Shown: positions 1 to 18,567 of the stretch, piece by piece | How the letters are laid out: each line of letters opens with the position of its first letter | Position numbering within the stretch: position 1 is the stretch's first letter | From: a virus | Length of the DNA stretch: 18,567 bases | IMG/VR virus record: IMGVR_UViG_3300045988_002631 | Coordinates: 1 to 18,567 of that record | Reading direction: 5' to 3' (one strand) | The notes under the pieces: generated by a model | Seen by the model: only the letters and a program-made list of their open reading frames with translations | Database searches by the model: none | What the model was told of the DNA's origin: nothing | Position numbers and translations under genes: made by a program

Positions 1-119
1 CCGACCGGTAGGTAGGTGTGTTTTAGTGTTTTGCTTTGTTTTGTTTTCGGGCGTGTTGTCCGTTTGTTTGTGTTATAGTATAATTATCCGCTTCAAGGGA
101 AAGGAAAATAAAATGATTA
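1..119. repeat. Left inverted terminal repeat, 119 bp, perfect
   Basis: nt 1-119 equal the reverse complement of 18449-18567 with no mismatch. Identity ends at nt 120 (a versus c). The extreme end reads CCGACCGGTAGGTAGGT. nt 11-50 of the top strand are almost pure G/T with repeated GTTTT units. Confidence 0.97.
56..84 (+). promoter_or_regulatory. Sigma-A/sigma-70-type early promoter inside the left ITR
   Basis: TTGTCC (56-61), 17-nt spacer, TATAAT (79-84). An overlapping TGTTATAGT extended -10 lies at 72-80. It is followed by RBS AAGGGAAAGGAAA (95-107) and ATG 113. Confidence 0.6.
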
Positions 120-313
120 ACGACACGATTATCAAGGATTACGTCGAGGACTACATTGTGAACAGTGATCGATTCATTGACGAGTTTGACGTTGATGTGA
201 TTGTTGAGAATCTGCATCATGTGGCTTTGGTCAATGACATGACCATTGAGAAATATGATGATTGTGATTCGTTCCCGTCCGATGATTTTATTGAAGCGTT
301 TGAGGAGGCGTGA
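113..313 (+). CDS. Hyperacidic 66-aa early protein, function unknown (DNA-mimic/anti-defence candidate)
   Basis: ATG 113 follows the ITR promoter and RBS. The protein MINDTIIKDYVEDY...FIEAFEEA has 13 Asp + 7 Glu against 2 Lys + 1 Arg. It is the only plus-strand gene and converges on the endolysin gene. No family recognised. Confidence 0.7.
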   Translation: MINDTIIKDYVEDYIVNSDRFIDEFDVDVIVENLHHVALVNDMTIEKYDDCDSFPSDDFIEAFEEA

Positions 314-323
314 GAGATAAAGT

Positions 324-356
324 AAAGGCCCCTAGGCCGATAACCTAGGGGCTTTC
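324..356. terminator. Bidirectional intrinsic terminator between convergent genes
   Basis: Stem GCCCCTAGG (328-336) / CCTAGGGGC (344-352) with a 7-nt loop. It is flanked by AAA(G) on one side and TTT on the other. It sits between the stop of 113-313 (+) and the stop of 368-1246 (-). Confidence 0.7.
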
Positions 357-367
357 CTTATGCCGTG

Positions 368-1246
368 CTACTGTTCTTTCACGGTGATTTTTAGACTCTC
401 TAGCTTTGCTTTCACTGCATCCTGCACAACTTTGGCGATAGTGTCGGGGTCAGCTCCCTTGGATTCGGCCAGGGTCTTGACCGCCTCGGTCAATGCCGTC
501 ACCTGAGTGATGAGCTGGCTGGTCTTGCTGTCGATACCGGCCACTCGGTCGCCCAATTTCGCTCCGCCCTGCACCGGCTGTTCCACGACCAGATTGCCCA
601 AGGCGGATGCGTGGGTCTTCTCGTCCCACCGCGATAGCCGGAAAAGCTCGGTCTTCGTGGCGTTCGCCGCCGCATCCGTACCCTGCACGCGATCACGCAT
701 TAGTACACCGTTCTGCTTGAAATTCCATACGTCTTCCGCGCTCATATCGTCTCCTCTCAGTAGTTCGTTTGCGCGATTGGTTATCCGGTCTACCGGCAGC
801 GCGTTGACGCACCTGTCGGGGCATCCATAGTGGTCTGTTCCGGGTACTTCACGGTGTAGCCATATGTTGCCGTTGAGTCCGTCGTGCCAGAGGTGCGTCC
901 AACCGTGTCGTCGTGCTATGTCTGCGCAGAGTCTGGCGGAAGCGTCCATGCACGCCTGAGTGCATGGCACACCGGCCATACCACCTTCGTGCTCGATGCT
1001 GATTGTCGAGTTGTTTGATGCGAAATTGGCGTCGCTGTAACTACCGTCATTCTCGCTTACGTACTGATGTATGGCTCCGTCTGCGCCAATGCCGTAATGT
1101 GCGCTTGCCTGTGAACCGGGGTTTAGGAATACGCTGTCTGTTCCCGCGAGATGGCCGACCATGATGTGCAGTGTTATGTGTGTCACGGCGTATCCGTTGC
1201 GTCCATTGTAGTGGTTTGGTGATCCTATCCATTTCACGCCATCCAT
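368..1246 (-). CDS. Endolysin, N-acetylmuramoyl-L-alanine amidase (Amidase_2/PGRP-type) with an unrecognised C-terminal domain
   Basis: 292 aa. The N-terminal ~165 aa carry T7-lysozyme/PGRP-like motifs: THITLHIMVG, SIEHEGG, and LHREVPGTDHYGCPD (His/His/Cys Zn-ligand pattern). RBS is AAGGAGG. The ATG overlaps the holin stop (TAATG). Confidence 0.85.
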   Translation of the reverse strand: MDGVKWIGSPNHYNGRNGYAVTHITLHIMVGHLAGTDSVFLNPGSQASAHYGIGADGAIHQYVSENDGSYSDANFASNNSTISIEHEGGMAGVPCTQACMDASARLCADIARRHGWTHLWHDGLNGNIWLHREVPGTDHYGCPDRCVNALPVDRITNRANELLRGDDMSAEDVWNFKQNGVLMRDRVQGTDAAANATKTELFRLSRWDEKTHASALGNLVVEQPVQGGAKLGDRVAGIDSKTSQLITQVTALTEAVKTLAESKGADPDTIAKVVQDAVKAKLESLKITVKEQ

Positions 1247-1608
1247 TATACCTCCTTATGTTTGCCGCTTGTGAATTGGGCGAAAATCCGCATGAATGGC
1301 GCGTCCGCCAGGTCCGGATTAATTGCGGTGATGTTTTCCAGAATCGATGTGAGTTCGATCAAACAAATTCCGCCTACCGTGCAGACGAACACGGACACCG
1401 GTAGTCCCAAGTCAACATGCAGATTAATCTCGTCGATAAACCATGCTGTCAGTACGAGGATGAGGTAGGCGAACTTGTGCCCTAACCCCTCCCGCATTTT
1501 TTTTGAACTCAGATTATCTTGCATGATGGCTTTCGCCACGCCGGTTACGTAATCGGTGGTGATGAAGAACGTGACTGCGATGGTACACCATACGTCCGCT
1601 GTTGTCAT
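1246..1608 (-). CDS. Holin (Phage_holin_4_1-like)
   Basis: 120 aa with multiple hydrophobic segments. It has the DYVTGVAKA motif typical of the LL-H/TcdE-type holin family and a charged C-terminus. It lies immediately upstream of, and overlaps, the endolysin gene. RBS is GGAAGGAA. Confidence 0.8.
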   Translation of the reverse strand: MTTADVWCTIAVTFFITTDYVTGVAKAIMQDNLSSKKMREGLGHKFAYLILVLTAWFIDEINLHVDLGLPVSVFVCTVGGICLIELTSILENITAINPDLADAPFMRIFAQFTSGKHKEV

Positions 1609-1623
1609 TGTTGCTGTTCCTTC

Positions 1624-2691
1624 CTATTTTCCTAACAGTTCTCCGATGATCAAACCAAAATCGGCCTTGACTTGTGAGTCGTCGAACCGTATTTTGCCAA
1701 GTCGATAGCCGGTAGTGAGTCGCCTTATTATATCATCTGACTTTTTAACATACCATGTTTTTTCGTCAACGTGGTTCGGGTCAAGCGTGTATGTCGGCCG
1801 GTTATTGTCTTTGGGGATACGTCGTGAAACATATTGTGAAACACGTCCGTCCGTATCCGAAACGGTTATCCAAATACCGAAACGTGCATAGTCGGTAGTG
1901 TCCAGCACATATGACAGTTCGCCGTCACTGGGGATTGGCGCTATCAAAGTGTCCGACTCGTCGCGGAACTTGTTGCGTATCGCATAGTCGGCGTAGTCGC
2001 CGTCGTACCGCTCCAAGAATCTGCCGAACTTTGACTTGGCGACTTTGGCCGAGAAACCGCCATAGTCAGCAAGTTCGAGACAGATAAAACCACCGCAATA
2101 CAACTTGTATTGTTGCTGTTTGGCCTGCTGTGCGCCAATGTCCAACCGGTATTTGGCGAAATATGGATTAGCCTTTTGAACCGCGTTCGATAGGAATAGA
2201 ACTTTTGTTCTATCCTGCCAACGATCTACCGTATTATAGAACTCGCTGAACGAGTTCACTTCATTGCTTAAAAATCGCAGATTGTCGGGGAAAATCTCGT
2301 CGAAAATAATAAGATGCACTTTCGGATAGGCTACCGACTTGAGTCCGCCCGCTTGAGAGAGCGCGACGAAATAACAGCATGTCCTCCAGTCCTTTTCATC
2401 CCACGACGCCTTATGAATCTGCCCTTTTTCGCCGTTGACACGAAACTCGTACGAGGGAAAGAACTCCTGAATGTCCTTGAAAAAGGTCTCTTTCCTATGC
2501 TGTTCCACGTCGGTTCGGCGCAAATAAATGAACTCATGGCCGTGCTTGATATATTCTTTGATGCCATACCGTTTAGCGGCGAACGTCTTGCCTAGGCCAC
2601 GCGCGCCGATTATGAAATTCCATGGGGCGTTTCGCGTCAACAGATTATGCAGATCGTAATAATCGCCTTCGTCAAGCGTCTGCAATGTCAT
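1624..2691 (-). CDS. DNA packaging (encapsidation) ATPase, phi29 gp16-type
   Basis: Start set at ATG 2691, with AGGAGGG 8 nt upstream. Walker A is NFIIGARGLGKT and Walker B is HLIIFDE. The N-terminus matches remembered phi29 gp16 spacing (NFVIGARGIGKS...FIYVRR versus NFIIGARGLGKT...FIYLRR). The in-frame extension to 2790 runs through a 14-bp hairpin and lacks an RBS. Confidence 0.9.
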   Translation of the reverse strand: MTLQTLDEGDYYDLHNLLTRNAPWNFIIGARGLGKTFAAKRYGIKEYIKHGHEFIYLRRTDVEQHRKETFFKDIQEFFPSYEFRVNGEKGQIHKASWDEKDWRTCCYFVALSQAGGLKSVAYPKVHLIIFDEIFPDNLRFLSNEVNSFSEFYNTVDRWQDRTKVLFLSNAVQKANPYFAKYRLDIGAQQAKQQQYKLYCGGFICLELADYGGFSAKVAKSKFGRFLERYDGDYADYAIRNKFRDESDTLIAPIPSDGELSYVLDTTDYARFGIWITVSDTDGRVSQYVSRRIPKDNNRPTYTLDPNHVDEKTWYVKKSDDIIRRLTTGYRLGKIRFDDSQVKADFGLIIGELLGK

Positions 2692-2713
2692 GCTTGCAAC
2701 CCTCCTAAAACTA

Positions 2714-2749
2714 GTGGAGGGCGTGCGCCATGACTCGCACGCCCTCCAC
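2714..2749 (-). terminator. GC-rich 14-bp hairpin plus U-run directly upstream of the ATPase RBS (terminator/attenuator)
   Basis: GTGGAGGGCGTGCG (2714-2727) pairs perfectly with CGCACGCCCTCCAC (2736-2749), with an 8-nt loop. On the minus strand it is followed by UAGUUUUAGGAGGG, so the U-run merges into the SD. Confidence 0.55.
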
Positions 2750-2809
2750 CAACCTATCATTGGCAGCCGTTCAAGGGGAAAGGTCATCATACAACCACTG
2801 CCACTATTA

Positions 2810-2818
2810 AGTATACCA
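2810..2818 (-). promoter_or_regulatory. Possible extended -10 element TGGTATACT
   Basis: The minus strand reads TGGTATACT, beginning 5 nt after the tail-lysin stop codon. No convincing -35. Confidence 0.3.
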
Positions 2819-2823
2819 CACTT

Positions 2824-4047
2824 TTAGAACGCGGGAGGATTAGACTTGCCACCCCACACACTCAGCAATGAATATGCCTGATTGTATCTCGTCGTATATG
2901 GCCCGAACGGATATGTGGCGAGAATATTGCTTTTGAGCTGTGCGAGGTTCGAAGCTTTCGGCACCTTCAACGCGTTCGCCGGTGATTGGTGGTATGCCGT
3001 CACCCAAAGAATCTGCATTTTCGTGTCACTATACTCTTTGGGGTATCCTGCGTAGTCTTCCGCGAACTGCTTGCGTTGTCCGTCACGTGACTCGTTCCGT
3101 CCCGCCCATGCGCGGAACGCTGCCGCTTCCGCCGAGGTGAGCGAACGTTTGAACGTGCCGCCCGACTCCATAAGCGATGCGATTTCAGGCGCGGACGCCT
3201 TGAACGTCGCATATCCGGCTGGGTCGGCGGCTTTCATGGCGTTGAGCACTTGCAGGCGGCGTTCGAAACTCCATTGCGCAATGCCAATACCTTGCAGGTT
3301 CGCCGCTTCGACAGCATCCCAGCGCAACCCCGCTTCGACTGTGCCAACCACGTAGAGGGCGTAGGAGTTCTCTGCCGACAAAGACACGGAGGGATGCGCC
3401 TGTCCGTTGTCGCTGGACGGCTGGGATTGTGACGCTTTTTCGGAAAAATTGTTGGCGGTTGTCTTGTAAAAGATGCGTGTCCGCGTTCCGGCATTATCGG
3501 ACTCGTGCAAGTAGAGGTTGTCGCCTTGCCAGTGGATCCATGCGCCACCGCGCGCGGAGTCGGGGGAACCGTGGCTATTGTCTCCTGTCGGGTTATTTTC
3601 CGTCGAGGTCGTGCCACCACCTTCGCCAAGTGCTTTGGGGTGAAGGTAGCCTAGGAATGCCGTCAAGTCGAAACTCATGCGTTGCGCGGGATTAGGGTTT
3701 TGCGATAAGACGGTGATCCGTCCGTTATGTACGCCATCCTCCACGACAATGCTCACGTGCGATCCGGTATGTTGGCTTGAGAAATTCCAAAAAGCCACGT
3801 CACCTTTTACGGGACTGTAGTCGGCGGGTTTCTTCTCGAAAATAGCAGCCATCTTCGCGTTGGTGGGGAAGCGCGAGTAGTTTCCTTCCGCATAGCCGGT
3901 TGGCGTGATGCAGTCACTTACGGACGCGCCGTATAAGTCCATGCAGTATTTGGCCCACAAGTCCCAGCATTGGGCCCCGTAGGCCCCGTCCATATCCCAG
4001 TAGCGGTCTTGAGTTTGTTTAACCCAATCATCAAAAGTAATAGCCAT
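2824..4047 (-). CDS. Tail-associated peptidoglycan hydrolase: N-terminal CHAP peptidase plus C-terminal lysozyme-like domain (functional analogue of phi29 gp13)
   Basis: 407 aa. CHAP signature: YGAQCWDLWAKYC (catalytic Cys) ... GDVAFW ... GSHVSIVV (His). A Gly/Ser/Thr/Asn-rich linker spans about residues 140-230. The C-terminus contains GIGIAQWSFERRLQVL, which I recall as typical of the phage tail lysozyme family (Phage_lysozyme2). It sits between the appendage and ATPase genes. Confidence 0.75.
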   Translation of the reverse strand: MAITFDDWVKQTQDRYWDMDGAYGAQCWDLWAKYCMDLYGASVSDCITPTGYAEGNYSRFPTNAKMAAIFEKKPADYSPVKGDVAFWNFSSQHTGSHVSIVVEDGVHNGRITVLSQNPNPAQRMSFDLTAFLGYLHPKALGEGGGTTSTENNPTGDNSHGSPDSARGGAWIHWQGDNLYLHESDNAGTRTRIFYKTTANNFSEKASQSQPSSDNGQAHPSVSLSAENSYALYVVGTVEAGLRWDAVEAANLQGIGIAQWSFERRLQVLNAMKAADPAGYATFKASAPEIASLMESGGTFKRSLTSAEAAAFRAWAGRNESRDGQRKQFAEDYAGYPKEYSDTKMQILWVTAYHQSPANALKVPKASNLAQLKSNILATYPFGPYTTRYNQAYSLLSVWGGKSNPPAF

Positions 4048-4073
4048 GCCACCATTATAGTGGCATGGCTATT
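4039..4073 (-). promoter_or_regulatory. Perfect 14-bp hairpin enclosing the tail-lysin start codon
   Basis: 4039-4052 (AATAGCCATGCCAC) pairs perfectly with 4060-4073 (GTGGCATGGCTATT), with a 7-nt loop. On the minus-strand RNA the 3' arm contains AUG 4047. The loop reads UAUAAUG, and ACUUUUGA follows the stem. Confidence 0.6.
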
Positions 4074-4088
4074 GTTTAGGATGGTCCA

Positions 4089-5999
4089 TCAGCTTTCGTA
4101 AAGATAGCCGTCAGAAGGGCGTACCCTGATTTTCCATGCGCTCTTAAAATTGCGATTGACACGCAAGTAGAGCCTGTACTTTTCGTCCGGCAAGGTGACG
4201 TTTTTGTTATCTCCTGTGGTTATGTCGCCATTCTGCCCATTGGAGTAGGCCCAAATGATGCGTGCATGATCTTTGTCGAGCACAAAGGACGCATGTACTG
4301 CGACACTATCATCATTGCCAACAGCGGGCGTCCTGGTGTCGGTCGAGTCAAAAGCCACCGTGTCTCTATTGTCTTGGTAGAAGCCACCGAAGGTGGCGCC
4401 ATTACGTCGCACGCCCGCGATAATGCCGACCTGTCCGGCCTTCTTGTTATCCTCCCACGGTTCGATATCCGTGCTTTCCTTGACGGCCACGACTGCGATG
4501 TTGCGTGTATCTCCAGCCGTACCGATCTGCACGCGGCTCATGAAGCCTTCGAGGTCGATTGACACCGGCAAAGTCACCTGTCCAACCTCAACGAGTTCGA
4601 CGGCCATCTGTCCGTCAGCGTCTCCGAGTTGGAATAGTCCGTCCGGCGCCAAGTACGTGCTTTTGGCTCTGTCAGCGTCCGAAATGTCAACATAAGCTTG
4701 CTGTCCGTACGCTTGGAAACGTGTTGGACGGATGAAAGTATTTTCGCCGGTGCTGAATGGCGTGAAGTTGCGGCACATCTGTTTTGTCGCATAATCCGGC
4801 CAATTGGAGGTGATGCCATCCACTCCAAGCGCGGTGACTCGCTCATATGCCACTGGGTCGTTGATGAGCCACGGATTGATTTTGACGCCCGCCGAATGCG
4901 CGGCGCTGACCATCGAAGAAGTGAGTTTGTCTTCATGCGGGTTGCCGCAGAAAATGCCGGCATTCTTCATGTCAGTCCAAGAGTGCGGCATGGCGTCCAC
5001 ATCCCACGTGTATGACACGTATTTCGCTCCGCCTTGCACTGCGCGGACGCATTGTTCCCAGCTGAACGAAGTCAATTCGTGGATTGCGGTTGCATTATAC
5101 TTGCGTAGCAGTTCCAGCATGGCGTCGGTGGTGGCGTTGTCCAGTGACTTGATTTCAAAATCAACCGGACTGTCACCCACGGCTTGGAGCACCTGCTCCA
5201 TGCTTACCGGCTTGCCGGTATTGCCGCCATGCACTTTAGCCTTGACCTCTCGGCTCATGAAGTCCTTGCAGGTGATGGCGGAGACATTGGCTGCGGAGCC
5301 TGTCATGGTGCGGGCGGTGGAGGTGTCGTGTAGGATTACGGGTATGCCGTCCGACGTGAGTTGCACGTCGATTTCTGGAACGTATCCGTGACGTACCGCC
5401 CACATGATTCCCTCCATTGTGTTTTCGGGGAAACGGTACGAGCCACGGTGCGCGTGGATAATGAAGTGCGAGTCAAGCTTGCTGTCTACACGCGCGTCCG
5501 CGAGTTCATCGACTTTGGCTGCGGTGTTGTCCAGCTTGGTTTTTTGTGCTGTGGCGTCAACGGTTGAGCTTGCTCCAAGTGCGGTGAGGATTGTTGTGTT
5601 GTTGTCGGCCTTGCTTATGGCGGTTACTGCGTCCGATCCCGCTTTGTCCCATTTGGTTTTATTGGCGGTGGCGTTCGCTGTGGTGTCAGCTCCCAACGCG
5701 GCAAGGATCGCCGTGTTGTTGTCGGCCTTACCTGCGGCAGCGGTAGCGTCCGACTCCGCCTTGTCCCACTTGTTTTTCGCTGCGGTGGCGCTATCGACGG
5801 TGTTGTCGCCAATTAGCGCCTTGACCACTTCCTCGTCATGTGTTTCACGCGACTCCATACCCTCAATGCGATTGAGGTGCGTTTCCAAAGTCGTATCAAT
5901 GGTGCGCATGGAGTTGTTGTAGCCGTCGCGCAAGTCTGCGGGGTCGGTGTCTCCGTAGAGGTTGAGGGCGTAATTATCGGTCTTGGTGTAGGTGGTCAT
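4089..5999 (-). CDS. Tail appendage/receptor-binding protein with glycerophosphodiester phosphodiesterase (GDPD) domain
   Basis: 636 aa. It has an N-terminal fibre-anchor motif (LNLYGDTDPADLRDGYNNSMRTID) and 2.4 copies of a 39-aa repeat. The GDPD signature is IIHAHRGSYRFPENTMEGI...PEIDVQLTSDGIPVILHD...GVDGITSNWPDY (about residues 178-403, nt 4791-5468). A beta-rich C-terminal domain of ~230 aa follows. Its ATG overlaps the upstream stop (ATGA). Confidence 0.85.
   Translation of the reverse strand: MTTYTKTDNYALNLYGDTDPADLRDGYNNSMRTIDTTLETHLNRIEGMESRETHDEEVVKALIGDNTVDSATAAKNKWDKAESDATAAAGKADNNTAILAALGADTTANATANKTKWDKAGSDAVTAISKADNNTTILTALGASSTVDATAQKTKLDNTAAKVDELADARVDSKLDSHFIIHAHRGSYRFPENTMEGIMWAVRHGYVPEIDVQLTSDGIPVILHDTSTARTMTGSAANVSAITCKDFMSREVKAKVHGGNTGKPVSMEQVLQAVGDSPVDFEIKSLDNATTDAMLELLRKYNATAIHELTSFSWEQCVRAVQGGAKYVSYTWDVDAMPHSWTDMKNAGIFCGNPHEDKLTSSMVSAAHSAGVKINPWLINDPVAYERVTALGVDGITSNWPDYATKQMCRNFTPFSTGENTFIRPTRFQAYGQQAYVDISDADRAKSTYLAPDGLFQLGDADGQMAVELVEVGQVTLPVSIDLEGFMSRVQIGTAGDTRNIAVVAVKESTDIEPWEDNKKAGQVGIIAGVRRNGATFGGFYQDNRDTVAFDSTDTRTPAVGNDDSVAVHASFVLDKDHARIIWAYSNGQNGDITTGDNKNVTLPDEKYRLYLRVNRNFKSAWKIRVRPSDGYLYES
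5505..5804 (-). repeat. In-frame tandem repeat, 117-bp (39-aa) unit, about 2.4 copies, in the appendage shaft
   Basis: Copy 1 is KNKWDKAESDATAAAGKADNNTAILAALGADTTANATAN. Copy 2 is KTKWDKAGSDAVTAISKADNNTTILTALGASSTVDATAQ. A partial third copy begins KTKLDNTAAK. Confidence 0.85.
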
Positions 6000-6166
6000 T
6001 GGTTGCCTTCCTTGTTTTCGCGCACCAGTATTTCGAGCTGGTGCATTTTCTGGTCAATGATTCGCATGGCCTGATTGTATCCGTCCCTTAAATCCGTTGG
6101 CGTGGTGTCGGTATACAAGGGTAGGTCGAGGTGGTTTGTGTGTCCGTATTGTCCATTGTCTGCCAT
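5996..6166 (-). CDS. 56-aa protein consisting only of a fibre N-terminal anchor motif plus a short helix
   Basis: Not in the ORF track (under 60 aa). ATG 6166 has TAAGGAC upstream. The protein is MADNGQYGHTNHLDLPLYTDTTPTDLRDGYNQAMRIIDQKMHQLEILVRENKEGNQ. Its stop overlaps the appendage ATG (ATGA). It shares LY-DT-P-DLRDGYN--MR-ID with the appendage N-terminus. Confidence 0.6.
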   Translation of the reverse strand: MADNGQYGHTNHLDLPLYTDTTPTDLRDGYNQAMRIIDQKMHQLEILVRENKEGNQ

Positions 6167-6177
6167 TGGTATTGTCC

Positions 6178-6684
6178 TTACTGTCGTGGCGTGACTCTCG
6201 GCTCATTATTGCCGAAGATGGTTTTATTACCCAATACCGCCCAAGTGATGCAATCATGTTGCGCGGCCTGAGCTGCGGTCATGGTTGCCATCTGGTCGAC
6301 CCGCGCGCCGAATACGGCGAGTTCGCGGTAGATATCACGGTTCGTGTTCTCCGAGTTCTCATATCGTCCTGTGGTCGGATTGTAGGTGATCTCGCTGTTT
6401 TCAAACTTGTCGAGTTTTGCGGCCAGATCATCCAGTGTTGAGTTTACGCTGGCCTGCCATGCGGCTACCTGCGCTAGAGTCTTGTTGATGGCGTCAATGT
6501 CCGCGTTTTCGTCTTTTGCGAGATCGTCCACCGACTCGCGCAGTTCGTCCAAGTGTTCGGCCACCTCCTGCACGTAACCGAGCACTGTCAACGTATCGCG
6601 GTATGAAAAAGGCTGAACCGTCGTGAAATATCGCTGCCGCGGGTCAACATCCAAGGGCGCGGCGCACATGTTAATTCCGTCCAT
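6178..6684 (-). CDS. Hypothetical structural protein with central coiled-coil (168 aa)
   Basis: The start is taken as ATG 6684 (GGAGG 3 nt upstream) rather than TTG 6708. It lies between the lower collar and fibre genes. The central region is heptad-like (EVAEHLDELRESVDDLAKDENADIDAINKTLAQVAAWQASVNSTLDDLAAKLDKFE). No family recognised. Confidence 0.6.
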   Translation of the reverse strand: MDGINMCAAPLDVDPRQRYFTTVQPFSYRDTLTVLGYVQEVAEHLDELRESVDDLAKDENADIDAINKTLAQVAAWQASVNSTLDDLAAKLDKFENSEITYNPTTGRYENSENTNRDIYRELAVFGARVDQMATMTAAQAAQHDCITWAVLGNKTIFGNNEPRVTPRQ

Positions 6685-6715
6685 AATCCTCCAATCTGTC
6701 AATGTCAAGTATACT

Positions 6716-7528
6716 CTAGTGGCCGAGATTGTAGGCGAGTGACGTGGAATACAATTGTGGCACGTTGGTCATGTTGTCACCGCTCCCCCACACACCCATA
6801 AACAAGTCTTCCAAAGAGTTGATTACCATCATGTCGATGTTGAGCATGGTGTTACGCCAATCCTGTAAGAGCTGTGACTGCGAGCCACTGGTGCCGAGCG
6901 TATGCGACACGCTGTTTCCCTTGTCGGAGGAATGCAAAAAATCGGTGTTGCTGGTGCTGGACGCGGTGGCGGTACTGTCCTGCTGAGTGCTCGTATGCGT
7001 GTTGCCTGTCGAGTCCGTTTGCGATGCGGTTGTGGCGTACCTTCGGAAGTCGTCAATGCGAGTCTGCGGAAACTCGCTGTTGAACGTCATTGACGAATTG
7101 TCGGCCGTGGTGTCGGACGTGCTGTTCGCAGTGGACTCGTTCGATTGTGTGCCGCTCGATTTGCCACTGGACTCGTTAACACTGGTGGAGTCCATCGACT
7201 GCTTAATGTCGGACGTGATAAAGGGGTCAAACTTGCGCTGGGCGGACAAATAGAGTTGGTTGAAATAGTCCATCTGCTCTCGCATGGTACGGCCTAGATA
7301 AAACACGAACATTTGCGGCGTTTCACTGCCGATTTCACGCAGTGCGTAGTGCGCCACTATTTTCTCGTTGAGGATCGCCCTGTGGTTTTCGTCGAAAATC
7401 GGATAATATTGAGCGCTCAAATGCAGTTTTTCATCCGTGTCAAAACCGCGTGCAATTAGATTACCAAGCGTTAAGGTGTAATCCGCCATGCTGTCTTTAA
7501 CCGCATACATGCTCAAGTCCTGCACCAT
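6716..7528 (-). CDS. Lower collar protein (phi29 gp11-like)
   Basis: 270 aa. It follows the connector gene directly (stop, 2 nt, ATG). The N-terminal region YYPIFDENHRAILNEKIVAHYALREIGSETPQMF matches my recollection of the lower-collar family. The middle and C-terminal parts are Ser/Thr/Asn-rich low complexity. Confidence 0.65.
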   Translation of the reverse strand: MVQDLSMYAVKDSMADYTLTLGNLIARGFDTDEKLHLSAQYYPIFDENHRAILNEKIVAHYALREIGSETPQMFVFYLGRTMREQMDYFNQLYLSAQRKFDPFITSDIKQSMDSTSVNESSGKSSGTQSNESTANSTSDTTADNSSMTFNSEFPQTRIDDFRRYATTASQTDSTGNTHTSTQQDSTATASSTSNTDFLHSSDKGNSVSHTLGTSGSQSQLLQDWRNTMLNIDMMVINSLEDLFMGVWGSGDNMTNVPQLYSTSLAYNLGH

Positions 7529-7530
7529 AT

Positions 7531-8469
7531 TTATTCCTCTTCCTTGTTTCCGTCAACGTCCAAGAGTCCGCCCGAAGTCGTGTCGTTCCACTCGATACCG
7601 ATCGGCTTCCCAGAGTCGGCCATTTGCGGCCACAACCGGTTGATCGTGTCGCACGCCTGTTGACGCGCCTTCAAGTAGCTCAGGCGAAAGACGTTTGTGC
7701 GACTGTTTCCTGCAGTCACTTCCGACTCAAGTAGTCGTTCCTTCTTCTCCGTCGTGCTGTTGTCGATGCCGAGGTAGTTTACAAGTTCGTTCCAGATCTG
7801 CGTCTTCGTCGTGATGATCTTATCCGCCAAAAACGGGGTGACGTTGGGGAATGTCTGGAACATGCCGGTAATGTCGGCGCTATCGTACGTGTAAATGTAT
7901 GGGTCTCCGTCTTCGCGCGCCTTCATCAAGTTTTGGGCGGTGAGTTTGTTGGTTTCGGACGTGGCGATGATCAACGGCACCGAAATATTGTCGAGGTTGA
8001 CGTCCAACGCGCGGTCTGCAATGGCGAGTCGTGTGGCGTAATTCCACATGACGTCAATCATGGTGCATCTGAGCTGATTATCCCAAATCGGTACGCATTC
8101 CTTGCTCCCGATTTGCGGGTGCGAGTAGTTTGTGGCAACCGGCTGAAAAGACGTCGGATTATTGTAATTGTTGACTCCGCCAAGCGCTCCCGACGTGACC
8201 ATGAAACGGTGCACACCCTTGCGCTTATCGGGGAAGAAGAGTGCTAGGCCGTTTTCAAAAAGGGTCAGTTCCAGGTATCGTTCGTCAATGTAGGGAGGAA
8301 GGTTAATCCACTTGAACCGCGACACTGCCAACATCTCAATCAGCTTCATATATTGATTGATGCGCAGTGACTGCCGCATTTCAGGTAGGTTCAGATTGCC
8401 CCACATGGAGCCAAGCACGCTCTGGTTATCCCAGTGCGTGGCCCTACGCGCGTTATTGCGCTTGCCCAT
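7531..8469 (-). CDS. Head-tail connector / portal (phi29 gp10-like upper collar)
   Basis: 312 aa from ATG 8469; the ORF track starts at GTG 8478. The N-terminus is basic (MGKRNNARR). The motif FKWINLPPYIDERYLELTLFENGLALFF parallels remembered phi29 gp10 (FEWENLPPTINPSFLEKSI...GYVGFY). Size and position also match. Confidence 0.8.
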   Translation of the reverse strand: MGKRNNARRATHWDNQSVLGSMWGNLNLPEMRQSLRINQYMKLIEMLAVSRFKWINLPPYIDERYLELTLFENGLALFFPDKRKGVHRFMVTSGALGGVNNYNNPTSFQPVATNYSHPQIGSKECVPIWDNQLRCTMIDVMWNYATRLAIADRALDVNLDNISVPLIIATSETNKLTAQNLMKAREDGDPYIYTYDSADITGMFQTFPNVTPFLADKIITTKTQIWNELVNYLGIDNSTTEKKERLLESEVTAGNSRTNVFRLSYLKARQQACDTINRLWPQMADSGKPIGIEWNDTTSGGLLDVDGNKEEE

Positions 8470-8491
8470 GTTTTTCACCGTCCTTAATAAT

Positions 8492-8521
8492 AATGGAGAG
8501 AGGTTTTACGCTCTCTCCATT
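8492..8521 (-). terminator. 11-bp hairpin between tail-knob and connector genes (partial terminator)
   Basis: AATGGAGAGAG (8492-8502) pairs with CTCTCTCCATT (8511-8521), with an 8-nt loop. On the minus strand it is followed by AUUAUUAUUAAGGAC. Confidence 0.45.
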
Positions 8522-8525
8522 ATAT

Positions 8526-10754
8526 CTAGTATGCGATACCGGCAAGCGGCACGTTATCCGCATAATCGGTGACGCCGATCTTATCGGGGTCAGTCCATAC
8601 CGTCACACCACTCTCGAAAATTCCCTTCACTGTCAATCGGTACTCTTCGGGGCACGTCGAACTACGCACGTACAATTCATGCAGTTTCCAATAGGTGAAA
8701 TTGGACATTGCCATTAAATTTTCTGGCAACCGCATAAATCGCTGTACGTAGTAACCGTACCTTAACCACACTTCGCCAATGGAGCGCATGGCTGCTGGAG
8801 GAATCTGCCGGAAACGTACCATGACACCGATCAGCCCGTTCGCAAGGTTGAAGGCGTCCCCGCCAAGCGCCCCCGACGTGGTAGGGGGTATCGTTTGGGT
8901 CTGCTGCACCTGTGCGTTGATGCCCGCGATCGTGTTTTCATAATCGCCTTGCGCGGTGGCCTGAGCGAGTTGCCGGTTCATATCCGCGAACTGCATAGTC
9001 TGTTGATTCCCCAAGTTGGTTTGCGCAAGCGAGTAGGCGTTGGCCTGTGAGGTGCTTGCGTTGTTGGTGGTTTGCGTGTTCGCCAATTGTTGGTTCGCGC
9101 TTGACACGTTGTTGTTGTAGGTTTGCTGGTTCGTCCATGCGCCGATCGCGGTTCCCGCGATGGCACCGGCCACACCGCCAATATTGCCCGTGACTGCGGA
9201 ACCGACTGCGTTTGCCACACCCGAACCGATAGTGTTCAATTGCGACATTTGGTTGTTGAAGCCGAGGTTTTTCAGTGTCAAGTCGGTGCTCATTTGCGCA
9301 GACTGGTTGCTGATCGCATTCATGGCATTACGGTTCGACGTTCCAAGCCTGTTCTGCGCACTTGCATATTGCGTGCCGAGCTGGGCTTGCGCGTAGGCGT
9401 TGTTAATGCCCATTTGAGTTTTTTGAAAACTCCAATCCGCGCTTTGCTGCGCATATTGACGCGTGTATGCGGAATTGGCGAGTGCAAGGGCGCTGCCGTT
9501 GTTCACCGTCATGAAAGTTGGGAAATTGGTGATGCCAAATGATGCGTTGAGCATTTCGCCCGAATCGATCGGCAGACCGGAGTCTTTAGGCAATGGTGAT
9601 TGTTCGCTGACACTCCCGGCGTTGTATCCGCGCGGATAGAAATTGAGTCGCGGAGACGGTGGCGCGTAGTCCCATGATTCTCGAATGGTCAAGTCAGCGC
9701 TTGGTATCTGTTCGGGATTATAGGTAATCACGGTACCGTTGAGACACGAGCACTCCAGTACCGCGTATGGTGCGGTGCGGAATTTTTGCAGATACTTGTA
9801 CCGTTCGGGGAGTTTGAAATTATCACGGAAGTCCTTGATATGGATAATGTCGGCGTAGCGGCTTTTGGCGTCGTTATGTCTGATCTCCAAGCGGTAGCAG
9901 TCGCCACGCCAGTCGATCATGTGGTTGAAGAACACGCCCGGTTTCTGCTGATTTTTCAAAAGGGCTTCGGGGAGCTGTGGAATGGCGTAGATGCCGCAAA
10001 TGCCCTGTGTCACCCAAGGGTATTCCGCGCCCGCGCCCATCACTGCGAGGAAGTCCAAGGCGTCCGAGAAATAGTATAATGCTGTGCCGTTTGTGTGGTT
10101 TTCGAAAGCGCTGCCGTCCGCGCATGTGGTTTTCGGTGCGCTTGCGGTGCCGGGGTCGGTGTCCAGTTTGGTGGTTGACACCACGAGCACTCCGAAGGTG
10201 GTGTAGCCGTTCGTTTCGCCGATCAGACTCCTGTATTGCTGTCCCGTGACCACCATTGCCTTGCCCGTATCCAGTCCTTCGGGCAGGTCGAGATAGGTGC
10301 GGCCCCAGTCTTTCCAAGCGTTTTCGTTGGCAATGCCGACGTGTCCGCGTTCGACGTACGCGTTGCCGAGTTGGATGTCATGCTGGAATGACTGCCACAC
10401 GTCCAGCTGGATGTTGAGCTGTGTTGTGTTCGCGTTGATATAGTCGCATGTCTGGACGAAATAATACCATGAACGGGGGGTGTCGAAGTCGTAGTCGTTC
10501 GTCGCGATCAGGTAGTTGTATTTCGATGCTTGCGCGAACGGCACCGGCAGTCGTACCGGCAACCCATACTTCGACATGGTGCAGTTTGTGAACTCGATGC
10601 CATCCAGACGCCCGAAATAGTCATGCTGAGCCTGTCTATCCCATTTCACAATATCCCTGTATCCCATATCCCACGGCACGTTACAGAGTTTGAATCGTGT
10701 GTTCGGCGTCCATTTCGCGTAGCTGAAATTGATTGGCAAATCGTTTGCGCCCAT
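8526..10754 (-). CDS. Tail knob / distal tail tube protein (phi29 gp9-like)
   Basis: 742 aa from ATG 10754, with AGGAGGG upstream; the extension to 10799 crosses a terminator hairpin. It lies between the capsid and connector genes, as gp9 does. The N-terminus FKLCNVPWDMGYRDIVKWDRQAQHDYF resembles the gp9-family opening. It has an internal Gln/Asn-rich region and a Gly/Ala hydrophobic loop. Confidence 0.7.
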   Translation of the reverse strand: MGANDLPINFSYAKWTPNTRFKLCNVPWDMGYRDIVKWDRQAQHDYFGRLDGIEFTNCTMSKYGLPVRLPVPFAQASKYNYLIATNDYDFDTPRSWYYFVQTCDYINANTTQLNIQLDVWQSFQHDIQLGNAYVERGHVGIANENAWKDWGRTYLDLPEGLDTGKAMVVTGQQYRSLIGETNGYTTFGVLVVSTTKLDTDPGTASAPKTTCADGSAFENHTNGTALYYFSDALDFLAVMGAGAEYPWVTQGICGIYAIPQLPEALLKNQQKPGVFFNHMIDWRGDCYRLEIRHNDAKSRYADIIHIKDFRDNFKLPERYKYLQKFRTAPYAVLECSCLNGTVITYNPEQIPSADLTIRESWDYAPPSPRLNFYPRGYNAGSVSEQSPLPKDSGLPIDSGEMLNASFGITNFPTFMTVNNGSALALANSAYTRQYAQQSADWSFQKTQMGINNAYAQAQLGTQYASAQNRLGTSNRNAMNAISNQSAQMSTDLTLKNLGFNNQMSQLNTIGSGVANAVGSAVTGNIGGVAGAIAGTAIGAWTNQQTYNNNVSSANQQLANTQTTNNASTSQANAYSLAQTNLGNQQTMQFADMNRQLAQATAQGDYENTIAGINAQVQQTQTIPPTTSGALGGDAFNLANGLIGVMVRFRQIPPAAMRSIGEVWLRYGYYVQRFMRLPENLMAMSNFTYWKLHELYVRSSTCPEEYRLTVKGIFESGVTVWTDPDKIGVTDYADNVPLAGIAY

Positions 10755-10773
10755 AAACCCTCCTAAAAATAAT

Positions 10774-10801
10774 AGGTGTGGATAAAAGTCTATCCACACC
10801 T
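10774..10801 (-). terminator. Intrinsic terminator after the major capsid gene
   Basis: AGGTGTGGATA (10774-10784) pairs with TATCCACACCT (10791-10801), with a 6-nt loop. On the minus strand it is followed by AUUAUUUUUAGGAGGG. Confidence 0.7.
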
Positions 10802-10824
10802 ATTCTAGCTGCTATTGCTTAACC

Positions 10825-12549
10825 TTAACCTTTGGCGGCAATGGAAACTTGCGTATCGCCTTCTGCGCCTGCAAACTTTGCGGCAACATTGGCAGTACCT
10901 GCCGCCTTGCCAGTCACTACGCCGTTAGGACTGATAGTTGCGGCAGAGCCGCCAACTACCCATCGTGCGAGATTGGTTACGTCGACAGTATTCCCGTCTG
11001 TCTTACGGGCAATGGCCTTAAGTGCCGTGGACTCTCCGACCTTGATGTCCTTGTTGCCATCGATTCTAAGGGATTCGATGGCTCCCGTCTTCCAGCCGCC
11101 GAGCCAAGTACCGACCACCGGCACATCGAGCGCGGCGGAAACCGTCTGGTCGATTTCCGGCGTTGCCGGATTGATATAGGTGGCCTGAGCCGTGACCTTA
11201 AGCGTTTCGGCGGTTTCGTCCAAACCGCAACGCAGGATGCCATTATTATCGATAGTGGTAAACTGTGAAGTCGCGCCCTCAAGTCCATAGGTGATGCCGA
11301 CCGGCTGGAAGGACGCATTAGCCTTGTTACCACTTTCGATAGTGGACACCACCTGCACCAAGTCGCCACGGGACACGTTTTGCGGGGTGACGGCGGGCTG
11401 ACCGTATTTCTGCACTTTAAGCTCGAATATCGGCTTGCTGGTAGTAAGAGTATCGGGCAACGTAACGGAATTGACGGAACCTTCACCAGTCCAAAACAGA
11501 ATCGCGTTCGCAAACGGGTTAGGGGTGATGCTGCCACGATGCTTGTAGAAGATGTTGCGCGTGCCGTCAATCGGGTTCACGGGGGAGTTGGTGGTTTCCA
11601 ACATTTCATCCCAGCAGAAAAAGAAGTCCTCCGTGGTCAGGACGGCCTGTACCTTACCGCCCTGTCCGCCGATACCGAACATGTCCTCCGGGATCGGGAT
11701 GATGCGATATGGCACGTTCACCTTGTCGATGTTGAACGCGGCGGCCAATGCTTCGACGTTGAGCGCTGCGATAACCTGCGGGGTGGCGAAGAGGATGGCT
11801 TCCGAATCGCGCCACGGAGTCACCCACGACATGGCATTATATCGGGGCATGGCGCTCATTGGCGACGCCTTGAGTTCGTTCGCCATCTGCTGAATGAGTC
11901 GCAGCAGGCCCTTCGCGTCCGCTTCGGTCGAGTCGGCCTTGCCAACGTCGGGGGTATGCACGCGGTAGAAACCGCCCTTACGCGCATACTCGGCAAAGCA
12001 CTGAGTCTTCATCAAGTACATGTCGTTTCTATCCGAAAGGATAGGCGCGTTCATGATTTCCGCGATGTAATCCGACATTCCGCTTTCGCCATCAAAAGCG
12101 GTCAACAAAGCGTCTTCCGGGATAGTGACGGGATAATAATGATCGAACGTGAGCGGGTGGAATACGGACGCGGTTGGCAGCGAGTATCGTCCATACACAT
12201 CATCCCCAAGGTACTCTTTGTTAAAATTACGGGTGCGTGCCTTGACCAAGCCGACTGCGGCCTGTTCGTAGGTGCTGCCGTAGCGCTTCAAGGTGCGGGG
12301 GGAGCCGATAAGCTTGAGCGGGTCATCCCAGTCGGCGTGCTGGATATAAAGGCCGATCAGTCGCTGGATAAGCACCCCCGTGAACTCGTCACGAAGGTAG
12401 GGGAAGTTGCGCATGGTGTCCACCGCATTGCGGATATTGCCTTGAGTCGCGGAGGGAATGCGGGTCTGGAACTGTGGTGAAGTGGCGTTACGGACGGCGT
12501 TGAAAATCTCAACGTCACCCTTGCCTGCAAGTGGTCGAATATTGGACAT
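10825..12549 (-). CDS. Major capsid protein with C-terminal Ig-like (Big_2) decoration domain(s)
   Basis: 574 aa. It follows the scaffold gene directly, has RBS GAAAGG, and is closed by a terminator. The last ~85 aa (LRIDGNKDIKVGESTALKAIARKTDGNTVDVTNLARWVVGGSAATISPNGVVTGKAAGTANVAAKF) fit the Big_2 pattern, as in phi29 gp8. A second Ig-like stretch precedes it. Confidence 0.8.
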   Translation of the reverse strand: MSNIRPLAGKGDVEIFNAVRNATSPQFQTRIPSATQGNIRNAVDTMRNFPYLRDEFTGVLIQRLIGLYIQHADWDDPLKLIGSPRTLKRYGSTYEQAAVGLVKARTRNFNKEYLGDDVYGRYSLPTASVFHPLTFDHYYPVTIPEDALLTAFDGESGMSDYIAEIMNAPILSDRNDMYLMKTQCFAEYARKGGFYRVHTPDVGKADSTEADAKGLLRLIQQMANELKASPMSAMPRYNAMSWVTPWRDSEAILFATPQVIAALNVEALAAAFNIDKVNVPYRIIPIPEDMFGIGGQGGKVQAVLTTEDFFFCWDEMLETTNSPVNPIDGTRNIFYKHRGSITPNPFANAILFWTGEGSVNSVTLPDTLTTSKPIFELKVQKYGQPAVTPQNVSRGDLVQVVSTIESGNKANASFQPVGITYGLEGATSQFTTIDNNGILRCGLDETAETLKVTAQATYINPATPEIDQTVSAALDVPVVGTWLGGWKTGAIESLRIDGNKDIKVGESTALKAIARKTDGNTVDVTNLARWVVGGSAATISPNGVVTGKAAGTANVAAKFAGAEGDTQVSIAAKG

Positions 12550-12565
12550 TGTTTATACCTTTCTT

Positions 12566-12847
12566 TTAGTCGAACAAATCTTCGATTGACTCGCCATCAT
12601 TGTCGTTGTCGCCGTCATTGTCGGACGGTGCCGGTTCGGTGTAGCCAAGCGTGTCCATCATGGCCTTGAGTGCGGCCAATTCCTTTTCGATACCGTCAAG
12701 GCGCGCGCTTACATCCGGTTCGGACGGCTCCGGTTCCGGTTCCGGTTCTTTCGGCTTGACCTCATCGTCAACGGTTTCCGTCTGCTGTTCCTCTTCGGTC
12801 GGCGGCGGAGTAGTTGTTTCCTCTCCCTCATTGTTTGGATCTGCCAT
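12566..12847 (-). CDS. Putative scaffolding protein (93 aa, highly acidic)
   Basis: The start is ATG 12847 with AAGGAG 7 nt upstream. The protein begins MADPNNEGEETTTPPPTEEEQQ... and has a PEPEPEPEP tract and a helical C-terminus (LDGIEKELAALKAMMDTLG). Size and position immediately upstream of the capsid gene match phi29 gp7. Confidence 0.6.
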   Translation of the reverse strand: MADPNNEGEETTTPPPTEEEQQTETVDDEVKPKEPEPEPEPSEPDVSARLDGIEKELAALKAMMDTLGYTEPAPSDNDGDNDNDGESIEDLFD

Positions 12848-12881
12848 GCAAAACTCCTTACATTGTAGTGTTTTCATCAAA

Positions 12882-12890
12882 ATTATATCA
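12882..12890 (-). promoter_or_regulatory. Late-operon promoter candidate, extended -10 TGATATAAT
   Basis: The minus strand reads TGATATAAT, about 35 nt upstream of the scaffold ATG and just downstream of the early terminator. There is no good -35 (TCATTT at 17-nt spacing), which would fit activator dependence. Confidence 0.5.
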
Positions 12891-12899
12891 TGCGGTGGG

Positions 12900-12930
12900 A
12901 AAATAAATGACCCCGCAATCACGCGGGGTC
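12900..12930 (-). terminator. Intrinsic terminator ending the early/replication transcription unit
   Basis: GACCCCGC / GCGGGGUC forms an 8-bp stem (12909-12916 with 12923-12930) with a 6-nt loop. On the minus strand it is followed by AUUUAUUUU (12900-12908). Confidence 0.75.
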
Positions 12931-13069
12931 GAACCGTCCTATGTGAGCGCGAGTTGAAAATCGTAGGGCACTACCGCCACGATAGTGATATTCACGGTCG
13001 GCGGCATTCTCAGCCGTGGCAATCCGACCCATGTTGCTCCCAGTCGAAAATCGACGCTCAGAAGACAAT
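12900..13069 (-). ncRNA. Candidate structured non-coding RNA (prohead/packaging pRNA-like) downstream of the DNA polymerase gene
   Basis: The unit is bounded by an extended -10 (TGTTATAAT, 13074-13082) and the 12900-12930 terminator, giving an RNA of about 165 nt. The 5' segment 13055-13069 pairs with 12933-12950: UGAGCG/CGCUCA, plus GUCUU/AGGAC with one wobble pair. Internal hairpins lie at 13043-13055, 12996-13029 and 12960-12983. The position matches phi29 pRNA. Caveat: a 37-aa ORF (12919-13032, GGGAG 4 nt upstream) also fits this region. Confidence 0.35.
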
Positions 13070-13073
13070 AGGC

Positions 13074-13082
13074 ATTATAACA
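13074..13082 (-). promoter_or_regulatory. Extended -10 promoter TGTTATAAT overlapping the polymerase stop codon
   Basis: The minus strand reads ATG GTC ATG TTA TAA T. The TAA stop of the polymerase lies inside the TATAAT hexamer. Confidence 0.45.
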
Positions 13083-14526
13083 TGACCATTGTCCCGTAAT
13101 CGTCTACGACTTGCGTTCCATGCCTAAACTCTTCGTAAGGAATGGGCTGGGAAAACATGTTTCCGGCCATACATACGTCAACCTCCCCGTCTTCTCTCCA
13201 CCCTTGATAACGGTTCATGCCCAGTATCGTCAATTTCTCATATCGTGCGGCGATCTTCCACTTCCCCAGCTCGGTCGAATGAATCTCACATGATCGCACG
13301 GGTTCCCAACCGCTCAATATGCACCCGTCCGTATTGGCGTACAATAGTCTATCCGCGTTCGCGTGACACACGGTCATAAGTTTGCGACGGGCGTAGGCGT
13401 TGACCCAAATAGGCACGGGGAGGTAATCGGTTTTCAGATTCGACTCTTCGCGTTGCGCTACATCCCAATCCAAGGTTATGCCGTCTTTCGAGAGTGGGAG
13501 CATGACGGCGCCTTTTGGCAGACTCGCCATTTTACCGACAAGCGCGTTCATGATTAGTTTCGCCATCTGCCGTTTCTCTCCCGTCGCCCGCTGTTTCAAT
13601 TCCCCCCATTCATCGATGAACGAGCGGAAAAACCCTTTGGAGCGGCGGAATTTCCACCCCCTGACATGCTTGTAGACGCTCACGTCATAATTCCTATAAA
13701 GTAGTTCCTGGTCAATGTCGGTGAGCACGCGTGTGACGTACCCGCGGGTTGAGGTGAGACGGTTCAGTCCGTAAATACTGCGATTGTCGAGTAGAAATGG
13801 GTAGCCGTTTGGTTTGAGTTCCGCGCGAAACGTGAGTTCGTCGCAATGCAACGGCATGTCATCGTCCTGCTTGTATTCGCCTTCGTATGGTTCCGGTTCA
13901 CCCCACGGCAACCACTCATCCCGCAAAATGCTCGGATACATGCTATTGCAGTCAACGTCGATAGCCTTGCCATAAGTCCCCTCCTTGGCTACCATGAAAC
14001 CGCCGATGTAGGCGTCATGCAATGACTTTTTGGTTTCGGCTTCGAGTTGTGGGAATTTGTCGTAATACCATTTCCACTCGCCGGACGCGAACGCCTCCAT
14101 GCTCGCACCACCTGCGGTGATCTTGCACAAACCGCGGTTGTCGTATTCTCTCAGGATGTCGAGCAGTTGCGTGCCGGTCATGGTAAGCTTACAGTTTTCC
14201 CGCAGAAGATTCGATATGTCGAAGAAACGTGTGGAATTTTCGCGGTCGATGCGCACTGTGAAGCTGAAGAACTTGCCTTTTTTCGACACTATCGCATCCC
14301 AACTCAAGTTAGAGTTGTGTTCGTTGTGGGGGAGTGAGTGTACGACGTGCGCGATAAACGAGTCCAGTAGTTCGGGTTTAGTCACGTAGACGGTGAGTTT
14401 GCCGCCTGACATGATGGACGCCAAAAGACTCTTAGGCGCGGTGACGTCACGCAGGACGGTGCCGTCCGTAAAGCGTATGACGTTATCCGCACACCATAAT
14501 CCCACCCTGTTATCTTGCATGGTCAT
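13075..14526 (-). CDS. Protein-primed family-B DNA polymerase (phi29 gp2-like), compact and divergent
   Basis: 483 aa. Long colinear matches to remembered phi29 DNAP: ITAGGASMEAF/MTAGSDSLKGF, DAYIGGF/YAYRGGF, DCNSMYPS/DVNSLYPA (motif A), LPWGEPEPYEGEY..DDMPLH/LPYGEPIVFEGKY..EDYPLH, and FIDEWGELK/FIDKWTYIK. Further matches are KLIMNALVGK/KLMLNSLYGK (motif B), VNAYARR/ITAWARY, YANTDG/YCDTDS (motif C) and LGKW...NRY/LGYW...KTY. Confidence 0.93.
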   Translation of the reverse strand: MTMQDNRVGLWCADNVIRFTDGTVLRDVTAPKSLLASIMSGGKLTVYVTKPELLDSFIAHVVHSLPHNEHNSNLSWDAIVSKKGKFFSFTVRIDRENSTRFFDISNLLRENCKLTMTGTQLLDILREYDNRGLCKITAGGASMEAFASGEWKWYYDKFPQLEAETKKSLHDAYIGGFMVAKEGTYGKAIDVDCNSMYPSILRDEWLPWGEPEPYEGEYKQDDDMPLHCDELTFRAELKPNGYPFLLDNRSIYGLNRLTSTRGYVTRVLTDIDQELLYRNYDVSVYKHVRGWKFRRSKGFFRSFIDEWGELKQRATGEKRQMAKLIMNALVGKMASLPKGAVMLPLSKDGITLDWDVAQREESNLKTDYLPVPIWVNAYARRKLMTVCHANADRLLYANTDGCILSGWEPVRSCEIHSTELGKWKIAARYEKLTILGMNRYQGWREDGEVDVCMAGNMFSQPIPYEEFRHGTQVVDDYGTMVML

Positions 14527-14552
14527 GGTAACTTCCCTTGCTTACTCGTCCG

Positions 14553-15521
14553 CTACTTTTCCAGTGCGCCCGCTTCCGTCATCCACCTATCGAACTGCTT
14601 GCGTGAACGCTGATAGCCCCTGCTATTATCGCGAAATATCGACGTGAAACCGTGACGCACGGGATCGTATACCGTCCAGTCGAACACGATTCGTGGGGCG
14701 TCCGTCTGTTCAATAAACGCCCTCTTTTGCGCTGCCGACAGTTGGCGGAATCGTTTCAAACGTTTCGAGCCGAGCGTGGTGGCCAAGATTTTTTCAAACA
14801 CCTCATAACGTCCGCGTGACATGTATGACGGCCATTCATGATCACCATACAATTCTTTGCCCTGTTTGCCCGTTTTCCGCTTTTTGGACGGTTTGCGCTT
14901 GCGTTTCTGTTCGGTGCGCAATCCCAGTATTTCGGCGGCATCGTGCATCTGATCCAGCAGTTCGTTGCGATGCCCGCTTTCCAGTTGGGAGCGCACGAAT
15001 GCTTCGTCTGACAGCACGTTCGTCATTCGCAGAAAATCAGTGAGCTTCGATGGAATGATCTGATTACGTCCGAAACCCTCACCGGTGGTTCCGGTGATTT
15101 CAGCCACGCGCTGGTCGAACACGCTACGTTGTGGCATGGCTTGAACCTTGTTCCACTCGTTGATTTTCCGTCGTGCCGCATTGATTTTCCGCTGCTGCTG
15201 TCGCAAGAGTTTACGTCGTTTCGCCACCGGCTCCGCCTGGATTTGCGCGTCTGTGATGGGTGTGCGCCCTGCGAACATGATGTCTTTTTTCGTCGGTTTC
15301 TCCACAGCGGCGGCGCGGTATGGGGTTGCTTTCGCTTCCGCTATGGCCTGTTTCTTCTGCCGCTCCCACTCTTTGCCCAAGGTTTTGGCGATGTTGACCA
15401 GTTGTTTGTCCGCGGTTTTGGCGAGATTCGAGTGGGAGTAAGCGCCAAGCTGTTTGATGTTGCGGGCGGCGCGGGCTTGCGCGGCCTGACGTGCCTTGAC
15501 ATGCTTTTGCTTTCGAGACAT
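14553..15521 (-). CDS. Putative terminal protein (replication primer)
   Basis: 322 aa, very basic. It lies immediately upstream of the polymerase gene, as phi29 gene 3 lies next to gene 2. It has Lys/Arg clusters (KRRKLLRQQQRKINAARRKI and QKRKRKPSKKRKTGKQGK). I see no sequence similarity to phi29 TP, so the call rests on synteny, charge and the ITR-bounded genome. Confidence 0.55.
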   Translation of the reverse strand: MSRKQKHVKARQAAQARAARNIKQLGAYSHSNLAKTADKQLVNIAKTLGKEWERQKKQAIAEAKATPYRAAAVEKPTKKDIMFAGRTPITDAQIQAEPVAKRRKLLRQQQRKINAARRKINEWNKVQAMPQRSVFDQRVAEITGTTGEGFGRNQIIPSKLTDFLRMTNVLSDEAFVRSQLESGHRNELLDQMHDAAEILGLRTEQKRKRKPSKKRKTGKQGKELYGDHEWPSYMSRGRYEVFEKILATTLGSKRLKRFRQLSAAQKRAFIEQTDAPRIVFDWTVYDPVRHGFTSIFRDNSRGYQRSRKQFDRWMTEAGALEK

Positions 15522-15545
15522 ATGGCACAGTCCTTAAGATGGCGA

Positions 15546-15567
15546 GAGCACCCAAGATTGGGTGCTC
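15546..15567 (-). promoter_or_regulatory. 9-bp hairpin in the leader of the terminal-protein gene
   Basis: GAGCACCCA (15546-15554) pairs with TGGGTGCTC (15559-15567), with a 4-nt loop. No U-run follows on the minus strand. It sits between a candidate promoter and the TP RBS (AAGGAC). Confidence 0.45.
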
Positions 15568-15591
15568 CCTATAGATGGACGCTACTCAGTT

Positions 15592-15600
15592 ATTATAGCA
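15592..15600 (-). promoter_or_regulatory. Extended -10 promoter candidate TGCTATAAT
   Basis: The minus strand reads TGA GCT TGCTATAAT, 3 nt after the SSB stop codon and upstream of the TP gene. Confidence 0.45.
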
Positions 15601-15603
15601 AGC

Positions 15604-16041
15604 TCACTTGGTTCCCTCGTCCACCGGCTCGATGCTGAAAAACTTGAAACCACGACGGGAACGACGTTCCACCACCTTGATGCACAGCGGTTCCGTCCAA
15701 GTGTTCGGCGTGCCGAAGATCCCGAACATGGTGTTAAGTCCCGCGGCGAGAGTCGGGGAGGTGGCCGCGTACGCCTTGTTGTCGTCGGTCACGATAATGA
15801 CGCGCACGGTATTGGAGATTTCGCCCGTCTGGTCGTCGGTCACCTGCACGGCCTGCGCGACTGCGTTCGTCATGTTCAGCGGCTCGTTGAGGTGTTCGTC
15901 GAGCTTTTCCGCGTTCTGCAATGCGCTGTAGAGCTTGATTTTGCCTTCGCGGGTAGAGGTGTCGATGAAGTGCTGGACGGTGCCGAGTTCGGTGTTTTCG
16001 GTGTTGAATGCTACGAGTGCGGTATTGTTGTTGTTTTCCAT
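15604..16041 (-). CDS. Single-stranded DNA-binding protein, phi29 p5-like
   Basis: 145 aa. Colinear with remembered phi29 p5: MENNNN/MENTN, EGKIKLYSALQ/EGQIKIFNAQ, NAVAQAVQVTDDQTGE/NAIAQYKQVSDTYGD, AYAATSPTLA/LYSAISKTVA and CIKVVERRSRRGFKFFSIE/FKVKVVQGTSSKGNVFFSLQ. RBS is AGGAAAGG. It sits between the p6-like and TP genes. Confidence 0.6.
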   Translation of the reverse strand: MENNNNTALVAFNTENTELGTVQHFIDTSTREGKIKLYSALQNAEKLDEHLNEPLNMTNAVAQAVQVTDDQTGEISNTVRVIIVTDDNKAYAATSPTLAAGLNTMFGIFGTPNTWTEPLCIKVVERRSRRGFKFFSIEPVDEGTK

Positions 16042-16097
16042 TGTTTAACCTTTCCTAGATTGTTGTTGTTTTATTTTCAGGCTTATGCCTAAAATCT

Positions 16098-16106
16098 TTT
16101 ATATCA
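16098..16106 (-). promoter_or_regulatory. Extended -10-like element TGATATAAA overlapping the upstream stop codon
   Basis: The minus strand reads GTG TGA TATAAA. The TGA stop of the p6-like gene supplies the TG of the extended -10. Confidence 0.35.
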
Positions 16107-16421
16107 CACGTCTTCATTATTTTCAACGTCGGCGTGTCGATTTTTTGTGTGTTCTTCGGGGTTCCATTCTTGCGGCTCCCCGAAAGTCGCATACTTGTAA
16201 AAAGTTTCCTCATTCATTGAGACTTTTTGCGAAAAAATGTTGATGGAACGCGGAATGAAATTAGGAAACAGTTTCTTCGCGCGAATCGAATATGCGCGAG
16301 CGTCCTTAAGGCGTCCGTCGATAACGTGTTCAGCTTCCATAAAGTCACCGTCCACCAATTCCATGCCCTTTAGCACGGCATAGACGCGCGTTCGGAAAAT
16401 GTCGGTTTTGGTTCTAGCCAT
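16104..16421 (-). CDS. Putative histone-like dsDNA-binding protein, phi29 p6-like
   Basis: 105 aa from ATG 16421, with GGGGAGG upstream. It begins MARTKTD. Matches to remembered p6 (104 aa): LVDGD (p6 MVDGE), DGRLKDARAYSIRAKKLF (p6 GNLTMEQAQWRMKRKY), and FYKYATF (p6 FLEVATV). The C-terminal tail is acidic. It sits upstream of the SSB gene, as gene 6 precedes gene 5 in phi29. Confidence 0.45.
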   Translation of the reverse strand: MARTKTDIFRTRVYAVLKGMELVDGDFMEAEHVIDGRLKDARAYSIRAKKLFPNFIPRSINIFSQKVSMNEETFYKYATFGEPQEWNPEEHTKNRHADVENNEDV

Positions 16422-16422
16422 T

Positions 16423-16941
16423 TTACCTCCCCTGCAGTAAGATTTTTTGCAATTCATCGTCATTATACCGTGTCGTGTCCAGTCTGTCAAAATTTTTAAA
16501 CACGGCGATAATCAGGTTTTGCGCTTGAGGGTTGTCGAAAATCGTGCAACAGTCGTATGACGTGCCGCCCTTGACGGCACAGACCGCACACCATGCAATC
16601 AGGTTAGACGGATTGATGGAACCGTCCAAATATTCGACATCGAACGTGCGGGATAGGGCGGCAGAGAGTCCGTCCCACATAGTCAGACTGCCGCATATCT
16701 GAGACACGGTTATAACCGCTTGCGTAAACCATGCGCTAGGTGCGTCCCGCCACAACTCGCACAGCATGTTCACGGCACGGCAGCACGTTTCAAAATCACC
16801 ATACCCCATGTCGAAACGCTTCAAATTCAGCTCACGCTTATGGCCTTTTGTGGCGCGGACGATACGCTTGCTTTCCATAATGGCGTCGTCAAAATCGCGC
16901 ATACGATAAATCGGACGCCTATCATCACCGCGCCTAAACAT
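16423..16941 (-). CDS. Hypothetical early protein, 172 aa, Cys-rich
   Basis: ATG 16941 has GAGGAA 8 nt upstream and overlaps the upstream gene by 8 nt (ATGTTTAG). The protein contains 9 Cys. No family recognised. Confidence 0.6.
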   Translation of the reverse strand: MFRRGDDRRPIYRMRDFDDAIMESKRIVRATKGHKRELNLKRFDMGYGDFETCCRAVNMLCELWRDAPSAWFTQAVITVSQICGSLTMWDGLSAALSRTFDVEYLDGSINPSNLIAWCAVCAVKGGTSYDCCTIFDNPQAQNLIIAVFKNFDRLDTTRYNDDELQKILLQGR

Positions 16942-17110
16942 AATACCGTTCCTCAACGCGGAAATAGCTGATATTCTCCGTATGAGACCGAATGGCCGCC
17001 CACCGTTTAATCAGATCCGCCGCGTCCTTGTAAGAGGGCGCGTAGCCGACCTCGATAGGCGGCTTGCGCACATCCCTCAAGTATGCGAGAGCCACGAAAG
17101 TGCTATACAT
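16934..17110 (-). CDS. Hypothetical early protein, 58 aa
   Basis: Not in the ORF track. ATG 17110 lies 2 nt after the upstream stop. The protein is MYSTFVALAYLRDVRKPPIEVGYAPSYKDAADLIKRWAAIRSHTENISYFRVEERYYV. It fills an otherwise empty gap in a tightly packed operon. Confidence 0.5.
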   Translation of the reverse strand: MYSTFVALAYLRDVRKPPIEVGYAPSYKDAADLIKRWAAIRSHTENISYFRVEERYYV

Positions 17111-17112
17111 GC

Positions 17113-17316
17113 CTAAAACTCCAATTCGTCCACGAAATCACTGTCACCATACAACCACATAGCCGCCCACAACTGCCGGTCAGGGCAACGTTTCGGAGGA
17201 TCAGTGGCGCTCCGCTTATGATGTCTCCCAGCCCAAAACGCGCGCAAACACCAATAACTATCGGCGTCCGGACACGTGCCGCATATCCACGAATGTATCC
17301 AACCACGAAAATACAC
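17113..17316 (-). CDS. Hypothetical early protein, 67 aa, Trp-rich with four Cys (CxxC...C...C)
   Basis: GTG 17316 lies 2 nt after the upstream stop, with GGAGAGG 8 nt upstream. The tail is acidic (GDSDFVDELEF). It was chosen over the overlapping frame 17103-17306 because of gene packing and the RBS. Confidence 0.45.
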   Translation of the reverse strand: MYFRGWIHSWICGTCPDADSYWCLRAFWAGRHHKRSATDPPKRCPDRQLWAAMWLYGDSDFVDELEF

Positions 17317-17318
17317 GG

Positions 17319-17564
17319 CTAATTCCTCTCCATTAAAGGCGTGCGGGCAATGTCAATGGCGTCCAACATGAGGTCCGCAATCTGATAACTATCAGCCGCG
17401 TCATATGCGCATGATGCCGTGGAGTCGCTAAACCCGGTTGGGGTGCGGAACCGAACAGTATACCGAAGCTCGTACCGCTGACCACGAGGACAATACCACA
17501 GGCGCACACCACCGCCCGCAAACGGCGACGCAAACACGGCAACATTCATATCATTATAAGCCAT
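17319..17564 (-). CDS. Hypothetical early protein, 81 aa
   Basis: ATG 17564 lies 1 nt after the upstream stop (TGAGATG). No family recognised. Confidence 0.55.
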   Translation of the reverse strand: MAYNDMNVAVFASPFAGGGVRLWYCPRGQRYELRYTVRFRTPTGFSDSTASCAYDAADSYQIADLMLDAIDIARTPLMERN

Positions 17565-17565
17565 C

Positions 17566-17733
17566 TCAGGCCCCCCTTACTATGAAAACCAACACAATAG
17601 CCACGCCCACAGTAAGCATAGCAAAAAAACAAAAGGCATCACGCATATCACGCGGCGCTTTGTAAAACACCGTAGCAACCATCACGAGAAACAGTACAGA
17701 AAGAATGCAGACGGCAACAATCATGCCAACCAT
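17566..17733 (-). CDS. Small membrane protein, 55 aa, two predicted transmembrane helices
   Basis: Not in the ORF track. ATG 17733 has GAGGTG upstream. The protein is MVGMIVAVCILSVLFLVMVATVFYKAPRDMRDAFCFFAMLTVGVAIVLVFIVRGA, a hairpin topology with a basic loop. Confidence 0.55.
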   Translation of the reverse strand: MVGMIVAVCILSVLFLVMVATVFYKAPRDMRDAFCFFAMLTVGVAIVLVFIVRGA

Positions 17734-17742
17734 TATAACACC

Positions 17743-17982
17743 TCAAAACATATGGAAATCTCTGTAAAAATACCTGAAATCATAATCACGGCAGTACTTA
17801 ATACCGTCATCCAAGTCAATAAAATCTGCGATAGAATCAAACTTGCCACAAAGTCCGCAATACAGCTGAAATCGATAATCAACCCCAGCAGGACCACTAA
17901 AATCACACGGCGCTTCACGCCAACGGAACTTCTGATCCATCCTCAGATACTCGTCAAAAACAGTGAAATAATGCCATTCCAT
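17743..17982 (-). CDS. Hypothetical early protein, 79 aa, aromatic/Asp-rich with four Cys
   Basis: The start is taken as ATG 17982 (GGAGG 7 nt upstream) rather than 18057. Cys spacing is C-x15-CxxC-x18-C. No family recognised. Confidence 0.55.
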   Translation of the reverse strand: MEWHYFTVFDEYLRMDQKFRWREAPCDFSGPAGVDYRFQLYCGLCGKFDSIADFIDLDDGIKYCRDYDFRYFYRDFHMF

Positions 17983-18011
17983 AACACGACCTCCAATCAA
18001 ACCAAAGACAC

Positions 18012-18080
18012 TCAAACCATACCAAAAACGATAACAACGCCAAGAATGCACGCGCAAATGACGAAAACAGAAGTGAACAT
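18012..18080 (-). CDS. 22-aa hydrophobic mini-protein (single transmembrane segment)
   Basis: Not in the ORF track. ATG 18080 has GGGAG 6 nt upstream. The protein is MFTSVFVICACILGVVIVFGMV. It fills the gap between two early genes. Confidence 0.4.
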   Translation of the reverse strand: MFTSVFVICACILGVVIVFGMV

Positions 18081-18110
18081 GTCATTCTCCCTAAAGTTGA
18101 TTATCACCGT

Positions 18111-18455
18111 TCAAGCTTTAACCAACTCATAACAATCACCCTTAACCACATCAAACCGACCAAGCTTAAACCCATAATCGGCAAGGAAATCGTTGGCGGA
18201 ATACTCCCAATCAATGCCGCAAACAGCCCCGCAAATGCCAGTAATCCGTTCTGCATCATTATCATGGAATAGATCATAATCGTCATCCACCCAAAGGTCA
18301 AAATACCAAGTATCATCCCCAGTTTGTTGCCACATGCCAAAACCGGTGATATTATCGGCAAATATCAACGAAGTCCAACCCTCATCACCCTTAACGACAA
18401 CCAAGTCAACCGGTATTGCGTTATCGGTGTAAACGTCAACCCCTGTTGTAATCAT
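18111..18455 (-). CDS. Hyperacidic, Trp-rich 114-aa immediate-early protein, function unknown
   Basis: ATG 18455 lies inside the right ITR with the same promoter and RBS as the left gene. The protein begins MITTGVDVYTDN and has 19 Asp + 4 Glu against 4 Lys + 2 Arg, plus 5 Trp. No family recognised. Confidence 0.7.
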   Translation of the reverse strand: MITTGVDVYTDNAIPVDLVVVKGDEGWTSLIFADNITGFGMWQQTGDDTWYFDLWVDDDYDLFHDNDAERITGICGAVCGIDWEYSANDFLADYGFKLGRFDVVKGDCYELVKA

Positions 18456-18567
18456 TTTATTTTCCTTTCCCTTGAAGCGGATAATTATACTATAACACAA
18501 ACAAACGGACAACACGCCCGAAAACAAAACAAAGCAAAACACTAAAACACACCTACCTACCGGTCGG
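18449..18567. repeat. Right inverted terminal repeat, 119 bp, perfect
   Basis: Reverse complement is identical to nt 1-119. It includes the promoter, RBS, ATG and the next 4 nt of the terminal gene. Confidence 0.97.
18484..18512 (-). promoter_or_regulatory. Identical early promoter inside the right ITR, firing leftward
   Basis: Mirror copy of 56-84: -35 at 18507-18512 and -10 at 18484-18489 on the minus strand. It drives the whole minus-strand early block, starting at ATG 18455. Confidence 0.6.

What the first reader, a model, noticed from the sequence alone, without database searches (positions are those of the whole stretch)
12900..13082. Promoter-to-terminator structured RNA unit at the phi29 pRNA position (candidate prohead/packaging RNA)
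The largest non-coding gap in the genome (12848-13074) follows the polymerase gene. It starts with an extended -10 (TGTTATAAT) overlapping the polymerase stop codon. It ends at a strong GC-rich terminator (12900-12930), which defines an RNA of about 165 nt. In that RNA the 5' end (13055-13069) pairs with the segment just before the terminator (12933-12950): UGAGCG/CGCUCA plus GUCUU/AGGAC, separated by a small internal loop. The middle forms a bulged stem-loop: GGUCGG/CCGACC at 13024-13029 with 12996-13001, a 7-nt bulge AUUGCCA, CGGC/GCCG, and loop UGAGAAU. Two further hairpins are present. The bulge GCCAC (13016-13020) is complementary to GUGGC (12976-12980), so loop-loop pairing within or between molecules is possible. 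Closed 5'/3' ends with a multi-hairpin centre is the architecture of phi29 pRNA. In phi29 the early order is 6-5-4-3-2-1-pRNA, and here the order is p6-like, p5-like, TP, polymerase, then this unit. The phage also encodes a gp16-type ATPase and a connector with a basic N-terminus (MGKRNNARR); in phi29 those are the pRNA partners. As far as I know, experimentally characterised pRNAs come from Bacillus phi29 relatives. An alternative reading is a 37-aa ORF (12919-13032) with GGGAG 4 nt upstream.
Basis: partly seen in the sequence, partly recalled or inferred. Interest (0 to 1): 0.78.

Follow-up and report, generated by a model that had tools for sequence, protein, structure and literature searches.

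The report
Packaging-RNA-like gene in Bifidobacterium phage
A roughly 170-base non-coding RNA gene, with its own promoter and terminator, lies just after the DNA polymerase gene of this phi29-like Bifidobacterium phage; its conserved fold matches in detail the 'prohead RNA' that Bacillus phage phi29 needs to pack its DNA, an RNA described so far only in Bacillus phages.

Summary
The window is a complete 18.6-kb phi29-like Bifidobacterium podophage with 119-bp terminal inverted repeats. It encodes a gp16-type ATPase, a gp10-type connector and a protein-primed polymerase. The 227-nt gap after the polymerase holds an extended -10 promoter, a ~135-nt structured core and a terminator.

All 100 related genomes examined carry the element at the same place. 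Of 41 proposed pairs, 24 show compensatory changes, against about 9 in shuffles and 1-7 in slid controls. The 37-aa ORF is not conserved.

The fold copies the pRNA layout:
- closed 5'/3' helix
- three-way junction
- C helix with a 1-nt bulge
- 7-nt bulge on the 5' strand
- 4-bp E helix with a purine-rich loop
- continuous 13-nt 3' strand
- D hairpin with a 5-nt loop

The end of the bulge is complementary to the D loop, and that pairing covaries.

Rfam's pRNA model does not hit the element, but it also misses the annotated GA-1 pRNA. More distant actinobacterial phi29-like phages carry differently sequenced RNAs of the same layout at the syntenic site.

Best reading: a new sequence family of prohead RNA. 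Its function is inferred, not shown.

The parts
13074..13082 (-). Extended -10 promoter TGTTATAAT of the RNA gene. It overlaps the polymerase stop codon. The predicted transcription start is about 13068-13066.
   Evidence: one of 5 TGNTATAAT sites, all on the coding strand, with 0.35 expected. It is conserved as TGCTATAAT in relatives.
12899..13068 (-). Predicted RNA of about 170 nt: the structured core (13068-12934) plus a terminator hairpin and U tract.
   Evidence: model R1 gives one hit in the window, 12933-13068, at 160 bits.
13054..13066 (-). 5' strand of the closing helix (the A-helix equivalent): GUCUU (13066-13062) and GAGCGU (13059-13054).
   Evidence: helices 1 and 2 are 98.8% and 100% paired, and 5 pairs show changes on both sides.
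12936..12950 (-). 3' strand of the closing helix: GCGCUC (12950-12945) and AGGAC (12940-12936).
13039..13047 (-). 5' strand of helix P2: UCG (13047-13045) and GGG (13041-13039). It competes with the local hairpin GUCGAUUUUCGAC (13055-13043).
   Evidence: helices 3 and 4: U-A to C-G, C-G to U-A and G-C to A-U changes; the local hairpin has one double change, matched by 81 of 500 shuffles.
12961..12968 (-). 3' strand of helix P2: CCC (12968-12966) and CGA (12963-12961). It directly follows the D hairpin with no junction bases.
13024..13033 (-). 5' strand of the C helix: CAU, a 1-nt bulge G (13030), then GGUCGG.
   Evidence: helices 5 and 6: 7 of 9 pairs show changes on both sides.
13017..13023 (-). 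CE-type bulge AUUGCCA, on the 5' strand only. Its 3' end GCCA (with C13016) is complementary to the D loop.
13002..13016 (-). E hairpin: CGGC, loop UGAGAAU (13012-13006), GCCG. Almost invariant across relatives.
   Evidence: loop variants are UGAGAAU and UGAAAAC; locus L139 has the compensated helix CGAC/GUCG.
12993..13001 (-). 3' strand of the C helix, CCGACC-GUG. It is continuous with the E helix, giving a 13-nt unbroken 3' strand.
12969..12987 (-). D hairpin: CACUAUC, loop GUGGC (12980-12976), GGUAGUG.
   Evidence: helix 9: all 7 pairs show changes on both sides and 99.8% of cells are paired.
12899..12930 (-). Intrinsic terminator: stem-loop GACCCCGCG UGAU UGCGGGGUC plus a U tract. It sits where domain II lies in phi29 pRNA.
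   Evidence: helix 10: CG to UA compensation in 13 sequences.
12882..12890 (-). Next extended -10 promoter, TGATATAAT, for the late operon (93-aa acidic protein, major capsid protein and downstream genes). It marks the downstream limit of the RNA unit.
   Evidence: The surrounding sequence is invariant.
1624..2790 (-). gp16-type packaging ATPase, the presumed partner of the closing helix.
   Evidence: Pfam Podovirus_Gp16, E = 2e-44, profile positions 2-319 of 331; phi29 motor structure 7jqq_A, E = 8e-37.
7531..8478 (-). gp10-type connector with the basic N-terminus MGKRNNARR, the presumed docking site.
   Evidence: Phage_connector, E = 2e-40; phi29 connector 1h5w, E = 2e-29. N-terminal sequence.

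Best explanation
The gap encodes a discrete small RNA of about 170 nt that is the functional counterpart of phi29 prohead (packaging) RNA.

Shown here:
- The unit is bracketed by a promoter of the phage's own type and a terminator.
- Selection maintains its base pairs.
- Its fold has the pRNA layout.
- The 3' end of its bulge is kept complementary to the D loop.

Inferred by analogy with phi29:
- The C/E arm and E loop contact the connector's basic N-termini and the shell.
- The closing helix projects outward and docks the gp16-type ATPase, which cannot bind the connector itself.
- The assembled motor packages the terminal-protein-capped genome, and the RNA then leaves the particle.
For: 1. 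It is a real RNA gene.
- All 100 related loci carry exactly one full-length copy (109-160 bits), upstream of the scaffold and capsid genes.
- 98.1% of cells are paired.
- 24 of 41 pairs change on both sides, against 9.4 +/- 1.7 in shuffles (0 of 500 reach the observed value) and 1-7 in slid controls (similar result).

2. The layout equals that of pRNA.
- phi29 (Rfam consensus): C helix of 5+4 bp with a 1-nt bulge on the 5' strand, a 9-nt bulge on the 5' strand, a 4-bp E helix, loop UUGAGU, a 13-nt continuous 3' strand, and a D hairpin of 6 bp with a 5-nt loop that abuts the closing helix.
- GA-1: CUGU-G-CAACGG [GCAUCC] UACU GUAAAA AGUA CCGUUG ACAG.
- Window: CAU-G-GGUCGG [AUUGCCA] CGGC UGAGAAU GCCG CCGACC GUG, then a D hairpin of 7 bp with a 5-nt loop that abuts P2.

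3. The kissing nucleotides sit at the same positions as in phi29: the last 4 nt of the bulge and the last 4 nt of the D loop.
- The variable pair is G-C in 67 sequences, G-U in 10, A-U in 6 and never mismatched.
- Across all clades, 31 of 33 distinct bulge/D-loop combinations keep at least 3 Watson-Crick pairs. Permuted sets give 18.8 +/- 2.4, and 0 of 5000 permutations reach 31.

4. The partners are present: a full-length gp16 homologue and a gp10 homologue with a basic N-terminus.

5. The position fits: directly downstream of the polymerase on the same strand, as in phi29 and GA-1.

6. One structural descriptor hits the window RNA, phi29 pRNA and the distant actinophage RNAs. Of 161 hits in 4.1 Mb, 143 fall on these RNAs and 18 fall at 5 other sites.

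7. Distant phi29-like actinophages hold a ~110-nt RNA of the same layout at the syntenic site. Examples are Arthrobacter phage Mendel, Curtobacterium phage Squall, Microbacterium phage Evcara and 'Rhizobium' phage RHph_N3_8. In that family 25 of 28 pairs show compensatory changes.
Against: - There is no experimental evidence of a transcript, of RNA in proheads, or of RNA-dependent packaging.
- No sequence or covariance-model link to known pRNAs was found. Rfam RF00044 gives no hit at E <= 10. My own models do not cross between families. Homology therefore rests on architecture alone, and convergence cannot be excluded.
- Covariation cannot tell pairing between molecules from a pseudoknot within one molecule.
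- Only one of the 4-5 kissing pairs varies informatively in the window clade, and the A-U pair is broken without compensation in 8 of 83 sequences.
- The window RNA has an extra helix (P2) and a U-rich internal loop between the closing helix and the junction, which phi29 lacks.
- The E loop has 7 nt rather than 6.
- The descriptor was written with phi29 in view, so its match to phi29 is not an independent test.
Confidence: 0.7

Rival explanations
1. It is a trans-acting structured small RNA with a function other than packaging. It might sequester a host or phage protein, act as a decoy against a defence system, or regulate the early-to-late switch. The resemblance to pRNA would then be convergent or superficial.
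For: - The unit is an independent promoter-to-terminator gene.
- It has almost invariant loops that look like protein-binding sites.
- No covariance model connects it to known pRNAs.
Against: - The match to pRNA is element by element, including helix lengths, the side of the bulge and the position of the complementary nucleotides.
- The same layout recurs, with different sequences, in every clade of gp16/gp10-encoding actinophages examined.
- No antisense target for the E hairpin exists in the phage genome. With up to 3 mismatches there are 8 matches against 4.6 expected, and the only exact match is the hairpin itself.
Confidence: 0.17
2. It is a cis-acting element of the polymerase or late mRNA. 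It could be a 3'-end stabiliser, a processing site, or an attenuator that controls read-through from the early into the late genes.
For: - It lies exactly at the early/late boundary and ends in a strong hairpin.
- In the distant family the hairpin has no U tract, and no obvious promoter precedes or follows the RNA. There the RNA may be cut out of a longer transcript.
Against: - In the window clade the RNA has its own extended -10 promoter, and the late genes have another immediately after the terminator. Both are conserved. The RNA is therefore not part of the late leader.
- A stabiliser or attenuator does not need a three-way junction, an invariant E loop, or loop/bulge complementarity that covaries.
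Confidence: 0.1
3. The region encodes the 37-aa peptide (13032-12919, minus strand), or a protein on the opposite strand (ORF 12651-13085, plus strand).
For: An ATG with GGGAG upstream and an open frame exist in the window itself.
Against: Among 83 distinct relatives:
- the start codon is ATG or GTG in only 39; the rest have ATA, ACG, ACA and others
- about half have an early stop
- 45 differ in length by a non-multiple of 3 downstream of the start, which also rules out the opposite-strand frame

Substitutions are paired across helices, not synonymous.
Confidence: 0.02

Closest known systems
phi29 prohead/packaging RNA (pRNA; Rfam RF00044 Phage_pRNA)
   Same: - Length is about 170 nt (phi29: 174 nt).
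- A domain with paired 5' and 3' ends is followed by a 3' hairpin domain.
- Three-way junction.
- C helix of 9 bp with a 1-nt bulge on the 5' strand.
- Large bulge on the 5' strand only, then a 4-bp E helix and a loop containing UGAG.
- 13-nt unbroken 3' strand.
- D hairpin with a 5-nt loop that directly abuts the closing helix.
- The last 4 nt of the bulge pair with the last 4 nt of the D loop (phi29 AACC/GGUU; here GCCA/UGGC).
- The gene lies downstream of the polymerase in the early direction.
- The phage encodes gp16 and gp10 homologues.
   Different: - No detectable sequence or covariance-model similarity.
- An extra helix P2 and a U-rich internal loop lie between the closing helix and the junction.
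- The junction strands are 5 nt long, against 1 and 3 nt in phi29.
- The E loop has 7 nt.
- The gene sits between the polymerase and the late operon on the same strand, not near a genome end.
- The host is an actinobacterium.
GA-1 pRNA (annotated misc_RNA, NC_002649 1719-1879)
   Same: - The C/E arm is nearly superimposable: a distal helix of 3-4 bp, a single bulged G on the 5' strand, a proximal helix of 6 bp, a bulge of 6-7 nt, a 4-bp E helix and an A-rich loop. The GA-1 loop is GUAAAA; a variant in the window clade is UGAAAAC.
- Like the window RNA, it is not detected by RF00044.
   Different: - Sequences are unrelated.
- GA-1 is reported to have only 2 kissing pairs and little self-association in vitro (PMC4201828). 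The window RNA has 3-5.
- In GA-1 three small ORFs separate the polymerase gene from the pRNA.
Unannotated ~110-nt RNAs of distant phi29-like actinophages (found here, not previously described as far as the searched literature shows)
   Same: - Same site, immediately upstream of the scaffold and capsid genes.
- Closing helix, three-way junction, a 6-nt bulge on the 5' strand, a 4-bp E helix, loop UUGAAU/UUGGAU/CUGAAA, and a D hairpin.
- Bulge/D-loop complementarity of several types: GCU/AGC, UGCU/AGCA, AGCU/AGCU, UGUU/AACA, GCC/GGC, UGC/GCA.
   Different: - Different primary sequence: conserved 5' CGUGAU and 3' AUCCGA ends.
- No P2-type interruption of the same form.
- The following hairpin of 13-17 bp lacks a U tract.
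- No obvious promoter of its own.
- Covariance models do not cross between the two families.
HK022 put RNA and other cis-acting phage antitermination or leader RNAs
   Same: A structured RNA at an early/late boundary, next to a terminator.
   Different: Those elements act in cis on the transcribing polymerase and consist of two simple stem-loops. This element is bracketed by its own promoter and terminator and has a three-way junction with covarying loop/bulge complementarity. The comparison rests on my own knowledge of put RNA and was not tested here.

Membership tests
Prohead/packaging RNA (pRNA) of phi29-like phages | Encoded by a phage with a gp16-type packaging ATPase and a gp10-type connector | tested here: met
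   Pfam Podovirus_Gp16 E = 2e-44 and Phage_connector E = 2e-40. Best solved relatives are the phi29 motor 7jqq_A (E = 8e-37) and the phi29 connector 1h5w (E = 2e-29).
Prohead/packaging RNA (pRNA) of phi29-like phages | Domain I with its 5' and 3' ends paired in a closing (A) helix | tested here: met
   Helices 13066-13054 with 12950-12936 are 98.8-100% paired, with 5 pairs changed on both sides.
Prohead/packaging RNA (pRNA) of phi29-like phages | Three-way junction joining the closing helix, the C/E arm and the D hairpin | tested here: met
   RNAalifold consensus and pair counts. The junction is reached through an extra helix, P2, that phi29 lacks.
Prohead/packaging RNA (pRNA) of phi29-like phages | C/E arm with a large bulge on the 5' strand only, a 4-bp E helix, a 6-7-nt E loop and an unbroken 3' strand | tested here: met
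   Window arm compared with the Rfam consensus for phi29 and the GA-1 fold. Pairs are supported.
Prohead/packaging RNA (pRNA) of phi29-like phages | Complementarity between the CE bulge and the D loop, maintained by covariation | tested here: met
   The variable pair is G-C 67, G-U 10, A-U 6, with no mismatch. Across clades, 31 of 33 combinations are complementary against 18.8 +/- 2.4 when permuted. One A-U pair is lost in 8 of 83 sequences.
Prohead/packaging RNA (pRNA) of phi29-like phages | The complementarity is used between molecules to build a ring (pentamer) on the prohead | not testable with these tools
   Covariation cannot separate pairing within a molecule from pairing between molecules. 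Helix lengths (C 9 bp, E 4 bp, D 7 bp) resemble those of phi29 (9, 4, 6).
Prohead/packaging RNA (pRNA) of phi29-like phages | Binds proheads and is required for ATPase docking and DNA packaging; absent from mature virions | not testable with these tools
   This needs biochemistry or cryo-EM.
Prohead/packaging RNA (pRNA) of phi29-like phages | Discrete transcript with its own promoter and terminator, downstream of the polymerase gene in the early orientation | tested here: inconclusive
   Sequence signals are present and conserved, and the position agrees with phi29 and GA-1. No transcript data are available.
Rfam RF00044 Phage_pRNA (the curated sequence/structure family) | Scores at or above the family's gathering threshold (100 bits) with the Rfam covariance model | tested here: not met
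   There is no hit at gathering threshold or at E <= 10. Controls: phi29 scores 145 bits, B103 only 50 bits, and the annotated GA-1 pRNA gives no hit at all. The element is therefore not a member of RF00044, but RF00044 does not cover all accepted pRNAs either.
Small protein-coding gene | Start codon and reading frame conserved; substitutions mainly synonymous | tested here: not met
   The start codon is kept in 39 of 83 sequences, and 45 of 83 have frame-breaking length differences.

The most novel reading that the evidence does not exclude
Prohead RNAs are not a peculiarity of Bacillus phages. They may be an ancestral, general component of gp16/gp10 packaging motors. At least three mutually unalignable sequence families, none in Rfam, occur in phages of Actinobacteria: human-gut Bifidobacterium phages, honeybee-gut Bifidobacterium phages, and soil Arthrobacter, Microbacterium and Curtobacterium phages. 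All sit at a fixed site upstream of the scaffold and capsid genes. The window RNA would be the first such RNA recognised in a Bifidobacterium phage.
Probability: 0.6. Interest if true: 0.8.

Novelty: new variant of a known kind. Interest (0 to 1): 0.72.

Why it matters
Since 1987 pRNA has been treated as unique to phi29 and its Bacillus relatives. The reviews I read say so explicitly (PMC5066667, PMC11476376). Its origin, and why one phage group needs an RNA in a protein motor, remain open questions.

A pRNA-type RNA in Bifidobacterium phages, with parallel families in other actinobacterial phi29-like phages, would have four consequences:
- The RNA ring would appear to be a general feature of this motor type.
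- Hundreds of natural sequence variants would become available for studies of pRNA structure, function and RNA nanotechnology.
- A gene missing from current annotation of gut-phage genomes would be added.
- The idea could be tested directly in cultured phages: BP1, BD811P1-3, and isolates such as Mendel, Squall and Evcara.

Tried and rejected
- Rfam search at gathering and E-value thresholds: no pRNA hit, only a weak anti-hemB match to the terminator. Controls show that this is uninformative.
- tRNA/tmRNA scan: nothing found.
- Model R1 (window clade) against BadAztec2, RHph_N3_8, Mendel, Squall, Evcara and phi29: no hit.
- Model R2 (distant clade) against the window, BD811P2, BadAztec2 and phi29, with filters off: no hit. 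No covariance-model bridge between families could be built.
- The 37-aa ORF and the opposite-strand ORF: rejected.
- The small hairpin GUGAAUAUCAC from the minimum-free-energy fold: not conserved.
- Local hairpin GUCGAUUUUCGAC versus helix P2: unresolved. P2 has slightly better covariation.
- Antisense target for the E hairpin in the phage genome: none.
- Locus L024, a 29-kb contig sharing the exact 20-mer: the match lies in an unrelated, apparently coding context with no repeat array. It is taken as a chance match.
- First protein-based locus search: returned only close relatives. Re-ordering the alignment reached the distant clades.
- Folding energy alone: weak for the core (z = -1.71), so it is not used as evidence.
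Full report
**What the window is.**
The window is a complete linear genome with 119-bp perfect terminal inverted repeats. All genes are on the minus strand. It is about 80% identical to Bifidobacterium phage BP1 and about 76% identical to the B. dentium phages BD811P1-3.

Pfam, PHROG and PDB searches identify:

| Coordinates | Protein |
|---|---|
| 13075-14526 | protein-primed B-family polymerase |
| 10825-12549 | Phi29-type major capsid protein |
| 7531-8478 | gp10-type connector, N-terminus MGKRNNARR |
| 6716-7528 | lower collar |
| 1624-2790 | full-length gp16-type encapsidation ATPase; best solved relative is the phi29 motor 7jqq |

**Checking the observation.**
- TGTTATAAT (13082-13074) overlaps the polymerase stop codon.
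- The terminator has a 9-bp stem with 7 G-C pairs at 12930-12909, followed by a U tract.
- The 170-nt stretch folds at -67.1 kcal/mol, z = -3.54.
- The core without the terminator gives only z = -1.71, so folding energy is not the argument.
- TGNTATAAT occurs five times, always on the coding strand, at 17740, 15600, 13082, 12890 and 1735. The expected count is 0.35, and 0 of 200 shuffles reach 5. This is evidently the phage's promoter type.
- One such promoter precedes the RNA, and another follows the terminator to serve the late operon.

**Conservation and covariation.**
The gap is unannotated in all GenBank relatives.
- A 20-mer from the E hairpin retrieved 52 IMG/VR contigs.
- A capsid-protein search added 80 more loci.
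- A covariance model of the core (R1) found exactly one full-length copy in each of 100 loci (109-160 bits). In the capsid-anchored loci it lies about 390-530 nt upstream of the capsid gene.

On the 83 distinct sequences:
- 98.1% of cells form standard pairs.
- 24 of 41 pairs show changes on both sides. Shuffles give 9.4 +/- 1.7, with 0 of 500 reaching the observed value. Versions of the structure slid by 1-3 columns give 1-7.
- The MAFFT-only alignment gives the same picture.
- All 7 pairs of the D hairpin and 7 of 9 pairs of the C helix covary.

The 37-aa ORF is not conserved.
- Its start codon survives in 39 of 83 sequences.
- About half have early stops.
- 45 of 83 differ in length by a non-multiple of three. 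This also rules out the opposite-strand ORF.

**Anatomy (minus strand, 5' to 3').**
1. Closing helix: GUCUU and GAGCGU, paired with GCGCUC and AGGAC.
2. A U-rich internal loop.
3. Helix P2: UCG..GGG paired with CCC..CGA.
4. A three-way junction.
5. C helix: CAU, bulged G, GGUCGG.
6. A 7-nt bulge, AUUGCCA, on the 5' strand only.
7. E helix CGGC/GCCG with loop UGAGAAU.
8. An unbroken 13-nt 3' strand.
9. A 5-nt junction.
10. D hairpin: 7 bp with loop GUGGC. It abuts P2 with no spacer.
11. About 12 nt further on, the terminator.

A local hairpin, GUCGAUUUUCGAC, competes with P2. P2 has more compensated pairs than the hairpin (3 against 1), but the matter is not settled.

**Comparison with known pRNAs.**

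| Feature | phi29 | GA-1 | Window |
|---|---|---|---|
| C helix | 5+4 bp, 1-nt bulge on 5' strand | CUGU-G-CAACGG | CAU-G-GGUCGG |
| Bulge (5' strand) | 9 nt | GCAUCC | AUUGCCA |
| E helix | 4 bp | UACU/AGUA | CGGC/GCCG |
| E loop | UUGAGU | GUAAAA | UGAGAAU |
| 3' strand | 13 nt, unbroken | unbroken | 13 nt, unbroken |
| D hairpin | 6 bp, 5-nt loop, abuts the A helix | present | 7 bp, 5-nt loop, abuts P2 |

The window RNA has this layout element by element. In phi29 the last four bulge nucleotides (AACC) pair with the last four D-loop nucleotides (GGUU) of a neighbouring molecule. In the window the nucleotides in the same positions are GCCA and UGGC.

Within the window clade the only variable pair of this interaction is G-C in 67 sequences, G-U in 10 and A-U in 6, and is never mismatched. 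The A-U pair at the other end is lost without compensation in 8 of 83 sequences, which leaves a constant 3-bp core. Known pRNAs are reported to have 2-5 such pairs (PMC4201828).

**Family tests and controls.**
- Rfam finds nothing in the window, either at gathering threshold or at E <= 10 over 12700-13250.
- The model works on phi29: 145 bits.
- It gives only 50 bits for B103, below its 100-bit threshold.
- It gives no hit at all on the annotated GA-1 pRNA in the same kind of search.

So the element is not a member of RF00044, but that model does not define the class of pRNAs.

**Wider distribution.**
Five more distant phages were examined: BadAztec2 (B. asteroides), Arthrobacter phage Mendel, Curtobacterium phage Squall, Microbacterium phage Evcara and 'Rhizobium' phage RHph_N3_8.
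- They share the gene order SSB, terminal protein, polymerase, gap, scaffold, capsid.
- In each, an unannotated gap of 155-185 nt folds into a closing helix, two inner hairpins and a strong terminal hairpin (z from -2.8 to -6.2).

A second locus search brought in 80 environmental relatives with 44-65% capsid identity to Squall.
- Most have a 13-17-bp hairpin 340-390 nt upstream of the capsid gene, preceded by a structure of about 110 nt that begins CGUGAU and ends AUCCGA.
- In an alignment of 20 of them, 25 of 28 predicted pairs have compensatory changes.
- A model built on that alignment (R2) finds 45 loci, one hit each, always at that site. The hits include sequences not used in training.
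- These RNAs again have a 6-nt bulge on the 5' strand, a 4-bp E helix, a loop UUGAAU/UUGGAU/CUGAAA, and a D hairpin.
- The bulge end and the D loop are complementary with changing sequences: GCU/AGC, UGCU/AGCA, AGCU/AGCU, UGUU/AACA, GCC/GGC, CGC/GCG and UGC/GCA.

Pooling distinct combinations from all clades and phi29, 31 of 33 keep at least 3 Watson-Crick pairs. Permuted sets give 18.8 +/- 2.4, and 0 of 5000 permutations reach 31. Random sequence gives about 20%.

R1 and R2 do not detect each other's families, or phi29.

**Descriptor test.**
I wrote one structural descriptor with these requirements:
- a C helix of at least 7 bp with at most one bulge
- a bulge of 5-9 nt on the 5' strand
- a 4-bp E helix
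- a loop of 6-7 nt beginning (N)UG(A/G)
- a junction of at most 8 nt
- a D hairpin
- at least 3 bp of bulge/D-loop complementarity

It gave 161 hits in 4.1 Mb of held sequence. Of these, 143 fall on the window-type RNAs, the distant-clade RNAs, a third gut-phage type and phi29 pRNA. The other 18 fall at five recurrent sites elsewhere. The descriptor was written after seeing phi29. It therefore measures specificity, not independent discovery.

**Mechanism.**
Shown:
- a conserved, independently bracketed RNA gene
- a fold maintained by selection
- bulge/loop complementarity under selection
- the protein partners encoded in the genome

Inferred from phi29:
- ring formation by pairing between molecules
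- docking on the connector vertex through the C/E arm
- recruitment of the ATPase by the closing helix
- release after packaging

I put 0.7 on this reading.

**Rivals.**

| Rival | Confidence | Main point |
|---|---|---|
| Different trans-acting function | 0.17 | No antisense target was found, and the detailed recurrence of the pRNA layout argues against it. |
| Cis-acting 3'-end or attenuator element | 0.10 | In the window clade the flanking promoters argue against it. In the distant family the RNA has no obvious promoter and its hairpin lacks a U tract, so there it may be processed from a longer transcript. |
| Peptide gene | 0.02 | Neither the start codon nor the frame is conserved. |

**Literature.**
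In the searchable library, pRNA is described only for Bacillus phi29 relatives and is called unique to them (PMC5066667, PMC11476376). Papers on BP1, on the BD811P phages and on Curtobacterium phage Ayka do not mention pRNA. The library does not include most subscription journals, so a prior description elsewhere cannot be excluded.

Noticed in passing
L061:4929-5038, L062:4081-4194, L063:3883-3991, L060:5584-5694, and 41 IMG/VR loci among L143-L208: Distant phi29-like phages carry an unannotated, strongly covarying RNA of about 110 nt (5' CGUGAU ... AUCCGA 3') with the pRNA layout. The group includes Arthrobacter phage Mendel, Curtobacterium phage Squall, Microbacterium phage Evcara, 'Rhizobium' phage RHph_N3_8 and soil metagenome contigs. 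The RNA is followed by a 13-17-bp hairpin without a U tract and lies just upstream of the scaffold and capsid genes.
   Followed up: yes
L059:12706-12883 (minus strand), Bifidobacterium phage BadAztec2: The syntenic 178-nt gap folds (z = -2.8) with a closing helix GUGAGCG/CGCUCAC like the window's. It has an E-type hairpin CGUA-UUAAGU-UACG preceded by a bulge ending AAACC. That is the same bulge end as in phi29, and GGU is available in the next hairpin. It is not detected by either of my models.
   Followed up: partly
L209-L222, about 2470-2588 (plus strand): A further clade of gut-metagenome phages has a third variant at the same site. Its E hairpin is CCGG-AUGAGA-CCGG, the bulge ends ACCA, and the D loop is GUUGG. 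A 17-bp hairpin follows.
   Followed up: partly
L225:1719-1879 (GA-1) and L224:172-287 (B103): Rfam RF00044 does not detect the annotated GA-1 pRNA at E <= 10. It scores B103 at 50 bits, below its own 100-bit threshold. The curated model is too narrow to serve as a test for pRNAs outside the closest phi29 relatives.
   Followed up: yes
window 17740-17732, 15600-15592, 13082-13074, 12890-12882, 1735-1727 (all minus strand): Five exact TGNTATAAT extended -10 elements, all on the coding strand (0.35 expected), appear to define the phage's transcription units: early genes, the terminal protein and polymerase, the RNA, the late structural genes, and the lysis genes (the last promoter lies inside the 3' end of the ATPase gene).
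   Followed up: partly
window 1-119 and 18449-18567: Perfect 119-bp terminal inverted repeats, far longer than the 6-bp repeats of phi29. Each contains a promoter-like TTGTCC-17-TATAAT and a small G+C-rich hairpin.
   Followed up: no
window 13051-13044 and 12963-12956 (minus strand): The motif CGAUUUUC occurs twice within the RNA, once on each side of the junction. Both copies are nearly invariant. They allow two mutually exclusive pairings, a local hairpin or helix P2, which might reflect a conformational switch.
   Followed up: partly
window 10804-10771 and 4073-4039 (minus strand): Two long perfect hairpins of 15-16 bp follow the capsid gene and the 636-aa tail protein gene. Their stems begin AAUAG and end CUAUU, and a U-rich tail follows. 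They are probably further terminators within the late operon.
   Followed up: no
window 4089-5999 (minus strand): The 636-aa tail-fibre-like protein carries a glycerophosphodiester phosphodiesterase (GDPD) domain (E = 9e-23). This suggests degradation of teichoic acid during adsorption.
   Followed up: no
window 12566-12847 (minus strand): The 93-aa protein encoded right after the RNA is very acidic and rich in Pro and Glu (MADPNNEGEETTTPPPTEEEQQTE...). It has no PHROG hit. By position it is the scaffold-protein candidate.
   Followed up: no
L024:2634-2657: A 29-kb IMG/VR contig contains the exact E-hairpin 20-mer (CCACGGCTGAGAATGCCGCC) in an unrelated, apparently coding context. There is no repeat array around it. 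It is most likely a chance match.
   Followed up: partly

What the first reader, a model, noticed from the sequence alone, without database searches (positions are those of the whole stretch)
13075..14526. Compact protein-primed polymerase with non-canonical catalytic motifs and no recognisable ExoI DxE
Homology to phi29 DNAP is unambiguous across the palm, TPR1, fingers and TPR2 regions. Several near-invariant residues differ, however. Motif C reads YANTDG (nt 13324-13341, checked codon by codon: TAC GCC AAT ACG GAC GGG), so the first Asp of YxDTDS is Asn. Motif B reads KLIMNALVGK (nt 13531-13560), where Ser and Tyr of NSxYG become Ala and Val. The KxY motif reads NRY. In the N-terminal domain, phi29 has ExoI CDFET and this protein has WCADNVI, with no Glu. 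ExoII NLKFDGAF aligns with KPELLDSF, with no Asn. ExoIII YxxxD aligns with TQLLD, with no Tyr. The exonuclease region is also about 58 aa shorter. This suggests a proofreading-deficient or mechanistically altered replicase.
Basis: partly seen in the sequence, partly recalled or inferred. Interest (0 to 1): 0.62.

Follow-up and report, generated by a model that had tools for sequence, protein, structure and literature searches.

The report
Proofreading-less phi29-type phage DNA polymerase
A small gut phage of Bifidobacterium copies its genome with a phi29-like DNA polymerase that keeps only a shell of its proofreading domain and has changed several "invariant" active-site residues, and a whole clade that includes cultured phages shares this design.

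Summary
ORF 13075-14526(-) encodes a 483-aa protein-primed family-B polymerase. It matches Pfam DNA_pol_B_2 at 102 bits and phi29 DNAP at E 3e-42. The AF2 model has pLDDT 90 and TM 0.84 to 2PYJ.

Motif C reads YANTDG, motif B reads KLIMNALVGK and KxY reads NRY, at exactly the stated coordinates. All three are fixed in 121 of 121 close homologues.

A profile-profile alignment (97.9 % probability) shows the N-terminal 135 aa are a shrunken exonuclease fold:
- The ExoI strand is missing.
- The ExoII Asn and Asp are replaced.
- The Kx2h and ExoIII segment is deleted.

This domain is still under strong purifying selection (dN/dS 0.08). The complete 18.6-kb ITR genome encodes no other recognisable exonuclease.

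The gene belongs to a monophyletic clade of 454-496-aa polymerases. Its members come from Bifidobacterium podophages, including cultured BP1, BD811P1-3 and BadAztec. Every member lacks the exonuclease residues, the motif-B Tyr and the KxY Lys, and has a shortened thumb.

Inside the clade, motif-C Asp/Asn co-varies without exception with the KxY position. An extra Asp in motif A occurs only with Asn.

Best reading: this is an active replicase with no proofreading and a rewired primer-terminus site. It is a new variant of a known kind. I found no description of it in the literature searched. The scan has already noted other proofreading-less phi29-type polymerases on unrelated DNA.

The parts
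13075..14526 (-). Protein-primed family-B DNA polymerase gene (483 aa, P0001)
14122..14526 (-). Vestigial 3'-5' exonuclease domain (residues 1-135). The fold is kept, the ExoI strand is absent, ExoII is substituted, and the Kx2h/ExoIII segment is deleted.
   Evidence: hhalign gives 97.9 % probability and E 3e-12. dN/dS is 0.083. No acidic position is conserved across the clade.
14353..14388 (-). ExoII-equivalent stretch YVTKPELLDSFI (residues 47-58). phi29 N62 corresponds to K50 and D66 to L53.
13633..13917 (-). TPR1 insertion (about residues 204-298), a hallmark of protein-primed PolB.
   Evidence: Aligned to phi29 261-358; model.
13930..13965 (-). Motif A AIDVDCNSMYPS (residues 188-199). It holds the catalytic D192 and the steric-gate Y197, plus an extra Asp D190 that occurs only in enzymes with Asn in motif C.
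13531..13560 (-). Motif B KLIMNALVGK (residues 323-332). K323, N327 and G331 are kept. phi29 S388 is Ala and Y390 is Val.
13414..13524 (-). TPR2 insertion (about residues 335-371), with a predicted beta-hairpin at 341-357.
13387..13407 (-). Tx2G/AR motif WVNAYAR (residues 374-380). phi29 T434 is Asn and R438 is kept.
13324..13341 (-). Motif C YANTDG (residues 396-401). The first Asp is Asn (N398). The metal-ligand Asp D400 is kept.
13207..13215 (-). KxY motif reads NRY (residues 438-440). phi29 K498 is Asn.
13078..13170 (-). Shortened thumb (residues 453-483, 31 aa against 46 in phi29). It lacks the K555/K557/Q560 loop and the C-terminal T571-K575 strand.
14553..15521 (-). Putative terminal protein (322 aa, basic N-terminus, mostly alpha-helical), sitting between the SSB and polymerase genes.
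   Evidence: The position is conserved in all clade loci. No family, sequence or fold match to known TPs was found, so the assignment is inferred.
15604..16041 (-). Single-stranded DNA-binding protein
   Evidence: phrog_6243, E 1.6e-19.
1..119 (.). Left inverted terminal repeat (119 bp, 100 % complementary to the right one)
   Evidence: The record is classed as ITR and 100 % complete.
18449..18567 (.). Right inverted terminal repeat

Best explanation
This is the sole replicative DNA polymerase of a complete phi29-like podophage with inverted terminal repeats, whose host is probably Bifidobacterium. The enzyme is active: the two metal-binding Asp residues, the steric-gate Tyr, the motif-B Lys and Asn, TPR1 and TPR2 are all intact. 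Its 3'-5' proofreading nuclease was dismantled in evolution. The N-terminal domain survives only as a shortened scaffold. I infer that this scaffold still helps form the TP/DNA tunnel needed for priming, processivity and strand displacement.

Together with the nuclease, the clade lost three things that in proofreading B-family polymerases sense primer-terminus geometry and hand mismatches to the exonuclease site. These are the motif-B Tyr (phi29 Y390, Val here), the KxY Lys (K498, Asn here) and part of the thumb.

In the window's sub-clade the first Asp of motif C is Asn, and this change is coupled to two others. The KxY position is small and uncharged (Asn, Gly, Ser or Thr). In most members a new Asp sits two residues before the motif-A catalytic Asp. 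I infer that this is a compensated re-wiring of the third-carboxylate and Lys network, not an inactivation.

Shown here: the sequence states, their conservation, the covariation, fold retention, purifying selection, and the absence of another recognisable exonuclease gene. Inferred: loss of exonuclease activity, retained polymerase activity, lowered fidelity or easier mismatch extension, and physical contact among the co-varying positions.
For: Homology and fold.

Exonuclease residues absent by profile alignment. Also by multiple alignments. No acidic column is conserved in the N-domain of 22 clade representatives.

No upstream extension is possible.

No other exonuclease was found by PHROG, Pfam or six-frame RNase_T and PolB_exo2 searches of the 100 %-complete record.

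The variant residues are 121/121 conserved. dN/dS is 0.083 for the N-domain and 0.057 for the pol domain.

The short clade is monophyletic: support 100/100, SH-aLRT 99, and 97. It includes cultured phages BP1, BD811P1-3 and BadAztec.

K498 is Lys in every representative outside the clade and never inside it. D456N occurs only inside the clade, with at least 3 changes on the tree.

Among 188 clade sequences, D398 always pairs with R, Q or H at 438, and N398 always pairs with N, G, S or T, with no exceptions. Asp at motif A -2 occurs in 7 of 10 Asn-type and 0 of 133 Asp-type representatives. Within the clade the counts are 151 N+D, 34 D+S and 0 D+D.

Literature: the first Asp of motif C points away from the metals, and archaeal PolB2 lacks both it and the exonuclease motifs yet is a robust polymerase and mismatch extender (PMC8764526). 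K498/K706/K967 contacts the n-2 base and governs pol/exo partitioning (PMC4333401). Loss of the Y390 aromatic ring lowers misinsertion discrimination from 3e5 to 3e2 (PMC1976434).
Against: No biochemistry exists, so exonuclease loss and polymerase activity are inferred from sequence.

In phi29, RB69 and Pol alpha, single substitutions at the positions changed here (first motif-C Asp, K498/K706) cripple synthesis. Activity in this enzyme therefore requires compensation that I could not verify, because the tools do not expose model coordinates.

The link between exonuclease loss and motif-B Tyr loss is not statistically established. The raw counts are 30/40 against 9/103, but there are only 4-7 independent contrasts, with sign-test median p 0.5.

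The covariations rest on about 3 independent changes.

The terminal-protein gene is assigned by position only.

A trans-acting host or unrecognised phage exonuclease cannot be excluded by HMM searches.
Confidence: 0.8

Rival explanations
1. Proofreading is kept but supplied in trans, either by a host DnaQ-type exonuclease or by one of the unassigned small early phage proteins.
For: Several early ORFs (16104-18542) match no family, so a novel nuclease cannot be excluded. Trans proofreading subunits exist in bacterial Pol III (established knowledge).
Against: PHROG, Pfam and NCBIfam searches and six-frame RNase_T and PolB_exo2 searches of the complete genome found no exonuclease. The simultaneous loss of K498, Y390 and part of the thumb suggests the hand-over circuit itself was abandoned. 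No precedent is known for protein-primed PolBs.
Confidence: 0.08
2. The N-terminal domain holds a cryptic, non-canonical nuclease site, for example one using D14, D21, D55 or D103.
For: The domain is under strong purifying selection. D14 is conserved 118/121 within the close clade. D103 is at least 90 % conserved in alignment A2.
Against: Across the 22 representatives of the wider short clade, no acidic column reaches 70 % conservation (D14 is 13/22). Only N106 and T137 are invariant. D103 corresponds to a residue next to the (S/T)Lx2h DNA-binding motif that is also present in proofreading enzymes. The strand and helix that carry three of the four DEDD carboxylates are physically missing.
Confidence: 0.05
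3. The enzyme lacks proofreading but is not error-prone. Like archaeal PolB2 (Dpo2), it keeps good insertion fidelity, and the altered residues serve another purpose such as mismatch or lesion extension, metal preference or TP handling.
For: Dpo2 lacks the exonuclease motifs and the first motif-C Asp yet misincorporates at only 1e-4 to 1e-5 (PMC8764526). An 18.6-kb genome tolerates such rates. The steric gate and the dNTP-binding Lys and Asn are intact.
Against: phi29 Y390S in an exo-minus background loses about 1000-fold in discrimination (PMC1976434). Here the equivalent residue is Val, Ile, Thr or Ala in every clade member.
Confidence: 0.3
4. The gene is a decaying or inactive polymerase relic and the phage relies on host replication.
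For: Three positions that mutagenesis has shown to be critical are substituted.
Against: dN/dS is 0.06-0.08. The length is fixed at 483 aa in more than 120 clusters. The metal ligands are invariant. The genome is linear with ITRs and has the SSB-TP-pol module. Related phages are cultured and lytic.
Confidence: 0.02

Closest known systems
Bacteriophage phi29 DNA polymerase (gp2; PDB 1XHX, 2PYJ, 2EX3) and the Salasmaviridae, Guelinviridae and Av-1-type pPolBs
   Same: It has the same fold over its whole length (TMq 0.84). It shares TPR1, TPR2, the YxGG motif, motif A, the motif-B Lys and Asn, the second Asp of motif C and the KxY Tyr. It sits in the same SSB-TP-pol gene module on a linear ITR genome of about 18 kb.
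   Different: It is 92 aa shorter. The ExoI strand is absent, ExoII is substituted, and the Kx2h/ExoIII segment is deleted. The substitutions are Y390 to V, S388 to A, T434 to N, D456 to N, S459 to G, K498 to N and K529 to C. The thumb is 15 aa shorter. An extra Asp lies at motif A -2.
DNA polymerases of cultured Bifidobacterium podophages BP1 (PQ571273), BD811P1-3 (OP172658-60) and BadAztec/BadAargau (NC_048858/9)
   Same: They belong to the same clade. BP1 is 88 % identical, BD811P 76-78 % and BadAztec 31 %. All lack the exonuclease residues, Y390 and K498. BP1 and BD811P also have Y[A/M]NTDG, NALVGK and NRY.
   Different: They are annotated only as 'DNA polymerase' or 'hypothetical protein'. 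The annotated starts in BP1 and BD811P2 cut off 12 and 38 conserved N-terminal residues. BadAztec keeps YADTDS and has RRY.
Archaeal PolB2 (Sulfolobus Dpo2)
   Same: It is a B-family polymerase with degenerate or deleted Exo motifs and without the first Asp of motif C. It was once thought inactive but was shown to be a robust, exonuclease-free polymerase and mismatch extender (PMC8764526).
   Different: It is RNA/DNA-primed, serves in repair or translesion synthesis rather than replication, and is distributive. Its motif C reads HxxxD. It is unrelated within PolB, and the resemblance is convergent.
Mavirus/virophage and PLV pPolB with an exonuclease-domain remnant (PMC11161782)
   Same: [quoted passage not shown]
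   Different: It comes from eukaryotic viruses and is fused to TP and vOTU domains. The loss is accompanied by gain of a helicase (S3H or S1H). The phage genome here shows no helicase, and the polymerase keeps TPR2.
Laboratory exo-minus phi29 DNAP (D12A/D66A) and the mutants Y390S, K498T and D456 variants
   Same: The same positions are affected.
   Different: The laboratory mutants carry single changes in an otherwise wild-type scaffold and are often crippled. Here the changes are natural, combined, fixed and co-varying.

Membership tests
Protein-primed family-B DNA polymerase (Pfam DNA_pol_B_2, phi29 gp2 type) | Significant match to the family profile and to the phi29 DNAP sequence and structure | tested here: met
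   PF03175 scores 102.3 bits against a cut-off of 25.8, but only over profile positions 176-449. phrog_1907 E 2e-43. 1XHX E 3e-42. Foldseek to 2PYJ E 7e-40, TMq 0.84.
Protein-primed family-B DNA polymerase (Pfam DNA_pol_B_2, phi29 gp2 type) | Polymerase catalytic core: motif-A Asp, second Asp of motif C, motif-B Lys and Asn, steric-gate Tyr | tested here: met
   D192, D400, K323, N327 and Y197 are invariant.
Protein-primed family-B DNA polymerase (Pfam DNA_pol_B_2, phi29 gp2 type) | Canonical consensus motifs YxDTDS, Kx3NSxYG and KxY | tested here: not met
   The motifs read YANTDG, KLIMNALVGK and NRY. Outside the short clade, D456 and K498 are 100 % conserved among the representatives.
Protein-primed family-B DNA polymerase (Pfam DNA_pol_B_2, phi29 gp2 type) | TPR1 and TPR2 insertions specific to protein-primed PolBs | tested here: met
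   The alignment is continuous across phi29 261-358 and 398-420. A beta-hairpin is predicted at 341-357. TPR2 block.
Protein-primed family-B DNA polymerase (Pfam DNA_pol_B_2, phi29 gp2 type) | Linear genome with inverted terminal repeats and an adjacent terminal-protein gene | tested here: inconclusive
   The 119-bp perfect ITRs are met. The 322-aa ORF upstream is a TP candidate by position only, with no HMM, hhalign or fold match to known TPs.
Protein-primed family-B DNA polymerase (Pfam DNA_pol_B_2, phi29 gp2 type) | Protein-primed initiation and strand-displacement synthesis demonstrated | not testable with these tools
   This needs biochemistry with the purified polymerase and TP.
DEDDy (DnaQ-like) 3'-5' proofreading exonuclease domain of PolB | ExoI DxE | tested here: not met
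   phi29 residues 1-14 have no counterpart. A stop codon 6 codons upstream of the ATG rules out an extension.
DEDDy (DnaQ-like) 3'-5' proofreading exonuclease domain of PolB | ExoII Nx2-3(F/Y)D | tested here: not met
   N62 corresponds to K50 and D66 to L53. The column is variable within the clade.
DEDDy (DnaQ-like) 3'-5' proofreading exonuclease domain of PolB | ExoIII Yx3D and the Kx2h Lys | tested here: not met
   A gap of about 35 aa removes phi29 K143, Y165 and D169.
DEDDy (DnaQ-like) 3'-5' proofreading exonuclease domain of PolB | RNase-H-like exonuclease fold | tested here: inconclusive
   hhalign gives 97.9 % probability to the phi29 exonuclease domain. The whole-chain TMq is 0.84 and the N-domain pLDDT is about 90. 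No per-residue superposition was available.
Archaeal PolB2-type exonuclease-free PolB | Phylogenetic membership in PolB2 and an HxxxD motif C | tested here: not met
   The enzyme nests inside the phi29-like pPolBs and motif C reads YANTDG. The resemblance is functional only.

The most novel reading that the evidence does not exclude
The window's sub-clade has relocated the 'third carboxylate' of the B-family active site from motif C (Asp to Asn) to motif A (the new D190) and has discarded the minor-groove-sensing Lys. This would create a distinct active-site geometry, possibly Mn2+-preferring, that makes the phage an obligate high-mutation-rate replicator. It would be a DNA phage lineage that has traded fidelity for evolvability, with no helicase or trans exonuclease to compensate.
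Probability: 0.2. Interest if true: 0.8.

Novelty: new variant of a known kind. Interest (0 to 1): 0.6.

Why it matters
phi29 DNA polymerase is the textbook and biotechnological model of a processive, strand-displacing, proofreading replicase. Decades of mutagenesis have marked D456, Y390, K498 and the Exo motifs as essential or near-essential.

A widespread natural lineage lacks all of them at once, and it includes cultured phages that can be tested.
- It offers a ready-made experiment on epistasis in a polymerase active site.
- It is a counter-example to the proposal that exonuclease loss in pPolBs goes together with helicase gain.
- It provides a candidate natural exo-minus strand-displacing enzyme.
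- It allows a test of how much replication fidelity a small dsDNA phage of the human gut actually needs.

Tried and rejected
(1) I looked for a hidden ExoI strand. An in-frame stop lies 6 codons upstream of the ATG, and the upstream extensions open in some relatives are not conserved.

(2) I looked for a separate exonuclease gene. PHROG, Pfam, NCBIfam and six-frame searches with PF00929 and PF10108 found none.

(3) I tried to identify the 322-aa upstream ORF as a terminal protein. The AF2 model (pLDDT 75) has no PDB match at E below 1. hhalign against the phi29 and Curtobacterium-phage TPs gave probabilities below 2 %. It remains a positional assignment.

(4) I tested statistically whether exonuclease loss is coupled to motif-B Tyr or T434 loss. 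There are too few independent contrasts and the result is not significant.

(5) I searched the literature for a description of exonuclease loss in phi29-like or Bifidobacterium phage polymerases and for a D621-K706 or D456-K498 contact. Nothing was found in the held library.

(6) Residue-level superposition on 2PYJ was not possible, because the tools do not expose model or PDB coordinates.

(7) Read-level diversity was not attempted, because runs from people are excluded from the read tools.
Full report
**What the window is.** The 18,567-bp window is a complete linear phage genome with perfect 119-bp inverted terminal repeats. Its record is classed as ITR-bearing and 100 % complete. Nearly all genes lie on the minus strand, in phi29-like order:
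- SSB (phrog_6243);
- an unassigned basic 322-aa protein;
- the DNA polymerase;
- the major head protein, tail, connector and collar proteins;
- an appendage with phosphodiesterase hits;
- lysins, a phi29-type packaging ATPase and a holin.

The nearest records are cultured Bifidobacterium podophages. BP1, from B. pseudocatenulatum, has about 80 % nucleotide identity over 73 % of the genome. BD811P1-3 come from B. dentium.

**Checking the observation.** ORF 13075-14526(-) gives a 483-aa protein. An in-frame TAA lies six codons upstream of the ATG, with no start codon between them, so the N-terminus is not an annotation artefact. The stated coordinates of YANTDG, KLIMNALVGK and NRY are exact.
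- Pfam DNA_pol_B_2 matches at 102 bits, but only from profile position 176 on, so the exonuclease half of the profile is unmatched.
- phmmer finds phi29 DNAP at E 3e-42 over query 130-438.
- An AlphaFold2 model built from a 35-sequence alignment has pLDDT 90 and pTM 0.87. The N-terminal domain is also confident.
- The model superposes on phi29 DNAP over its whole length (2PYJ, E 7e-40, TMq 0.84).

**The exonuclease domain.** I took the N-terminal 142 residues of 28 short-clade sequences and aligned them, profile against profile, to the exonuclease domains of phi29 and the full-length relatives that keep an ExoI DxET motif. They are homologous (97.9 % probability, E 3e-12).
- phi29 residues 1-14, the strand carrying D12 and E14, have no counterpart.
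- N62 and D66 align with K50 and L53.
- A gap of about 35 residues removes K143, Y165 and D169.

The register was off, but the conclusion holds. Across 22 representatives of the wider clade, no acidic column of this domain is conserved. Only N106 and T137 are invariant. The domain is nonetheless under purifying selection as strong as the polymerase domain: dN/dS is 0.083 against 0.057 across 20 genomes. It is therefore a functional scaffold, not decaying sequence. No other exonuclease is detectable in the genome, and no helicase was found either.

**How widespread it is.** More than 120 clusters at 90 % identity, nearly all 483 aa long, occur in metagenomes. N398, V330, N438 and N376 are each 121/121 among them.

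An exhaustive HMMER search of 1.8 billion representatives shows about 20 clusters at 50 % identity, 454-496 aa long, whose N-terminal domain is homologous to this one. The remaining relatives are 540-630 aa and match only from residue 125 onward. On polymerase-domain trees the short proteins form one clade, with support 100/100, 99 and 97. BadAztec and BadAargau from honey-bee Bifidobacterium belong to it. All short-clade loci examined have 50-58 % GC.

Every clade member shows the same set of losses:
- the exonuclease carboxylates;
- the Kx2h/ExoIII segment;
- about 15 residues of the thumb;
- the motif-B Tyr, replaced by V, I, T or A;
- the KxY Lys, replaced by R, Q, H, N, G, S or T.

Among the 143 representatives aligned, 103 keep all four exonuclease carboxylates. 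Loss has happened at least 7 times independently, so exonuclease decay recurs in this family. Earlier scan notes on unrelated genomes report the same. By contrast, loss of K498 and the D456N change are confined to this one clade.

**Covariation.** D456N changes state at least three times within the clade. In 188 clade sequences there are no exceptions to this rule: Asp at 398 goes with R, Q or H at the KxY position, and Asn at 398 goes with N, G, S or T. An Asp two residues before the motif-A catalytic Asp (D190 here) occurs in 7 of 10 Asn-type and 0 of 133 Asp-type representatives. Within the clade the counts are 151 N+D, 34 D+S, 3 N+S/Y and 0 D+D. This points to a coupled network among motif C, KxY and motif A. 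It rests on few independent events, and I could not check it against coordinates.

**Mechanistic reading.** The published work used here says the following:
- The second motif-C Asp binds the metal, while the first points away from the metals. Mutating the first Asp still cripples phi29, Pol alpha and RB69 enzymes.
- Archaeal PolB2 lacks both that Asp and the exonuclease motifs, and is a robust polymerase that extends mismatches (PMC8764526).
- K498, equivalent to K706 in RB69 and K967 in Pol epsilon, hydrogen-bonds the n-2 base and controls switching between the polymerase and exonuclease sites. K706A and K498T are nearly dead (PMC4333401).
- The motif-B Tyr senses the nascent or terminal base pair. 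phi29 Y390S in an exo-minus background drops discrimination from 3e5 to 3e2 (PMC1976434; PMC3564110).

The clade has therefore lost the nuclease together with the sensors that would route a mismatched terminus to it. I infer an active, strand-displacing replicase without proofreading that tolerates or extends mismatches, because TPR2 and the N-domain scaffold are kept and no helicase is present. In the window's sub-clade the Asp/Lys pair has been replaced by a neutral pair plus a relocated carboxylate. Fidelity may be markedly lower. Alternatively, as in Dpo2, it may be maintained at the insertion step. The sequence alone cannot decide between these.

**Comparison and novelty.** The enzyme is a genuine member of the phi29-type pPolB family by homology, fold, TPR1/TPR2 and genome context. 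It fails the family's proofreading feature and three consensus motifs.

Exonuclease loss in a pPolB has been described for mavirus and PLVs, where it comes with helicase gain (PMC11161782). Here there is no helicase. Neither the review of phi29-like phages nor the BP1 isolation paper mentions the feature, and I found no paper describing it. The records I fetched annotate the gene as 'DNA polymerase' or 'hypothetical protein'. I class it as a new variant of a known kind.

**Limits.** There is no enzymology. No residue-level structural superposition was possible. The terminal-protein assignment is positional only. The coupling between exonuclease loss and Tyr loss is not significant after allowing for phylogeny.

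Noticed in passing
L001 (BP1) 4813-4848; L002 (BD811P2) 3273-3386: The annotated polymerase starts in BP1 (locus 4849) and BD811P2 (locus 3387) are probably too far downstream. The 12 and 38 residues upstream of them are conserved with the window's N-terminus (tblastn covers query residues 1-483).
   Followed up: partly
window 14527-14555: The TAA stop of the putative terminal-protein gene is in the same frame as the polymerase ATG, with five codons between them. Relatives BP1 and BD811P1 have different spacing (29 and 28 nt), so this looks coincidental rather than a read-through fusion.
   Followed up: partly
L027 773-2221: One close homologue of the polymerase gene in an IMG/VR contig (75 % identical) carries an internal stop codon. 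This could be a sequencing error or a defective genome.
   Followed up: no
L033-L038; P0122, P0140: A sister group within the short clade has also replaced the motif-C Tyr. It reads S-I-N-T-D-G, or N-C-N-T-D-G in P0140, so only T-D of YxDTDS remains there.
   Followed up: partly
representatives P0158, P0184, P0190, P0203, P0229, P0244, P0253, P0258, P0262, P0268: Several polymerases outside the short clade (510-584 aa) also lack some or all exonuclease carboxylates while keeping K498 and D456. On the tree exonuclease loss needs at least 7 changes in all, so there are further independent losses outside the short clade.
   Followed up: partly
window 1-119 and 18449-18567: The genome ends read 5'-CCGACCGGTAGGTAGG..., with a short internal reiteration (GGTAGGTAGG). 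This may matter for sliding-back initiation. The ITR of 119 bp is much longer than the 6 bp of phi29.
   Followed up: no
window 4089-5999: The 636-aa tail appendage matches phage phosphodiesterase families (phrog_17803, 13515, 19279) as well as a tail-fibre family. This agrees with a receptor-degrading enzyme on the appendage.
   Followed up: no
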